Shown here piece by piece: positions 1-64,000 of a stretch of DNA of 64,000 nt; within the stretch, counting starts at the first letter, position 1, and each line of letters begins with the position of its first letter. Source of the stretch: a virus; IMG/VR virus record IMGVR_UViG_3300047471_000162, positions 1 to 64,000 of that record. The stretch is one strand, 5' to 3'. A program made the position numbers and the translations under genes. The notes under the pieces were generated by a model that was given only the letters and a program-made list of their open reading frames with translations, was not told where the DNA came from and searched no databases.

Positions 1-294
1 GCCGTAGTAGGCAAGATCCTTCAACTCTTCCAGCCACTCAGGACTACCCCACGGGCCGTAGTCCGAAGCGGTATCACCCCAGTACTGTTCGGCGTAGTCG
101 CGCATGCTGGTAATCACCATGTCCTGCGGCTCGCCCGCCCAAATACCGTGACGCGTCTGAGAGCGCTTGATATCCGCGCAACCGATACGGTGGATATTCT
201 CATCGCCGTGAATTCGCAGGACGGTAATGAGGAATTTCTTAGGCTTATTGGTGTTTGCCTGCGTGTCACTGAGCTGGACCTTACGGGTGGTCAT
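1..294 (-). CDS. Hypothetical early protein (partial, runs off window start)
   Basis: Minus-strand frame read manually (MTTRKVQLSDTQ...), open to position 1; start context AGGGGCCGTTATG matches the neighbouring genes. Confidence 0.7.
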   Translation of the reverse strand, partial: MTTRKVQLSDTQANTNKPKKFLITVLRIHGDENIHRIGCADIKRSQTRHGIWAGEPQDMVITSMRDYAEQYWGDTASDYGPWGSPEWLEELKDLAYYG

Positions 295-327
295 AACGGC
301 CCCTCTAACAAGATCGTTGAGCATGGA

Positions 328-398
328 TGGACTGTCTGTCCAACGCACCGCTAGGAGACGCTTACAGCGCCGCCTAGAAGCACGCAAGACCACAGTAC
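328..398. repeat. Intergenic repeat module, copy 1
   Basis: TGGAC-N5-GTCCAAC palindrome followed 57 nt later by CAAGACC-N2-AGTAC. Confidence 0.8.
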
Positions 399-399
399 G

Positions 400-705
400 T
401 CAGATCAGCTCTGCCACGCGCTTACCGATCTCATCGAGCCACGCGATTTCCAGCAGCGACCAATTAGCGGGCGTGGCGTCCGAGGAATACAGATCGAATC
501 CGAATTCGGCGCTGGAGATGTCAATGCCCAACTGGATACATCCCTCTCCCCAACTACCGTAAAGCTGCCCCAACAGGCAGTCAGTCAGACAAGACATGCG
601 CAGAGTCTCGGTGTTGACATCCCTCACCCAGCCAATGCCGCCACGATGGGTGTCCAACATGCTGGCACCCTTGGCAACCTTGGCAACGATTGTCGTGAAG
701 TCCAT
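400..705 (-). CDS. Hypothetical protein, paralog of 811-1119
   Basis: ORF track; RBS; shares ETL.M...C.LGQ..GS..EG...LG...E.GFD...W.DEI with the neighbour. Confidence 0.85.
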   Translation of the reverse strand: MDFTTIVAKVAKGASMLDTHRGGIGWVRDVNTETLRMSCLTDCLLGQLYGSWGEGCIQLGIDISSAEFGFDLYSSDATPANWSLLEIAWLDEIGKRVAELI

Positions 706-738
706 AACGACCCCTTTCAGCGCCTCACAGAGTGAGGG

Positions 739-809
739 TGGACTAGTTGTCCAACGGAGGTCTACAGAGCCGTTCTAGGCACCCTGTAGGCCCCACAAGA
801 CCCTAGTAC
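739..809. repeat. Intergenic repeat module, copy 2
   Basis: TGGACTAGTTGTCCAACGG ... CAAGACCCTAGTAC at the same 57-nt offset. Confidence 0.85.
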
Positions 810-810
810 G

Positions 811-1119
811 TTATGCAGCGTCAGTGGTAAGGCCACGGCGTGCGTTGATCTCGTCAATCCACGCAATGTCCATCAATGCATAGGTGTTCTCCTCAACATC
901 ATCCCCCCAAACGTCGAATCCGTGCTCCACAATATCGTGCGTGGAAAATCCCAACTCTCCCATTCCCTCCCAGAAAGAACCAAACTTCTGGCCAAGCATG
1001 CAGTCCAGACCGGAAGCCATGTTGAGAGTCTCGGTGTCGATGCTGTTCCACCATCCCCAGCCAAACAGGTTGTCGAACAGCTGAGCGCCGAGCTTGATGT
1101 TAGCAGCGTAGCGGTACAT
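811..1119 (-). CDS. Hypothetical protein, paralog of 400-705
   Basis: ORF track; AGGGGCTGTTATG start context; shared motifs. Confidence 0.85.
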   Translation of the reverse strand: MYRYAANIKLGAQLFDNLFGWGWWNSIDTETLNMASGLDCMLGQKFGSFWEGMGELGFSTHDIVEHGFDVWGDDVEENTYALMDIAWIDEINARRGLTTDAA

Positions 1120-1152
1120 AACAGCCCCTTAGAAGCTCGCACAGAGTGCAGA

Positions 1153-1223
1153 TGGACTAGTTGTCCAACGGGTGGCCTAGAGTGGCTTAGACGCCCATCT
1201 AGACCCCCGCAAGACCCTAGTAC
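1153..1223. repeat. Intergenic repeat module, copy 3
   Basis: TGGACTAGTTGTCCAACGG ... CAAGACCCTAGTAC at the same 57-nt offset. Confidence 0.85.
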
Positions 1224-1456
1224 TCCCCGTACGCCTCATACAGATCGGACTCGGCACCGTAGTAGTCGGACGTGTCGTAGTCCGAGTTTTCATCCTCGGT
1301 GGAGTAGTCACACTCACACTCATAGTCTCCGTACCCGCAGTCTTTACAGCGGGGACAGTCGCAGTCACTAAAAGCGAAACGGCACCAATCGCACGTCTCG
1401 ATAGCTCCGATGGGCATAAGGACACTCCTAGCAAGATCGAATGACATGGTTGGCAC
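1217..1456 (-). CDS. Small Cys-rich, acidic hypothetical protein
   Basis: CxxC-type clusters and a D/E/Y-rich tail; true start may be the internal MPIGAIET. Confidence 0.7.
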   Translation of the reverse strand: MPTMSFDLARSVLMPIGAIETCDWCRFAFSDCDCPRCKDCGYGDYECECDYSTEDENSDYDTSDYYGAESDLYEAYGEY

Positions 1457-1506
1457 TGGGAGACTACCGAAGCGTTTGGAGCCGTTCTAGGGGCCTTTAC
1501 AGGCTA

Positions 1507-2109
1507 CTAGAACTCCGCCACGCGCTCATCCAAGCAAAGGTTGCCGCGCATCGTACGAATCCACACCTGATTGGTGTCACCCGAGACGCCCAGCGCCGAA
1601 GCGTCATCCTCGTTGTAGATTCGACGCATTTCCTTCCACGCGTCGTTCTCCGTGCTAAAGGGGAGCTCACGAGAGAAGGTGATTTCCCCCGACGCGTTCA
1701 GGTGCACGATCTTGACGGAGTAATCCATGTCCGCGTGGTCATCGCAGTGCTTGTCATCCGCAGGTGCCACATACAGGCGCCGGATCACCACAACGTCACT
1801 GGTGACGCGCTGCGACCAGTCCGACGCCCCCACGGTAACCCGCGTCTCGTCCCTGAAGTCCTCGGGGTCGGCAGGGGACATGATGCCGTAGCCAGCCCGG
1901 AAGTTCTGGAACTGCTTCGGCTGGGTGAATACCTTCGTCACGTGGCACCACATGCCGTAGAGGAAGACCAAGTCACCCTTGCGCACGTCGCCGTACGTGA
2001 CCGTCATTTCCTCGAACTGGAGATCTCCAGTAGTGCGGTAGGTGTAAAACCAGTTGTTGCCCCGGTGGTTGGTGTCTTTCGCGCCCATCGTGACGAGCTT
2101 CATGATCAT
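1507..2109 (-). CDS. Hypothetical protein
   Basis: 200-aa ORF with GGAGGG RBS and high third-position GC. Confidence 0.8.
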   Translation of the reverse strand: MIMKLVTMGAKDTNHRGNNWFYTYRTTGDLQFEEMTVTYGDVRKGDLVFLYGMWCHVTKVFTQPKQFQNFRAGYGIMSPADPEDFRDETRVTVGASDWSQRVTSDVVVIRRLYVAPADDKHCDDHADMDYSVKIVHLNASGEITFSRELPFSTENDAWKEMRRIYNEDDASALGVSGDTNQVWIRTMRGNLCLDERVAEF

Positions 2110-2215
2110 GCCCTCCGTCGTGTTTTGCTTGCCGTGCTATGAAGCTCCCGTAAGGTGGCGACCCTGTCAAGACCCCTTTCGGGAAGCTTGACAGGATCGT
2201 TACCCGGCGAAGAGA

Positions 2216-2395
2216 TCAGTCAAAGTCCGAGTGCATGCCCATGGCACAAGCACCGCACAGCGAACGCTTCTTACCCATGATCCGGATGGGGACGATCGTG
2301 TGTCGACCCGCACGCTTGTGCTCGTGCATCTCACGCACACAGTCGACCAGCCACTCAGTACCGTCACTCCACACGATCTTCCAGCCCTTGCGCAT
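2216..2395 (-). CDS. Small hypothetical protein (59 aa, CxxC)
   Basis: Manual translation MRKGWKIVWSDG...CGACAMGMHSDFD; GGAG RBS. Confidence 0.65.
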   Translation of the reverse strand: MRKGWKIVWSDGTEWLVDCVREMHEHKRAGRHTIVPIRIMGKKRSLCGACAMGMHSDFD

Positions 2396-2431
2396 GATCT
2401 ACTCCGTTTCGGTGGTTACACCTGGGTGAGG

Positions 2432-2593
2432 CTACGCCTGCCAAGCGTGGAAGTGCTTGGACCACACGTCGTCCATGGCGCTGTGATCGTAGTTCTCCCA
2501 CGGGTCCACAGCGGGGACGCTGACACCAGTGAACAGCTTGTCCAGCGCGTCTCGGCAGAGCTTATAAGCAATAAGCCGGAGCGTACTAGCCAC
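2432..2593 (-). CDS. Small hypothetical protein (53 aa)
   Basis: GTG start after GGGAGGGA; manual translation. Confidence 0.55.
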   Translation of the reverse strand: MASTLRLIAYKLCRDALDKLFTGVSVPAVDPWENYDHSAMDDVWSKHFHAWQA

Positions 2594-3676
2594 CGTGTGT
2601 CCCTCCCTCGTGTTCGTTCGCTGCTGACAGGGAGAACACTCCTCTTCTCTCGTCCATCTGTCAACTCCGCAGGTCAGAGGGCATTTGATCTAGGTATCTC
2701 CACCCAAGCCAAGGGTCGCAGACCCTCCCCCAACGGGTTTTTCGGCCCGCCGGAGGCATTCCTTACTACTTCTATACCCTAAGAGTCAATACATACTACA
2801 TAGATGGATAGATATTCATTACCTATGGATAGACATACATACAGTCATCTATGGATCTACTACAAACCCATAGCGACCTACCCAGAGCCCTATAGGGACC
2901 TAAAAACGCGCGATACCACATGCCATGCCACTACGTCAAAAAGCCCAAAAACGGCCCTCTAAGGCTCTGCTACACCCTCCTAGGTCCAACCACCCCAGGA
3001 CACTCCTGATAGCCCCGTAGAGACGATCTCACTCTCTGGTGATAGACCACATGAGGACTAGACCACTACTGGTATACCTGTTGACCTGGGGTTATCTGAT
3101 ACATGCACATACATACAAGACCATATGTCCGATATGCCCTAGAACCACCACACATACACCCCAGCACAGAGAGTCAATCAACCCACAGACCTCTTGACGT
3201 CCCTCTAGGCCGTAGGCTAGGGCACATGACCAACTAGGCTGAAAGCCTATATACCCCATTACCAACTAGGCTTTTAGCACATATACCCCATTACCAGGAC
3301 ATGAATACACTCATTCACCAGCCAATTCACCACAGTATCCCATTCAATGCTTCCTAGAATGCCAGAGATGTCTATGCCCGAATGCCCCTATTCATACGGA
3401 GAGTAACCATCATGCCCCTTTTTCCCTAGGGAAAGCATAACGCAGAGTAATAATAGCCCCGAATAGCCCTATTTAGCCTATTGTTTATGTCAATTCGAGA
3501 CCCCCCACCTTTAATAAAGCCATTCAGGGTGATGGCCTGCCTGGTAATTTGAATATGGTTTCAAGAAATACCTGAGGGCAGTACCCTTACTCTGCGGGAG
3601 AGTATTGTAATTTGAATACGATTCTGACTTCTCTCGTAGTACAGTATCCGAGAAAAGAAGATGGTATCCTATACCC

Positions 3677-3973
3677 ATGACTAATACATATGCTGATTCA
3701 AGAGATGACAACTACAACTGGCTGTTCGGAGATATGGATATACCCTCTGGTATGTGGCTAGAATTACACAGAGATCTTGACTATCCCCGATACCGTTTAC
3801 TCCTTATGGATGCTTCTGGTCCTCTGGAGGCTATGCTTATATATCCTAGTGAGGAGCGTATGACTGCTAAAGAGATGATAGGTAATCCTATGCCGACTTT
3901 TCTCCTATGGATAGAACAGAAGAAGAAGCTTGAAAAGAGTAGAAGACAGATAGTTGCACAGTTAGGTTTCTAA
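3677..3973 (+). CDS. Hypothetical protein
   Basis: ORF track; followed by a terminator hairpin. Confidence 0.7.
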   Translation: MTNTYADSRDDNYNWLFGDMDIPSGMWLELHRDLDYPRYRLLLMDASGPLEAMLIYPSEERMTAKEMIGNPMPTFLLWIEQKKKLEKSRRQIVAQLGF

Positions 3974-3977
3974 AACA

Positions 3978-4015
3978 AAATCTCCTTAGACCATATTCGC
4001 GGTCTAAGGAGATTT
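3978..4015. terminator. Bidirectional terminator between convergent genes
   Basis: AAATCTCCTTAGACC...GGTCTAAGGAGATTT inverted repeat. Confidence 0.8.
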
Positions 4016-4023
4016 CTTCTTAT

Positions 4024-4578
4024 CTATCCTCCCAGGAGTTGGGATGCAGTATACCCACTACCTTGGATGGGAGTCTTTCTCTTCTTTCCGCTATACCAAG
4101 GGAGAGCCAGTCCATCGTTCTCTCTTCTTGGTACTAGGTGTATATGTAGATGGAATACTGATTGGGTCGCCGAAATTCCCTTACTTGTGATGAGATTGAA
4201 ATCTCCACCGATTTCTGCGGCTAGTTCAGAAGCTAGTTCTACTACGTCTCCCGATATAGTTGGATTTTCGGTGAAGTCGGTTATATGTCTCTTTGGAATA
4301 ACGAGTAAATGTCCCTCTACGACAGGATCAAGGGGAACGATTGCTATAGCATTCCACCAGTCTTTTACTACCGTGGCTGGTGAGTTCCCTACCACGATTC
4401 CACAGAATATACAAGGTGGCGCGATTTTTCTCTCCAATTCTTCTAGTAGCTCTTTCTTTGCTTCCAGACGGGATCTGATTACTTCTTTCCCTACGGTATA
4501 GCCCGTAGGGAGATGAGTTATCTTTATATAGACAGATCCGCTGGTATATACATCTATTCGTAGATCTTCTATCTCCAT
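4024..4578 (-). CDS. HIT-family nucleotide hydrolase with an N-terminal release-factor-like domain lacking GGQ
   Basis: CIFC...GHLLVIPKRH...HLHIHLVPR histidine triad; N-terminal DLRIDVY..SG...ITHLPTG resembles RF1/RF2 domain 3. Confidence 0.85.
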   Translation of the reverse strand: MEIEDLRIDVYTSGSVYIKITHLPTGYTVGKEVIRSRLEAKKELLEELERKIAPPCIFCGIVVGNSPATVVKDWWNAIAIVPLDPVVEGHLLVIPKRHITDFTENPTISGDVVELASELAAEIGGDFNLITSKGISATQSVFHLHIHLVPRRENDGLALPWYSGKKRKTPIQGSGYTASQLLGG

Positions 4579-4952
4579 TTGTTATAGCGCTCCAGTTCTT
4601 CTGGTAGTAGTTCGTTCTTAAATCGTTCTATCCAGCGGCGCCGGGTATTAGTACCAAAGTAGCTATAAAATTCTTCTGGTATCTTTCCCTTGATTGGTGG
4701 ATAGAGTGGATCGTAGTCCAGATTCTCTAAAAGGGTATTTTCGTCGTTACAACAACAGTAGTAACCTCCCCCAGAATATCCATCTTCTTTCTCATTGATA
4801 CAGCCACTACAACAGGGTCCATCGTGAACTTCACTCCACCAGTACTCTTTTGGATCTTTTACTACTGGTATAGATTTTGGGGTTAGCTCTCCCCAATCTC
4901 TACTTTTTAACTTAGCGATAGCATCGAAAGACTCGAAACTAATTTCTCTCAT
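4569..4952 (-). CDS. Hypothetical Cys-rich protein
   Basis: ORF track; overlaps the next gene as in an operon. Confidence 0.7.
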   Translation of the reverse strand: MREISFESFDAIAKLKSRDWGELTPKSIPVVKDPKEYWWSEVHDGPCCSGCINEKEDGYSGGGYYCCCNDENTLLENLDYDPLYPPIKGKIPEEFYSYFGTNTRRRWIERFKNELLPEELERYNKWR

Positions 4953-5391
4953 TGAGTTTATCCTCCAATTCTTTCTGAGTACTACCCTCTCCTACTACTT
5001 TTGCGTACATATCTACTGCGAAGAAGCGTACTTTGTTCTTCTTTCCTACTTCTTTAACGATTGCGCATTTTCCGAAATTTGAGAAAACCTTGAATTCTAC
5101 AGTAGTTCTTTCCACTAGGTACTCCTTATAAGTAAAAACTCCCCCACCTTAGAGATGGAGGAGTTTTAGATTTTTAGGACTCAGGAGAATGCTTGGTAGC
5201 GTATTGCTTTACGACAGACTCTTCTACGTTACGAGCTCCTACATGACCCTTGCTATTGACACATTGCCAAGTACCATCTGTAAAGGAAATTCGCCAACCG
5301 TTATAGTCATAGGGCTTAAGAGGAAAGTTTTCGTGTCCCATTTATACTCCTTCTCTCGTTGGTTGATACGTAGAGTCTAGCAATTGTGGTA

Positions 5392-5931
5392 CTACCTGTC
5401 AAGACCCGCTAGATAGGTTCTCATGATGTAATTCCAGCGAGCATCGTGAAGAGCGTTGTGATCACCCTCTAGTTGTGCTGGATAAGCAGGGTTTCCTAGT
5501 CTATGGAGTTCCTGACGTAGATCGTTGGTCCACATTGGCATATCTTCTGGTAGATCCAACATTCTTCCAAAGAGCTGACTCAGAACTACGTGATCGTATG
5601 CCGCATACCATGCCCATAGTTCTGGAATACCTTTTTCAGTACAGAATTCTCTTACTTCCTTGGCAATCTGCTCTCTGGGCTTTACATGCTTCCAGTCAGG
5701 ATGGAAGGTATCCCAGGATACTAATCCATCTGTTATCTTTACTGGGAGATAACGAAGAACATTCTTACGTAGCCAATCATTTTTAGCTGCTCTTACCATT
5801 ACTCCCATGTCATGAACTACTGCATAATACTCTTTACCGTCTTCTCGAACCATACCAATGGAGATTAACTCGATAGTTTCTCCATCATCGATAAATTCGG
5901 TATCGTAATCAATTTTCATCTGTTCTCCCAA
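5392..5931 (-). CDS. DEDDh 3'-5' exoribonuclease, RNase AS (Rv2179c)-like
   Basis: YDTEF..DG.TIELISIG, LWAWYAAYDHV, HNALHDARWN motifs. Confidence 0.85.
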   Translation of the reverse strand: MGEQMKIDYDTEFIDDGETIELISIGMVREDGKEYYAVVHDMGVMVRAAKNDWLRKNVLRYLPVKITDGLVSWDTFHPDWKHVKPREQIAKEVREFCTEKGIPELWAWYAAYDHVVLSQLFGRMLDLPEDMPMWTNDLRQELHRLGNPAYPAQLEGDHNALHDARWNYIMRTYLAGLDR

Positions 5932-6246
5932 CCCACGGGAATCTTACTGTGATCCTGTACCCAAGTGGAGTATTCCTGCTTGGTCATCTTTATATAGGTA
6001 TACAGGCGATCATTACTGCTCCCGGCATGCCAGGCGTCTATCTTGTCGTCAATAACTTCATTGAGTTCAGCTATACGATTATCGGATCTACTCACTTCTT
6101 CTCCTTATTCTCCCTTGCGATCATATATGCGTTATGAATTTCTGCCAGTTCCCAGAAGGTCAGACCGAAATAGTCTACAAAATCCCTATCCGAACCGCTG
6201 GCATGCCATTCGGCGTACATTTTATCTGCTTCTTCTACTGTATAGC

Positions 6247-6822
6247 TCACAATTTATCCCTCAAAAAGATTAGATACTCGAAATCGGGCTCGTCTAGTCC
6301 GATTCTGGGGCTTATTGGCATGATTCTAGCTGTGCCTGAGCTATTTTTAGTCAAATAGTCCAAGTCTTTCTTCATAACTTCATCATCAACCCAGATATAT
6401 GGAGTATTGGGTCGATTCTCGTTCATCCATGAAGCGATTCTCTTGGTTTTCCAGTGAAGTTTCTCTGGATTATAGGTATCTTTGTCTATCCAGTCAATGA
6501 CTGGTAACTCTGGGAGACCAATATGTGGACCGATCCACACGTTGGCATCCTCCTCCCATGTGGTAGCCCAGATGACCTCATACCCCAGAGACATGATTCT
6601 CGGCCCGTGAAGGGGGTTTAGCCAGACTTTCAGAGGCTTGGTGGCTACCCAGCCCGTTGGGGTCATCCGATGCGTCTCATAGCCCTCTGGGCGCTTCGTA
6701 GGTTTGGCCGCGTAGGGATTAAGTGGACCGTCTACATCCAATAAAATCACTGGTTTATTAGAAGCTTCCATACTTAACTCTCTCCTCGTTACACCAAGTA
6801 TGGATGGCCACCAACTTCCCAT
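6247..6822 (-). CDS. HAD-family phosphatase of the Swiss-Army-Knife RNA-repair type
   Basis: LLDVDGPLN, WATTW and WVDD motifs; start probably at MEASNK. Confidence 0.8.
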   Translation of the reverse strand: MGSWWPSILGVTRRELSMEASNKPVILLDVDGPLNPYAAKPTKRPEGYETHRMTPTGWVATKPLKVWLNPLHGPRIMSLGYEVIWATTWEEDANVWIGPHIGLPELPVIDWIDKDTYNPEKLHWKTKRIASWMNENRPNTPYIWVDDEVMKKDLDYLTKNSSGTARIMPISPRIGLDEPDFEYLIFLRDKL

Positions 6823-7210
6823 TTCTTATGGCTTGTGTGACCATCTTCTTGTCTTTTTGCCACTTTTCGATCGACATTGAACAATAAGAGCAGTTATATC
6901 CCTTGGGGATAGTCATTGTGCGCTTTAGTTGCTCTTGCCAGTCGATCGGGTAGAGTGTATCTCCCTTCATGTTATTACAGCGTTTATGTGTCAACTGAAT
7001 ATTTTCCCGGCCGTTTCCCCCACCTTGAGAGCGGGGGATAATATGGTCCCGGGAGGCTTCTTTGAGTTCTACGTATCCTCCGCACAAGGCACAGATACCT
7101 TTGAAGTCTGCGTGTATCCGTGCCAGTGGTTTAGAGTAGTAAGAACTTTGATTTCTACTCATCCGGTTACTTTCCCTTGCATTGATCCCGATATTGTGAT
7201 TCTGTACCAT
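6758..7210 (-). CDS. HNH endonuclease
   Basis: CALCG...DHIIPRSQGGGN...NIQLTHKRCNNMKG. Confidence 0.9.
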   Translation of the reverse strand: MVQNHNIGINARESNRMSRNQSSYYSKPLARIHADFKGICALCGGYVELKEASRDHIIPRSQGGGNGRENIQLTHKRCNNMKGDTLYPIDWQEQLKRTMTIPKGYNCSYCSMSIEKWQKDKKMVTQAIRNGKLVAIHTWCNEERVKYGSF

Positions 7211-7412
7211 TAGGGTTGAAATACAACCAGTTTCTCAGTTTTCCCCAGCATTCTACAGTCAATTCATGCTGCACAGGATGTCCGGGTACCAGACAGTAAC
7301 CCTTCTTACCGATTTCCATTGATCTCTCAAAACTCATGTACTTTATCCTTAGTTACTAGTTCCATACCCCTTGAAGACTACTGTACCAGGGAAGCTCTGG
7401 GATTACCAGGGG

Positions 7413-7441
7413 TTGACAGGCTGTACCCCGATCTGTATACT
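7413..7441 (+). promoter_or_regulatory. Sigma70/HrdB-type promoter
   Basis: TTGACA-17-TATACT. Confidence 0.75.
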
Positions 7442-7530
7442 TGTCTTTTATATACATAACTAATAATTCTATCTACTCTTAACTAATAATTATTTCTTTT
7501 ACTATTAACTTTATTTATCGGAGGTATATT

Positions 7531-7728
7531 ATGACTAATCCTAGTAAGGCTATGTTATCCAGAAGTGTAAGACTACCTAAGAGTCTTATTGAAGAACTAC
7601 AGAAGCAAGCAGAACTTAAGGATATTGGCATTACCGTACATATTCGAGAGGTACTAGAAGCATATGTGAGTACTTCTAGATTGATTGAAGAAATTTGGAC
7701 TTCTGAGGCACTTTCAGAGAATGTATGA
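7531..7728 (+). CDS. Ribbon-helix-helix (CopG-like) DNA-binding protein
   Basis: SRSVRLPKSLIEELQKQAE...ITVHIREVLEAYV pattern; GGAGG RBS. Confidence 0.65.
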   Translation: MTNPSKAMLSRSVRLPKSLIEELQKQAELKDIGITVHIREVLEAYVSTSRLIEEIWTSEALSENV

Positions 7729-7779
7729 TCTTATTCATACAAGGGTATATCAGTGATTTATTAGAAACTTTGAGGAATA

Positions 7780-7989
7780 ATGTCAGAACTTAGAGATACC
7801 TACCACACCCTCTGGAACCAATTACCTGGTACAGTTCCTACTGCTGGTTTTGCTACAGAGAAGGATGCCAAGTTCTATATAGAAAGAGATCTTGATAGAA
7901 AGATCTCTTTATTGCAGATAGCTGCACTTATTGAAATTGTGGAGAGACTAGGGGAAAAGCATGTTGACACAGGAACAGGAAGTAATTAG
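7780..7989 (+). CDS. Hypothetical protein
   Basis: ORF with RBS. Confidence 0.65.
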   Translation: MSELRDTYHTLWNQLPGTVPTAGFATEKDAKFYIERDLDRKISLLQIAALIEIVERLGEKHVDTGTGSN

Positions 7990-8179
7990 ACTACTCGTAG
8001 TTGCTCTGCACAAACTAGGTGGATCCATGGATGTGGATCAGACACTGCTTGACAATCTGGGCTTCCAACAGATAGTGTGGAACCACCACGCAGATATGGC
8101 ATACACTACAGTATCGGTCAAGTCTGGTGAAGTGCTTATAGCATCTATTGACAATGACGTGGTGGAGGTAGTACTGTAG
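7961..8179 (+). CDS. Hypothetical protein
   Basis: ORF with RBS. Confidence 0.65.
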   Translation: MLTQEQEVIRLLVVALHKLGGSMDVDQTLLDNLGFQQIVWNHHADMAYTTVSVKSGEVLIASIDNDVVEVVL

Positions 8180-8418
8180 TGGGAACAAATAACGTTTCGG
8201 GGGAAAAGCAATGCTTCTTTAAGACTTGCCGTATTCCGTATACTACTAGTATCGAGTTTCGTGATCAATTTATTCAGGTATGTCCTGAGCACGCACTACG
8301 CTACGGTACATCTTACGAGAAGAAACTTGCATCTAAGAAGTAGATATGCAATAATGATTAAGCCTCCTTTCAAAACTCTAGAGACACCGAATCGTGAGAT
8401 TGTCGATCTCTAGAGCCC

Positions 8419-8490
8419 CGGGCACGGGGAAGATGGTAATCCGCCTGCTTTGGGAGCAGGATGAACTCGGTTCGATTCCGGGGTGCCCGA
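8419..8490 (+). tRNA. tRNA-Pro(TGG)
   Basis: CCTGC-TTTGGGA-GCAGG anticodon arm; GGTTCGATTCC T arm. Confidence 0.9.
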
Positions 8491-8496
8491 CGTGTT

Positions 8497-8580
8497 AATA
8501 TGTGCCGTTGCATGTGGCAACGCAACTCCCTCGCAAGGGGACTGGGGTCATGTCCGGATGGGTTCGAATCCCTGCATATT
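8497..8580 (+). ncRNA. Atypical tRNA-like RNA with long variable arm, anticodon ambiguous (CGC or GCA)
   Basis: AATATGT/GCATATT acceptor-like stem; GGGTTCGAATCCC T arm. Confidence 0.5.
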
Positions 8581-8641
8581 AGCTTTAACTTGAGTTATAA
8601 ATCACGTATAGACATCACTAAACACACAGTAAGTAGGTTCA

Positions 8642-8827
8642 ATGTTTACCTGCAAGAATTGTGGTGAAGATATCAGAAACGGCAGTTCTACTGTTTATAT
8701 GAATGGAAATCATCCAATACTCTGGGTACATGACCTTGGTGGCTCTTCCATATGCGATCCGCAATGGAAGTATAGTCCTAGAGCAGAACCTCAAAACACA
8801 ACAGATACGATGCTAAATACAAATTAA
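8642..8827 (+). CDS. Small Zn-ribbon-like protein
   Basis: CKNCG...WVH....C. Confidence 0.6.
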   Translation: MFTCKNCGEDIRNGSSTVYMNGNHPILWVHDLGGSSICDPQWKYSPRAEPQNTTDTMLNTN

Positions 8828-8838
8828 TAACTCTATAT

Positions 8839-8910
8839 GGGCATGTAGCTTAGTTGGTAAAGCGGTGGGTTGAAGCCCCGCAGTCGTCGGTTCAATTCCG
8901 AACTTGCCCA
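8839..8910 (+). tRNA. tRNA-Phe(GAA)
   Basis: Cloverleaf; GTGGG-TTGAAGC-CCCGC. Confidence 0.9.
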
Positions 8911-8930
8911 CATTAAACTTTGGAGAGATT

Positions 8931-9095
8931 ATGGCAAAGAAGAATGATACACCCAAGGATCTTCCGGTCCTTATGCCTACTGGCAAGCGTCCTTCTTTGA
9001 AGGAACTGGCAGATACCGCTAAGATTGATCCAGTAGTAGATCGTCTTATCACCGATAAGAATATTTCAGTATCCGCGTTTAACTCCTCAATTTAA
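8931..9095 (+). CDS. FxSxx-COOH family RiPP precursor-like peptide (54 aa)
   Basis: C-terminus VSAFNSSI-stop; GGAGAG RBS before ATG at 8931. Confidence 0.75.
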   Translation: MAKKNDTPKDLPVLMPTGKRPSLKELADTAKIDPVVDRLITDKNISVSAFNSSI

Positions 9096-9102
9096 TAGTT
9101 TT

Positions 9103-9175
9103 GCCTGATTAGCTCAGCGGTCAGAGCGCGGGACTCATAAGCCCGTGGTCATCGGTTCGAATCCGATATCAGGTA
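9103..9175 (+). tRNA. tRNA-Met or Ile2 (CAT)
   Basis: Cloverleaf; CTCATAA loop. Confidence 0.9.
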
Positions 9176-9176
9176 C

Positions 9177-9255
9177 TGCGCGGATAGAGAAACGGTGTCT
9201 CGCGAGCCTCATAAGCTCGAAAGTAGTGTGGGTTCGACTCCCCCCTGCGCCACCA
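9177..9255 (+). tRNA. tRNA-Met(CAT), initiator-like
   Basis: CTCATAA loop; 1:72 mismatch; encoded CCA. Confidence 0.85.
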
Positions 9256-9435
9256 CTTATCCTTAGGGATTAGTAGATATATCGAAAGATAGAAGGTTAC
9301 TGTACACCCTTATACGAGTACAGTACTCTGGGGACTAAGCAGATTACTAAGATCTGGCTGACTAGGAGTATAAACTAGGAGGCCCACTAAAACTTTATCG
9401 TCCTCCGGAGGCACGACGTTAAACTACCTCCACCT

Positions 9436-9509
9436 GCGGATATTGCATAATGGTAGTGCCCAACTCTTCCAAAGTTGAGGCGCGGGTCCGATTCCCGCTA
9501 TCCGCTCCA
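9436..9509 (+). tRNA. tRNA-Gly(TCC)
   Basis: CAACT-CTTCCAA-AGTTG; encoded CCA. Confidence 0.9.
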
Positions 9510-9510
9510 A

Positions 9511-9581
9511 TCCCGATTCGTATAAAGGCATTACGCTGCTCTCTGGAAGCAGTCATCGAAGTTCGAATCTTTGATCGGGAG
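9511..9581 (+). tRNA. tRNA-Gln(CTG)
   Basis: CTGCT-CTCTGGA-AGCAG. Confidence 0.9.
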
Positions 9582-9585
9582 CTTT

Positions 9586-9710
9586 AGTACGTGGAGCAAC
9601 TGCATTCCGTCTGGTTCACAGCTTTGGCAGACAGGTAGATGCATAGCGTTGACACAATACCTTAGCGGGTATAGGCTATCAAGGACATAAGCTGAGAGAT
9701 AGCGCGTACT
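9586..9710 (+). ncRNA. Unassigned multi-branched structured RNA
   Basis: AGTACGT/GCGTACT closing stem with internal TGCAT/ATGCA, GTCTG/CAGAC and ATACC/GGTAT helices. Confidence 0.45.
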
Positions 9711-9802
9711 ATTTAGTTTTAGTAGGTCTGGGTAGTCTGCTAGCGACTGTAATCGGAGCCACCCTTTAATATGCGAGGAACGAGCTTTCCCTACTAATTT
9801 AA

Positions 9803-9873
9803 TCCCCTGTGGTGTAAAGGTAGCACCGGAGCCTTTGGATCTCCTAGTCTTGGTTCGAATCCCGGCAGGGGAG
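9803..9873 (+). tRNA. tRNA-Gln(TTG)
   Basis: CTTTGGA loop; cloverleaf. Confidence 0.9.
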
Positions 9874-9876
9874 CTT

Positions 9877-9970
9877 TTCGTATGTATGAGCAATTGGAAG
9901 ACGCGACCATCTAGAATGGTGCACCCGCCTGGGTATTAACGGATGTGGGTTCAAATCCCACCTTACGAAA
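9877..9970 (+). ncRNA. Atypical tRNA-like RNA (Leu TAG-like, C33, long variable region)
   Basis: TTCGTA/TACGAA stem; ACCA-TCTAGAA-TGGT; GTGGGTTCAAATCCCAC T arm. Confidence 0.5.
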
Positions 9971-10002
9971 ACTTTACTAACTTAATCTTATGAGGTACTA
10001 TC

Positions 10003-10176
10003 ATGGCAGAAAAGAAGAAAGCCGTTAAACATGTAGGTTTTAAGAATGCTGAGAAGAAAGTAGAATCTGAGGGCTATTCAAAGAAATCCGCAGGTGCTAT
10101 TATCGCATCAGCTTCTCGTAATGCTTCTTCTGCTGAAAAGAAAAAGAACCATAAGCTTAATAAAGTAAAAGGCTAA
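10003..10176 (+). CDS. Small Lys-rich basic protein (57 aa)
   Basis: GAGG RBS; MAEKKKAVKHVGFKNAEKK...KVKG. Confidence 0.7.
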   Translation: MAEKKKAVKHVGFKNAEKKVESEGYSKKSAGAIIASASRNASSAEKKKNHKLNKVKG

Positions 10177-10193
10177 ACTATAGGAGGCAAACT

Positions 10194-10502
10194 ATGGGGT
10201 ATTACTCAACATTTGAAGTTATTGATACTGATATTCAGGATATTGTCGATATTCTAAATGATGTATTAGAGGACACTGCGCACCCCGGATGGGTTACTTA
10301 TAGTAACGAGGAAGTTCACGGTTGCGGCTCCACTAAATGGTACGACTGGATAGAGGATTTGGCACTCTTCGCTACCAAATATCCTGACAACTTTCTTGTC
10401 ATCGAGCGTTGTGGTGAAGAGTCTCCAGATATGTCTAGAGCAATTGTCCGTCATGGTACTGTGCGGGAAGTTGAGCCCGAGATAGTATGGCCTGAATATT
10501 GA
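10194..10502 (+). CDS. Hypothetical protein
   Basis: AGGAGG RBS. Confidence 0.8.
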   Translation: MGYYSTFEVIDTDIQDIVDILNDVLEDTAHPGWVTYSNEEVHGCGSTKWYDWIEDLALFATKYPDNFLVIERCGEESPDMSRAIVRHGTVREVEPEIVWPEY

Positions 10503-10550
10503 TGGTATTCTCCTATTAAGATATGTGACACTTAATAGGAGAATATTTTT

Positions 10551-10982
10551 ATGCCAAAGCAAACAAAGTCTGAGCAGATTGATATGCTTCAAACAGAGTT
10601 AAAAGAAGCTCAAGCTATCATTCGTACTAAGACTAATAGAATAGACGAACTTCATAGTCAAGCTGACGATTTCATGGGTATAATTAGCGATCTAAATGCT
10701 GAGATTGCTAAACTTATTCATACTCCTGAGTTCGCTGCTGATACAGAGTCTGCATTTGACAGAGGACGTCAGGATGGAGTACGCTCTCTCGTATACTCGG
10801 CACAAGGCAAGCTAGTAGATATGCAGAAGGAGATTGAGGTACTTGTGCAATCCCTGGTTCGCAAGTATAGTAGAGACATGAGTTGGGATCTGTTCCATGG
10901 CGGTTATCCTTCTAGCGAGGAAGTAAAGCTACCAGATACAGACTTCACCAGAAAGCTACTAGACAACGCTGAGAAGTTGTAG
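10551..10982 (+). CDS. Coiled-coil hypothetical protein
   Basis: AGGAG RBS. Confidence 0.8.
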   Translation: MPKQTKSEQIDMLQTELKEAQAIIRTKTNRIDELHSQADDFMGIISDLNAEIAKLIHTPEFAADTESAFDRGRQDGVRSLVYSAQGKLVDMQKEIEVLVQSLVRKYSRDMSWDLFHGGYPSSEEVKLPDTDFTRKLLDNAEKL

Positions 10983-11015
10983 TACAGTAGTTAATACGAG
11001 CCCGCAAGGGCTTAT

Positions 11016-11088
11016 CCTCTCGTAGTGTATTGGTGTAGCACGGCACCCTGTCACGGTGTAAGGGCCGGTTCAATTCCGGTCGGGAGGA
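11016..11088 (+). tRNA. tRNA-Asp(GTC)
   Basis: GCACC-CTGTCAC-GGTGT. Confidence 0.9.
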
Positions 11089-11244
11089 CGTATCCGGTTA
11101 GTGGAATAGTCATCCGGACACATGCGAAAAGCTATGAATTGCATGTCGGCATAGAAGTGGCGCAGACAAGGGAAGGGCCACCAGCGAGGAGAACCAGTCG
11201 AAAGGCTGGGCACAAGGGATGAGACTCGCACTAAACTTAATAAT

Positions 11245-11317
11245 GCTCGATTGGACTAGCGGTTATGTCGCTTCCCTCTCAAGGAAGAGATCACGGGTTC
11301 AAATCCCGTATCGAGTA
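11245..11317 (+). tRNA. tRNA-Glu(CTC)
   Basis: CTTCC-CTCTCAA-GGAAG. Confidence 0.9.
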
Positions 11318-11381
11318 CAAGGCTATAGGTTCAGAACCTTAATTGGTGCCGGAATTCTGAATAGGCATCCTATGGCTTCAT

Positions 11382-11459
11382 GCCGCTGTTACTCTGTTGG
11401 TAGGGGTGCCCTGGTTTTCACCCAGGATGTCAGCGCCGGTTCGATTCCGGTCAGCGGTA
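11382..11459 (+). tRNA. tRNA-Glu(TTC)
   Basis: CCTGG-TTTTCAC-CCAGG. Confidence 0.88.
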
Positions 11460-11539
11460 CTTCATTAATTTAATAACTTTCCTATACAATAGACTTATGC
11501 TATAGCGAGCATTTCTATTTTCCTAGGAAAGGTATTCCC

Positions 11540-11839
11540 ATGGCTTTTACTTATACTATTGTTAAGGCTGATGCACTAGCCGTTAACGATCAGGTTCGTG
11601 CGGCAGTTATGCAGGACGGTCACTGCTACGTATTTCCAGTCCCTACAACTTCTGGGGCAACATTTCCCACCACTGTACGTTCTATCACTAATCTAGCTGC
11701 CGGTACTCCTGGTGCTGGTGGAACTGATGGACTATACAGTGTGCAGCTAAATAACGCTTCTGTATTTGCTCTACCAGTTGATTTCGTTATTAACGATAAT
11801 AACGACTTCATCGTTAAGGCAACAGGTACTGCTCCGTAA
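11540..11839 (+). CDS. Hypothetical protein (composition like a virion protein)
   Basis: ORF with RBS; T/A/G-rich. Confidence 0.75.
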   Translation: MAFTYTIVKADALAVNDQVRAAVMQDGHCYVFPVPTTSGATFPTTVRSITNLAAGTPGAGGTDGLYSVQLNNASVFALPVDFVINDNNDFIVKATGTAP

Positions 11840-11878
11840 GTCTTGAAGGTTGGCCACTAACCTGATATAGTGGCACTT

Positions 11879-11952
11879 GCCCCTATAGCTCATGTAGGCA
11901 GAGCAGGACTCTTGTAAAGTTCAGGCGGAGGGTGCAAGTCCTTCTGGGGGCT
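11879..11952 (+). tRNA. tRNA-Thr(TGT)
   Basis: GGACT-CTTGTAA-AGTTC; variant T loop TGCAAGT. Confidence 0.85.
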
Positions 11953-11990
11953 CTTGATTTAAAATCAACTGGTCTGCTACACTAATATCT

Positions 11991-12395
11991 ATGAACACTT
12001 GTAAATACTGTAATTTAGATATAGATAGCAGATCAGTTAAAATCTACTGTAATAATATTTGTCAGCAGAAATTTCAACAGGCTGAGAAAATAAAACTATG
12101 GTTAGAAACTGGTAAAGCTTACGCAGGTTCACATAAGAATCATTATGTTCGTAATTATGTAGCAGATGAGCAACAGCATCTTTGTGATATTTGTAGTTTT
12201 CCAGATTCATGGAATAATATGGACCTAGTTTTTGTATTAGATCATATTGACGGGGACTCTAGTAATAACTGGAGAACTAATCTTAGATTAGTTTGTCCTA
12301 ACTGCGATAGTCAGTTGTCAACGTATAAAGCTAAAAATAAAGGAAATGGACGACATTCTAGGCGGGAACGTTACGCAGAGGGTAAGTCCTATTAG
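11991..12395 (+). CDS. HNH homing endonuclease
   Basis: CDIC...LDHIDGDSSNNWRTNLRLVCPNCD. Confidence 0.9.
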   Translation: MNTCKYCNLDIDSRSVKIYCNNICQQKFQQAEKIKLWLETGKAYAGSHKNHYVRNYVADEQQHLCDICSFPDSWNNMDLVFVLDHIDGDSSNNWRTNLRLVCPNCDSQLSTYKAKNKGNGRHSRRERYAEGKSY

Positions 12396-12541
12396 ATTTA
12401 GGTTATGCACAGTAACACCTGGCACGGTGGTCTTGAAACCAAAGGTACTTCCGGGGTATCGTTGAAGGGTCAAGAGATAATCCGATTAAACGCTGAAGAC
12501 CTGTGTATCGAGACCGGTGTATGAACCGTCATCTCGATTAT

Positions 12542-12615
12542 GCTCCAATATCCCAGCGGCTAGAGGACGCAAGCTCAAACCTTGTGTGTCGTGGGTTCGA
12601 ATCCCACTTGGAGTA
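12542..12615 (+). tRNA. tRNA-Leu(CAA) with short variable loop
   Basis: GCAAG-CTCAAAC-CTTGT. Confidence 0.85.
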
Positions 12616-12628
12616 CGTAATATTTAAT

Positions 12629-12711
12629 GCCCGCATGGTGAAATCAGGCAGCCACGATTGACTTAAAATCAATTGTCTTCGGACGTGTCGGTTCGAGTCC
12701 GACTGTGGGCA
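12629..12711 (+). tRNA. tRNA-Leu(TAA), bldA-type anticodon
   Basis: ATTGA-CTTAAAA-TCAAT; variable arm present. Confidence 0.92.
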
Positions 12712-12755
12712 CGAGCTTTAAGGAAACCGTTGGGCATGACAACGGAACCAATTTT

Positions 12756-12836
12756 GCCCGTGTGGCGGAACTAGGCAGACGCGCCTGACTTAGGATCAGG
12801 TTCTTCGGAGTGCAGGTTCGATTCCTGTCACGGGTA
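12756..12836 (+). tRNA. tRNA-Leu(TAG)
   Basis: CCTGA-CTTAGGA-TCAGG. Confidence 0.92.
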
Positions 12837-12866
12837 CGTTAATAAATCCTACAAGGAGGCAACCTT

Positions 12867-13079
12867 ATGGATATCTTGGGGACTCTTGGTCCTTGGCTTC
12901 TTCTTATTATCATTGGTGGTTTTACTATCTTTATGACTCAGAAGAAGGGTTGGAAGTGGCAGCAGATTATCGCTGGAGTTTTACTTCTAGCAGCACTCTA
13001 CGGTAACTTTCCTTCATTACCTCAAAGTATCAATACTGGACTGAACAGTATCGTTACATCCTTTGAGAAAGGTAAGTAA
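12867..13079 (+). CDS. Two-TM membrane protein (possible holin)
   Basis: Two hydrophobic segments; near the endolysin; AAGGAGG RBS. Confidence 0.6.
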   Translation: MDILGTLGPWLLLIIIGGFTIFMTQKKGWKWQQIIAGVLLLAALYGNFPSLPQSINTGLNSIVTSFEKGK

Positions 13080-13093
13080 AGCCTTCGGGCTAT

Positions 13094-13161
13094 AGGGAGC
13101 GCACTGGGTGCGGGACACTCTCCAAAAGTATCCTTGCGGGGTTCGATCCCCCGGCTCCCTG
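13094..13161 (+). tRNA. tRNA-Trp(CCA), compact form with mini D arm
   Basis: AGGGAGC/GCTCCCT; GCAC-TGG-GTGC; CTCCAAA loop. Confidence 0.8.
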
Positions 13162-13213
13162 CTTTTCCTGTAGAATAGCTAAAGAATTAGTTATTCTACT
13201 ATAAGGAGCACAA

Positions 13214-13990
13214 ATGGCACTTATGCCAAATGCAACTTGGATCGGCCCAACTCCTAACCGTTACATTGGTGGGATGACAGCCTATCACGTTGTAGTACTA
13301 CACATTGAAGAAGGAACTGACGCGGGTTCCCGCGCATGGTTCACAAATCCAGAATCTCAGGCTTCCGCCCATTTCTTAAATCCCAAGAGTGGTCCTCTTG
13401 AGCAGTTAATCGACTCAGATGACGCATCTTGGGCTCAGATGGCTGGAAATCATATTGCTATCTCTGTTGAGCATGCAGGAAATGCAGGAGATGACCTAAC
13501 ACCTTCTCAGCTTGAGAACGACGCACAGCTTCTAGCTTGGGCTCATTTCACTCATGGTATTCCACTTCAGTCCACTGATGATCCTAACGGATTTGGGTTG
13601 GGTTGGCATGGAATGGGTGGAGACGCTTGGGGTGGACATTTCGGATGCCCTGGAGAGCCTATAAAGGCTCGTAGAGACGCTATCGTAGCCAGAGCGGCAC
13701 AGATCCTAGGACAGGCTCCAACAGGCGCTCCCAGCCCCTCTCCAGCCCCTCAGGGACCCGGTTTCCCGGGTGAGTACCTATCTGTACAGTCTCCTATGCT
13801 TCACGACAACAATGTTAGAGTGTGGCAGCAGAAGATGCACGACAGAGGCTGGACAATCAGCGTTGATGGATGGTATGGTAATGCTTCAGCAAGTGTTTGC
13901 CGTCAGTTCCAGTCTGAAAAGGGATTGACAGCGGATGGTATTGTTGGACCTAAGACATGGTTCACGACCTGGAATTCTCCAGTAACGTAA
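13214..13990 (+). CDS. Endolysin: N-acetylmuramoyl-L-alanine amidase plus peptidoglycan-binding domain
   Basis: VVLH...SAHF...SVEH...H..CPG; C-terminal VDG.YG...FQ...GLTADGIVGPKTW. Confidence 0.9.
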   Translation: MALMPNATWIGPTPNRYIGGMTAYHVVVLHIEEGTDAGSRAWFTNPESQASAHFLNPKSGPLEQLIDSDDASWAQMAGNHIAISVEHAGNAGDDLTPSQLENDAQLLAWAHFTHGIPLQSTDDPNGFGLGWHGMGGDAWGGHFGCPGEPIKARRDAIVARAAQILGQAPTGAPSPSPAPQGPGFPGEYLSVQSPMLHDNNVRVWQQKMHDRGWTISVDGWYGNASASVCRQFQSEKGLTADGIVGPKTWFTTWNSPVT

Positions 13991-13993
13991 GAC

Positions 13994-14022
13994 TTGACAC
14001 TACTCCCGCCTAGTGCTACAGT
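13994..14022 (+). promoter_or_regulatory. Sigma70/HrdB-type promoter
   Basis: TTGACA-17-TACAGT. Confidence 0.7.
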
Positions 14023-14081
14023 AGTGAATACGCCGAACGGAAGTATAAACAAAGATTTAGAACACTCCTAGTAGGCTTTAA

Positions 14082-14118
14082 TCCCGCATAGCTCAATGGC
14101 AGAGCACGTTATGTTAAA
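14082..14118 (+). pseudogene. 5' half of a tRNA (Asn-like), truncated just before an HNH gene
   Basis: TCCCGCATAGCTCAATGGCAGAGCA...TGTTAA with no T arm or 3' strand. Confidence 0.65.
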
Positions 14119-14126
14119 CTATAGTT

Positions 14127-14543
14127 ATGAATAATGACTATATGAAAGTTTATATGCAACAGCGTAGGAATAATCGACGTGCTACACTAACAGAGCTTGC
14201 AGGAGCTATGTGTCAACTCTGCCCTTCAGTTGAAGGGTTAGAGTTTGACCATATAGACAAAGCTACTAAGCTATTCACTCTAAGTGGAGCTGGGCTGGAT
14301 AAGGCTTGGCAAAAAATACTTGACGAACTTGCCAAGTGTCAGCTACTATGTAGTGAGTGCCACAAAATTAAAACTAGTATTATGGTAGATCACATAGGTG
14401 GTCATAATAAAATTCTAGAACAAGATCTACTGCATGGTACTGCACGAATGTATACCCTTAAAGGGTGTAGATGTAGTATGTGCAGATTGGCTAAGAAACG
14501 CTATCGTAATAAGGAAATTCTTATTAATGAATTAGCATCTTAG
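14127..14543 (+). CDS. HNH homing endonuclease
   Basis: CQLC...LEFDHID...KCQLLCSECHKIKT; C-terminal HGT...GCRC..C. Confidence 0.9.
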   Translation: MNNDYMKVYMQQRRNNRRATLTELAGAMCQLCPSVEGLEFDHIDKATKLFTLSGAGLDKAWQKILDELAKCQLLCSECHKIKTSIMVDHIGGHNKILEQDLLHGTARMYTLKGCRCSMCRLAKKRYRNKEILINELAS

Positions 14544-14549
14544 CGGTAT

Positions 14550-14625
14550 TCTCACGGGGCAGCTATTGGCAGCTGCAACGGTCTGTTAAACCGTCACCCT
14601 ACTGGTTCGATTCCAGTCGTGAGAG
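14550..14625 (+). tRNA. tRNA-Asn(GTT)
   Basis: ACGGT-CTGTTAA-ACCGT. Confidence 0.88.
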
Positions 14626-14630
14626 CTTGT

Positions 14631-14727
14631 AGGAAGTCTTAGACATGGGCTACGGTTCAATTCCGTAACAATGCTGGTGGGTGGTTGATCGCCACATGCC
14701 TTCTAGGTGCGAAACCTAGAGCTTCCT
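14631..14727 (+). ncRNA. Structured RNA containing a T-arm-like hairpin
   Basis: AGGAAG/CTTCCT closing stem; TACGG-TTCAATT-CCGTA; TCTAGGT/ACCTAGA hairpin. Confidence 0.5.
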
Positions 14728-14736
14728 CATTGACTT

Positions 14737-14877
14737 GACAGCGATGCGTAGATAAGAGATACTTCAAGGGAACCCTTAGTCGTAGGTTCGAATCCTACCC
14801 GGCCGAACACTTCGGTTGGTAGCTCAGCGGTAGAGCAGGGGTAAGTAAAATTCTTTTATCGCTTCTTTCTAGCTGTC
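14737..14877 (+). ncRNA. Y RNA, YrlA-like, with a circularly permuted tRNA-like domain (unit 1)
   Basis: GACAGC/GCTGTC terminal stem; CGATGCG...TACTTC...TTTCTAG scaffold; order T arm, looped acceptor-like stem, D arm; upstream of a Ro60 gene. Confidence 0.85.
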
Positions 14878-14886
14878 TTATAACTT

Positions 14887-14980
14887 AAGAGCCGATGCGT
14901 AGATCAGGGGTTACTTCCTCACTAATTCAAATGGTTGGGCCATAGCGCCCGTCTCCTCAGATCGCTTTTTCTAGGCCCTT
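14887..14980 (+). ncRNA. Y-RNA-like unit 2
   Basis: AAGAGCC/GGCCCTT stem; CGATGCG...TTACTTC...TTTCTAG. Confidence 0.75.
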
Positions 14981-14996
14981 ACGCTAACTTAATTTT

Positions 14997-15069
14997 TCTA
15001 CCCGATGCGCAGTTAACAGTTACTTCCTTCCAAAATATAAGCACTGTTAACGACTTTTTCTAGGGTGGA
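14997..15069 (+). ncRNA. Y-RNA-like unit 3 (minimal)
   Basis: TCTACCC/GGGTGGA and GTTAACAGT/ACTGTTAAC stems; same three motifs. Confidence 0.75.
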
Positions 15070-15080
15070 TCTCAAATTTC

Positions 15081-15208
15081 AGTTCCGATGCGAAGGTATA
15101 CTGGTTACTTCCCACTTGAAATGAGAACGGGAGGGTTTGAATCCCTCAAGGTCCACTCAGGGCCTGCATGACGCCAGTTAACACCAGAAGCCGCTATTTC
15201 TAGGAACT
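15081..15208 (+). ncRNA. Y-RNA-like unit 4 with T-arm hairpin
   Basis: AGTTCC/GGAACT stem; same motifs; GAGGG-TTTGAAT-CCCTC. Confidence 0.75.
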
Positions 15209-15221
15209 TATTTTTAATCCT

Positions 15222-15263
15222 CCCCATTGTCCGAGTTTTCTCGCACTAATGGGGTTTATTTTT
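15222..15263 (+). terminator. Intrinsic terminator-like hairpin after the Y-RNA array
   Basis: CCCCATT...AATGGGG followed by TTTATTTTT. Confidence 0.6.
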
Positions 15264-15298
15264 CTCTAACCATGTACCACGATAAAGGAGGCAATACA

Positions 15299-16876
15299 AT
15301 GGCTAAGTTCAATCAGGTAGTTAAGACAGGTGTACAGTCCCCTATTAAGACTACAGTTAAGACTGTAAACGCTGATGGTTTCGCAGCATTTCAGAGGGAT
15401 ACCAAGTCAGAGCTGTTCCTCCTGGCAGTATCCAACTTTGTTGGGCAGGATATGTTCTATGAGAATGCAAAGAACCGTGATGACCGTTTTGCCAAGCTCT
15501 GCCAGGCAGTAGCTGTGCAGGATTCCGACTGGTTCCGCAAGTTCGTGGGTTGGCTCCGTAATGGTGCTCAGATGCGTTCTGCGTCCATCGTAGCGGCTGC
15601 TGAGGGTGCTAAGGCACTTCTAGACGCTGGCGCGGTGAATGGCTCTCCTAGGGCCCTTGTAGCGGCTTCTATGGCACGTGCTGATGAGCCTGGTGAGTTC
15701 CTGGCATACTGGACTTCTAAGTATGGTAAGAATCTGCCTCAGTCGATTAAGAAGGGTGTTGCTGATGCGGCTAACCGTCTCTACAACGAGTACTCTCTTC
15801 TTAAGTACGATACGGATTCCAAGGGGTTCCGTTTTGCTGATGTTCTTCAGCTTAGCCACGCTAAGGCAAAGGATGCAAAGCAGAACGACCTTTTCCACTA
15901 TGCACTGAACCGTCGTTATGGTAAGGAGCACGTTATTTGGCATCACAATGCGCAAATTCCATTGAATCTTCCTATGATTGACATTCGACGTTTTATTATG
16001 GATCTTCCAGTTAATAAGCGCCGTGACTACCTGTCAAAGGCTCCTGAAGCCTTTAAGAGTGCGGGTATGACTTGGGAGGCTCTTGCAGGATGGCTTCAGG
16101 GTCCTATGGATGCTCAGGCTTGGCAGTCAGTTATTCCCAACATGGGTTATATGGCACTGCTTCGTAACCTTCGTAACTTCCAGGAAGCGGGCGTGGATAC
16201 TAAGGTATTCAAGTCTGTGCTGACTAAGCTATCCAATAAGGATGAGGTTGCAAAGTCTCGTCAGTTCCCTTTCCGATTCCTGTCTGCCTACCAGGCAAAT
16301 CTGGGTAACCTCAAGATTGCTGCGGCTCTCGAAGAGGCACTAGAGTCTTCTCTTATTAACGTTCCGGCGCTATCTGGTAAGACTTTGATCCTGGTTGACC
16401 GCTCTGGTAGCATGTTCTGGAGCAATGATGACAAGATGAACCTGACGCTTGCCGATCAGGCAGCGATCTTCGGATCCTCTTTGGCACTGCGTGCTGAGAG
16501 TGCTACACTGGTCCAGTTCGGCTCTAGCTCCTCTGAGATCAACTTCCGCAAGGGAGATTCTGTTCTCAAGTTGGTCAAGGACAGTTTCATTGGGATGGGT
16601 GGCACAGCTACAGATCGTGCTATCAAGGCGCACTTCAAGGATCATGATCGTGTTATTCTCATCACTGATGAGCAGTACAACTCTGGTCATGCTCCTTCTG
16701 TACCTAAGGGCACTCCGATGTACACGTGGAACCTTGGTGGATACCCGGCTGCTCAGGCAGAGTCCGGTAGCAACAAGAAGCACACATTCGGTGGCTTGAC
16801 TGACAAGGCATTCAGTATGATCCCTATGCTTGAGTCTGGTCAGTCTGGCGTTTGGCCTTGGGATCTGGTAGAGTAG
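15299..16876 (+). CDS. Ro60/Rsr-like TROVE-domain RNA-binding protein with C-terminal VWA domain
   Basis: FYE...RF, RADEPGE, MTWE, MGYMALLRNLRN, SRQFPFRFLSAY, LVDRSGSM (MIDAS), ITDEQ; AAGGAGG RBS places the start at 15299. Confidence 0.93.
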   Translation: MAKFNQVVKTGVQSPIKTTVKTVNADGFAAFQRDTKSELFLLAVSNFVGQDMFYENAKNRDDRFAKLCQAVAVQDSDWFRKFVGWLRNGAQMRSASIVAAAEGAKALLDAGAVNGSPRALVAASMARADEPGEFLAYWTSKYGKNLPQSIKKGVADAANRLYNEYSLLKYDTDSKGFRFADVLQLSHAKAKDAKQNDLFHYALNRRYGKEHVIWHHNAQIPLNLPMIDIRRFIMDLPVNKRRDYLSKAPEAFKSAGMTWEALAGWLQGPMDAQAWQSVIPNMGYMALLRNLRNFQEAGVDTKVFKSVLTKLSNKDEVAKSRQFPFRFLSAYQANLGNLKIAAALEEALESSLINVPALSGKTLILVDRSGSMFWSNDDKMNLTLADQAAIFGSSLALRAESATLVQFGSSSSEINFRKGDSVLKLVKDSFIGMGGTATDRAIKAHFKDHDRVILITDEQYNSGHAPSVPKGTPMYTWNLGGYPAAQAESGSNKKHTFGGLTDKAFSMIPMLESGQSGVWPWDLVE

Positions 16877-17005
16877 TTTTTACAAGATAAGGGTAAGTCT
16901 TTTCTAGAGGGAACCCTTGGGTACAAGATATGCTGAGTACAGATAGGCAAATGCTTGTAAACTGATCCTCCACCATCTGATTTGGGGGATGCCTCTAGGA
17001 GTCTT

Positions 17006-17079
17006 GGGCTTGTAGCTCCAATTGGAAGAGCAACTGATTTGCACTCAGTAGGTTGTCGGTTCGAGTCCGACCTGGTCCA
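17006..17079 (+). tRNA. tRNA-Ala(TGC)
   Basis: ACTGA-TTTGCAC-TCAGT; G3:U70. Confidence 0.9.
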
Positions 17080-17112
17080 CTCCTGTACAGAAAACTACAA
17101 GGAGGCAAAATA

Positions 17113-17343
17113 ATGGCTAAGAACTACGTTAAGATTAATGGTATTAAGATTGGTCCTCCAGCACCCGGTGGCTGGACTGCTGAGGATGTTGCTTCTTGGA
17201 ATTTTGATGAGAACGGTACTCCGCGCAACCATAATCCTACGCGTTGTCAGTATGTAGGTGGACTTCTCACCAAGAGTCGTTGTACTCGCGATGCTGAATC
17301 TGGAAATGCCTACTGTTCTCGGCACATTGGCAAGGGTGCCTAA
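17113..17343 (+). CDS. Small C3H Zn-finger-like protein
   Basis: AGGAGG RBS before MAKNY; RCQY...RC......YCSRH. Confidence 0.7.
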   Translation: MAKNYVKINGIKIGPPAPGGWTAEDVASWNFDENGTPRNHNPTRCQYVGGLLTKSRCTRDAESGNAYCSRHIGKGA

Positions 17344-17369
17344 GTTAAACAGGCGCGAAAGCGCCTTAT

Positions 17370-17440
17370 GCTCCGCAAGCATTAAGGTGATGTAACTGGC
17401 TCTTACCCAGTGGAACACGGTTCGATACCGTGGCGGAGTA
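17370..17440 (+). tRNA. tRNA-Lys(CTT)
   Basis: ACTGG-CTCTTAC-CCAGT. Confidence 0.88.
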
Positions 17441-17510
17441 CAACACGTAGTTGCAACTACGTATAGGTGTGTTGGGGTTCAACTCCCAGTGGTAAACAAC
17501 ACACTGATTT

Positions 17511-17583
17511 GCCCCCTTAGCTCAATGGTAGAGTACCGGACTTTTAATCCGTGGAGTTGTCGGTTCGAGTCCGACAGGGGGCA
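17511..17583 (+). tRNA. tRNA-Lys(TTT)
   Basis: CGGA-CTTTTAA-TCCG. Confidence 0.9.
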
Positions 17584-17718
17584 CATGGATGAAATATATG
17601 AATTTGGCAGTAAGGTCGCCTTTAGGTGTTCTGGTTGTGGTAAGACTGAAGGTGGCTTTATGGATAGAGTAGCAGCCCAGGTAGCTCTACGCTTACATAA
17701 GATTGGATGTAAGAAAAG

Positions 17719-18210
17719 TTGACAGTACCCATTGCTGGTGATTTTGGATTAGTACCAATTAAGGGAACTACAGGTTTTCTTATACGAGTTGGTCAATGGC
17801 TCAATGGTGATGGCTTTAAGAACTATGAGCATGCTTTTGTATATATTGGTGACGATAAGATAGTAGAAGCTGAACCAGGCGGAGCTAGAGTAGCAGACCT
17901 TAGTGAGTACGATGGTCGTAGTGTCCTCTGGAGTACTGACAAGGTACAGTTGACCGATGAGCAGAGAACGGCCGTCGTAGGAGCGGCACAGGGCTTTGTA
18001 GGGGTACCCTACAGCTTCCTTGACTACCTACTCCTGGCTCTTAAGCGACTGCACATCTCAGTACCGATTTTGAACAAGCGTGTGCTAGAGTCCAAGCATC
18101 TTATCTGTAGTCAGCTAGTAGCTGAAGCTGAGGCAGTGGGAGGTATATTGCTAACGAGCAAGCCAGCGTATACAGTAACCCCAGCAGATCTAGCCAATAT
18201 AATCGCGTAA
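17719..18210 (+). CDS. Permuted papain-like NlpC/P60 (YaeF/YiiX-type) protein
   Basis: GD...H(AFVYIG)...VEA...PY...ICSQLV, with His before Cys. Confidence 0.8.
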   Translation: MTVPIAGDFGLVPIKGTTGFLIRVGQWLNGDGFKNYEHAFVYIGDDKIVEAEPGGARVADLSEYDGRSVLWSTDKVQLTDEQRTAVVGAAQGFVGVPYSFLDYLLLALKRLHISVPILNKRVLESKHLICSQLVAEAEAVGGILLTSKPAYTVTPADLANIIA

Positions 18211-18227
18211 TAAACAAGGAGGCAACC

Positions 18228-19136
18228 ATGTTTAATAAGCTTTTCAAGTCCAATACAATCCGAACCACTACCACAACTGTTATTGCATCTGGCAATGGTG
18301 CAGTAGCTGCTGGTGGGAGTATCACTGTTATTGGCAGCGGTAATCAGGTTGTAGGATCCGGCGCATATGGTAATGTGTTTACTACAGCTTTTAGTAACAA
18401 GGCTCTTCGTAGTGTGACTCTTCGATTTGGAGATACTACTAAGGCAGCTGTGAGTCTCAATAAGTCTGCTAGTGTGTCTCTGACTAAGAAGGTTGCCGAT
18501 TCTGTGGCATCCCTCAGTCGTGGAAAGATTATGGGTATCCGTATGGATGTTCTTGCTTTTATTGATGCATCAGGTTCTATGAACTATCTTTACAATAACA
18601 ACACTGTAGATGATGTCACTGAGCAGGGTTTGGCGCTAGCTATGACTATTGATGAGGACGGTGTTATTCCTACTGGTACCTTTGGCTCTAACTTCTCTTG
18701 GCGAGCTGATGTTACTCAGAATAACTACCAGGGTGTAGTTACCCGGGAGAATTTCTTTACAGGAGGTTCTACTAATCTTTCCGCTGCTCTCGCCTCTTTG
18801 GAGGAGGCAGCCAAGAAGGCTACTAATCCTATTTATGCCATGATCGTTACTGATGGCGCTCCGAATGATCGTGTGGATGTTGTAAAGCGCATTCGCCGCC
18901 TGTCTCAGTATCCTGTCTTTATCAAGTTCCTTGTTGTGGGCAATGATGCTCGTGCTTGGAAGTTTGTTGAGGATGACTTGAATAATATGGATAGTAGTCT
19001 GCGACTGGTGGATAATGTAAACTCCCGTAGGATCCTTAATCTTAACGAGTTGACTTCTGAGAAGTTTGCAGATCTTCTTACCGAAGAGTTGCCCGAGTGG
19101 GTTGATGCAGCTAAGGCTGCTGGTCTGCTTGTATAG
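18228..19136 (+). CDS. VWA domain protein (TerF-associated vWA-like)
   Basis: IDASGSM, GGSTN and IVTDGAP MIDAS motifs; FIKFLVVG. Confidence 0.85.
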   Translation: MFNKLFKSNTIRTTTTTVIASGNGAVAAGGSITVIGSGNQVVGSGAYGNVFTTAFSNKALRSVTLRFGDTTKAAVSLNKSASVSLTKKVADSVASLSRGKIMGIRMDVLAFIDASGSMNYLYNNNTVDDVTEQGLALAMTIDEDGVIPTGTFGSNFSWRADVTQNNYQGVVTRENFFTGGSTNLSAALASLEEAAKKATNPIYAMIVTDGAPNDRVDVVKRIRRLSQYPVFIKFLVVGNDARAWKFVEDDLNNMDSSLRLVDNVNSRRILNLNELTSEKFADLLTEELPEWVDAAKAAGLLV

Positions 19137-19162
19137 TATTAAGTAGCCCTTTGGGGCTATAT

Positions 19163-19235
19163 GTCACCGTAGCTCAGGGGATAGAGCACTTCGCTACGAA
19201 CGAAGGGGTCGGGGGTTCAAATCCCTCCGGTGACA
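19163..19235 (+). tRNA. tRNA-Arg(ACG)
   Basis: CTTCG-CTACGAA-CGAAG. Confidence 0.92.
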
Positions 19236-19283
19236 CAGGGATACCTAAACCATGTTGAGACGCACCCTAGAAAGCCTTAATAT

Positions 19284-19844
19284 ATGGTGGCTCCGCCAGA
19301 GGCCATAATGATCTGGTTTTATACTTCAAGCACGGAGGTTTACTTGTCTCGTACTTATAGCCATCGTCCTCATTGGGTTAAGCTAAACGATCCTAAAACA
19401 CCTACTAAAGAACGTCATCAGCACTACGTAGTAAAGAAGGAAAAAGTAGGAGAAGAATTAGTAGAGACGTATGCATGGCGCCGAGATTTGGATATGCCAA
19501 AGCATACATATACAAGAGCTATCTACTATCGATGGACTGAGCAAGTTCCCTGTACTATTGACATTCCAGAGCATAGCTGGCAAGATCGCAGTAAGTATCC
19601 TGATAAGCTGTGCGATAAACGACTACTATTTACTGTAGGCTGTCCTTGCTGCTCTCGCCGCTACACGAAGCGCTTGACCAACGGAGCTAGACGTAGTAAG
19701 GTTAACCAAGCAATGAATAGTGCAGTACGGGATCTGGGCAAGTGGATACTTCTACCAGATGATGTTATTGCGTATGATGAAGCTTGGGATGATGTTGACA
19801 TCAATCCTGTTAGCAAGTACGATAGTCCTTATTGGTGGGACTAG
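19284..19844 (+). CDS. Hypothetical protein
   Basis: ORF; start probably TTG near 19344 after GGAGG. Confidence 0.7.
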   Translation: MVAPPEAIMIWFYTSSTEVYLSRTYSHRPHWVKLNDPKTPTKERHQHYVVKKEKVGEELVETYAWRRDLDMPKHTYTRAIYYRWTEQVPCTIDIPEHSWQDRSKYPDKLCDKRLLFTVGCPCCSRRYTKRLTNGARRSKVNQAMNSAVRDLGKWILLPDDVIAYDEAWDDVDINPVSKYDSPYWWD

Positions 19845-19858
19845 CCCGAAAGGGTATC

Positions 19859-19931
19859 GCCTCTGTAGCTCAAGGGATAGAGCAAGCGGTTTCTACCCGC
19901 TAGGTTGGGAGTTCGAATCTCTCCAGGGGCA
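19859..19931 (+). tRNA. tRNA-Arg(TCT)
   Basis: AGCGG-TTTCTAC-CCGCT. Confidence 0.92.
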
Positions 19932-19970
19932 CGTAAGAACCATATCGATATAATAATCTGGAGGCTATAA

Positions 19971-20183
19971 ATGGGTATCTTCAATCGTGGTGGTGGACCT
20001 TCGGGTACTCCTGCGGAAGAGGATGACACAGTTATCGGTGTTCGTGGTTCGGCCGCTAATAAGGGTCGTGGTAAGGTAACAGCAGAGCGTACTAGATTTG
20101 GTGACTCTACTGTGGATGTAACTTGGGAGAATGGTACTAAGGGAACTTATGCCCAGTGGGAAGTTGCTGGTACTAACATCTAA
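19971..20183 (+). CDS. Small SH3-like hypothetical protein
   Basis: GGAGG RBS; G.GKV...VDVTWENG. Confidence 0.7.
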   Translation: MGIFNRGGGPSGTPAEEDDTVIGVRGSAANKGRGKVTAERTRFGDSTVDVTWENGTKGTYAQWEVAGTNI

Positions 20184-20207
20184 GTAAAACGGGGCGAAAG
20201 CCCTTAT

Positions 20208-20278
20208 GCCCGCTTAGTTCAATGGGAGAACAACGGTTTTACACACCGTTTACGGGGGTTCGATTCCCTCAGTGGGTA
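20208..20278 (+). tRNA. tRNA-Val(TAC)
   Basis: ACGGT-TTTACAC-ACCGT. Confidence 0.9.
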
Positions 20279-20287
20279 CGCTTTAAT

Positions 20288-20366
20288 GGGGATCATCTGG
20301 ATTCGACTAGCTTTAAAGCCGCATGTCGGACAGGCTAGGAAGGGGGTTCAAATCCCCCGATCTCCA
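20288..20366 (+). ncRNA. Minimal tmRNA-like RNA (tRNA-like domain only)
   Basis: GGGGATC-ATCTGGATTCGAC 5' end like ssrA; G3:U70; CTAGCTT/AGGCTAG helix; T arm; GATCTCCA 3' end; no tag ORF. Confidence 0.8.
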
Positions 20367-20370
20367 CTTT

Positions 20371-20447
20371 GCTACCAGACCTAAATCACAAGGCGTGGTA
20401 ACGCTCTGCAAAAGCGTTGGTTCGGAGTTCGACTCTCCCTGGTAGCT
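20371..20447 (+). tRNA. tRNA-Cys(GCA)
   Basis: ACGCT-CTGCAAA-AGCGT; U73. Confidence 0.85.
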
Positions 20448-20451
20448 CTTT

Positions 20452-20540
20452 GGAGATGTGGCTGAGTCTGGTCTAAGGCGCTTCACTGCTAATGAAGAGA
20501 CTCCGAAAGGGGTCCGCAGGTTCAAATCCTGTCATCTCCG
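20452..20540 (+). tRNA. tRNA-Ser(GCT)
   Basis: CTTCA-CTGCTAA-TGAAG; long variable arm. Confidence 0.92.
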
Positions 20541-20725
20541 CATTAAGGAGGAAATATGATGCAAGTAACAAGAGACGTAGAAATTATGTGTCTATGTGGT
20601 AGAAAGAAGACAGTAACTCTCACTTATAGAGATACTACTGATTCTTACTACAGAGAATTAGAGCATGCAAAGCAAACGTTTGCTAGAGCACATAATTGTC
20701 GAGCATAATAACTAGAAGGGCTATA

Positions 20726-20890
20726 ATGGCTAAGCAGTTCAAGCAGGATCAGGAAGTCAAGGTTGCCAGTGCCTATAGGGGTAAGATCCTGGGTAAGGAT
20801 TGGAATAATGACAGTCTGTATCGTGTAGAGCTTTTGGAAGGTCCACAAAAGGGTAAGGTCATTAGCTATACGGTAGATATGCTAAAGTAA
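20726..20890 (+). CDS. Small SH3-like hypothetical protein
   Basis: MAKQFKQDQEVKV... Confidence 0.6.
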   Translation: MAKQFKQDQEVKVASAYRGKILGKDWNNDSLYRVELLEGPQKGKVISYTVDMLK

Positions 20891-20914
20891 GTAGTAAGGG
20901 GCTTCGGCCCACCT

Positions 20915-21001
20915 GGAAGCGTCGCATAGTGGTCTAGTGCAGCGTCTTGGAAAGGCGCCAGGGTATCCACTCCCTCATGGGTTCGACTCCCATCGTTTCC
21001 G
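20915..21001 (+). tRNA. tRNA-Ser(GGA)
   Basis: GCGTC-TTGGAAA-GGCGC. Confidence 0.9.
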
Positions 21002-21010
21002 CTTTACAAT

Positions 21011-21094
21011 GGAGGATCTAACACCGGTGGCGTGGCAGGGTCTTGAAAACCCTACGGTGTAAAAGCCGTGAGCGTTCGAATCGCTCATCCTCCG
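21011..21094 (+). tRNA. tRNA-Ser(TGA)
   Basis: AGGGT-CTTGAAA-ACCCT. Confidence 0.88.
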
Positions 21095-21100
21095 CTTTAT

Positions 21101-21187
21101 GGATAGGGTCGTACTAAGGCCAAGTACAGGGGTGCGGTAAGCATCTTGTCCGACGGGACAATGGAGGTTCGAATCCTTCTCTATCCA
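21101..21187 (+). tRNA. Atypical tRNA (Tyr GTA-like, G33, long variable arm)
   Basis: GGATAGG/TCTATCC; loop CGGTAAG; TTGTCC/GGACAA arm. Confidence 0.55.
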
Positions 21188-21191
21188 CTTT

Positions 21192-21267
21192 CCTCCTATG
21201 GCCAAGTTTGGTAACGGCGCCCGTCTTATAAGCGGGAGATGCGCAGGTTCAAATCCTGCTGGGAGGA
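21192..21267 (+). tRNA. tRNA-Ile(TAT)
   Basis: CCCGT-CTTATAA-GCGGG. Confidence 0.9.
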
Positions 21268-21283
21268 CTTTATAACTAAATAC

Positions 21284-21355
21284 CCGGAGATCATATAACG
21301 GTTATTATGGCGCTCTGATAAAGCGCTCACGGGAGTTCGACTCTCCCTCCCCGGA
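21284..21355 (+). tRNA. tRNA-Ile(GAT)
   Basis: GCGCT-CTGATAA-AGCGC. Confidence 0.88.
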
Positions 21356-21357
21356 CT

Positions 21358-21428
21358 GTGACTATAGCTCAATGGTAGAGCGCCGCGTTGTGGTCGCGGT
21401 CATGAGGGTTCGATTCCCTCTAGTCACC
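21358..21428 (+). tRNA. tRNA-His(GTG)
   Basis: CCGCG-TTGTGGT-CGCGG; C73. Confidence 0.9.
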
Positions 21429-21430
21429 CC

Positions 21431-21499
21431 TGCCGTAAGCACAGGGTGCAGGCGGGCCTGTAAAGCCCTTCCATGTGGGTTCGATTCCTACTACGGCAA
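21431..21499 (+). tRNA. tRNA-Tyr(GTA), compact form with mini D arm
   Basis: TGCCGTA/TACGGCA; GCAC-AGG-GTGC; CTGTAAA loop. Confidence 0.8.
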
Positions 21500-22109
21500 C
21501 TTTAAGCTCTATCTATTGATAGAGCTTTTCTTTTACCCTAAACTCGTACCACGAAGGAGTATGCATGATAGATCGAAAGTGCGACGCTGGAGGATATTGT
21601 AAGTGGAAGATTATAAGAGCTATAGATCCTTTTAGTAAGGAAGAGTTTATAGAGGTTGTCTGTAGTAAGTGCGGAGTCACTGGAGAGAAGTGAGGATAGT
21701 ATGACGGAAGACAGAGAACCTAACACTACTCGGTGCACTCCATACTTCTAGCGGCTGCACACGGGCCGCTAAGGCTGTGTCAGAGGGGCAGGGACCTAAG
21801 ACCATCACCCACCCCGTTACAACGCTCTCAGGGGCCCTTGCAGCCCCTCCTAGGGATAACGCTGAAGGTTACGTAGTCTACTTCCCCGACCTGGACTACC
21901 GTGTCAAGATCAAGTAGGGTGGGCCCCGATGATGTAACTACCATGGGTAACTAACACTAATGGCGGTCTAGCTGCTATTATCTAATCAGAAATAGCACTA
22001 GACCACTATTCTAAACTTATCTGTGACACTCACTTGGAAAACTTATGGGCCTTTTGGTTATAGGCTATTTTTCCATTTATACATAATCTAGACCATAAGT
22101 GAGTCGCAG

Positions 22110-22466
22110 ATGACTATGCAGCCAGACCAGACCACATCTGAGAGATGGTCATGGGCTGTCCAGAGAGAGCTGGATGGCTTTCAGCGCACTGTGGATAATA
22201 AGTTCGCAGAATTGGCCAATCGAGTAGATAAGAGTGTAAGCACTGTTGAATATGTCGCTGATAAGCGAGCAGTAGATATTCAACGTGATAATATACTTCA
22301 ACATATAGCCGATATAAAAAAAGATTTAGAAGACGAAATAAGAGAGCGTAAGCACGCTCATGAAGAGTATGTGAAATCCAGACAGTCTCAATTCCGCTGG
22401 TTTGTGTCGATGATCATAATCCCGGTAGTGCTAGGTGTCGTACAGCTGGTGATGTCCTCTAAGTAA
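22110..22466 (+). CDS. Coiled-coil protein with C-terminal TM segment
   Basis: ORF; hydrophobic C-terminus. Confidence 0.75.
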   Translation: MTMQPDQTTSERWSWAVQRELDGFQRTVDNKFAELANRVDKSVSTVEYVADKRAVDIQRDNILQHIADIKKDLEDEIRERKHAHEEYVKSRQSQFRWFVSMIIIPVVLGVVQLVMSSK

Positions 22467-22469
22467 GTC

Positions 22470-22498
22470 TTGACACAAAGATCTCCGTGGTATATTAT
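22470..22498 (+). promoter_or_regulatory. Sigma70-type promoter embedded in an inverted repeat
   Basis: TTGACA-17-TATTAT; AAGATCTCCGTGG...CCACGGAGATCTT. Confidence 0.7.
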
Positions 22499-22540
22499 CT
22501 TAAATGTGCCACGGAGATCTTATTTATAGAGAGAGGTAAT

Positions 22541-23611
22541 ATGCATATCCAGAGTTACGAGATGTTGGTTGATCTCGCAGATGGCTTTCCATATATCGCG
22601 GCGTATTTGGAAGACACAACCAAGGGTCGTAGAGCTGTAGTTACCCAACTCGATAACTGGGGATATACAGTATCGGAGAAGCTAGTAAGAAAGTATCGAG
22701 ATAATCGTCTCAATGAAAACAATGTCATTCATATGACCGATTATGTAATTGAGCCGCTTACTACAGAGAAGCTTGAAACTTATAAGCCTTTGTTCTCTGA
22801 TGGTACTGAGATGAAGATTACACAAGGCTCAGCTCGTGGATCTAGAACTATTGTGATCATGCCAGATGTACAAGCTCCATTGCACGATCAGAGTCTGGTG
22901 AATAAGTTTGTAGATTTCATCTATGACTTCCAGCCTAACGAAATTGCACAGGTTGGTGATTTCACCGACTCTACAGAGATCAGTCGTTGGGTTCGTGGAA
23001 AGAGGCCAGAGTTTGCAGGAGATCTGCGTAAGGGTTTCCTTGCCGGTCAGGATATTATTGATGATATCCGTGAGGTATTTGATGGTCGATTCCGTATTGT
23101 CAGATCTAACCACGATGACCGCCTAGAGCTGTATATCCAGAACTGTGCTCCTGGCCTTGCTTCTTTCGGAGATTATGAGCTAAGTTTCGAATCCTTGATG
23201 CGATTCAACGATTACGATGTAGAATTTATTCGCGACGGAATGGTTGAACTAATTAAGGATGAATGGATTATGGGACATGGCGATGAGGGATCCCTTTCTC
23301 CTCAGGCTGGTAAGACTGCATTCGGATTGGCAAAGAATAAGTTTGGTGTCAATGTTGTCTGTGGTCACACTCATCGCGCTGGTATGACTAGTGAGTCTTA
23401 TGGCTATAATGGAGAGATTCGTCGTACTTTGACAGGTCTTGAGGTTGGTCACTTCATGGATATACGTCAGGCCAACTATCTGGATAAGAAGGGTGGAACT
23501 GCTAACTGGCAGCAAGCCTTTGGGATCCTGGAGACAATCAACGGAAAGACCTTCCCACATCTGATCACAGTTAATGATGGTAACTTCTCTTTTGAAAGCG
23601 TAATGTACTAA
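22541..23611 (+). CDS. Calcineurin-like metallophosphoesterase
   Basis: PDVQ, GD..D, SNHD, HGD and GHTH motifs; GAGG RBS before 22541. Confidence 0.85.
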   Translation: MHIQSYEMLVDLADGFPYIAAYLEDTTKGRRAVVTQLDNWGYTVSEKLVRKYRDNRLNENNVIHMTDYVIEPLTTEKLETYKPLFSDGTEMKITQGSARGSRTIVIMPDVQAPLHDQSLVNKFVDFIYDFQPNEIAQVGDFTDSTEISRWVRGKRPEFAGDLRKGFLAGQDIIDDIREVFDGRFRIVRSNHDDRLELYIQNCAPGLASFGDYELSFESLMRFNDYDVEFIRDGMVELIKDEWIMGHGDEGSLSPQAGKTAFGLAKNKFGVNVVCGHTHRAGMTSESYGYNGEIRRTLTGLEVGHFMDIRQANYLDKKGGTANWQQAFGILETINGKTFPHLITVNDGNFSFESVMY

Positions 23612-23782
23612 ATGATTGCTCTCGGCTGCGCGTTTATAGTATTGATCGTCTTGGCCGTGAGTGCTGGGATGGCAGGTCTGACTATGGTAGCTCTAGGAGC
23701 TGTTGGTGTTCACGTATCTTTTTGGGTAGCTTGGGCTATCTATATCGTTCTTAGTGCAATATTTAGAGGAGCTACAAAGTAA

Positions 23783-24226
23783 ATGAACTATACCCCGATG
23801 AACAATGTCACTGAGTTTCATGACAAGTTTCATAGGGACGGAAAGGGCCGCCATGAGCGGCCTATTTCTGTTTCTATACTCACATCCCGTCTACGTCTTA
23901 TCGTAGAAGAATTTGAAGAAGTGGTTGACGCTATGGAAGGCTATACATTAGTTCTTAAGGAAAAGAATATAGAATCTAAAACTTCTCTACTAATGCATAG
24001 AGCCACTAAGGCACATCTAGCAAAAGAACTGGCAGATCTTCTTTATGTGGTTTACGGAACTGCCGAGGAACTGGGAATCCCCTTGGAGGAGATATTTATA
24101 AAGGTACACCAAAATAATATGGATAAAGTGTGGGATGATGGTACCGTGCACTACAATGACTTTGGTAAAATTATTAAACCACCTACCTACTCACCACCAG
24201 ATATAGAAAGTATCCTCTATGCCTAA
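23783..24226 (+). CDS. MazG-like nucleoside triphosphate pyrophosphohydrolase
   Basis: EEFEE...KELADLLYVVYG...VH..NM.K...GKIIKP. Confidence 0.85.
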   Translation: MNYTPMNNVTEFHDKFHRDGKGRHERPISVSILTSRLRLIVEEFEEVVDAMEGYTLVLKEKNIESKTSLLMHRATKAHLAKELADLLYVVYGTAEELGIPLEEIFIKVHQNNMDKVWDDGTVHYNDFGKIIKPPTYSPPDIESILYA

Positions 24227-24443
24227 AGAAGAAATTCCGCCACATCTTCAAGCATGGCAAGAGGAGAGTTGGACATATCATGGAGGAACTTACCATGAGG
24301 ATGCCCTTCCAATCTATACTGATTACTGTGTATTTCATGAGGGTAATCATTATCCAGGAGAAGATTGTCCTCATTTTGATCTAGAAGATGAACTGGGTAT
24401 TATTCACGCACCAGGATGGACTGTCCTGGATAATAGAAACTAA
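24219..24443 (+). CDS. Hypothetical protein
   Basis: ORF overlapping the upstream stop. Confidence 0.6.
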   Translation: MPKEEIPPHLQAWQEESWTYHGGTYHEDALPIYTDYCVFHEGNHYPGEDCPHFDLEDELGIIHAPGWTVLDNRN

Positions 24444-24451
24444 GGACTAAC

Positions 24452-24826
24452 ATGACAGATCTATCCACTAATATTGGCTGGACAGCTCAGCATCCTACAT
24501 TATTCGTTCATGATGAGGGTGAGCCGGGTCAAACATTCACAGAGGACCAGTTGCCTCACCCCGATGTACAGCGCGCATCAGGAATCGATCCTGTGCTTTA
24601 TCGCTCTGCTCATGGTCTTATAGTGACTCCTGCTGAAGGACCAATGCCAACCTTCGTAGGTACTGAGACAGGCGTAGCGCCCCATGAGGCCATCCGTGTG
24701 AACGGTAACGTGGAATCCTTCATCAGTGTGCCAGCAGAGTCTGTAGCAGCCTCTGTAGAGCCCTCTGTGGACCTTACTGAGGTACCTGTAGAAGAGGTAG
24801 TTACTCAGTCTGTACCTGCTGAATAA
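24452..24826 (+). CDS. Hypothetical protein
   Basis: ORF with RBS; followed by a terminator-like hairpin. Confidence 0.7.
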   Translation: MTDLSTNIGWTAQHPTLFVHDEGEPGQTFTEDQLPHPDVQRASGIDPVLYRSAHGLIVTPAEGPMPTFVGTETGVAPHEAIRVNGNVESFISVPAESVAASVEPSVDLTEVPVEEVVTQSVPAE

Positions 24827-24893
24827 TTGCTCCACATATCCCGGCCGGTATCATAATAGGTACTGGTCGGGATATTTTTATTGAGGAGAGAGA

Positions 24894-25373
24894 ATGGCGA
24901 GACAAAAAGTAACTAATAGAGTTCCACCAATCACATCTACTAGAAGAGCAGGCTCTGCGTGGGATAGAGAATTCTTAGGGCAGACAACTTATGGTAGACA
25001 AGAACAAACGCCTGTCAACTCCATAATCCCTAATAGAGGATCGTTTGGAGATGCACAGGCGCTACAAAATAATGTAAGACAGAGTCAGGATATTCTTACT
25101 GCTCAAGAAATACAAATGGCGCTGATAGGAAATGACAGACCACTTCTTCCCTATCAACCCACACCAACTATTAATCCAGGAAGACCTAGAACTCTGGCAG
25201 CTGGGTATGATGAAAGAACTCAGACTCTACGAATTAAGTTTCGTGATGGAGAGATCTATGAGTATTACCAAGTACCTCCTTCCGTTTGGTGGAAGTTTCA
25301 AAGAGCACAATCTCCCGGAAGATATATTAATACAGCACTCAATCGATATCCATACTCTCGTGGTCTACTATAA
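24894..25373 (+). CDS. KTSC domain protein
   Basis: GYD...TLRIKFRDG..YEYYQVP..VW..F..A.SPGRYIN. Confidence 0.85.
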   Translation: MARQKVTNRVPPITSTRRAGSAWDREFLGQTTYGRQEQTPVNSIIPNRGSFGDAQALQNNVRQSQDILTAQEIQMALIGNDRPLLPYQPTPTINPGRPRTLAAGYDERTQTLRIKFRDGEIYEYYQVPPSVWWKFQRAQSPGRYINTALNRYPYSRGLL

Positions 25374-25382
25374 GGAATACTC

Positions 25383-25694
25383 TTGTCGCTAACTAGCACT
25401 ACCCACGATCTAGGAAATTTCTTTTGGCACAGTATCCGGCTAAAGAAAGATTCTCCACTTATCCATAGATTTCCATCCCATGAACCAGAATCTCCTTTTC
25501 GTTGGTCCAAGTCTTGGATATTCAAACTACCCTTTAGTAATCGAGGAATAGTTATGGGTAGGTGGAGAAGTATTAAACGAACAGAAGAAGAAGCTCTCCT
25601 GGCAGCTCTAGCGGGTCGTGATATGGACCTACAAGAATTACCAGAAGAGCAACAGAATAATATTCGACATAACTCACTTTTGGAAACTAAATGA
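25383..25694 (+). CDS. Hypothetical protein
   Basis: ORF in operon. Confidence 0.65.
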   Translation: MSLTSTTHDLGNFFWHSIRLKKDSPLIHRFPSHEPESPFRWSKSWIFKLPFSNRGIVMGRWRSIKRTEEEALLAALAGRDMDLQELPEEQQNNIRHNSLLETK

Positions 25695-25948
25695 AACTAT
25701 TGAGGCGTAAGGATTCTACTAGTAGTATCCAAAGTGACGCTACTAGAAAACTTCGAAGAGTAGCAGATATTGAGATACTAAGATGGGTTGATAATATCCA
25801 CAGTGGTTTGGGAATGAACGTTCAAGAGCTACGAAAGTCTCTTGGTAATGCTGACCAATCCTTGATCTACTTAGAAGATATTCGTAGAGGAGCTTACTCC
25901 TTATTAGCCGCTATAGAGGTCATGGAAGAAAGAAGACAGATCAATTAG
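25691..25948 (+). CDS. Hypothetical protein
   Basis: ORF in operon. Confidence 0.65.
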   Translation: MKLLRRKDSTSSIQSDATRKLRRVADIEILRWVDNIHSGLGMNVQELRKSLGNADQSLIYLEDIRRGAYSLLAAIEVMEERRQIN

Positions 25949-26147
25949 ATAGTTGGGCTATTACTAATACAATAAAATACCCCAGTAGACCTATACCTGT
26001 AAGCAGTATCCCTATTATGAGACTACGCCAGATACGGTCGATAGTACGATTATTATTGAACCAGATCCCAAACCGGGTCTGGTCAATTTTTTGTCCTAGC
26101 CAATAACCTACAAAGGTGGCTAGTGCACTTTTCTCAAAGTCGTTCAT
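25941..26147 (-). CDS. Small membrane protein on the opposite strand
   Basis: C-terminal TM segment. Confidence 0.6.
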   Translation of the reverse strand: MNDFEKSALATFVGYWLGQKIDQTRFGIWFNNNRTIDRIWRSLIIGILLTGIGLLGYFIVLVIAQLSN

Positions 26148-26199
26148 GATATATCCCTATAGTAGAATGGCAGTATGTGAAATTATTTAGGAGAATAAT

Positions 26200-27789
26200 A
26201 TGGTTGATCAACTGGAAGACTATGAAGACCCATACGCTGAATTAGATGAAGAAGAAAAGGAAGCTTATAGAACTACTCAGGTAGAACTCGATCCCACCTC
26301 TCAGGCTTTTGTTGATGCACTTGTAGAACGTTTACTAAGATTCGCCGATGAACTATCTGGCCACCCTCTCTACGGGTACCAGAGACCTTTCGCAGCCAGG
26401 TTTATGGAATCTGTCATAATTAATGACGGGGCAACTATTACTGCACTATTTGCCAGACAGAGCGGTAAGACTGAGACAGTAGCAACGTCTATCGCTACTA
26501 TGATGATTATGCTCCCCCGGCTGGCTAAGGTAGAGCCCTTTAACGAGTGGCTAGATCCTTTTAAAGAAGGAGTATGGGTAGGTGCCTTTGCTCCAGTAGA
26601 TGACATGGCTAAGACACTATTTTCTCGTATCGTATCCATGCTTACTTCTGAGAAGGCTCAGGCCATTATGCTTGACCCAGCCATTGACGAAAGAATAAGG
26701 GGTCGCGGTTCAGAAATCAAGTTAGAGAGATGTGGATCTATAGTCCGTCGACAGACTGCACACCCTCGCGCTAGTATCGAAGGTAAGACTTACCATATCG
26801 CCCTTATTGATGAGTCTCAGGTTGCTGATCAGAAGGTAGTGGACAAGTCAATCAGCCCCATGCTTGCTTCTACTAATGGCACCTTGGTAATGACCGGTAC
26901 CCCATCATACGAGAAGGGTGTCTTCTATAGAAATATCCAGCAGAATAAAAGAGAGTCATTAAGACGAGGTAAGAGAGTTAATCATTTTGAGGCTGACTGG
27001 AGAGAAGTAAGTAAGTGGAACACTAAGTATGAGAAGGCTGTAAAGCGTGACATGCTTAAGATGGGGTATGATTCTGATGAGTTCAAACTTTCTTATAGAC
27101 TAATGTGGCTTCTAGAACAAGGAATGTTCACAACCTCCGAGCGTCTAGAGGAGCTAGGAGATAAGTCTATGGAAACAGTAAAGGCTTATTACAAGACACC
27201 TATTATTATAGGTATCGATCCTGGACGAAAAATTGACAGTACCATTGTTACTGCACTATTTGTTGACTGGACTAGACCAGATGAATTTGGCTATTATAAT
27301 TGCCGAGTTATAAATTGGCTTGACCTTCAAGGGCAGGATTGGGAAACTCAATATCACAGAATTGTAGAATTCGTTTCGAAGTATAATGTATGGGCAATAG
27401 GTGTAGACGTTGGTGGAATGGGAGATCTCTTTATTTCCAGGCTACGAGTGCTTCTACCCCATGTGTCTGTTATCGATGTGTCTTCACAGAGACCTGCTCA
27501 ATCCGAGCGTTGGAAGTATTTGAGAGATATGCTGGACCGAGGAAAGATCGGTTGGCCAGCCCACGCTAGAACTAAGCAACTAAAGACATATAAGAATTTT
27601 ATTCAACAGATGGGCGATCTACAGGTAAAGTTTGAAGGACCTTATATGCTCGCTGAAGCTCCAAAGGAAGTCAATGCTCATGACGATTACTGTGATTCCC
27701 TTGCTATAGCATTGAGTGTTATTCCTGAAGGAGTTATGGAGTCAGTAGAGGTCAGTAATAATCCCTTCTACGATCGTAGAAGAAGCTAA
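26200..27789 (+). CDS. Terminase large subunit
   Basis: Walker A ARQSGKT, Walker B IALIDE, TGTP; nuclease GIDPG...HDDYCDS. Confidence 0.93.
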   Translation: MVDQLEDYEDPYAELDEEEKEAYRTTQVELDPTSQAFVDALVERLLRFADELSGHPLYGYQRPFAARFMESVIINDGATITALFARQSGKTETVATSIATMMIMLPRLAKVEPFNEWLDPFKEGVWVGAFAPVDDMAKTLFSRIVSMLTSEKAQAIMLDPAIDERIRGRGSEIKLERCGSIVRRQTAHPRASIEGKTYHIALIDESQVADQKVVDKSISPMLASTNGTLVMTGTPSYEKGVFYRNIQQNKRESLRRGKRVNHFEADWREVSKWNTKYEKAVKRDMLKMGYDSDEFKLSYRLMWLLEQGMFTTSERLEELGDKSMETVKAYYKTPIIIGIDPGRKIDSTIVTALFVDWTRPDEFGYYNCRVINWLDLQGQDWETQYHRIVEFVSKYNVWAIGVDVGGMGDLFISRLRVLLPHVSVIDVSSQRPAQSERWKYLRDMLDRGKIGWPAHARTKQLKTYKNFIQQMGDLQVKFEGPYMLAEAPKEVNAHDDYCDSLAIALSVIPEGVMESVEVSNNPFYDRRRS

Positions 27790-27836
27790 ATGGGATATCA
27801 TAATATAAAGACCGGTCTTTAATTTAAGGAATTAAT

Positions 27837-28277
27837 ATGGCAGATTACGGATACAGTGAGGCAGGCAGCTCAGTTAATCTTGCTCCTACCCCTCGCTTCC
27901 CAGAAAGAGATCGTGGAGCGGTCAACTACGAAGACAAGATGGCTTCCAACCCATCCCGTCGTGGTCCCCTGCGCTTTGAGGAAGGTCTGGCAACTGATAC
28001 CGATGTTCCAGATGACTTTACTCTTGGAGTAATGCAGGGTTATAGAACTGCTCCAGGTCGTCCAAATCACAATGCTAATGTATTTGAGAAGCCAGCAGCT
28101 GAGACAATGAAGGAAAGAGCCCATGTTGGTTCTGCTGCATGGATTGATTCTGCTGACATGCTTGGTGATTTCATGCACGGTATGAATGTAAACGCTAATG
28201 CTTCTCGTAGATTCGAGCAAGTAAATAGGGGTGAAGGTCGTAAGGAGCGTCTACATGGCGCTATTGTTAGTGACTAA
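27837..28277 (+). CDS. Hypothetical protein (virion-module associated)
   Basis: ORF with RBS. Confidence 0.75.
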   Translation: MADYGYSEAGSSVNLAPTPRFPERDRGAVNYEDKMASNPSRRGPLRFEEGLATDTDVPDDFTLGVMQGYRTAPGRPNHNANVFEKPAAETMKERAHVGSAAWIDSADMLGDFMHGMNVNANASRRFEQVNRGEGRKERLHGAIVSD

Positions 28278-28299
28278 CTAAACTACTAAGGAATACTAA

Positions 28300-28512
28300 A
28301 TGGCTAATTCTGATTTAACTAATCGTTTCACTTTTCATCCAGTCTCAGGACCAGCTCAGGCAGCTCTGTACGAAGAGGTTCGTGCCAAGGCATTAGAGCT
28401 AGCCCTGTGGCTGGATAGTATTGCTCCAGATAGCCGCGAGCTTTCTACAGCTATTACGAAGCTTGATGAAGTTGTCTTCCACACTAACGCAGCTATTGCT
28501 CGACACACCTAA
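28300..28512 (+). CDS. Acb2/Tad1-like helical hairpin protein (candidate immune-signal sponge)
   Basis: RFTFH...Y..VR...P.SRELSTAITKLDEVVF..NAAIAR pattern. Confidence 0.55.
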   Translation: MANSDLTNRFTFHPVSGPAQAALYEEVRAKALELALWLDSIAPDSRELSTAITKLDEVVFHTNAAIARHT

Positions 28513-28533
28513 GAGGAAGAATAGAAAAATACT

Positions 28534-29922
28534 ATGACAGTCGTATTACCCATTACGGGATCCCCTAACTGGGATGTGCCGCTCGATAGTGCGTTGTTGG
28601 ACTTACAGTCTCAGGCACAGGCAGCACAGACCACAGCCAATAGCGGTATAACATCCTTGTCTACTAAGGTGACCAAGGATGCGTTGGTTTACAATGTAAA
28701 AGATCATGGTGCTGTAGGAAATGGGGCTACTGATGATACAACGGCTATTCAGACTACTATCAATCTGGCAAGCGCTAGCGGCGGTATAGTATTTTTCCCC
28801 GTAGGTACCTACAACCTTTCAGCTTCTTTGACCCTCGCTAATAACATAATTTTGGCCGGATCAGGGCATACCACAACTATTCTTAAGCAGAATTCTACTT
28901 CTTCTGATGGATTTGTATTAGCAGACGCTGTAGGTATTCGTATTGAGAATATACGTCTTACTGGACCAGGATCGGGTACAGGTAGAGGAGTTCACTTTAC
29001 AACGTCCATCTCTACCTCTACATCTTTTATATCTATGCAGGATGTAGTAGTGACGGCATTTGGTGGAGATGGTATCAATATCTCCCTACCGGTGTCTAGC
29101 CAGTTCAATAAGGTAATAACTACAAACTGTGGCGGCTATGGTTTTAATCTATTTGGTACATCCGTACCTACTAGCTATGGAAATACTCTAGACTCTTGTT
29201 ATTCCTTTGGATGTACAACAGGTGGCTTTAGATTATTTAATGTGGCGTATACAACTCTTAATAGCTGTCTAAGTCTTTCCACTCTTACAGGCTATACAGT
29301 AGATACCTGTAAGGGTGTAGTTCTTAATGGTTGTGGGGCTCAGTCCTGCACAACTGGTATTAAGGTAAATGCGGGTACAGGTAATTCAATTATTAGTCAT
29401 TTAAACTATGACAATAAAGGAATTGGTATCCAGGTTACTAGCAATGCAGTCACCATTGGAATATTCCAAGCTGTAGAAATTACTCCGCATGCTGGCGCTA
29501 CTCACTTTATTCAGGTAGATGCTGGAAGCTTTGCCACTATTATTGGTATGAACTTTGTTACCGCGAATCTATTTACTGGAACTACTCAGATATTGGATGA
29601 TGGTACTACTGGCGCTGCTACTATAAATGGCACTGCTCTTATCAATAACAACTTAAAGATAAATACTGTGGGTAATGGTCTTTTCGTAAAGGAAGGGACT
29701 AATGCAAAAATGGGAGTGGCCACATTAGTGGCTGGCACTGTAGTAGTATCTACGACAGCAGTTACAGCTAATAGTAGAATCATGTTAACTGGACAAAATA
29801 CCAGCGGTACACCCGGATCTCTCGGAGTATCCGCCAGAACAGCTGGAACTTCTTTTACAGTGCTTTCTACGTCAGGTACAGACACACGTCAGGTAGCTTG
29901 GTTTATAATTGAACCAGCTTAA
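28534..29922 (+). CDS. Right-handed beta-helix (pectate lyase-like) virion protein or depolymerase
   Basis: YNVKDHGAVGNGATDDTTAIQ...VFFPVGTY. Confidence 0.85.
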   Translation: MTVVLPITGSPNWDVPLDSALLDLQSQAQAAQTTANSGITSLSTKVTKDALVYNVKDHGAVGNGATDDTTAIQTTINLASASGGIVFFPVGTYNLSASLTLANNIILAGSGHTTTILKQNSTSSDGFVLADAVGIRIENIRLTGPGSGTGRGVHFTTSISTSTSFISMQDVVVTAFGGDGINISLPVSSQFNKVITTNCGGYGFNLFGTSVPTSYGNTLDSCYSFGCTTGGFRLFNVAYTTLNSCLSLSTLTGYTVDTCKGVVLNGCGAQSCTTGIKVNAGTGNSIISHLNYDNKGIGIQVTSNAVTIGIFQAVEITPHAGATHFIQVDAGSFATIIGMNFVTANLFTGTTQILDDGTTGAATINGTALINNNLKINTVGNGLFVKEGTNAKMGVATLVAGTVVVSTTAVTANSRIMLTGQNTSGTPGSLGVSARTAGTSFTVLSTSGTDTRQVAWFIIEPA

Positions 29923-29956
29923 GGAATAAATAATCAAGTCTAATAAGGAGAACTAA

Positions 29957-30235
29957 ATGAGTGTTGTAGCCAATTTTGAAGCAAAGCTTAAGGCTGTAAA
30001 GGGTAAGGTAGAAGGAGATATGAAGGATCTAGTTCTTTATATCGAATCTGTATTTCATCATATCCAAGCTTCTCATGTAGAAGATGTAGTAAAGAATGCA
30101 GTAGTATCTGATCTACATGCTGCTACTGTAAAGATTGACAATGTAGCCAACACTATCCGTATTGAATCGGATTTGGCAGATAAGGCCGTTGATGCTGCTG
30201 ACGCCGCAGTTACAAAGGCTGTAAAGAAGAAGTAA
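29957..30235 (+). CDS. Hypothetical helical protein
   Basis: AAGGAG RBS. Confidence 0.7.
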   Translation: MSVVANFEAKLKAVKGKVEGDMKDLVLYIESVFHHIQASHVEDVVKNAVVSDLHAATVKIDNVANTIRIESDLADKAVDAADAAVTKAVKKK

Positions 30236-30261
30236 TTAATCCTATTAATTGGAAGTGAATA

Positions 30262-30639
30262 ATGGCCGTACACTCATTCAACGGTACTCTAGTTGTTAGC
30301 ACTGTTTCTGCAACAACTCTTACATCTTGGCAACCATTTGTTGCTGTCACTGTAGCTGCTTCTCCAGCCGGTACAGTTTGGGTAACAACTGATGGTTCTA
30401 CCCCTACTGTTGGTGGAGCTGACTGTGAGGCAGTAGCTTCTGGTACAACAGTCGTTCTTAAGAACCTTCTACCTCGTCCAGAGCTTACAACTCTTGCGGA
30501 CACCACTGGTGGAACCCAGCCAGGGAACACAGTGACATTCCCAGCTGCCGCTACTAAGGTCAATATGATCTCTTCAGTAGCTGCTGTATTCTCTGTATCC
30601 CTTTCTCAGAACGCCGGTTCTGCTACAGTTCTTTCCTAA
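30262..30639 (+). CDS. Putative virion protein (W.xxDG paralog family)
   Basis: VWVTTDGSTPTVGGADC. Confidence 0.75.
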   Translation: MAVHSFNGTLVVSTVSATTLTSWQPFVAVTVAASPAGTVWVTTDGSTPTVGGADCEAVASGTTVVLKNLLPRPELTTLADTTGGTQPGNTVTFPAAATKVNMISSVAAVFSVSLSQNAGSATVLS

Positions 30640-30826
30640 TCGGGGTAGCAGTGACTCTTTTCAATGACAGACGTGTCGCTGCACTTAAAGAATTATCAGA
30701 TACGGCCAACGGCATCAGACAAGACAGTGTTAAGTCTGTTGTCGTTGGTCTTCCTGATGAACCTCTAGTTACAGGCGAACCCGCAACACAGACTACTTCT
30801 GTGGTTAATATGAGATAGGACTTTTT

Positions 30827-31492
30827 ATGTCACGAACAACAAATGGAAGTACTGGTGTAAATACGGCTACTGCTGCTGGGCAGGCTCAGTGGTATGGCTC
30901 TGTTGCTATTAGTAATAGAAGTAATGTAACTACTCAAACAGTTTCATATCTATCTCCTCCATCCGGTTTAACTGCAACACCTACAGGTACTGGAGCTACA
31001 GTATACGGATACAGAGTATCCGCGCTTAATGCTAATGGTGAAACTTTAGCCTCTGCCGAAGTCACCTGTACTAACGCTGCGGTACTAGTTACTTCTACGG
31101 TATATAACACTATCGCTTGGAGTGCTGTATCCGGTGCAACGGGTTATAATTTATATGGGAGAACGCCTAGTGGTGAGTTAAGAATACTTACTAACTTTAC
31201 ATTCCTTAGCTATCAGGATGATGGTTCTGTTACTCCTTCTGGGGCATTACCTACATCTAATACTGCTGAAGTTGTTACAAATACCACAGCTGCACCCGTG
31301 GAACTTTGGACACGTCTAGATGGCCAGACAGCCATAGTAGCTACAACAGATAATTATCTAATAGCCCCTGGCCAGACTCGTACATTTTCTAATCCCACAC
31401 AGCCAACAGAAGCTGCTATAGGGTTTATAGGCTCTACCTCTATAAGTCTTATTTCGGCAACTGCTTGCCCCTACGAGATTGAGTTCAGATAA
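30827..31492 (+). CDS. Putative virion protein with FN3-like insert (W.xxDG family)
   Basis: YGYRVSALNANGET...WSAVSGATGYNLY; LWTRLDG. Confidence 0.75.
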   Translation: MSRTTNGSTGVNTATAAGQAQWYGSVAISNRSNVTTQTVSYLSPPSGLTATPTGTGATVYGYRVSALNANGETLASAEVTCTNAAVLVTSTVYNTIAWSAVSGATGYNLYGRTPSGELRILTNFTFLSYQDDGSVTPSGALPTSNTAEVVTNTTAAPVELWTRLDGQTAIVATTDNYLIAPGQTRTFSNPTQPTEAAIGFIGSTSISLISATACPYEIEFR

Positions 31493-31794
31493 TGGCTGCA
31501 CAGAGAGCTTCCTCTACTACGTTAGTTATTAATACCCCTGCCACTATTATTTTTCCTCAGTACTTTGCGACTATTACAGTAATAAATAGAAGCTCTACTG
31601 GAACTCTATGGGTTCGTACTGATGGACAAACACCAGCTGTCGCTGGAGATGATAATTATCCAGTGCTTCCTCTGCAAGCTCAATCTTTTCCAAATGGAAT
31701 ACTAACTCAAGAACCTATAACTCGGACAATATCTGGAACATCTGTTTCTATAATTTCCGATACTGCCTGCCCGTTAACGGTGTATGGCACTTAA
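31492..31794 (+). CDS. Putative virion protein (W.xxDG family)
   Basis: LWVRTDGQTPAVAGDDNY. Confidence 0.75.
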   Translation: MAAQRASSTTLVINTPATIIFPQYFATITVINRSSTGTLWVRTDGQTPAVAGDDNYPVLPLQAQSFPNGILTQEPITRTISGTSVSIISDTACPLTVYGT

Positions 31795-31797
31795 TGA

Positions 31798-32097
31798 TTG
31801 GTGTTCGCTATGGCCCAGCGAATAAAGAGTGGCGTCACTGTAGCTAGTACAGTGACTACCGTAACGTTTTCTACTTGGTACAACGCTATTGAGGTATTAA
31901 ATTCTGGGGGATTCGATATATGGATGCGTACAGATGGTATAGATCCCACCATCTCTGGAGATGATTGTATTCTTATTCCGTCACAAACTTGGAAGGATAC
32001 AATACCTAATGATCAAATACCTGCATCCAACACTATTGTAAAAATGATTTCTGCTACAGCTACCAACTACACTGTGGAAGGTAGAACACATGTCTAA
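31798..32097 (+). CDS. Putative virion protein (W.xxDG family)
   Basis: IWMRTDGIDPTISGDDC. Confidence 0.75.
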   Translation: MVFAMAQRIKSGVTVASTVTTVTFSTWYNAIEVLNSGGFDIWMRTDGIDPTISGDDCILIPSQTWKDTIPNDQIPASNTIVKMISATATNYTVEGRTHV

Positions 32098-34993
32098 TCG
32101 CGGTGGTTTAAAGCAACTCGGTGCGGGAGTTCCACCCAACGGAACTGCTAGTGGAGACCTATCCGGAACCTATCCTGCACCTTCAGTAACTACCACACAC
32201 TTAACAGCACCACTACCTGTTCTTCAAGGAGGGACAGGAAGTACTGTTACAAACTTTGTGGATCTTACAACTGATCAAACTATAGCTGGTACAAAAACTT
32301 TTACTACAAGAGTTATAGTTCCAATTCCTTCTAATACAACTGATGCTGCAACTAAGGGATATGCTGATGGTATCTCCGCAGGTATTTCTGTAAAGGCATC
32401 AGTAGCTGCGGGAACTACTACAGTACTACCAACTAATACCTACAATAATGGAACTATTGGGGTAGGTGCCACACTTACCGCCACTACTGCGGGTGTTCTA
32501 GTTATAGACGGCTATACAGTATTACTAAACGACAGAGTAATAGTAAAGAACGAAGTAGCACCTGTTAATAATGGAATCTACACAGTAACCACTTTAGGTA
32601 CTGTAAGCGTTCCTTACATATTAACTAGATCCACAGATATGAATACTCCAGCAAGTATCAATGGGGCAGCCACCTTTATAAATAATGGTTCAGTTAATAG
32701 AGGCTCTGGTTGGGTGGTCATAGCGGGTGGAACTTATGTTATTGGTACCACCGATATTAATTGGACTCAATTTACATCTCCAGGATTAATAAATGTAGGG
32801 ACAGGACTTACGCAAACGGGTAATACTATTAGCTTGGTCACTCCAGTTAATATTGGAAATCTACCAAACGCTACTACTTCTACCTCAGGGATAATAGAAC
32901 TAGCCGGGGATCTTTCTGGTATTAGTACTTTACCAACAGTAGTGAGTACTCATCTAGCTTCACCACTACCCTTGGCCCAAGGGGGGTTAGGTGCTATTAC
33001 CTCAGCTGGAGGTAGAACTACTCTTGGCTTAGGTTCATCAGCTATAGAGGACGTAAATACTACTAATATAAATATCGCAGCATTAGGTACACAATCCGCT
33101 GGAGCTGTAGGTCAAGTAGCCGACGCAGGTCATATTCATGCAATGCCTTCACTCGATCAGGTAAATGTACCAACTACAAATGTGTCAATGAATAGCCATA
33201 AGCTAACAAATTTGGCTAATGGTACAGCTTCTACAGATGCCGTAGCCTTCGGTCAACTTCCTACAACACTTCCACCGAATGGTGCCGCTGGCGGTGATTT
33301 AACAGGAACTTATCCAAATCCCACGCTAAGTGGAACTGCTAATGTTGAATCCATAATTCGAGCCAATAGATTAGACCAGTTAGCAGTACCTACTGTATCT
33401 GTCAGTATGAATAGTCAGAAACTTACTAATGTGGCTAACGGTACTTTAAGTACTGACGTCGCCACCTTTGGTCAGGTACCTACAACCCTCCCACCATCCG
33501 GTAGTGCTGGTGGGGATCTAGCAGGCACTTATCCTAACCCCACGCTGGCCAATACCTCTAACGTTCAAACAGTGGTGAGAACTAACCGTCTTGACCAAAT
33601 GGCAACACCTACAGCCGCTGTAAGTATGGGAAGTCAGAAACTTACTAGTTTAGCTAATGGGACAATAGCTACTGATGCTGCAACCTTTGGCCAAGTTCCT
33701 ACCACTCTTCCACCGAATGGCACAGCTGGTGGAGATCTCTCTGGAACTTACCCAGGGCCTACATTAGCTAATACAGCTAATGTGCAGACTATAGTAAGAA
33801 CTAATAGACTAGACCAAATGGCTATACCAACAGCATCAGTGAATCTAAATAGTCAAAAAATTACTTCATTAGCTAATGGTTCAGCGAACACTGATGCTGC
33901 CGCGTTTGGGCAGATTCCTACTACATTACCGCCCAACGGCTCAGCGGGCGGGGACCTTTCTGGAACGTACCCTAATCCCACCGTATCCAAGGTAACTGGT
34001 GTTGCTGTAACGGGTACTCCTGCTTATGGTGGAACTATACGAGCCACTAGTAGTTCAGCCGCTTCATGGATGGTTCTTCCATTATTTGCTAGCACTGGAA
34101 CGTTAACTGGTGGAGTGATGACCGTTAATGGTGGTAATCCTGCTGCCTTTGATATCACAGCAACCACCGCATTTATAGTGGACTACGTAACTACTCCAGC
34201 CACTCCAACTATTACCCCAGTAACTATAAATGCTCAAACAGTAACTCTGGGGGGATCACAAACTACGCAGATAGTTAACTGGTGGGTAGCCAATAGCTCT
34301 GGAGTAATTAGCTCTCTTACTGCACCACCTACACCAGTACAGCAGAGAACAATGGTTCGCCTTGGTGTAACTTTCTCAGCTACAGGAACTGGAAATATAT
34401 TCAGTATTATGACCGCTCCAGTAGTTCTTAATCAACCAACAGATTCTGTACATGGGCTAGCTTATGCCATAGGGACTCTAACTCTGGCTGGGAATCTAGT
34501 AACAGCTAATGGTGCTAATCTTAATATTAATAAGAGTTCGGGAACACTTCATGCATTTGGCTTTGGCTATGCGGCTAACGGAGCAAATAACCCTAATCTA
34601 GTTACTTCCCCAGCAGAAACTGCTGCAACTTTCCGACAGCTTACCCAAATAACTAATTCAGAATCATCAGCTACAACAACTTTTGATGCAAGCCATTGGG
34701 ATAATGCTGGAGTACTTACAACGATCTCAGGAGGGACTGCTTCTATCCATAGAGTATTTCTTATGCCTTCGGGTATAGCAGGATCCCAGATCTATATTCA
34801 ATATGGTCAGGCAACTTATGGAAACTTGGCAAATGCACTATCTGGAATACAAACTGAGGTCTTTACAGTTAATCCAGATCTTGGAGTCTATGGATGTTTA
34901 ATTGGCTATATAATTTCCACAGCTAATGCCACCACATTAAATAATGCTGGGCAGGCTACATTCGTACCTGCTGGTAAGTTTGCATTCCCATAA
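32090..34993 (+). CDS. Fibre or appendage protein with roughly 70-aa tandem repeats
   Basis: Repeated LPPNG.AGGDL.GTYPNPT...NRLDQ...QKLT.LANG...DAA.FGQ. Confidence 0.8.
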   Translation: MSNRGGLKQLGAGVPPNGTASGDLSGTYPAPSVTTTHLTAPLPVLQGGTGSTVTNFVDLTTDQTIAGTKTFTTRVIVPIPSNTTDAATKGYADGISAGISVKASVAAGTTTVLPTNTYNNGTIGVGATLTATTAGVLVIDGYTVLLNDRVIVKNEVAPVNNGIYTVTTLGTVSVPYILTRSTDMNTPASINGAATFINNGSVNRGSGWVVIAGGTYVIGTTDINWTQFTSPGLINVGTGLTQTGNTISLVTPVNIGNLPNATTSTSGIIELAGDLSGISTLPTVVSTHLASPLPLAQGGLGAITSAGGRTTLGLGSSAIEDVNTTNINIAALGTQSAGAVGQVADAGHIHAMPSLDQVNVPTTNVSMNSHKLTNLANGTASTDAVAFGQLPTTLPPNGAAGGDLTGTYPNPTLSGTANVESIIRANRLDQLAVPTVSVSMNSQKLTNVANGTLSTDVATFGQVPTTLPPSGSAGGDLAGTYPNPTLANTSNVQTVVRTNRLDQMATPTAAVSMGSQKLTSLANGTIATDAATFGQVPTTLPPNGTAGGDLSGTYPGPTLANTANVQTIVRTNRLDQMAIPTASVNLNSQKITSLANGSANTDAAAFGQIPTTLPPNGSAGGDLSGTYPNPTVSKVTGVAVTGTPAYGGTIRATSSSAASWMVLPLFASTGTLTGGVMTVNGGNPAAFDITATTAFIVDYVTTPATPTITPVTINAQTVTLGGSQTTQIVNWWVANSSGVISSLTAPPTPVQQRTMVRLGVTFSATGTGNIFSIMTAPVVLNQPTDSVHGLAYAIGTLTLAGNLVTANGANLNINKSSGTLHAFGFGYAANGANNPNLVTSPAETAATFRQLTQITNSESSATTTFDASHWDNAGVLTTISGGTASIHRVFLMPSGIAGSQIYIQYGQATYGNLANALSGIQTEVFTVNPDLGVYGCLIGYIISTANATTLNNAGQATFVPAGKFAFP

Positions 34994-35007
34994 AAAGGAG
35001 ACACATC

Positions 35008-35340
35008 ATGGCTTTTGATTTTTTTGTAGAAGATGAATCTGGTAATCTAACAACCAATCCGATGTTAGTGCACACCACAGCCACTACAAACTCTAGTGGT
35101 ATTTTTAATGTGGATATTACTGGTGCCGGATTGACACATGTTTATAGTGTCCACGCTACGGTAGTAGCCTCTAATAGCTCTCTATCTAATGCAGTAGGTA
35201 CTTCGATCTATACCTTTAACACAACTACTATTACTGGAATTGCTTATTCACCTACAGCGGCAGTCCTGGGTCTACTTGGAATTACTGCTGTAGGTTCTGG
35301 TCATATTGTCTATATAACTATTATCGGAGACCAGGTTTAA
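35008..35340 (+). CDS. Putative virion protein
   Basis: AAGGAG RBS. Confidence 0.7.
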   Translation: MAFDFFVEDESGNLTTNPMLVHTTATTNSSGIFNVDITGAGLTHVYSVHATVVASNSSLSNAVGTSIYTFNTTTITGIAYSPTAAVLGLLGITAVGSGHIVYITIIGDQV

Positions 35341-35400
35341 CTTATAATGTGGTAATCTTTATCCAGTGATATTAATTCGGCGAAATAGAAATGGACCAAT

Positions 35401-37122
35401 ATGTCAGCAATGACTTTCTACTCTCCATCAATGAGAGCCGCAGCATCAGACCTAGCAATTGCTATTAGCCCGCTAGGTCTAGTTGAGCTATCCGATGAAG
35501 AGTTTGAAATGCACGGTCCAAGATTAAATCGTTATGCCGAATACTGGGCTTGGTACTTAGGCCATCACTGGGGAACTCGTAGAGAGTTCGGAGACCCACA
35601 ACTTACCTTCAATTACATAAAGGCTTTTGCCGATTACATTAATAACTTCTGCTTCTCCAGAGGCATCGCTTTCGATACTGTCAAAGAATTCGACCACATC
35701 ATCCCTGCTCTCCTGAAGCGTATTTGGCAACAGGATAATAATATGAAGGCAGTAACGTGGGAGATGGGACAGCAAGGCGGTGTCTCTGGAGATTGTTTTA
35801 TTAAGGTTGCTTATGAACCCGCCTATCAAGATGAAGCAGAGAATTGGCACGCGGGAAGAGTAAGAATTCTTCCCCTTAATTCAGCCTTCTGTTTTCCTAC
35901 TTGGCATCCACACGACCGTGACAGACTATTAGAGTTCAAACTAAAGTATAGATTTTGGGGAACTAATACAGAAGGAACTAGATCTGTATATACCTATACA
36001 GAACTTATTCGATCTGATAGTATCCGCGAGTTTGTCAATGATGAACTAATTGATGAGCGACCTAATGTGTTAGGTGAAATTCCTATAGTACATATCGCTA
36101 ATCACCCAGCTTCTGGTTCCCCTTGGGGAATGTCAGATGTACAAGATCTTATTTCCCTGAATAGACAGTACAATGAAACTGCAACAGATATTGCAGATAT
36201 TGTTAATTACCACGCAGCTCCTATTACAGTTATTACTGGTGCCAAGCCAAGTCAGCTTGAAAAGGGAACCAACCGTGTATGGTCTATTGGAAATAAGGAT
36301 GTAGAAGTAAAGAACCTTGAGAACGGGGTGGATCTAGAAGGTCCACTCGAAGTTCTTAATACTCTCAAGGTCGCTATGCACGAGATGACTGGAGTTCCCG
36401 AGTCTGCACTTGGGCAGTCCCAGCCTATTTCTAATACCTCGGGTGTGGCCCTTTCTATTCAATTCTTCCCGCTTATGCAAAAGTTTGAGTTAAAGAAGAT
36501 ACAATATGGTAAGGGACTACAAAAAGTAAATGAGTTGGCTTTACGCACACTATTTATCTTTGAACCAGATGCAACACTTTATAATCCAGACACTGAAGGT
36601 ATTATCCAACCAGGTCAACCTTTCGCAATTAATGCAACAGATCCATTAGTTTACTTCAGCGATATAGACTGGCCTTCTCCACTACCCGTGGATAGACTAG
36701 TAAAGCTGAATGAAATTGCAGCAATGATGAATATGAATATGGAAAGTCGTAGAGGCGCGCTCAAGGACTTGGGAGAACAGTTCCCAGATGAGAAGCTTCA
36801 GGAAATCTATGATGAGCTACATGATGACGCCGTACGTGATGGTGCTCTACGTCTAACCAGAACTCAGATTGATTCAGTAATTCTCGCACTAACAGGTATG
36901 GTTCCAACTCCAGACGGTTCAGAACCTAATCCTAATGAGGTTCCACAGAGCGACGCAGAAGGTAATCCAAAGCCTACGCAAGCTGGTCCAGGAAATATGA
37001 GCATGGGTGATTTTAACCCTGAGCAGATGGATGGAGCAGGATCTATGCAGGCCCTACAGAACGCAGTCGTTCAGGCATACGGAACTAAGTTAGGTTCTCG
37101 CCAACTTCCTACGGATGACTAG
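35401..37122 (+). CDS. Portal protein
   Basis: Size and position; IPIVHIAN...G.SD...LI.L..QYN; SNTSGVAL (SPP1 gp6-like). Confidence 0.88.
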   Translation: MSAMTFYSPSMRAAASDLAIAISPLGLVELSDEEFEMHGPRLNRYAEYWAWYLGHHWGTRREFGDPQLTFNYIKAFADYINNFCFSRGIAFDTVKEFDHIIPALLKRIWQQDNNMKAVTWEMGQQGGVSGDCFIKVAYEPAYQDEAENWHAGRVRILPLNSAFCFPTWHPHDRDRLLEFKLKYRFWGTNTEGTRSVYTYTELIRSDSIREFVNDELIDERPNVLGEIPIVHIANHPASGSPWGMSDVQDLISLNRQYNETATDIADIVNYHAAPITVITGAKPSQLEKGTNRVWSIGNKDVEVKNLENGVDLEGPLEVLNTLKVAMHEMTGVPESALGQSQPISNTSGVALSIQFFPLMQKFELKKIQYGKGLQKVNELALRTLFIFEPDATLYNPDTEGIIQPGQPFAINATDPLVYFSDIDWPSPLPVDRLVKLNEIAAMMNMNMESRRGALKDLGEQFPDEKLQEIYDELHDDAVRDGALRLTRTQIDSVILALTGMVPTPDGSEPNPNEVPQSDAEGNPKPTQAGPGNMSMGDFNPEQMDGAGSMQALQNAVVQAYGTKLGSRQLPTDD

Positions 37123-37199
37123 TAAAATAGTAAACACTTAAGTAAATCGTATTCGGGACATATTCGGAAAACAACGAGCGAAATTTCTAGGAGATATAA

Positions 37200-38009
37200 A
37201 TGTCAGTTCCAGCGCAGCCGGGTATTATGCATACAGCAGATACTAATGGCGCACAGAGTTCGGCTCCCTCTCCAGCATCTTTTACACATGGTGCTAACGG
37301 CGAGAGAACTTTCACAGAAGCAGATATTGCTAATGCCAGAAAGCAGGAGAAGGACAAACTGTACTCTGAGATCGACGGTCTGAAGACTCAATGGGCACAG
37401 GCTCAGAAGTCCTTGGACTTAATCCAGGAGCAGCGTGATCAGGAAGCAGCTGAAAAGGTACGTATTCAGCAGGAGAAGGATGAAGCTCTTCAGGCCAAGA
37501 AGGATGATGAGATGTCTGCAAAGCAATTGCTTGAGACAAAGTTACGCGAGACTAATGACACATGGGAAGAGCGTTTTAGTAAGTTACAGGCAGAGCGCGA
37601 TCAAGAGAGAGCATTGGCTGATAAGGAGCGCGCTTACAATGAACTTGTTGACTATCGCAATGGGCGACTAGCCGAGAGTTTTGAACTGAAGGAAATTGCT
37701 CCACAATTCCAGAACTTCATTACGGGCGATAGTAAGGAACAGATTGATGCGGCAATTGAGCAGGCAAAGATTGCTACAGCATCTATCGAAGCAGAACTTG
37801 CACAGGCAGCTCAGAATAGAGCCCAGCAGGTTCGTGGTGTATCTCCTACAGGTTACGCTGCACTTGGTCCATTAGAGGGTGCCATGGGGCAGAAGTCCTA
37901 TACACCTGAAGAGATCAATAACATGTCCATGAAGGAATATGCAGAATTCCGCCAGAAGACTGGACTGGCCTCTTCAGAGGCTCGTAGAAGTCAAGGGTTA
38001 TTTGGTTAA
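37200..38009 (+). CDS. Capsid scaffolding protein
   Basis: Coiled coil; FTEADI..ARKQEKDKLY; upstream of the capsid gene. Confidence 0.8.
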   Translation: MSVPAQPGIMHTADTNGAQSSAPSPASFTHGANGERTFTEADIANARKQEKDKLYSEIDGLKTQWAQAQKSLDLIQEQRDQEAAEKVRIQQEKDEALQAKKDDEMSAKQLLETKLRETNDTWEERFSKLQAERDQERALADKERAYNELVDYRNGRLAESFELKEIAPQFQNFITGDSKEQIDAAIEQAKIATASIEAELAQAAQNRAQQVRGVSPTGYAALGPLEGAMGQKSYTPEEINNMSMKEYAEFRQKTGLASSEARRSQGLFG

Positions 38010-38443
38010 TGGATACTTTACAATGTAGTAGTTGTAAAGAATATAAAGATCTAAAAGGCTTTCATAGTAGTTCTAATAACAGGGGCTATGACTATCGCTG
38101 TAAGGACTGCAAAGAGTCTAAAAGAAAACAAAGATTACTAGACGACCCCGAAAATATTCGAGAACGTCTAAAATTAAATACTAGAAGATGGCGCCTTGCC
38201 AATGAGTACGGTATTTCAGAGGTAGAGTGGTTCGCCATATTTACTCAGCAAGATGGTCAGTGTGCTATATGTTTTAAACAGTTTGATCATCCCGAACAAA
38301 TGCGAGTGGACCACAATCACGCCACAGGCGCTATACGTGAGCTACTTTGTAACAACTGTAATGCAGGTATCGGAATGCTTGCAGAGGATACGGATAGGCT
38401 ACTAAGCGCCGTACAATATCTTATAAAACACTCTATACATTGA
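38009..38443 (+). CDS. Endonuclease VII-type homing endonuclease
   Basis: YGI.....Q.G.CAIC...VDHNHATG.IR.LLC..CN.GIG. Confidence 0.9.
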   Translation: MDTLQCSSCKEYKDLKGFHSSSNNRGYDYRCKDCKESKRKQRLLDDPENIRERLKLNTRRWRLANEYGISEVEWFAIFTQQDGQCAICFKQFDHPEQMRVDHNHATGAIRELLCNNCNAGIGMLAEDTDRLLSAVQYLIKHSIH

Positions 38444-38452
38444 GAGGTTCAC

Positions 38453-39490
38453 ATGGCAGGTTCAGCCATTACTGGGACACCGAATATCACCGGTTCCCCA
38501 ACATCTTATCCAGGTGGAGCAACAGCTCTTTCCCCAGCAATTCAAACAATCTGGTCAAAAGAAATTTTGTTTCAGGCAATGCCGATTTTGCGTTTTGAAC
38601 AATTCGCTGTAAAGAAGACAGAGCTCGGAGTTACACCCGGTCTTACAATTAACTTCATGCGTTACAACAACTTGGGTCGCGCAACTCAGCTTGTTGAAGG
38701 TATCCGCATGCAGACTAACTCCCTAACAGCTTCTCAGTTCTCTATTACTGTAGCTGAGCAGGGATATGCTGTAGCTGTTTCTGAGCTACTTCTAAACGCA
38801 GCCTTCGATGATGTTATGGCCTCTGCTTCTCGTCTACTTGGACGTAACATGGCCACCTACCTGGACGAGTCTGCACGAAACACTCTACTTCAGGCATCTT
38901 CACAGATCTATGGTTACCAGAAGGATTCCGGTCCTCTTAATAACCAGATGTACTACAACATTGGTACACCAGGTACAAGCAATGCATCTATGACAGGTGA
39001 CTTCAATCTTACAAGTCAGACCGTATACGATGCCGTAGAAACTTTGGCCACCAAGAATGTACCCCGTTTGGGAGAGACATATGTATGTTTCGTACACCCA
39101 CACCAGTCAAGATGGTTGAGAAATGATCCTCAATTTATTGAGATGACAAAGTATGCTTCGCCTGGTAACTTTATGTTAGGTGAAATTGGCCGACTAAACG
39201 ATGTAGTATTTATAGAAACTACTCAAGTTAGAAATGTCCAGAATGGTGCTGGAGCTGGTTGGACAACAGATACTACAACCGGTGGAGTAACAACTGGTAA
39301 TGGTTCTGCTAGCCGTTATGATTCTATTTTCATTGGTGACAATGCATTCGGTCATGCTATTTCTCTACCCGTTGAATTACGCGATGGCGGAATCCTAGAC
39401 TTCGGACGCGAACATGCTTTGGCGTGGTACGCAATTTGGGGATTTGGTCTAATTACTGATATCTCTGTAGTAATTGCATCTACTAACTAA
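38453..39490 (+). CDS. Major capsid protein (N4-gp56-like family)
   Basis: Position after scaffold; YVCFVHPHQ...GEIG...VVFIET; followed by a terminator. Confidence 0.9.
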   Translation: MAGSAITGTPNITGSPTSYPGGATALSPAIQTIWSKEILFQAMPILRFEQFAVKKTELGVTPGLTINFMRYNNLGRATQLVEGIRMQTNSLTASQFSITVAEQGYAVAVSELLLNAAFDDVMASASRLLGRNMATYLDESARNTLLQASSQIYGYQKDSGPLNNQMYYNIGTPGTSNASMTGDFNLTSQTVYDAVETLATKNVPRLGETYVCFVHPHQSRWLRNDPQFIEMTKYASPGNFMLGEIGRLNDVVFIETTQVRNVQNGAGAGWTTDTTTGGVTTGNGSASRYDSIFIGDNAFGHAISLPVELRDGGILDFGREHALAWYAIWGFGLITDISVVIASTN

Positions 39491-39504
39491 TTAGCTTTAT
39501 TAAT

Positions 39505-39545
39505 ACTCCCTCCTTGGTGCTCCCCTCACCGGGAGGGAGTTTTTA
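39505..39545 (+). terminator. Intrinsic terminator after the capsid gene
   Basis: ACTCCCTCC...GGAGGGAGT followed by TTTTT. Confidence 0.85.
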
Positions 39546-39569
39546 TTAATACATATACGAGACATAATT

Positions 39570-39956
39570 TTGGAGAATAGAATGCCACCAGCACGTAAGA
39601 GAGCAGGAGACCTAACGGGTATTGAGCAGCAGCGTTTGCTCAAGGAGAATGCTGAAGAGCTTAAGAAGCGTCAGCATGAGATTGCCCTGATGGCTGAGCT
39701 TGAAGAGGAAATGAATGAAGTTCCGATTGACTATACTGAGGGTCCAACTCCAGTAGTTCAGAATGATGTAGAGGATACAGAGATTCTTCTTGAGTCTCCT
39801 ACTCGTGTAATCATTCCAAATACAACACTAGAGCAAATGACTTTCGGCGCGGGTAAGCACTACACCTTTGAAGAAGGAAAGAAGTACACTGTTCCTGTAG
39901 AACTTGCACGTCATCTATCATCGAAGGGCCTTCTTTGGGAAGGCGGATACCGCTAA
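39570..39956 (+). CDS. Hypothetical head-module protein
   Basis: ORF; start probably MPPARK. Confidence 0.75.
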   Translation: MENRMPPARKRAGDLTGIEQQRLLKENAEELKKRQHEIALMAELEEEMNEVPIDYTEGPTPVVQNDVEDTEILLESPTRVIIPNTTLEQMTFGAGKHYTFEEGKKYTVPVELARHLSSKGLLWEGGYR

Positions 39957-39970
39957 GAAAGGCTTTATAA

Positions 39971-40423
39971 ATGTCTAGTAGCTTTACAGATACTACGGAT
40001 AGAGCCCTGTTGAACTACTTGACAGGAACTTCTCTAGGTGGTTGGACTCCACCAACGACTACATACGTTATGCTGCTGACTGCCAATCCAGCGCTTACTG
40101 CATCTATTCCTACTGATCCAACACTAGCTGAACTACCAGAGTTAAGCGCTGCGGGATACAGCAGACAGATTGCAACATGGTCTTCCTCCACTACACCTAC
40201 TGGTGGGATTAGCCAGATTAAGAATAATAACTTATTGACCTTCGGACCCTTTACAGCTCCTTCGGGTTCTGGTACCGCTACAACATATGGTGCTTTAGTA
40301 AATGTAGCCTCAGGAACTTCTGGTGAAGTATTTTCAATATGGTCTTGGGACAATCCAGTGCTAGCTCCACAGAACCAATCTATTACTATCCCGATTGGTA
40401 ATCTAGTCTTCACACAACAATAG
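39971..40423 (+). CDS. Virion structural protein
   Basis: Y..L.T..P...GYSRQ...W...N...TF pattern. Confidence 0.7.
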   Translation: MSSSFTDTTDRALLNYLTGTSLGGWTPPTTTYVMLLTANPALTASIPTDPTLAELPELSAAGYSRQIATWSSSTTPTGGISQIKNNNLLTFGPFTAPSGSGTATTYGALVNVASGTSGEVFSIWSWDNPVLAPQNQSITIPIGNLVFTQQ

Positions 40424-40425
40424 GA

Positions 40426-41256
40426 ATGCCAATGACACTAACTACTCAAGATGTTATTTCTCGTGTGCGAGTAGAGCTAGGAGATACTGGAGCACCTTTC
40501 TCTGATATGTTCTTGGGAACTGGGTTAGTGTCTCAGTACGACTTAACTGATTTCAATATCTGGAATGTGACAGTGACTTGGATTAAGAACCAAGTCCCTG
40601 TCCTTCTAGTAGAACACACAGATTATAATCTTAATAGACAGGAAGGTAGAATCTTCCTACAAGGAGCACCAGCGCCTCTTCCACAAGGAGATACCTTAAT
40701 AATCTCCGGTCAAGCTGGTGGAATGTTCTCTGATGATGAACTAACTATGTTTATTAATGACGCAGTTACTCAGCACACTTTGGGAAGAACAGCAAAGACT
40801 CGCTTCAAAGATTCATATGGTTTCGTTCGCTATATAGACGTTCCAATGGATCTAGCTAATCTTCCTCAAGTAGAGGGAGTACTTATAGCTATGCGTGCGT
40901 CAATAGAAGCGTTGTGGGCATTGGCTACAGATGCTAGCACTGATATCGATATCTCCAGCGCAGACGGAACTACCGTTCCTCGCTCTGAAAGATATAGACA
41001 GTTACGCCAACAGATCGATGGTATGACTGATAGATATAATCAGCTTTGTAATATGCTTAATGTGGGACTTAACCGCATTGAGATGTCTAAGATTCGTAGA
41101 GTATCTAGAACTACTAATCGTCTTGTTCCTATCTTCAAGGATAGAGAGTACGACGACTACGCACTACCGCAGCGTCAACTACCTCCAATTGACGCACAGA
41201 ATCCAGACACTTCCAATATTCCTTCACCGATTTTTGGTGGTATGTGGGGTCTATAA
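40426..41256 (+). CDS. Head-tail adaptor-like protein
   Basis: VRVELGD...FSDDEL..F motif; position. Confidence 0.65.
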   Translation: MPMTLTTQDVISRVRVELGDTGAPFSDMFLGTGLVSQYDLTDFNIWNVTVTWIKNQVPVLLVEHTDYNLNRQEGRIFLQGAPAPLPQGDTLIISGQAGGMFSDDELTMFINDAVTQHTLGRTAKTRFKDSYGFVRYIDVPMDLANLPQVEGVLIAMRASIEALWALATDASTDIDISSADGTTVPRSERYRQLRQQIDGMTDRYNQLCNMLNVGLNRIEMSKIRRVSRTTNRLVPIFKDREYDDYALPQRQLPPIDAQNPDTSNIPSPIFGGMWGL

Positions 41257-41271
41257 ACCAAGGAGATTTAC

Positions 41272-41946
41272 ATGGGACGTATCGGTTGGAAGGGTGGCCG
41301 CTTCAATGTGGACTACGAAACCTCCGAAATCTACAGAGGACTACGCGATTGGCAGCGATGGACTGGCGACAAAGTCAACTACTATCGCTTTGCTTACGAG
41401 CAGTCCTCTGTAGATCCCACGTATAAAGAACCAATGGCTCCTAGTGGAAGAGTTTACTTCGGACCAAACTTGGTTCCAGCCTTACACGTTATTCATGTGG
41501 AAGGTGATAATCAGAATGGCACTCAGGGTTTCTATTACAATGATGAAGCCCATATCACAATGTCATTCGATCAGATTAATCGCCTAGGTATTGGTGCTCC
41601 CAATATAACTACACAGACTCAGAATTATCTTAAGGATAGATTTGAGTATCGTGGAAAAATTTATAGAGTCACCAATATTCAGATACTTGGGCAGATACAA
41701 AGAAAGCCCATCATCATTACGATTGACGGGTCTCAGGTGAAGCCAGAAGAAATGGTTAATGATATTCAGTTTGCGCAGTATGCTCAGGATGCGGTATTCC
41801 CACTGGGTTACGTGCCCAATAACACATTACCTGCCCCTATGTCTAAGGAAATTAAGCAGGTATTCCCGGTACTCCACGGACCACAGCCAAATATCCAGGA
41901 GCCTTATGGAGATGGTCCTTACAGTTCTGGTCCTTACGGTGGATAA
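41272..41946 (+). CDS. Head-closure or neck protein
   Basis: DRFEYRGKIYRV; position. Confidence 0.6.
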   Translation: MGRIGWKGGRFNVDYETSEIYRGLRDWQRWTGDKVNYYRFAYEQSSVDPTYKEPMAPSGRVYFGPNLVPALHVIHVEGDNQNGTQGFYYNDEAHITMSFDQINRLGIGAPNITTQTQNYLKDRFEYRGKIYRVTNIQILGQIQRKPIIITIDGSQVKPEEMVNDIQFAQYAQDAVFPLGYVPNNTLPAPMSKEIKQVFPVLHGPQPNIQEPYGDGPYSSGPYGG

Positions 41947-41976
41947 CTACATCAAAGAATACGGTGGTGCTAAGTA

Positions 41977-44900
41977 ATGCCAATTACTCCTCCAACAATT
42001 GGACAGCTAAATTGGGGCCCTCCCCTTAATGCAGCTCTAGAAACTTTAGATACTGAAGCCACAGGGGCTGTAACAATTGCAAATGCCTATACAGATAGTT
42101 CTATTCTCACTGAGATAACCAGAGCTAACACAGCGTACTTGGCCAAGACATCTAATTTGTCAGATCTTAGTAACGTTGCTAGTGCTCGAAGTAACTTGGG
42201 GTTGGGAAATTCGGCCACTAGAAATGTAGGAACTACTGCGGGCACTGTAGCTGCTGGAGATGACTCACGTCTTACTGGAACTCTTCTAGCTGCTAATAAT
42301 TTAAGTGATTTAAATAACGCTACAACTGCCAGAACTAACTTGGGCTTAGGTAATGCTTCCACGCAAAATGTAGGCACTACATCTGGAACTGTTGCAGCCG
42401 GAGATGATTCCAGAATCACAGGAGCTGAGCAGGCAGCAAATAAGGGAGCGGCCAGTGGCTACGCTCCCTTGGACTCTGGATCTCTACTACCTACTGCTAA
42501 TCTTCCTTCAGTACCCTATGCGAAGCTTCCTGTCGGTACTGCGGTAAACACTGTGGCCGCTGGCAATGATTCTCGTATTACTGGCGCGCTACAATCAGGT
42601 GCAGCAGCAGGCGGAGACTTAACAGGAACTCTCCCTAATCCAACCTTGACTGCTTCTTCAAATGTAGAATCAATTATCAGAGCTAATCGACTTGATCAGT
42701 TTGCAGCACCCACTGCTAACATCTCTATGAATAGCAATAAGATTACTAGCCTAACTAACGGTAGTTCCTCTAGCGATGCTGCGGCGTTCGGTCAAATACC
42801 TACTACTCTACCACCCAACGGTTCTGCTGGCGGTGACCTTTCAGGTACTTACCCCAACCCCACCGTAGCGAAGCTTAACGGGGTCTCTGCGGCTGGAACT
42901 CCGACCAGTGGTCAGGTTCTTACTGCTACCTCCGGATCGGCCGCTACGTGGCAATCTCCGGCTTCTACGCTACCTCCTAGCGGAGCTGCAGGTGGAGATT
43001 TGACAGGTACTTACCCTAACCCAACATTATCCGCTACAACGAATGTAAATAATATCGTCAGAGCCAATAGGCTAGATCAAATGGCTGCCCCAACTGCTGC
43101 GGTATCTCTTAACAGTCAGAAGATTACAGGACTAGCCAACGGGACTGTATCTACAGACGCGGCAGCATTCGGCCAGATACCTACTACTCTTCCACCATCG
43201 GGTTCAGCAGGAGGGGACTTAATAGGTACGTATCCAAATCCTACATTAAGTGCTACATCTAATGTTGAAACAATAATTCGCGCTAATAGTCTAGATCAAT
43301 TTGCTGTACCAGCTGCGGATATCTCTTTGAACTCCCATAAGATAACTAATCTAACAGCGGGAGTTGCAGGAACTGATGCAGCTAATGTAGGTCAATTACC
43401 AACTACCCTGCCACCGAATGGTTCGGCAGGTGGAGATCTTACAGGAACTTATCCTAACCCTACACTTGCTGCCACCTCCAATGTTGAAACTATTATTCGC
43501 GCCAATAGATTAGATCAGTTTGCGGCACCTAATGTTGATGTACCATTTAATGCTAAGAAGATAACTAATCTAGCTAATGGTATTGCCGGAACTGATGCGG
43601 CAACAGTAGGACAGCTTCCTACTACTCTTCCACCGAATGGCACAGCTGGTGGAGATTTAATAGGTACATACCCAAATCCAACACTGAATGCTACGTCTAA
43701 CGTCAACACAATTATTCGTGCTAATAGACTTGATCAAATGGCAGTACCCACTGCGTCAGTTAGTGTGAATAGCCAGAAGATAACTAGCTTGGCCAATGGC
43801 ACAGTAAGTACAGACGCTGCTGCCTTTGGACAAATTCCAACCACACTTCCTCCTACAGGAACCGCTGGAGGAGATCTATCTGGGACATATCCTAATCCTA
43901 CTGTGGCAAAGATCAATGGTATTACCCCTTCTGGAACCCCTGCTGTAGGTCAGGTTCTTACTGCCACTGGTCCTGCTACCGCTTCCTGGCAAACACCACC
44001 TACAGCACAGTTCTATACGCCACACAAGTTAGCTATTTTCTATGGTGTTCCTCAGGGTGTTAACAGCATCTTTGATGATAATCAAGCGGCGCAGATATTC
44101 AGCAAGTATGACTATGTAGTATTTGGGGCTGGACTAGAAGACCCTGGTAATGCGTATCATGCCTCAACAATTAACATCATAAATATTATGAAGGGTCTCA
44201 ACCCTATTGTTAAGGTATTCGGTTATATAGATATTGGAGTAACCACAGGAAACTACACTATTCCACAAATGGAAACCTTTGTGGATCAATGGGTAGCTAC
44301 GGGTATCGATGGAATCTTCTTTGACGTTGCTGGCTATGACTTTCAAGTTCCACGTTCTCGTCTGAATACTATGGTTGACTATGTGCATACTAAGAATATG
44401 GGTGCCTTTGTTAATGCATTCAATCCCGATGATGTAATGAGTTCTGCTGTAGATCCAACCTATAATCCCTCAGGTACTCCCACAAAGATGGACTTTAGAG
44501 ATTTCTATCTTCTAGAATCCTGGGTATGTAATACTGACGCGTATACTGGTAATAATGGCTTCGCCATTATGTTTGATATCAAGACTAGAGCAGATAAGGC
44601 TAGAGCCTATAGAAATACTCTAGGTGTTCGTATTATGTCTACGAATATTGTTAATGTAACTTCTACATCCCGAGTTGATACTGAGCGATTCTTTAAGATG
44701 GTTGAAGGTATGGCTATTATATTCGGGATAGACGGATATGGAATAGCCCCTTCTAGCTATGGTTCTTTTGGGCCTGATGCACAGAAGTGGAATCTAACTC
44801 CACAGTACTCTACTAACTTTCCTAGACTATTCTCACCTTATGCACCCTATACAATAAATGGTTCATTCACTGAAGTAACTAGATGGGATACAGGAGTCAC

Positions 44901-45135
44901 TGTCCACCTGGATTATCTAACCTCAACATACTTCTATCTATTCCCGGAGAATGTGCACGGAGATATTTCGATAGATGGTCAGTTGGCGCATACTGGAAAT
45001 ACTGTAGGATTCTATAATGCAGCACCTGTAGTCAAGCCAACAATTACAGGGGCTAAGGGTGGTAATGCTGCTCTTGCTTCATTGCTTACTCAATTAGTAA
45101 CTCTTGGTCTAATCGTAGACACTACTACTGCCTAA
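41977..45135 (+). CDS. Fibre protein with roughly 70-aa repeats and a C-terminal glycoside-hydrolase-like TIM barrel
   Basis: Same repeats as 32090-34993; KVFGYID.G...W...GIDGIFFD..GYD. Confidence 0.8.
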   Translation: MPITPPTIGQLNWGPPLNAALETLDTEATGAVTIANAYTDSSILTEITRANTAYLAKTSNLSDLSNVASARSNLGLGNSATRNVGTTAGTVAAGDDSRLTGTLLAANNLSDLNNATTARTNLGLGNASTQNVGTTSGTVAAGDDSRITGAEQAANKGAASGYAPLDSGSLLPTANLPSVPYAKLPVGTAVNTVAAGNDSRITGALQSGAAAGGDLTGTLPNPTLTASSNVESIIRANRLDQFAAPTANISMNSNKITSLTNGSSSSDAAAFGQIPTTLPPNGSAGGDLSGTYPNPTVAKLNGVSAAGTPTSGQVLTATSGSAATWQSPASTLPPSGAAGGDLTGTYPNPTLSATTNVNNIVRANRLDQMAAPTAAVSLNSQKITGLANGTVSTDAAAFGQIPTTLPPSGSAGGDLIGTYPNPTLSATSNVETIIRANSLDQFAVPAADISLNSHKITNLTAGVAGTDAANVGQLPTTLPPNGSAGGDLTGTYPNPTLAATSNVETIIRANRLDQFAAPNVDVPFNAKKITNLANGIAGTDAATVGQLPTTLPPNGTAGGDLIGTYPNPTLNATSNVNTIIRANRLDQMAVPTASVSVNSQKITSLANGTVSTDAAAFGQIPTTLPPTGTAGGDLSGTYPNPTVAKINGITPSGTPAVGQVLTATGPATASWQTPPTAQFYTPHKLAIFYGVPQGVNSIFDDNQAAQIFSKYDYVVFGAGLEDPGNAYHASTINIINIMKGLNPIVKVFGYIDIGVTTGNYTIPQMETFVDQWVATGIDGIFFDVAGYDFQVPRSRLNTMVDYVHTKNMGAFVNAFNPDDVMSSAVDPTYNPSGTPTKMDFRDFYLLESWVCNTDAYTGNNGFAIMFDIKTRADKARAYRNTLGVRIMSTNIVNVTSTSRVDTERFFKMVEGMAIIFGIDGYGIAPSSYGSFGPDAQKWNLTPQYSTNFPRLFSPYAPYTINGSFTEVTRWDTGVTVHLDYLTSTYFYLFPENVHGDISIDGQLAHTGNTVGFYNAAPVVKPTITGAKGGNAALASLLTQLVTLGLIVDTTTA

Positions 45136-45153
45136 TTTGAAAGGAGGCACCAT

Positions 45154-45771
45154 ATGTTTATCTTCAACGAAGATAGAGCCATGATGGATAAATTTCAGAA
45201 CCTGGTAGTACAAGATGTTAATGCACCTGATACTGGTAGACCAGTAGAAGTTTTATGGTTGGATGCAGATGTTGAATTGGCTAACCTTACTTTCCCCAGC
45301 ATAGTAATTTCTAATACTGGAATTACCTATGCCGGGGAAAGAGCACACGCAGGCTGGTTCCAATTACAGTATGCTCCTGAAGGATTTAATAGATGGGGTA
45401 CTGACATGACTGATGTTACACAGTCCCCATACTACGCACAAACACCTATCCCATATAATATTAATTATCAGATAGAAGTTTTAGCAAGAAATAATAAGCA
45501 CGCAACATTTCTCACTTCAGTATTATCAGGTCCAGATTTTCTACATGCACGTTATGGATATCTATCTATTCCAGAAGACGGAACTGTTAGACGAATGGAT
45601 CTAACGTCTGGTCCGGAACGCCAGAGTATTCATGATGGTGATGGTAAGAGATTGTTCCATTCGGTGTATTCTATAAACGTATCCACTGAGCTTCTACCTC
45701 CTGAGATAGAGTCTTACAGTAAGGTTCACACTGTTGTTAAAGATATATCTCTACTTCCTCCAACCATCTAA
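45154..45771 (+). CDS. Tail completion or terminator-like protein
   Basis: Immediately upstream of sheath; P.PYNINYQIEV. Confidence 0.6.
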   Translation: MFIFNEDRAMMDKFQNLVVQDVNAPDTGRPVEVLWLDADVELANLTFPSIVISNTGITYAGERAHAGWFQLQYAPEGFNRWGTDMTDVTQSPYYAQTPIPYNINYQIEVLARNNKHATFLTSVLSGPDFLHARYGYLSIPEDGTVRRMDLTSGPERQSIHDGDGKRLFHSVYSINVSTELLPPEIESYSKVHTVVKDISLLPPTI

Positions 45772-45793
45772 CTATTCATCCAGGAGATAATAA

Positions 45794-47698
45794 ATGGTTT
45801 ACCAGAGACCTGGCGTATATGTTAATACGTCATTGACTCCGCTGACTACTGGGACAACAAGTCCTGGTCAGTCCACAGCGGCATTTGTAGGTGTGCACAC
45901 ACAGGGACCTACTATTCCTACGCTAATCACTAGCTGGAATCAATTTAATACTTTATATGGTGGCTTCGGTAACGGCCAGAATCTATTACCGTTTGCTGTA
46001 TGGCAGTACTTTGCCAATAATGGTAATCAATGTTATGTAGTAAGAGCCACAGGCTCTGACGCTGTAGCCGCTGTAGAGACTGTCAACGACAGAGAAGTTG
46101 GTGCTGGAGGTATTCTTCCACCTACTAACGTAGCTGCCACTCCTGGTGGATCTACAACCCCTTCCCAGCTATATGGGTATACCGTTACAGCAGTTAACGT
46201 CAATGGTGAGACTAATGGTGGAATCGAAGCTACAGTTACTGCTAACTCCACACTTACTTCTGTAAATAACGTAGTAATTACATGGACTCCAGTAACGGGT
46301 GCAACTGGCTATCGCATCTACCGTAGAAATCTAACCCTCTCCGGTCCTCAGCCTACTCCTTTACTATTAACTTCTGTAGTGGGGCAGTCCACAGCTACAT
46401 TCACTGACACTGGTGCATTCACTCCTGTTGGCCCTATTCCTCTTTACAACAGCACAGGTGCTCCTGTTCCTATCCTTAAGCTGACAGCTTCTGCTGTAGG
46501 AGTTTGGGGTAATCAAATCTATGTGGACATCACTGATAGCACTCTAGGCGCCGGACGCGTATCACTAACCGTTCGTTACGGTGGTACCTCAGATTCAAAT
46601 ATCGTAGAACGCTTTGTCGATGTAACTATGAATAGAACAGATCCACGCTACTTAGTAGCTATGATTAACTCTTCTATACTAGGTTCGAAGTACATTCGTG
46701 CTACTGATCTAGGAACATATGTAACATGGACTACTGCGCAGACTCCACAGACCCAATCCGGCGTAGCACTAACCGGTGGTTCTGATGGTGTTGCAACTCC
46801 TAACCTTGTTAGTGCAGTGCAGACACTATCTACGGTCCAGGGAAATATAGACCTGAACCTTCCAGGTATTACTAGCTCTACAACTCTGAATCAAATAATT
46901 ACATTTGTTACAGCTAATCCAAGTCTATTCTTAGTAGTCGACACACCGCCTGCCATCATAGGTTCTGATGGTGTAACACCTAATGAATCCGCAACCGTTA
47001 ATAGTTACCTATCCATGGTTATCGGAAATACTCAGTTGACACCGAATGCTCAGACTGCAATCTATGGCCCATGGCTACAGGTGGCTGATCCTATTTCGAC
47101 AGTGCCAGGAGCTACTAGAACTCTTCCCCCTGGTGGAGCAGTACTAGGTCTTTACTCTCAGACAGACGCTAGAGTTGGAGTACAGAAGGCCCCTGCTGGG
47201 GTTAATATTCCTCTACAGCGTGTAGTTAATGTTGAGCTTCCATTCCAGAATAGTAACTTGGATGTACTAAACACTAACTCTATTAATGTCAATAGATCTG
47301 TTCCAGGTTATGGTTTCTGTGTTATGGGGACTAGAACTCTTCTAACAAGCCTGCCAAGTCGTTATGTAAATATTCAGAGAACACTGAGAAGCATTCAGTT
47401 CAATCTAACAGGACTTACTCAGTTCGCAGTATTCGAGAACAACAATGAGAATCTTTGGTCCCGCTTGACCGCAGTAGTTAAGCAGTATCTACAAGGTATC
47501 TGGCAGCAGGGTGTTCTACAGGGCGACACAGCAGATCAGGCTTTCTTTGTGCAGTGTGACGGTCAGAATAATACCGCTACAACTATTGCTGCTGGTGAAG
47601 TACATGTCAAGGTTGGTCTTGCCTTAAATACTCCTGCCGAATTTGTTGTTATCGACATTAATCAAATGTCCAGCAACTCTACAACAGTAACCGCGTAA
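45794..47698 (+). CDS. Tail sheath protein
   Basis: YQRPGVYV, F.NGG..CYVVR, KAPAG, G.RTL, YVN..R, FE.N, PAEFV. Confidence 0.95.
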   Translation: MVYQRPGVYVNTSLTPLTTGTTSPGQSTAAFVGVHTQGPTIPTLITSWNQFNTLYGGFGNGQNLLPFAVWQYFANNGNQCYVVRATGSDAVAAVETVNDREVGAGGILPPTNVAATPGGSTTPSQLYGYTVTAVNVNGETNGGIEATVTANSTLTSVNNVVITWTPVTGATGYRIYRRNLTLSGPQPTPLLLTSVVGQSTATFTDTGAFTPVGPIPLYNSTGAPVPILKLTASAVGVWGNQIYVDITDSTLGAGRVSLTVRYGGTSDSNIVERFVDVTMNRTDPRYLVAMINSSILGSKYIRATDLGTYVTWTTAQTPQTQSGVALTGGSDGVATPNLVSAVQTLSTVQGNIDLNLPGITSSTTLNQIITFVTANPSLFLVVDTPPAIIGSDGVTPNESATVNSYLSMVIGNTQLTPNAQTAIYGPWLQVADPISTVPGATRTLPPGGAVLGLYSQTDARVGVQKAPAGVNIPLQRVVNVELPFQNSNLDVLNTNSINVNRSVPGYGFCVMGTRTLLTSLPSRYVNIQRTLRSIQFNLTGLTQFAVFENNNENLWSRLTAVVKQYLQGIWQQGVLQGDTADQAFFVQCDGQNNTATTIAAGEVHVKVGLALNTPAEFVVIDINQMSSNSTTVTA

Positions 47699-47711
47699 GG
47701 GGTAAGAAAAC

Positions 47712-48290
47712 ATGGCGACTACTATTGCAGCTCCAATCGCTAAGGCGAGTCCATCTATTGCCCACTTGGCAACAGATCCTCTACGAAATTTTAAATTCAA
47801 TGTAAATATTGTTCATCCACATATCCAGGGCTTTGCTACTATGGGCTTTATGACAGTCTCTGGATTAAACATCACTACGGAAGTTATTCCATACCGTGAA
47901 GGTGGAATGAACACGACAACTCAGAAGATGCCTGGGCAGAGTGACTTCGCACCCATCACCCTATCACAAGGAGTGGCTGTAGGAGAAGGACCAATGTGGG
48001 CATGGGTACAGGAACTCTTCACCGTTCAGCAGGGAACAGGAACAGGAAGTCCTGGTCAGGACTTCCGAGCAACTGTTGACATCATGGTTTTGGATCACCC
48101 AGTCACTACTTCACAGGTTCCAGTCAAGGCTATCTACCGTGTGTACAACGCATGGATTACTTCCATGGCTTTCTCTGACCTAGATGCCGGAGCTAATGCA
48201 GTTCTTATGCAGCAGATTTCTCTAGCTCATGAGGGCTTTGATTATAAGCTAGCAACGTCTACAGGTCTTAGTGGTGTAAACTTTAGCTAA
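47712..48290 (+). CDS. Tail tube protein (T4 gp19-like)
   Basis: DPLRNFKF...SGL...YREGG...PG...ITL..G...NAW...DLDA. Confidence 0.92.
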   Translation: MATTIAAPIAKASPSIAHLATDPLRNFKFNVNIVHPHIQGFATMGFMTVSGLNITTEVIPYREGGMNTTTQKMPGQSDFAPITLSQGVAVGEGPMWAWVQELFTVQQGTGTGSPGQDFRATVDIMVLDHPVTTSQVPVKAIYRVYNAWITSMAFSDLDAGANAVLMQQISLAHEGFDYKLATSTGLSGVNFS

Positions 48291-48321
48291 TAGTCCGCAA
48301 TAATAAACTGGAGAATTAATC

Positions 48322-49188
48322 GTGCAATATGAGAAGCCTCAATACACCATGAGCTTTGACGATGACGAAACGGGTAATGTAGTAAAGGGCACGGAGGATC
48401 AGCTTAATGAACTGACTAAGCAAGTCCTCCGTGCTATGAACCCTGCCCCAGTCATTGATGAAATGCCGGATACATATATAAAGCTACCTGCTGGATTAAT
48501 TGTAAATGGTGAAGTCGTACAAGAAGCTGAGGTACAGGAATTAACCGGTGAACATGAAGAGCGCTTGGCTAAGGCCAAGGCTTCTAATAACGCAGCCAAG
48601 TATGTCAATACCCTTCTCCAGTGTGGAGTAGTTTCTATCGGTGAGACAAAGGTTACCCAAAAGATTCTTGACTCCCTTATCCAAGGGGATCTAGATACTC
48701 TTCTCATGGGAATTCGTAGAGCCACCTTTGGTGAAGACTTTCAGGTTGATGGAGTTCCCTGCCCACAGTGTGGGGAATTCAATGACCTTGTTCTGAATCT
48801 ATCTGATATTCCTATAAAGGAACTAGAAGATCCGGAAGAGAGAGAATTCTTTGTTCCCCTGCGTAGAAACCGTAAGGCTAAGGTTCAATTCCCTACCGGT
48901 GATGTGCAGAATGAAATCTTTAAGAAGCAGTTAAGTGTTCCAGAGATGAACTCTGTTACTCTAGCCTATTGTGTTATCTCCTTCATTGACTCCAATGGTA
49001 AGGAGAAGATGAGCTCAGGATTAGCAGATGTAAAGAAGTTAGGTCTCGCGGATAGAAAAACTATCCAAGATTTTATATATGAGAACCAACCTGGACCAAG
49101 ATATGACCAGGTAACCGCAGGATGTTATTCCTGCGAAGGTGAGGTTCCTGTCCCATTAAGCGTGGGCATCCTGTTTCGAGAACTGTAA
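48322..49188 (+). CDS. Tail assembly chaperone or baseplate hub assembly protein
   Basis: GD...LLMGIRRATFG, CPQCG; between tube and tape measure. Confidence 0.75.
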   Translation: MQYEKPQYTMSFDDDETGNVVKGTEDQLNELTKQVLRAMNPAPVIDEMPDTYIKLPAGLIVNGEVVQEAEVQELTGEHEERLAKAKASNNAAKYVNTLLQCGVVSIGETKVTQKILDSLIQGDLDTLLMGIRRATFGEDFQVDGVPCPQCGEFNDLVLNLSDIPIKELEDPEEREFFVPLRRNRKAKVQFPTGDVQNEIFKKQLSVPEMNSVTLAYCVISFIDSNGKEKMSSGLADVKKLGLADRKTIQDFIYENQPGPRYDQVTAGCYSCEGEVPVPLSVGILFREL

Positions 49189-49414
49189 TTACTATAATCT
49201 TTATAATGAGTATGAACAGCTAGTAGATTCATTCGGTTGGAGTCTTAATGAATGTCGTAAGTTATCCCATAGAGAACGTAAACACTGGATAAAGCGAATT
49301 CTATTTAAGCTCGAACTAGAATATGAAAGAATGCATATAGCTAATAATTCAAATCAAGTCATCAATAGATCTGTCGGTCAGGGTGTTACTTTCAACGGAG
49401 TTCCGTATAGGTAA
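49175..49414 (+). CDS. Frameshift extension of the tail chaperone (no start codon of its own)
   Basis: +1 frame open from 49160 to 49414; encodes FGWSLNECRKLSHRERKHW. Confidence 0.7.
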   Translation, partial: FENCNYYNLYNEYEQLVDSFGWSLNECRKLSHRERKHWIKRILFKLELEYERMHIANNSNQVINRSVGQGVTFNGVPYR

Positions 49415-49450
49415 TATAATGAAGAGTAACGATCTAATCTAGGAGAGCTG

Positions 49451-52432
49451 ATGGCTGAGGAAAGCAATATCGGAGCCAGCCGCTTGCTAGGGACCAACGG
49501 TCTACAGCAGGCGGTTGATTCTTTAAGTACGCAAGTTACTAAACTCACAGAAACTGTTGGTAAAGCTGCCAACAGTTTTTCAAACATGTCCGGAGCTTCT
49601 GGTAGATCTTCCGGTGGAAGCACTACAGGTAATAATTGGAATACTACTTCCAATAGAAATAACTATTCTTCCAACGGTGGTGGGGGTTCTTTCAGCAGTA
49701 AGGTTATGAGTCTTGCTAGTACCAACGGCGGAGGAGGTAATGGTGGTGGTGGACGTTTCTCTATGTCAGGTGGTAGTGCTGCTGGGGGATCTAAGTTTGC
49801 TGGGGCTGTAGCTGTTGGTGCTGGTGTAGCTGCTGGCTTGACTAATTATGGTAATCAGAATATGTCTACCAATATGCAGATGGATATGTTTAATGCATAC
49901 TCCAATGTGGCTGGTGGTGGTAATAGTATGACCGCCAGACATATGGTATTCGATAACAATAATCTAGCCCTTGATGTCAATGATGCGGCACAGGCGGCAT
50001 ATACAAATGCCTTCACTTTTGGTAATGCGCAATTCGGTGGACAAGCTAATCCTGCTTTTCAAAGAGGTATGGCACAGACACAAGGATTTGGATACGCTAG
50101 TCCTACCTTAGGTGCCAATGCTGCTGCTCAAGCTGCACAGCAAACTTATTCCCCGCGCTCTCAGGTGATGTCTCAGGTTCTAGGACTTCGTGCACCTATC
50201 GGTCCTGGAGGAGTAAAGAACTCTATGAGCAGTATTGCTCAGTCTATTTATACTCAGACGTTTGGAAATAAGGCAGTAAGTCAAAAGGGCTTTAATGCTT
50301 CTATTTCTCAGGGTGGCTCCCTAGCTGTAAATCTACAGTATATGGGACAGCAGATGGGATGGAATCAGACAACCATTCAGGAGTATCAAAACTACCTCCA
50401 AGGGATGAACGCTGCTCAGAATAATGGTATGTCAGTTAGTCAGTATGACACTCTTAGTCAGCAGGCTTCTCAAGGAAATAAGAATGCTATCAATAAGCTA
50501 TCTCAGACTACTAGTCTTGGATCTTCTATGTTTGAGAATCAAAGAAATCTTAGTGCCTCTCGTGTAACTAGACAGAGCGATATCTTGGATACCTTAGCTC
50601 CAGCATTTGATAATGCTACGCAGAAAGTTAATGACTTCAGTAATGCACTTACCAACTTTCTAAAGACTACACATTTGGATAGCGCCGTAGGATCCGGGGG
50701 TGGTTGGGGTAGTGCCCTCTCTGGGGGCATGGGAGGGCTCTCTAGCGGCTTCGGAATGGGCTCAGGTCTCCTAACTGCTGCGCGCTTATTTAAGGGTGGT
50801 GGGGGTGGCGTTATGGGTCTTCTAGGCCGTGGCGGTGGCGGGGGTGCACTGAGTGCCGCACGCGGTATATCAGGTTTAGGCGCTGCTGGTGGGGGTGGCT
50901 TATTAGGTGGCAGCGCTATTGGTTTAGGTGCCGTGGGTACAGCCTTAGCTGGATACTTTGGATGGCAAAGCGCTACACAAAGCGGTGGAGTTGCTGATTT
51001 TATGGCCAAGCATGCTTCTGCCTTTGGAGTTTTTGGGCAAGCAGCTGGTCTAGGTCAAGGTGCACACAGATGGTATGACAAGCTAATAACTGGTAAGGAT
51101 AAGGAAAGTTTCTGGGATCTATTTGCTCCTGGCCAAGAAAAAAGAACTACAACCACTGATGGTAGAAATGGTGGAGGATCTAATGCCACCCCTGGTGGCG
51201 GAGGAGTAGGAACTTCTTCAAGTGGTGGTTCAGCTAATACAGGTACCAATGCCGCACAGATTATTAAATTTGCTGAGTCACAATTAGGTGTTCCCTATCT
51301 ATGGGGTGGAGAATCCCCCGGCAAGGGAATGGACTGTTCTGGATTAGTGCAGTGGGCTTTCGGTAAGGCTGGAGTAAAGTTACCTAGAACTTCTGAAGAG
51401 CAGCAAAAGGTAGGATCATCTGTAGCGATTAATAATACTCAGCCAGGAGATCTACTATTCGCGGGTAATCCTGCTCACCACGTAGCTATTGCTCTTGGTA
51501 ATGGGCAGCTTATTGAGGCTCCGCATTCTGGTGCTAATGTTCGTATTAGATCTTATGGTGCTTCTGAGTTTACTTCTGCATCTCGTGTGGTAAACACTAT
51601 AGGTAACACTGGTGATCTACTCAATAACAATAGCTCAGGTAATACAAATACTTTGAATAATCAGCAGAGAACATCTGGCGGTAATATTGGTGCCTATGCT
51701 GGAACTAGTGAAGCCGCTGCTATTGCTTCTGCTCTTGCGGGATCTATTGCAAGTATGCCTATCTCTTCAGGATCTAAGTCAGCTGGTGGAACTAGTGGAA
51801 CAACTCCAGTAGGCTCTAATCCACAGGGTAATGGTCAGAATGATCAAGCATCATTGCAAGCATATGCCAAGCAGTTACTATCACAGTATGGCTGGGGAGA
51901 TCAGTGGAATTCTTTTAATGCTCTTGTTATGTCTGAGTCCAGCTGGGATGTTCATGCAAAGAATTCTTCGTCTGGAGCTTATGGTTTAGCTCAAGCACTT
52001 CCTGCAAGTAAGTATGGTTCTGCTGGCAGTGACTGGCAGTCCAATGGAGATACACAGCTTCAATGGATGATGGGATATATCAAGGAACGTTATACCAATC
52101 CTAATAACGCCTGGTCATTCCACCAGAAGAATAACTGGTATGACACAGGCGCTTGGAGTATTGATAAGGATCAGAAGGCTGTAGTCCACCAGGGAGAAAT
52201 GATTATTCCGGCGCAGCAGGCAGAGACTATCCGTCAAGTGCTTTTGAATAATTCATTCAACCCAAATAATAATAAGAGTAATTCTGGGCATGGACTTGTT
52301 ATTAGTAATATATCTGTACAGATGCCTAATGGATATTCTGGCTCCGCACAAGAAGCGAAGATGACTGGTAAGATGGTCGTTGACGCTATTGTTAGTGATA
52401 CTCGAATCAAGAATTTGCAGAAGGGACAGTAA
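49451..52432 (+). CDS. Tape measure protein with NlpC/P60 and lytic transglycosylase domains
   Basis: GVPYLWGG...DCSGL...HHV; ESSW...AKN.SSGAYGLAQAL. Confidence 0.9.
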   Translation: MAEESNIGASRLLGTNGLQQAVDSLSTQVTKLTETVGKAANSFSNMSGASGRSSGGSTTGNNWNTTSNRNNYSSNGGGGSFSSKVMSLASTNGGGGNGGGGRFSMSGGSAAGGSKFAGAVAVGAGVAAGLTNYGNQNMSTNMQMDMFNAYSNVAGGGNSMTARHMVFDNNNLALDVNDAAQAAYTNAFTFGNAQFGGQANPAFQRGMAQTQGFGYASPTLGANAAAQAAQQTYSPRSQVMSQVLGLRAPIGPGGVKNSMSSIAQSIYTQTFGNKAVSQKGFNASISQGGSLAVNLQYMGQQMGWNQTTIQEYQNYLQGMNAAQNNGMSVSQYDTLSQQASQGNKNAINKLSQTTSLGSSMFENQRNLSASRVTRQSDILDTLAPAFDNATQKVNDFSNALTNFLKTTHLDSAVGSGGGWGSALSGGMGGLSSGFGMGSGLLTAARLFKGGGGGVMGLLGRGGGGGALSAARGISGLGAAGGGGLLGGSAIGLGAVGTALAGYFGWQSATQSGGVADFMAKHASAFGVFGQAAGLGQGAHRWYDKLITGKDKESFWDLFAPGQEKRTTTTDGRNGGGSNATPGGGGVGTSSSGGSANTGTNAAQIIKFAESQLGVPYLWGGESPGKGMDCSGLVQWAFGKAGVKLPRTSEEQQKVGSSVAINNTQPGDLLFAGNPAHHVAIALGNGQLIEAPHSGANVRIRSYGASEFTSASRVVNTIGNTGDLLNNNSSGNTNTLNNQQRTSGGNIGAYAGTSEAAAIASALAGSIASMPISSGSKSAGGTSGTTPVGSNPQGNGQNDQASLQAYAKQLLSQYGWGDQWNSFNALVMSESSWDVHAKNSSSGAYGLAQALPASKYGSAGSDWQSNGDTQLQWMMGYIKERYTNPNNAWSFHQKNNWYDTGAWSIDKDQKAVVHQGEMIIPAQQAETIRQVLLNNSFNPNNNKSNSGHGLVISNISVQMPNGYSGSAQEAKMTGKMVVDAIVSDTRIKNLQKGQ

Positions 52433-53172
52433 TGGGAACTACCGAACCAATCTCTGGTACATACCAGACAATCTCTGGACAGCCAGGATATGGTATTGTG
52501 CAGAACCCCCCGTTCCATCCTAATATTCTTAATATTCCACTACGACAGTTATCTACGAATTCCCCAGGTAGTTATGACTATTCCCTGTACAGAGGCTTAA
52601 TGTCCACAAGAGCTATACAGGGACCGGGTCTTCCAGCTAATCAGTACAAGGTTAATTTTCTCTATAATCCTTCTACTATTGCAGAGTCTAGATCTTTAGA
52701 TCTTAATAATCAGATCTATCCTTCCTACGCTAGAAATCCAGATGATCCTGGTCAACACAAGACAGGACTAAATGCAACAGTTTCATTTAGTCTACTGTTC
52801 GATAGAACGTATGAGCTTTGGGATAGTTCTTATGTAGGAACTGATGCAGGAACATATGGAGTCATGGTAGATGTTAATGCTTTCTATAATCTATTAAATA
52901 TTAATCAGGTTAATGTAAATTCTCCAGTCTCTTTGGCAACTAGTGAGTTTGCTGCGCAGAATAAATTCGCCTTAATAGTACAAGGAACTATGTCCGCCAT
53001 TCCTATAGATCTTTATTTTGGTTATCAGTCTGCTGGTGCTCTTAAGTACTTTGGCTACGTAACTGAATTCGATATCACATATACTCACTTCACTCAGAAG
53101 ATGGTGCCACAGAGATGTGCTATTAACGTAGGCTTCCAGGTAATGTCTGAGACATTTAACAACGTAAGTTAA
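52432..53172 (+). CDS. Tail tube initiator-like baseplate protein
   Basis: FLYNP.TI...L.FDRT...G.V....ITYTHF...MVP.R. Confidence 0.65.
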   Translation: MGTTEPISGTYQTISGQPGYGIVQNPPFHPNILNIPLRQLSTNSPGSYDYSLYRGLMSTRAIQGPGLPANQYKVNFLYNPSTIAESRSLDLNNQIYPSYARNPDDPGQHKTGLNATVSFSLLFDRTYELWDSSYVGTDAGTYGVMVDVNAFYNLLNINQVNVNSPVSLATSEFAAQNKFALIVQGTMSAIPIDLYFGYQSAGALKYFGYVTEFDITYTHFTQKMVPQRCAINVGFQVMSETFNNVS

Positions 53173-53181
53173 GGAGGAATA

Positions 53182-53460
53182 ATGCCAATAAGTCCATACA
53201 GTAGATATGCTGATAACACTGTGGTCTCTCTTGTAGACCACAACGGAATAACTCGTCCAACTATTATTATCGAAACCCCTAACGAACGTAAGGTAAGTTT
53301 TAGTACCTACACTTGGAAGCTGGGGGATCAGATAGAATACTTGGCCTTCTCCGCTTATGGTGATGAATTAGCCTGGTGGATTATAGCGAATGCTAATCCA
53401 GAGATTCTATTTTGGGATAGCTTAACTCCCGGAGTTACCGTGAGGGTGCCTAATGCTTAG
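53182..53460 (+). CDS. LysM-like baseplate protein
   Basis: GD....LA..AYGD...WW.IA.ANP...L.PG...RVP. Confidence 0.8.
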   Translation: MPISPYSRYADNTVVSLVDHNGITRPTIIIETPNERKVSFSTYTWKLGDQIEYLAFSAYGDELAWWIIANANPEILFWDSLTPGVTVRVPNA

Positions 53461-54700
53461 TACTATTCCTGCCTTACCGTATTTTGAGGTGATAGTGGAT
53501 GGAATATATCTAAAGCAATACGCTTCCAAGGTACAGATTATTCAGGAGACTAACTCTCACCCCGTAGCCTTACTAGACGTACAGTATATTGGAAAGAAGT
53601 CTGTACAGGGTGCACCCGGAGTTAGAGGATCTTGGGCATATATAAAGGAACAGACTCCAATAACAATTAACTATGGTTTTAAGCCAGGACGTATTGCTCA
53701 GTTCCTTGGCTATGTGGCATCGTACACGTTGATCAAGTCTGGTTCAGATCTGGCGCAGAATGGACTAATCACTACCACTGTTCAGTACACATTGGTAGGT
53801 GCCTCTCAAATTATGCAGACTACAAAGAATAGAGCATGGAAGCACATCAGTCCTTCTGCTATTGCTGCTTCCATAGCTACTGAGAATGGTTTTAGATCTG
53901 TTATTCATCCATACCAAGCGGCTGTAGACTATCGCTTACAAAATGTAAGTGACTTCCAGTTTCTAAACCAGTTGGCTAATGAAATAGGTTATCGCTTCTA
54001 TGTGGATAATACTGATCTATACTTTATTAATCCTAAGTTAATTCTGGATAGATCTAATATAAGAAATATTCCACAGTTCTGGTTCTACAATAATCCTGGA
54101 CTCTACGACACTCTTAGAAATTTTCAACCTATCGTAGGAACTATTACTCCTGATGGTGGTATTGTTGCCAATAGAACTATCACAGGTATTAATCCTCAGA
54201 CTAAGAATTTAGTTAATGCTTCGGATCAACTGAAGCTTACTACTTCTGCTACCTCATTAATGTCTCCACCGGCTACGCCAACTATTACTAAATATTACAA
54301 TGCATTTCCTGCTGATTCTTTCTTTGAAGCTCAGCAAAAAATTGTGGCTGATACTAATAGAAATCTTTACTGGATTACAGCAGATTGTGAACTGCGTGGA
54401 GACTTCAGAGTTAAGCCAAATGTTCTAGTAGAGCTTGTAGGTTCGGCACTTCCATTATCCGAAGCGGGTTTTTGGTTAGTACAGTGTTCAACACATTGTC
54501 TAACGATGCCAGCACCCACGGGTAATAAGGTAGATGCTACATACAATATCTATTCTCAGTTGGTAAGAGATCAAGTCTATGCGGCTACAACTGTAGTTTC
54601 TCCTTCGGATACTTCTTCAGTTGTACAGAAAGTACCAGCGGCTTTAGTCGGTGGCGTATGGAGATCATCTAATATAGGGGCGCAGATTCATGCAAGCTAG
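53453..54700 (+). CDS. Baseplate hub protein (gpD/gp27-like)
   Basis: Q..SDFQFL..LA..IGY.FYV; position. Confidence 0.75.
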   Translation: MLSTIPALPYFEVIVDGIYLKQYASKVQIIQETNSHPVALLDVQYIGKKSVQGAPGVRGSWAYIKEQTPITINYGFKPGRIAQFLGYVASYTLIKSGSDLAQNGLITTTVQYTLVGASQIMQTTKNRAWKHISPSAIAASIATENGFRSVIHPYQAAVDYRLQNVSDFQFLNQLANEIGYRFYVDNTDLYFINPKLILDRSNIRNIPQFWFYNNPGLYDTLRNFQPIVGTITPDGGIVANRTITGINPQTKNLVNASDQLKLTTSATSLMSPPATPTITKYYNAFPADSFFEAQQKIVADTNRNLYWITADCELRGDFRVKPNVLVELVGSALPLSEAGFWLVQCSTHCLTMPAPTGNKVDATYNIYSQLVRDQVYAATTVVSPSDTSSVVQKVPAALVGGVWRSSNIGAQIHAS

Positions 54701-55265
54701 TTTCTTAGGAACGTATAGAGCTATCGTCACTGCTATCTCTGATCCGCTAGGTACTAGAAGAGTACGTGTTCAGTGCCCACAGATATCTGGTTTGGCTGAA
54801 CTAAACTGGGCAGAACCTGCTAGAGTCTATGATCCTATTCCTAATATAGGAGATATCGTATGGATCTACTTCAATGGCGGAGAAACTAATAAGCCTATCT
54901 ATGCCATCTCTTCTAATCCATATTTTTGGCACACGCCTTCTCTTTCCTCTGGTTGGGCTTTAGGGCCTGGCGGTGGATCAGCTCAACCCCTGGAGTTTAG
55001 AAAAGATACACAAGATAATATTTTTATTACTGGGGTAATTCATACCACTTCGATTACTCCGTCTAATCCTATCTTTACTTTGCCCCCTGGTTTTACTCCG
55101 AAGATAGAGCAGAGATTCCCAGCGATATATAATAATGGTGGCTCTATATCTGCGCTGCTGATGTCAGTAACTATTGGCGGGGCTGTAACAGTATCTCCTT
55201 TTCCATCAGCTTCTGGGGCAGATGTACAGACCAGCATATTCTTTCCTCTAGGCAATATAGCCTAA
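54690..55265 (+). CDS. Baseplate spike (gp5/gpV OB-fold)
   Basis: G.YRAIV....DP....RVRV..P...P.IGD.VW..F.GG..NKP. Confidence 0.85.
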   Translation: MQASFLGTYRAIVTAISDPLGTRRVRVQCPQISGLAELNWAEPARVYDPIPNIGDIVWIYFNGGETNKPIYAISSNPYFWHTPSLSSGWALGPGGGSAQPLEFRKDTQDNIFITGVIHTTSITPSNPIFTLPPGFTPKIEQRFPAIYNNGGSISALLMSVTIGGAVTVSPFPSASGADVQTSIFFPLGNIA

Positions 55266-55289
55266 CTACTATTATGGGATAATGACTTT

Positions 55290-55709
55290 ATGGGTATTCA
55301 AATGACTATCCCATTTACAGTTCTCTCCAATGGAGCTGTATCTGTGGAAACAAATAATGATATACAGGTAGGCCAAAGAGTCCACGCATTAGTCTCTACT
55401 GAAATAGGTCAGAGACCAATGCGCGCTGCCTTAGGACTGCCGCTATCCAGATTACTATTTGGTGTCGCAGATAATTTAGTAACAGCAGAACTAAGAGATC
55501 AAGTCACACAGCAGTTAAATAGTTATGAACCTGGTATTAATGTACTATCAGTTGTTCCTATTACAAAGCATTCAAAGGATGGTCAAGCAGAAATCAAGGT
55601 TAACTATCAGCCTGTTCTTCAAGGTTCTTCTGCTAAGGCAATTTCAGACACTGTAGTTATCGAAGTTGGCGGAACAGTAAAGGAAGTAACACTTAATGGC
55701 AACGGTTAA
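55290..55709 (+). CDS. Baseplate wedge protein (gp25/GPW-like)
   Basis: T..GQRPMR...G...LLF...YEP. Confidence 0.85.
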   Translation: MGIQMTIPFTVLSNGAVSVETNNDIQVGQRVHALVSTEIGQRPMRAALGLPLSRLLFGVADNLVTAELRDQVTQQLNSYEPGINVLSVVPITKHSKDGQAEIKVNYQPVLQGSSAKAISDTVVIEVGGTVKEVTLNGNG

Positions 55710-57231
55710 TGCTGGAGTACCAGCGATTGATTATACTTCTAAGGATTATGCGGGATTCATATCCTCCATGTTTGCGTACGCTACTACAGCGTTCCCTGAA
55801 TGGACTAATCAGAATCCGGGCAGTTTGGAAGTTATGCTCTTGGAGTCTTTTGCCAGAGAGCTAGATGTTCTTTCCTACTATGGAGATCGTATTGTTGCTG
55901 AGTCGTATATCGGTACAGCCACGCAACTATCCTCTGTTATTCAATTGGCTGCGCTACTTGGGTATACTCCTGGGCAGTCTGTAGCAGCGGTTGGTAACGT
56001 TACTTTTCAAACACCACCAAGCGGTGGAGCTGTAGTTATTCCGACAGGAACTCAGGTAACAACTAACTATGTAGCATCTCTTAATGCGCCAATTATCTTT
56101 GAGACACAAGCTGCTACAACTGTTCCGGCTAATGGTGGAAACTCTACAGTTAATATTGCTCAGGGTCGAACACAAGGCACAGCAGTATTTACTATAGGTA
56201 ATAACACAGTTGCACCTTTTAATGTCACCGTAGAATTACTAGGTACTTCAGATGGTAGTATTCTTCAGCAATTCAACTTGGCTAATAACCCAGTTATCAG
56301 TCAATCAGTAACTGTATATCTTCAGAACCCGTTGTATAACCCCAGTGCTCCAAGTGGTATAGATCCTATAGTTCCTTGGACTCAGGTAGCTTCTCTACAG
56401 CTAGCCAACTCAGCTAATACTGCTTGGTCAGAAACTGTAGCCGCTAATGGTGTGGTGACCGTTAATTTTGGAGACAATGTTAATGGGGCAGTTCCAGCAG
56501 CTGGTTTGAATATCTATGCCAACTATCGTGTTGGTGGAGGAATAGTTGGTAATCTTTCAGCTAACCAAGTAGTAGATATTGCTGCACCCATTACCGGAGT
56601 ATCCATTGTAGGCTCGTCAGCTACCACTGGAGGCATGGACGCAGAGACTATAGACCAGATACGTGTCAACGCTCCTAGAGCCTTTACAACGCAGCAGAGA
56701 GCCGTGACGCTGGCTGACTACGGAAGTTTGGCCATGACGCTACCAGCAGTATCCCAAGCATCAGCAGTAGCTAATAGCTATAACAACGTGACAGTCTATA
56801 TTGCCGCTTCTGGTAATACTGTCCCAACACAGGCAGTACTTGATCAGGTTATTACTTATCTTCAGCCATTGGTAATGGCGGGCACAACTGTTAGTGCTTT
56901 ACCTGCAAATTTTATTCCAGTCAATATCGGAGCTATTAGCACTCCTGTAATTGTAGGGGTTAGTGCTAGATATAGCCCCACTTCTGTGCAGATAATTGCA
57001 ATTCAGACTGTACAGAATCTATTCGCCCCGGCCAATGCAGCGTTGGGACAGAGAGTAACAGTCAGCTCAGTGTATTCTGCTTTAGCTGCTATTCCAGGTG
57101 TTACCTATGTAAGCATTCCCCTTATGGCTAGAAACGATGCGACACAATCTGGTGCCAATGATATTTTATTGCGCCCATTTGAACTCCCAGTTGCTGGTAA
57201 CATAACTATTATCGCTAACCCATCAAGCTAA
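55696..57231 (+). CDS. Baseplate J-like wedge protein
   Basis: DYTSKDY, FGD..NG..P, YRVGGG..GN, GG.DAET, RAVT..DY. Confidence 0.9.
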   Translation: MATVNAGVPAIDYTSKDYAGFISSMFAYATTAFPEWTNQNPGSLEVMLLESFARELDVLSYYGDRIVAESYIGTATQLSSVIQLAALLGYTPGQSVAAVGNVTFQTPPSGGAVVIPTGTQVTTNYVASLNAPIIFETQAATTVPANGGNSTVNIAQGRTQGTAVFTIGNNTVAPFNVTVELLGTSDGSILQQFNLANNPVISQSVTVYLQNPLYNPSAPSGIDPIVPWTQVASLQLANSANTAWSETVAANGVVTVNFGDNVNGAVPAAGLNIYANYRVGGGIVGNLSANQVVDIAAPITGVSIVGSSATTGGMDAETIDQIRVNAPRAFTTQQRAVTLADYGSLAMTLPAVSQASAVANSYNNVTVYIAASGNTVPTQAVLDQVITYLQPLVMAGTTVSALPANFIPVNIGAISTPVIVGVSARYSPTSVQIIAIQTVQNLFAPANAALGQRVTVSSVYSALAAIPGVTYVSIPLMARNDATQSGANDILLRPFELPVAGNITIIANPSS

Positions 57232-57240
57232 GGAGAACAC

Positions 57241-57933
57241 ATGGTTGCGATTTATCCCACTGCATTAAAGTCTTTTGCATACCGTCAAGACTTTACCGAA
57301 TTAGTAGAAGCGGCAGATATTAATGTCGCGTATGATGAAATAGGTGCGGTAGAAAGTACACTTGGTGTTCTTCCTAATTCAGATACATTAGATGGTTCAA
57401 CAGTTACTTGGCCAACAGTTAAGGCTAATATATCTGCTGCCAGAAACGGTGTTACAAAGCCTATATGTAAGCTACGTACTGTAGACACACTAGTTCCTTA
57501 TGGTGGACCTAGTGGAACAGGTATCTATGCAGCTTTTAATAGTGCAATATGGGATACTCATGGTATGTGGCAGGGAGGTTCTACTATTATCTGCCCACGC
57601 ACAGGATGGTATAACTTCCAATTCTATGCAGAGTGGCAGTATGCCGCTTTTCCATTTGATAATAGCGTTCCACAGTATGAGCATTCTGGGTACGCTTCAG
57701 TAGGTTTACAGCAACTACCTAATAGCTTGTATATTACTGGCTCTAATCACTTTGTTTCCCAGGGGGCTCAGTTTGCTATTAGAAGCTCAGGATCTATATC
57801 TGCTCCGTGGTTCAAGGGCACTTCCCTATCTGCTCAACTGGCACAAACAGTAAGAAGCAGTAGCTCTCAACCATGCAATCTATATCTATCGATAACTTAT
57901 GAACGTGATGCTCCAACAACGAATAATATGTAA
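57241..57933 (+). CDS. Baseplate or fibre-associated protein
   Basis: ORF in the tail operon. Confidence 0.65.
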   Translation: MVAIYPTALKSFAYRQDFTELVEAADINVAYDEIGAVESTLGVLPNSDTLDGSTVTWPTVKANISAARNGVTKPICKLRTVDTLVPYGGPSGTGIYAAFNSAIWDTHGMWQGGSTIICPRTGWYNFQFYAEWQYAAFPFDNSVPQYEHSGYASVGLQQLPNSLYITGSNHFVSQGAQFAIRSSGSISAPWFKGTSLSAQLAQTVRSSSSQPCNLYLSITYERDAPTTNNM

Positions 57934-57945
57934 GAGAGGCTAAGT

Positions 57946-60336
57946 ATGAGTAACGGCTACGGTGTTGATTTCTTTGGAGTAGCTACCTATGGCTATTCCC
58001 AGCCATCTGATTACAGCGTAGCTCCATTCAATGCATATCAAACAGACTATTTAAAAATTACACTGAAGTGGCTATCTCCTAATAAGACATTATGGAAGTC
58101 TCTTCAATTAGTACGAAGTGTATATGGCTATCCTTCTTCACCTGCTGATGGTGTGCAGCTACTAACAGTAGTACCATCTGCTATGACAAATACATATGAT
58201 GATACTAATCTAACCGCTGGAAAAATTTACTATTACACCATGTTCTTGAGCCTGGAAGCCCCTACATGGTCCAATGCAAATACCTATGGTGTTGGTCAAG
58301 TAGTTCTTTACAATAATCAGTATTGGTCCAGTCTTACTGTTGGAAATATTAATAACACTCCAGTAGTCGGATCCTCATTTTGGCAGAGCACTGTATACCA
58401 GCCTATTTGGTATCCCGCTGGCTATACTGCTAGCTTAGCCCTGAAGAACTATGGATATACCTCTCTTCTATACAACAGAACTCCTCAGCCCTATAAGGTT
58501 TCTAATTCTGATCTATTTGCTAACACTGTTGTAGATAATCCAGCGCTGTTCCACTACCTATCTTTGTTCGGTTTCCACCTGGATATGACCAAGACGGAAT
58601 ATGATCTCTATCTTCAGGGAAATAATCCAGATATTATCTCGGCAGTATCCTTGGATGTATTAGGACAGCAACTTGGTTTTACTACTGACTATATTTCTTC
58701 TCCCCAGTTACGTCGTCAACGAGTTAAGAATACGACTGTCAACTATCGTTTAAAGGGAACTGCTCAGAGTATTCATAACGCTATAGCTGCTATAACTGGT
58801 TGGGATAGCGTTGTTACCGATAGCATTAATATGCTACAAGACGGAGATCAAGCAGCTTTTGCACACCCTAGATACGATTTATGGAATCCGGCTACTACTT
58901 ATTTTGTTAATCAACTAGTGCAATTCAACGGGTTTAATTACAAGAATCTACTTCAGTCATATGGCCAAGCTCAGGCTCCTTCAGGTACCAGCTCAGCCAA
59001 TACTTGGTGGCAAGCTCAGATCTCAGGAACTTCTTCTCAGCTGACGGATACAACAGTTCTAAAGAACCCCACCAACTATGTCTCTGGCGGACCAGACGGT
59101 ACTGGTGGATTCTCTACATGGTATCCAACTCCTACAGGTGGGTACTCCGGAACTATTCAACAGAATGGTATTGTCACTGGGCTACCACATCCTACAGATA
59201 ACACTATTAATAACTGGAATGCTCTAGCTTATGTAGATACACAGACTGCTTTATCTGTATCTCTTGCCAATTCTAGTGCTGGTATTCCTGTAGCACCTAA
59301 CTGGAGTAATTCTACTAACTATGTAATTAATAACTGGGTCACTTCTAACTCGGTTACCTATATAGCTAAAAGACCCTCCGGCCCTGGAACTCCCTATGGT
59401 TTCATAACACCTGGAACTAACGATACTTTTTGGTACGCTACATTCATTCCTATTTCTCCATCTCCAAATAGAGTGCAGTATCTGACGGATGGTGTTCCCC
59501 TAATTCAGTACCGTCAGTGGGATTCATCTATTACCTATCAAATAGGGACACAGATTCTATACTTCGGTATTGTGTACCAGGCGATTAATATTAATAAGAA
59601 TAGTAAGCCTTCTGGGTACTACTATTCAAATAAGGACTGGATTTATATACAACCTGCCGAGAATATTTATACAGCCTCCGCTTATCAGACTCGATTGACA
59701 ACGAATACAACTGCTAAGCCATCTTTTATGGATGTAGAAATTTATGACAGTCTAAATAATTCTCAAGACTTCTTTAATAATGCTACTAACTCTTTCTTAG
59801 CCAGATTCGACGGAGACTATTCAGATCTCAATGGAATTAATGACAATACTTTGGCTAGTCTAGGTCGTCCATGGACAGCCACACCGTCTACAGCCAAGCT
59901 ATGGAGATCCAATTATGGAATGGCTACTGTAGACCAGTCACTATTCGGGACTACTACATATGTATATCTAACAATCGCTTCAGGTATCTCTGATATTCTT
60001 TCTGGAATAACCTTTGTTACCGACTATACTGACGCTGCTCATATTGGTCATGGAATAATCTTTAGATTCCAAGATGCCAATAATTTCTGGTACACAACTA
60101 GAAAGACTTTGTATAAGGTTGTTGGTGGAGTAGAAACATCTATGGCTACATGGACTCGTCTATTGGATGGGGATAGAATGCTAGTGGTGACCAACGGATC
60201 AGCTATTTTGGTATACAAATATGTTCGCGATGGTACTAATACCAATGTATCGCTAGCAAATATCACTGATGCAGCGCTACAGACTGCCACCGTTCACGGA
60301 TTAATACAGAAATACTCACCATCAGGAGCTGTGTAA
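57946..60336 (+). CDS. Baseplate wedge (gpI-like) protein with short carbohydrate-binding-like repeats
   Basis: YRLKGT...I..ITGW; W.....Y..G..V.Y.. repeats (CBM5/12-like). Confidence 0.7.
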   Translation: MSNGYGVDFFGVATYGYSQPSDYSVAPFNAYQTDYLKITLKWLSPNKTLWKSLQLVRSVYGYPSSPADGVQLLTVVPSAMTNTYDDTNLTAGKIYYYTMFLSLEAPTWSNANTYGVGQVVLYNNQYWSSLTVGNINNTPVVGSSFWQSTVYQPIWYPAGYTASLALKNYGYTSLLYNRTPQPYKVSNSDLFANTVVDNPALFHYLSLFGFHLDMTKTEYDLYLQGNNPDIISAVSLDVLGQQLGFTTDYISSPQLRRQRVKNTTVNYRLKGTAQSIHNAIAAITGWDSVVTDSINMLQDGDQAAFAHPRYDLWNPATTYFVNQLVQFNGFNYKNLLQSYGQAQAPSGTSSANTWWQAQISGTSSQLTDTTVLKNPTNYVSGGPDGTGGFSTWYPTPTGGYSGTIQQNGIVTGLPHPTDNTINNWNALAYVDTQTALSVSLANSSAGIPVAPNWSNSTNYVINNWVTSNSVTYIAKRPSGPGTPYGFITPGTNDTFWYATFIPISPSPNRVQYLTDGVPLIQYRQWDSSITYQIGTQILYFGIVYQAININKNSKPSGYYYSNKDWIYIQPAENIYTASAYQTRLTTNTTAKPSFMDVEIYDSLNNSQDFFNNATNSFLARFDGDYSDLNGINDNTLASLGRPWTATPSTAKLWRSNYGMATVDQSLFGTTTYVYLTIASGISDILSGITFVTDYTDAAHIGHGIIFRFQDANNFWYTTRKTLYKVVGGVETSMATWTRLLDGDRMLVVTNGSAILVYKYVRDGTNTNVSLANITDAALQTATVHGLIQKYSPSGAV

Positions 60337-62756
60337 TGCCATTGCCAAAAATAAGCACACTTAATAATGTCTACATCAATGGTGTACTTAATAAACAATG
60401 GAACGCCAATGGTGGAACTTTTGGGTTAGTAAATCCTGTCGACTTTATCACCTCAACATATGGTGCTAATGGCTATGGGCAGAATTACTATGGTGGAGTT
60501 ATTCCTAACTCTGCTACACCGTATGTTCAAGCTACATCTGTACCTAGCTTTTTCGGTGCGTCACTATATGACGCATCTAATAGTAGTTTCTCAGCACAGA
60601 TCACAGCAGCGCCTAATGGTAGTGGCTCGGTACAAACTTCTATTGTAATGAAGCAGGATGAGCATAACTATGTAGAAATGTATGTAGGTCCTGATGGTAA
60701 GTTTGGTGGGTATTCTTCTAATGGGGGAATACCTGCTATCCCTACTCAGCTATTTCCTGCGTATAACCCTATAGCTCACGCTTACTGGAGAATAAGAAAT
60801 GATACTTTCTTATTCTTCTTCGAAGCTTCTCCTGATGGAGCCACTTGGACTACTCTAGCTAGTATTAATTACAGTTGGGATATTACTTCTGTAACTCTCA
60901 TGTTCTTTGCCGGATATTCTGGTAAAGAGGATCAAGGTTTACGCGCGTTTATAAACCATGTAAATCAAAACACTGTTTCTACAGTCCTATCTGCTAAAGT
61001 ACAGAATTCTTCGTTTATTCATGGTGCTGTAGTAGTAACAAATCCCAACGCACTATCCGGAACGGCTTCGGGCTTCAGTGGAAGAAATTCCACCTTCCAT
61101 GCGGTCAGTGGAATAGGTCAGGGTGGTCTTACCGACTTTGGTGTTGTACAAATTGGTCATGATGATCCGGCTACCGCCAGAATAATCTCTTATATACCAG
61201 TAAATATCAGTGGTGGAGCCTCTGTTGCTTGGGCTCGCAGCTATAACACTATGGTTCCTGCGGCACCTTATCGTGATGGAAGTTATTGGCAACCAGGAAA
61301 GACAGCTATTCTTAACGTTGGTGCACAGTCAGTAAACGATACATTCCAGCAAGCTATGACTAGCGTTCAATTCGAGAAGACTCCAGGATCATTCAATAGA
61401 CTGAATCCTAATGTAGCTTTTTACACCGACACCTGCGAATTCGCGGCTCAAAAGTCTCTATCAGGTAATGGTGTAGGTTCTCAGAATGTCACCCGCAGCA
61501 AAGACATAGCCTATGCTGGAAACTTCTCCGGGAAGATGGTGTTTGGTGGCTCTCCAGCTACTGATGGATCCGGACATACAGCTTACTGGCCTTATCCAAC
61601 GCGCAAAGCGTTAACACCAATCATTAACAATACTTTAGGGCAGGAAACAGTAAGAGGATCAGTAGCCTTAAATACAACAAGAGCTGGAACCCAATGGTAT
61701 CCAGCCCTGGCTATCTATGATGCTAACTTCAACCTGCTTTCGCAAAGCACATTCCTTTCTGCATCAGTACCCACGTTAGTTACACACCCTGGTGGAGGAA
61801 ACTGGCAAGTGGCTTCTGTTCTTCTACCAACAGGTATAACTGCGGCTCGATGGATAAGTGTAGTACCTGTAGTTATCGTCCCTGGAACTACACCAGAGAC
61901 TGTCTATATGAGTGATCATACGATTGTGGGTATTACTCCTACAATCTCGTCATATCCGTCTACTTATGTAGATCCTCAGCAATATACTATTTCACTGAAA
62001 CCAGATCGTCTGAACTATGCAGCTAATTCTGGATTCCCCGCCAATATAGACGGATGGAACATAGCATCTGATGGAACCTCTGGTAGCCCCGATTCTTTGT
62101 CTCTGAGTTGGGACAGCACTATTGGATTTAATTCATTAGGATCTTTGAAAGCGCACTTAGCAGCACCTTCTGGTACCTACACAGGTACTGCTAATGCAAG
62201 AACTGGACCAGCTAGTTATCTAGTAAGTACTACATCTTCTATGTTCCCAATAATCCAAGGTTTGAAGGTAGGTCACACATATACCTTCTCTGCTTGGATC
62301 AAGCAAGGTGTTGGTTGTCCAGATATCCAGATGCATATTCTTGATCCTAACTACACTGGTCTTTATAACACTAGTTTGAGTCATATTCAGAATACTGATC
62401 CCAGTGCTAGCCAAGGAGGATGGCATAGAATGTATGCCACCTTTACTATTCCACCCGACGGGGGTTCTGATTACCGACTATGGTTTACCGTGCAGTATAC
62501 CGACATAGTAGCTTTGGCTCCCTTCGATTTCTGGATTGATTCTATTCTGGTAGAAGAGACTTCACTGGTAGGTACTTATTTTGATGGTGGTTTTGCTTCT
62601 CCTGAATACCAGTATGAAATGCAAGGTGGACCTGACAATAGATCTTATTACTACAAGGACTACACCAATAAGCTGGCTAGAATTAATGCAATAATTCCTC
62701 AGTATGCTCCTATAGCCTCTTCATATAAGTTATTAACTGCACAACCTCCTACATAA
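60336..62756 (+). CDS. Tail fibre or receptor-binding protein with CBM-like domains
   Basis: G.TYTFSAWIK...W.R...TF...ID.I.VEE...YFDG. Confidence 0.7.
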   Translation: MPLPKISTLNNVYINGVLNKQWNANGGTFGLVNPVDFITSTYGANGYGQNYYGGVIPNSATPYVQATSVPSFFGASLYDASNSSFSAQITAAPNGSGSVQTSIVMKQDEHNYVEMYVGPDGKFGGYSSNGGIPAIPTQLFPAYNPIAHAYWRIRNDTFLFFFEASPDGATWTTLASINYSWDITSVTLMFFAGYSGKEDQGLRAFINHVNQNTVSTVLSAKVQNSSFIHGAVVVTNPNALSGTASGFSGRNSTFHAVSGIGQGGLTDFGVVQIGHDDPATARIISYIPVNISGGASVAWARSYNTMVPAAPYRDGSYWQPGKTAILNVGAQSVNDTFQQAMTSVQFEKTPGSFNRLNPNVAFYTDTCEFAAQKSLSGNGVGSQNVTRSKDIAYAGNFSGKMVFGGSPATDGSGHTAYWPYPTRKALTPIINNTLGQETVRGSVALNTTRAGTQWYPALAIYDANFNLLSQSTFLSASVPTLVTHPGGGNWQVASVLLPTGITAARWISVVPVVIVPGTTPETVYMSDHTIVGITPTISSYPSTYVDPQQYTISLKPDRLNYAANSGFPANIDGWNIASDGTSGSPDSLSLSWDSTIGFNSLGSLKAHLAAPSGTYTGTANARTGPASYLVSTTSSMFPIIQGLKVGHTYTFSAWIKQGVGCPDIQMHILDPNYTGLYNTSLSHIQNTDPSASQGGWHRMYATFTIPPDGGSDYRLWFTVQYTDIVALAPFDFWIDSILVEETSLVGTYFDGGFASPEYQYEMQGGPDNRSYYYKDYTNKLARINAIIPQYAPIASSYKLLTAQPPT

Positions 62757-62777
62757 TTAAATAGTAAATACATATTT

Positions 62778-62822
62778 AAAGGGTATATCTAGTAGTAATT
62801 ATTACTATTAGATATACCCTTT
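62778..62822. terminator. Long palindrome or terminator ending the virion operon
   Basis: AAAGGGTATATCTA...TAGATATACCCTTT. Confidence 0.7.
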
Positions 62823-62913
62823 AGTTGTGTATAAAGACAAGTGTAGTACCGTCTGGGGTGTCTGTCAAGGTGTGCTAGGCTGTAGCCATCACACACTTCA
62901 AGAGGAGATATAC

Positions 62914-63180
62914 ATGATCATCGCAGCAGTAGCTCTAGCAACCTTCTGGGCATGGCAATTTATCTTTGCCTATGTCCCTTGGTTACCTGATTATGTTGCG
63001 CATTTCTTAGTACCTCTTATGGCATTCGGATTCTTCTTTTTACCTCAGATATTCTTATTACCCTTAGCAGTAGCTGCCATTGTTGGGTTGCTTCATAGAC
63101 TAGCTAACTCTATGCTGAGAACAAATACTCAGGTGACTCTGCCTAAGCGTAGATCAAATATTCCGCCTCCACCACGTTGA
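62914..63180 (+). CDS. Membrane protein
   Basis: GAGGAG RBS before MIIAAV; hydrophobic. Confidence 0.7.
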   Translation: MIIAAVALATFWAWQFIFAYVPWLPDYVAHFLVPLMAFGFFFLPQIFLLPLAVAAIVGLLHRLANSMLRTNTQVTLPKRRSNIPPPPR

Positions 63181-63205
63181 CATCCCCGCCCTTCTGGACT
63201 AGAGT
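63177..63205 (+). promoter_or_regulatory. Sigma70/HrdB-type promoter
   Basis: TTGACA-17-TAGAGT. Confidence 0.7.
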
Positions 63206-63247
63206 TCTTCTCATCAGCCCAGCAGGGCAAACTTTTTGAGAGGAGCT

Positions 63248-64000
63248 ATGATGCAGGACTACACCAAGGATCTGACTATTCTTGTGGCGGGTACTGGCAG
63301 GACCAGTGTCAAGAATCTTGAAGCGAACATGCTTGATTTTATCTTTGGTCCTGCACCCTCTGAGGGTGAGGAGGAGCTTGAGCGTGATGTTGTAATTATT
63401 GTGCCTGAGTCATCTGATATTCCTGCTGGTATTTCTACACTCCTTCAGTGGGGTGAGGAGCATGGTATGGAGTTCTCCCTTATTCAGGGAGAGGACGATC
63501 GAGAAGCTATGGAAAAGGCATTCGAAGAGATTGCCATTGCTCATGGTTCTGGTCGTGAGACTGCTATGGTTATGCTCTATGATCCCAGTAGCAAGTATGA
63601 GAAGGGTAGCAATGATCTTTCTGACCGAGAGATCATTGGGGATGCTAAAAACCATGCTTGGCTCAAGACGTATAATCTCTGCGAAGGACTCATTGATTCC
63701 TTTGATGGTTTCGAGACCACTGATGAGCGGCTGAAGCGTGAGCGCCTTCAGAAAGAGTACGATGCTGAGTTGAAGCGCAAGGAAGCAGAGGACAAGCCTG
63801 TCAAGAAGGCAGTAGCTAAGAAGGCTACAGTGCCCCGTAAGCAGGCTGCCAGCAAGGCAGTGGCAGCAGTAGACAAGCCTCTCACGGAAGAGGCTCAGAA
63901 GCCCCTTGTAGCCCCTCTAGAGACTGCTTGTGTTCATTACTTCTTGCGGGGAGATGAGCAGAAGGATACTGATCCGCTAATCTGTAAGAACTGTGGAGAA
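63248..64000 (+). CDS. Hypothetical protein (partial, runs off window end)
   Basis: AGGAG RBS; MMQDYTKDLTILVAGTG... open to the end of the window. Confidence 0.75.
   Translation, partial: MMQDYTKDLTILVAGTGRTSVKNLEANMLDFIFGPAPSEGEEELERDVVIIVPESSDIPAGISTLLQWGEEHGMEFSLIQGEDDREAMEKAFEEIAIAHGSGRETAMVMLYDPSSKYEKGSNDLSDREIIGDAKNHAWLKTYNLCEGLIDSFDGFETTDERLKRERLQKEYDAELKRKEAEDKPVKKAVAKKATVPRKQAASKAVAAVDKPLTEEAQKPLVAPLETACVHYFLRGDEQKDTDPLICKNCGE

What the first reader, a model, noticed from the sequence alone, without database searches (positions are those of the whole stretch)
20288..20366. Mini-tmRNA: tRNA-like domain with the whole mRNA-like domain missing
Seen: the 5' end GGGGATC-ATCTGGATTCGAC has the ssrA pattern with no D stem. 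There is a G3:U70 pair, an A discriminator, a CTAGCTT/AGGCTAG helix capped by a short insert containing GCATGTCGG, a GAA linker and a canonical T arm. Total length is about 79 nt, with no resume codon, tag ORF or pseudoknots. Established: the tmRNA tRNA-like domain binds SmpB and is alanylated through G3:U70. Inference: it could sequester SmpB and block tagging and degradation of phage proteins, or rescue ribosomes without tagging, or be half of a two-piece tmRNA whose coding piece lies elsewhere.
Basis: partly seen in the sequence, partly recalled or inferred. Interest (0 to 1): 0.85.

Follow-up and report, generated by a model that had tools for sequence, protein, structure and literature searches.

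The report
Phage tag-less mini-tmRNA (DS6A type)
A Streptomyces-type phage carries, in a slot of its tRNA gene array, a real 79-base gene for only the alanine-accepting tRNA-like end of the bacterial ribosome-rescue RNA (tmRNA). One such phage RNA was already published, so this is a further member of a large, mostly unannotated phage family that probably interferes with the host's rescue-and-tagging of stalled ribosomes.

Summary
Window 20288-20366 (+) is a 79-nt tmRNA tRNA-like domain (TLD) with no message domain. Rfam tmRNA scores 59.2 bits (cut-off 47), with 306 model positions replaced by 14 nt.

It is not new in kind. Mycobacteriophage DS6A has a published 'TLD only' tmRNA with the same architecture, and the SmpB-titration idea is also published (PMC4131195, PMC11915505). 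This scan has noted the family before on other DNA (e1-5949289, e1-3408686).

What I add:
- The window phage is a BRock-like Streptomyces phage.
- The gene sits at the same place, after tRNA-Val(tac), in BRock, LuckySocke and, diverged, in cluster BE1 phages. It is unannotated in all of them.
- At least 119 distinct relatives occur in viral contigs and 11 in bacterial assemblies.
- Covariation is strong.
- G3:U70 and A73 stay invariant while neighbouring pairs covary, which argues for selection on alanine charging.
- None of 50 mini-bearing viral records has a full tmRNA or SmpB.

No coding piece exists in this complete genome, so the two-piece reading is rejected. The function is untested. 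The best guess is an alanine-charged competitor for host SmpB and stalled ribosomes that uncouples rescue from ssrA tagging.

The parts
20288..20366 (+). Mini-tmRNA gene (TLD-only, 79 nt, CCA not encoded)
   Evidence: Rfam RF00023 59.2 bits, end to end with the message domain deleted. Family model R1 54.5 bits. The minimum-free-energy fold gives the expected three helices.
20288..20294 (+). Acceptor stem, 5' strand (GGGGAUC). G3 at 20290 pairs with U70 at 20363
   Evidence: Direct reading. G3:U70 is invariant in 35/35 distinct relatives while pairs 4:69 to 7:66 covary.
20295..20306 (+). D-loop analogue AUCUGGAUUCGA without a D stem (tmRNA signature GGAUUCGAC runs to 20307)
   Evidence: Aligned to tmRNA model positions 8-20. 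GG..U.G.C is >=90% conserved in 73 relatives, most retrieved by patterns that did not specify this motif (A1 also holds about 15 from the scan, which did).
20307..20338 (+). Helix P2 (CUAGCUU / AGGCUAG) capped by the insert UAAAG-CCG-CAUGU-CGG-AC
   Evidence: Fold. All 7 P2 pairs show changes on both sides across relatives. The apical motif AAAGCCGCAYGYGG is shared with DS6A, BRock and LuckySocke.
20339..20341 (+). Linker GAA (G20338-GAA is the variant of the tmRNA 'GGAC' element before the T arm)
   Evidence: alignment. GGAC is the consensus in the family; GGAA is also seen in several relatives.
20342..20358 (+). T arm GGGGG-UUCAAAU-CCCCC
   Evidence: The T stem is 100% paired, with double changes in 4 of 5 pairs across relatives.
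20359..20366 (+). Acceptor stem, 3' strand GAUCUCC plus discriminator A73
   Evidence: The discriminator is A in 85/89 sequences retrieved without any constraint on the acceptor.
20208..20279 (+). tRNA-Val(tac), 8 nt upstream. It is the conserved left neighbour of the mini-tmRNA
   Evidence: ARAGORN and Rfam. The same neighbour is found in BRock, LuckySocke, Jay2Jay and Warpy.
20371..20447 (+). Atypical tRNA-Cys(GCA)-like gene 4 nt downstream (right neighbour), followed 4 nt later by tRNA-Ser(gct) at 20452
   Evidence: Cloverleaf fold with anticodon loop CUGCAAA, z -3.0. Rfam tRNA gives only 15.6 bits and ARAGORN gives no call. BRock annotates tRNA-Cys(gca) at the syntenic spot.
19795..19823 (+). 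Promoter-like site upstream of this block of the tRNA array (consensus match only)
   Evidence: TTGACA-17-TACGAT, 10/12.
21504..21527 (+). Terminator-like hairpin directly after the last tRNA of the array (consensus match only)
   Evidence: 10-bp stem followed by a T-rich run (7 T in the 10 bases shown).

Best explanation
This is a functional phage gene for a tag-less mini-tmRNA of the DS6A type. It consists of the tRNA-like domain of tmRNA alone.

Proposed mechanism:
1. It is transcribed as one unit of the phage tRNA operon and trimmed like a tRNA: RNase P at the 5' end, 3' trimming, then CCA addition.
2. Host AlaRS charges it with alanine through G3:U70 and A73.
3. Host SmpB binds it, because the phage has no SmpB of its own.
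4. As Ala-TLD-SmpB-EF-Tu it competes with host tmRNA for SmpB and for the empty A site of stalled ribosomes. Phage (and host) nascent chains are then no longer given the ssrA degradation tag.

The phage is AT-rich (45.7% GC) and infects a host of about 70% GC. It also carries 30 tRNAs and RNA-repair genes. Stalling and mRNA or tRNA damage are therefore expected to be frequent.

What is shown: sequence identity with the tmRNA TLD, conservation, covariation, invariance of the alanine identity elements, and absence of a message part and of SmpB.

What is inferred: expression, charging, SmpB binding and the effect on tagging.
For: Identity:
- Rfam tmRNA 59.2 bits, with only the TLD aligned.
- Same architecture as the published DS6A 'TLD only' tmRNA, which I located at JN698994:28478-28557.
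- Family model R1 separates minis (51-94 bits) from tRNAs (<=31 bits).

Selection:
- Across 35 distinct relatives, 95.7% of cells are paired against 67.3% in shuffles.
- 18 of 22 pairs change on both sides.
- The covariation score is 0.657, against 0.134 in shuffles and <=0.12 with slid partners.

Synteny:
- The gene sits after tRNA-Val(tac) in BRock (88.5 bits), LuckySocke (93.8), G001, and Jay2Jay/Warpy (52/51). All three stems show compensated differences.

Charging under selection:
- G3:U70 is 35/35 invariant while 4:69 to 7:66 covary.
- In a retrieval that put no constraint on the acceptor, 83/89 have G:U and 85/89 have A73. Most exceptions are mis-registered or are tRNAs.

Dependence on the host:
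- The own genome has no SmpB, Pth or RF-1/ArfB domain.
- 0/50 mini-bearing viral records have SmpB or a full tmRNA; 22 of the 50 are complete.

Literature:
- A TLD-like molecule strongly inhibits tmRNA in E. coli, perhaps by titrating SmpB (Mao 2009, as cited in PMC4131195; PMC11915505).
- TLD plus SmpB enters ribosomes and supports template-free polyalanine synthesis in vitro (Shimizu and Ueda 2006, as cited in PMC3929946).

Context:
- tRNA-slot packing with 8-nt and 4-nt spacers.
- Low codon adaptation of BRock-type phages (PMC7453282).
Against: - There are no expression data.
- No binding or charging test is possible with these tools.
- According to PMC4131195, the inhibitory effect in E. 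coli did not need chargeability. The invariance of G3:U70 is therefore not explained by a pure SmpB sponge and fits an active ribosomal role at least as well.
- Blocking rescue could hurt the phage, since some phages need trans-translation (my knowledge).
- Cluster BE1 relatives keep a full tmRNA with a canonical tag ANSNVAFALAA beside a diverged mini. That is odd if the mini's only role is to block tagging.
- The window copy has GGAA instead of the consensus GGAC before the T arm.
- The family was retrieved by sequence patterns, and the covariation alignment was fitted to the model. Both inflate apparent conservation.
Confidence: 0.5

Rival explanations
1. Tag-less (or oligo-alanine) rescuer. 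Ala-mini-tmRNA with host SmpB productively frees stalled ribosomes. It accepts the nascent chain and the chain is then released, by drop-off with Pth, by ArfB, or after further Ala-TLD rounds. This adds rescue capacity without marking phage proteins for ClpXP.
For: - G3:U70 and A73 are invariant while neighbouring pairs covary, which argues that charging matters.
- TLD-SmpB supports peptidyl transfer, translocation and template-free polyalanine synthesis in vitro (PMC3929946, citing Shimizu and Ueda 2006).
- CDS-less tmRNAs persist together with SmpB in jakobid mitochondria and some plastids (PMC11915505).
- Mini-bearing phages never carry a full tmRNA.
Against: - No stop codon means no normal termination, and the phage encodes no Pth or RF-1/ArfB domain.
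- An oligo-Ala tail may itself be a degron (my knowledge).
- The DS6A-like RNA inhibited rather than replaced tmRNA in E. coli (PMC11915505, PMC4131195).
Confidence: 0.25
2. Pure SmpB sponge. The uncharged RNA merely sequesters SmpB (and perhaps AlaRS), destabilising host tmRNA and shutting down trans-translation as part of host takeover.
For: - This is the published suggestion for DS6A, where inhibition was independent of chargeability (PMC4131195).
- No mini-bearing phage encodes SmpB.
- The core SmpB-side elements are conserved: the GG..UCGAC motif, helix P2a and the GGAC element.
Against: A sponge has no need for G3:U70, A73 or a perfect 7-bp acceptor. Yet these are the most invariant features, while the rest of the stem drifts by compensated changes.
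Confidence: 0.12
3. Half of a two-piece tmRNA whose tag-coding piece is encoded elsewhere in the phage or taken from the host.
For: Earlier notes of this scan report phages with separate TLD and tag-coding genes on other DNA (e1-5796428, unchecked).
Against: - The complete 112.9-kb genome has no match to the message part of RF00023 even at E<=10, and no RF04321 match above 13 bits.
- ARAGORN finds no tmRNA at its default thresholds.
- A six-frame scan for short frames ending in xAA-stop gives 7 hits. The two most tag-like ones that I placed lie where longer ORFs are called.
- Gene order is standard, not permuted, and P2 is closed by a hairpin, so no free strand remains to pair with a partner.
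- 22 complete mini-bearing phage genomes have no second tmRNA-like piece.
Confidence: 0.03
4. Non-functional relic of a full phage tmRNA, or of a tRNA-Ala, left by an internal deletion.
For: - Cluster BE1 relatives have a full tmRNA elsewhere and a sequence-degenerate mini at this site: only 33 bits to Rfam, with the D-loop motif lost.
Against: - Compensatory changes are present in all helices.
- The site is kept syntenic across phages that share no nucleotide similarity beyond tRNAs.
- There are over 119 distinct family members.
Confidence: 0.03
5. Decoy for a host defence that senses or cleaves tRNA or tmRNA. Examples are anticodon-nuclease-type systems or systems with SmpB-like domains. In this reading it belongs to the phage RNA-repair and Ro60 module rather than acting on translation.
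For: - The array is flanked by HIT, RNase AS-like, HAD_SAK_2, Ro60/TROVE and vWA-TerF genes.
- CoCoNuT defence systems carry SmpB-like domains (PMC11090510).
Against: - Most family members are not beside tRNAs. Only 36 of 156 loci have a tRNA within 300 nt, and the median tRNA count per locus is 0.
- DS6A lacks such a module around its copy.
- The alanine identity elements would be unnecessary for a decoy.
Confidence: 0.05

Closest known systems
'TLD only' (CDS-less) tmRNA of Mycobacterium phage DS6A (tmRNA Website tmID 11587 / Phage__Mycobacterium.9; Hudson, Lau, Williams 2014, PMC4131195; PMC11915505)
   Same: - Length 79 vs 80 nt.
- Acceptor with G3:U70 and A73.
- D-loop analogue ending in UCGAC.
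- P2 helix capped by the AAA(A/G)CCGCAYGYGG hairpin.
- T arm.
- CCA not encoded.
- No SmpB gene in the window's genome (DS6A's was not searched).
- Both match one family model: 54.5 and 64.3 bits.
   Different: - Host genus: Streptomyces-type instead of Mycobacterium.
- Virulent-type 113-kb phage instead of a 60-kb temperate phage.
- Sits in a tRNA slot of a 30-tRNA array, whereas the DS6A copy stands alone between protein genes.
- GGAA instead of the GCAC/GGAC element.
- Stems differ throughout by compensated changes.
Canonical one-piece tmRNA (SsrA, Rfam RF00023), e.g. the full tmRNA of Streptomyces phage Jay2Jay (KM652554:97949-98233, tag ANSNVAFALAA)
   Same: The 5' 28 and 3' 40 model positions: acceptor, D-loop analogue, start of helix 2, GGAC-like element and T arm.
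   Different: About 306 model positions are absent, including the resume codon, the tag frame and all pseudoknots.
CDS-less organellar tmRNAs (jakobid mitochondria; about 65-nt plastid forms of Mallomonadaceae; PMC11915505)
   Same: A tRNA-like domain only, with alanine identity, thought to work with SmpB.
   Different: They are cellular or organellar genes that replace the only tmRNA of that compartment. Here a virus adds the RNA on top of a host that has a full tmRNA, so competition rather than replacement is expected.
Engineered TLD fragments used for SmpB co-crystals and in vitro trans-translation (T. thermophilus TLD, PDB 2CZJ: 5' 25 nt + UUCG + 3' 34 nt; PMC3929946)
   Same: The same boundaries. 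Short natural relatives of 62-63 nt (e.g. L034, L042) are P2a capped by a tetraloop. Such fragments bind SmpB, are alanylated and enter ribosomes in vitro.
   Different: The window's is a natural gene, with an extra conserved apical hairpin in its subclass. Its biochemical behaviour is untested.

Membership tests
TLD-only (CDS-less) tmRNA, DS6A type | 7-bp acceptor stem with G3:U70 and discriminator A73 (alanine identity) | tested here: met
   GGGGAUC/GAUCUCC plus A, read directly. The same elements are found in 35/35 distinct relatives.
TLD-only (CDS-less) tmRNA, DS6A type | tmRNA-type D-loop analogue (GGAUUCGAC) with no D stem, and a T arm with a GGUUCRAnUCC loop region | tested here: met
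   Aligned to RF00023 positions 8-20 and 346-363.
TLD-only (CDS-less) tmRNA, DS6A type | Helix 2a closed directly by a short cap; total length about 60-90 nt; no resume codon, tag frame or pseudoknot | tested here: met
   306 model positions are replaced by 14 nt. The fold shows a closed hairpin.
TLD-only (CDS-less) tmRNA, DS6A type | Matches a covariance model of the family better than any tRNA does | tested here: met
   R1: window 54.5, DS6A 64.3, best tRNA 25-31 bits.
TLD-only (CDS-less) tmRNA, DS6A type | Alanylation by AlaRS, binding of SmpB and EF-Tu | not testable with these tools
   Inferred only, from conserved identity elements and from in vitro work on engineered TLDs (PMC3929946).
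Canonical one-piece tmRNA (SsrA) | mRNA-like domain with resume codon and tag reading frame ending in a stop | tested here: not met
   Only 18 nt lie between the two strands of P2. ARAGORN calls no tmRNA.
Canonical one-piece tmRNA (SsrA) | Pseudoknots PK1-PK4 / helix 5 ring | tested here: not met
   Model positions 29-334 are absent.
Two-piece (circularly permuted) tmRNA (RF04321, RF01849-51) | Permuted gene order, with the acceptor 3' piece upstream of the coding piece, and a separate coding RNA | tested here: not met
   Standard order and a closed hairpin. The RF04321 best score in the genome is 13.2 bits, against a cut-off of 47. There is no message-part hit at E<=10.
tRNA-Ala | Cloverleaf with D arm and anticodon arm | tested here: not met
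   Rfam tRNA 19.8 bits (<29) and no ARAGORN call. The genuine tRNA-Ala(tgc) is at 17006-17080.
Ro60-associated Y RNA (YrlA) | Ro-binding stem formed by the 5' and 3' ends, flanking a tRNA-like module next to the Ro60 gene | tested here: not met
   No Y RNA family reaches its gathering score in the window. The mini has 8-nt and 4-nt spacers to neighbouring tRNAs, which leaves no room for a flanking stem. The Ro60 gene lies 3.4 kb away.

The most novel reading that the evidence does not exclude
The family is not a passive sponge but an alanine-charged, SmpB-dependent 'tag-free rescue' RNA. Many unrelated phages would use it to reprogramme what happens at stalled ribosomes: the nascent chain receives one or a few alanines and the ribosome is freed (or deliberately jammed) without the ssrA tag. 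The family-wide invariance of G3:U70 and A73, the lack of any phage SmpB, and the in vitro competence of TLD-SmpB are all compatible with this.
Probability: 0.25. Interest if true: 0.8.

Novelty: new member of a known kind. Interest (0 to 1): 0.5.

Why it matters
Trans-translation is the main ribosome-rescue and protein-tagging pathway of bacteria and a drug target. A natural, widespread viral RNA that consists of just the SmpB- and AlaRS-binding end of tmRNA would be a ready-made probe and antagonist of that pathway.

The published record names a single phage example (DS6A). This work shows that the gene is present but unannotated in cultured Streptomyces phages: BRock, LuckySocke and the BE1 cluster. 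The open question of sponge versus charged competitor versus tag-less rescuer can therefore be tested directly in a laboratory phage-host pair.

It also matters for annotation. ARAGORN misses these genes, or extends them into bogus 'tmRNAs' with meaningless tags.

Tried and rejected
- **Two-piece tmRNA.** I searched the whole genome with RF00023 (E<=10), RF04321 and ARAGORN. At lowered thresholds ARAGORN gives only junk calls. A six-frame scan for short frames ending in xAA-stop gave 7 hits; the two most tag-like (APSLMLAA at 1085-1111, PSGRFVGLAA at 6683-6715) lie where longer ORFs are called. Rejected.
- **ARAGORN 'tmRNA' calls overlapping minis in L022, L165, L187 and L281.** These have poor 5' domains and 'tag not identified', and the mini's own 5' strand lies adjacent. 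They are spurious extensions.
- **Jay2Jay second small hit (KM652554:92456-92531).** This is simply tRNA-Ala(GGC).
- **Adjacent antisense partner RNA,** a lead from earlier notes on Patescibacteria. None lies within 3 kb. The only long complement is a 14-mer at 52735-52748 inside a 246-aa ORF.
- **Phage-encoded helpers.** No SmpB, Pth or RF-1/ArfB domain in the genome.
- **attP remnant of integration into ssrA.** Both halves of the TLD are present, and the closest cultured relative BRock is reported as virulent with no lysogeny genes (PMC7453282); I ran no integrase search on this genome. DS6A integrates at tRNA-Lys (PMC10865867). Rejected.
- **Mao et al. 2009.** The paper is not held, so it is cited only through PMC4131195 and PMC11915505.
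- **First MAFFT alignment (A1).** It mis-registered the 5' acceptor because of linker-length variation. I therefore built the model from a length-homogeneous subset (A2) and counted acceptor pairs by direct parsing.

Full report
**1. The observation.** Window 20288-20366 (+) reads as follows:

| Element | Sequence |
|---|---|
| Acceptor 5' strand | GGGGAUC |
| D-loop analogue | AUCUGGAUUCGA |
| P2 5' strand | CUAGCUU |
| Apical insert | UAAAG CCG CAUGU CGG AC |
| P2 3' strand | AGGCUAG |
| Linker | GAA |
| T arm | GGGGG UUCAAAU CCCCC |
| Acceptor 3' strand | GAUCUCC |
| Discriminator | A |

This gives a 7-bp acceptor stem with G3:U70, discriminator A73, a tmRNA-type D-loop analogue with no D stem, one closed helix (P2), and a canonical T arm. 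CUU follows instead of CCA.
- Rfam's tmRNA model RF00023 matches 20288-20369 end to end at 59.2 bits (gathering 47). It aligns model positions 1-28 and 335-374 and replaces the 306 positions between them by 14 nt.
- Read as a tRNA it scores 19.8 bits (cut-off 29), and ARAGORN calls nothing there.

**2. Where it sits.** The window is the first 64 kb of a 112,903-bp viral record that CheckV rates complete.
- The gene occupies a tRNA slot in a 30-tRNA array. The local order is tRNA-Val(tac), 8 nt, mini, 4 nt, an atypical tRNA-Cys(GCA)-like gene (20371-20447), 4 nt, tRNA-Ser(gct).
- A promoter-like site (19795-19823) and a terminator-like hairpin right after the last tRNA (21504-21527) bracket this block. 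These are consensus matches only.
- Genes in and beside the array include a HIT protein, an RNase AS-like 3'-5' exoribonuclease, a HAD_SAK_2 RNA-repair phosphatase, a Ro60/TROVE protein and a vWA-TerF-like protein.
- The phage is a distant relative of the virulent Streptomyces myovirus BRock and of LuckySocke, Alone3, GiJojo and pSt2308. Their Ro60 proteins are 60-64% identical to the window's, and BRock and LuckySocke, whose arrays I read, have the same tRNA order.
- BRock-type phages have 52% GC against about 70% in their hosts, and low codon adaptation (PMC7453282). The window genome has 45.7% GC.

**3. It is a conserved gene, not a relic.**
- I built a covariance model (R1) from 25 viral relatives that exclude this lineage.

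| Sequence | R1 score (bits) |
|---|---|
| Window | 54.5 |
| G001 (metagenomic sibling) | 61.8 |
| G002 (metagenomic sibling) | 66.3 |
| BRock | 88.5 |
| LuckySocke | 93.8 |
| Jay2Jay (cluster BE1) | 52.2 |
| Warpy (cluster BE1) | 51 |
| DS6A | 64.3 |
| Best true tRNA | 25-31 |

- In BRock (KX925554:97143-97220) and LuckySocke (OR725497:17977-18054) the gene lies in an unannotated gap right after tRNA-Val(tac). This is the same site as in the window and in Jay2Jay/Warpy.
- Between these orthologues all three stems differ by compensated changes. The acceptor, for example, is GGGGAUC/GAUCUCC in the window and GGGUUUG/CAAAUCC in BRock, and the T stem is GGGGG/CCCCC against GUGGG/CCCAC.
- On 35 distinct sequences, 95.7% of cells form standard pairs (67.3% in shuffles; at most 53% with slid partners). 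18 of 22 pairs change on both sides. The covariation score is 0.657 against 0.134.
- Caveat: that alignment was fitted to the model, and the sequences were retrieved by sequence patterns.

**4. Breadth of the family.** One scan of species-representative bacterial assemblies, also capped, gave 11 more. These came from Actinomycetota, Patescibacteria, a Sideroxyarcus MAG and a Phycisphaerales MAG.
- Two subclasses are visible. A short one (62-69 nt) has P2a capped by a small loop, much like the engineered TLD used for SmpB co-crystals (PMC3929946). A long one (76-82 nt) has the apical motif AAAGCCGCAYGCGGA. The window, DS6A, BRock and LuckySocke belong to the long subclass.
- Only 36 of 156 loci have a tRNA within 300 nt. 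The tRNA-array setting is therefore a feature of this lineage and not of the family.

**5. What the genomes lack.**
- The window's genome has no other match to any part of the tmRNA model even at E<=10, no permuted-tmRNA match, and no credible short tag frame.
- It has no SmpB, Pth or RF-1/ArfB domain.
- Among 50 mini-bearing viral records, 22 of them at least 90% complete, none has a full-length tmRNA; every hit is 62-92 nt. None has SmpB.
- Cluster BE1 phages are the exception. They carry a full 285-nt tmRNA with the canonical tag ANSNVAFALAA about 10 kb downstream. Their syntenic mini has lost the D-loop motif and part of the apical motif, while keeping G3:U70, A73, P2 and the T arm.

**6. 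Alanine identity is under selection.**
- In the covariation set, pairs 1:72, 2:71 and 3:70 are invariant (G:C, G:C, G:U in 35/35). Pairs 4:69 to 7:66 show four pair types each.
- In a retrieval that put no constraint on the acceptor end, 83 of 89 sequences have G3:U70 and 85 of 89 have A73. Most of the exceptions are my own mis-registrations or ordinary tRNAs. One (L275) appears to have G3:C70.
- A wobble pair that never drifts to G:C or A:U, inside a stem that otherwise drifts freely, indicates selection for AlaRS recognition. This inference rests on the established role of G3:U70.

**7. Mechanism.**
- Shown: homology to the tmRNA TLD, purifying selection on structure and on alanine identity, and absence of a message part and of phage SmpB.
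- Inferred: the RNA is processed like a tRNA from the array transcript, receives CCA, is alanylated by host AlaRS and is bound by host SmpB.
- Literature: a TLD-like RNA strongly inhibits tmRNA in E. coli, perhaps by titrating SmpB (Mao 2009 via PMC4131195; PMC11915505). TLD-SmpB can enter ribosomes, accept the peptide and even drive template-free polyalanine synthesis in vitro (PMC3929946).
- Productive tag-less rescue (0.25) and a pure sponge (0.12) are the main rivals.
- The rationale for this phage is that AT-rich codons in a high-GC host, and host attack on tRNA or mRNA, should cause many stalls. The 30 tRNAs and the RNA-repair and Ro60 genes point the same way. This is plausible but unproven.

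**8. Comparison with what is known.**
- The closest known object is the 'TLD only' tmRNA of mycobacteriophage DS6A (PMC4131195, PMC11915505). I located it at JN698994:28478-28557. It shares length, architecture and the apical motif with the window's gene.
- CDS-less tmRNAs are also known from jakobid mitochondria and two plastids (PMC11915505).
- In the library I could search, I found no paper describing the family's breadth in phages or its presence in Streptomyces phages.
- Earlier agents of this scan reached the same reading on other DNA (e1-5949289, e1-3408686, e1-5885165).

**Verdict.** This is a real gene and a new member of a known kind. The two-piece and relic readings are rejected. 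The function remains open but is now directly testable in cultured phages.

Noticed in passing
window 20371-20447 (+): A likely atypical tRNA-Cys(GCA). It has a 7-bp acceptor, anticodon loop CUGCAAA, a weak 3-bp D stem and a 4-bp T stem. ARAGORN misses it, and Rfam tRNA gives only 15.6 bits. It would supply the one amino acid missing from the 30 called tRNAs. BRock annotates tRNA-Cys(gca) at the syntenic place.
   Followed up: partly
window 15227-16876 (+): A Ro60 orthologue (TROVE domain, E 3e-16, with a weak vWA match in its C-terminal part) lies inside the tRNA array. It is 60-64% identical to 'Ro-like RNA binding protein' of BRock, LuckySocke, GiJojo and pSt2308. No Y RNA family reached Rfam's gathering score in the window.
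   Followed up: partly
window 4024-7210 (-) and 18228-19136 (+): RNA-metabolism genes flank the array: a HIT-domain protein (with an unassigned 55-aa N-terminus), an Rv2179c/RNase AS-like 3'-5' exoribonuclease, a HAD_SAK_2 'Swiss army knife' RNA-repair phosphatase, an HNH endonuclease and a vWA-TerF-like protein.
   Followed up: partly
KM652554.1 97949-98233 and 87505-87581 (L010, L012): Cluster BE1 Streptomyces phages carry both a full tmRNA (tag ANSNVAFALAA) and, 10 kb upstream, an unannotated diverged mini-tmRNA after tRNA-Val. The published 'one tmRNA' count refers to the full one only. It is unexplained why both are kept.
   Followed up: partly
L022, L165, L187, L281 (IMG/VR loci): ARAGORN extends some mini-tmRNAs into 320-630-nt 'tmRNA' calls with a poor 5' domain and meaningless tags ('Tag not identified'). 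This is a possible source of wrong tmRNA annotations in phage genomes.
   Followed up: yes
window 52735-52748 (+): A 14-nt stretch (AATCCAGATGATCC) is perfectly complementary to positions 3-16 of the mini-tmRNA. It lies inside a 246-aa ORF (52432-53172). About 0.03-0.06 such matches are expected by chance. Conservation in relatives was not checked.
   Followed up: no
L320, L342 (Patescibacteria MAG contigs); L355 (Pseudonocardia sp.); L287 (Microlunatus speluncae): Long-class mini-tmRNAs (52-86 bits to R1) also occur in bacterial assemblies. I did not determine whether they lie in prophages. Earlier notes of the scan report antisense partner RNAs beside such genes in Patescibacteria.
   Followed up: no
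KM652554.1 9879-10081 and 131972-132174 (-), in the terminal repeat: A weak local match (12.3 bits, E 4e-4) to the message part (positions 56-294) of the tmRNA model in Jay2Jay, and a shorter one in Warpy. It may be chance.
   Followed up: no
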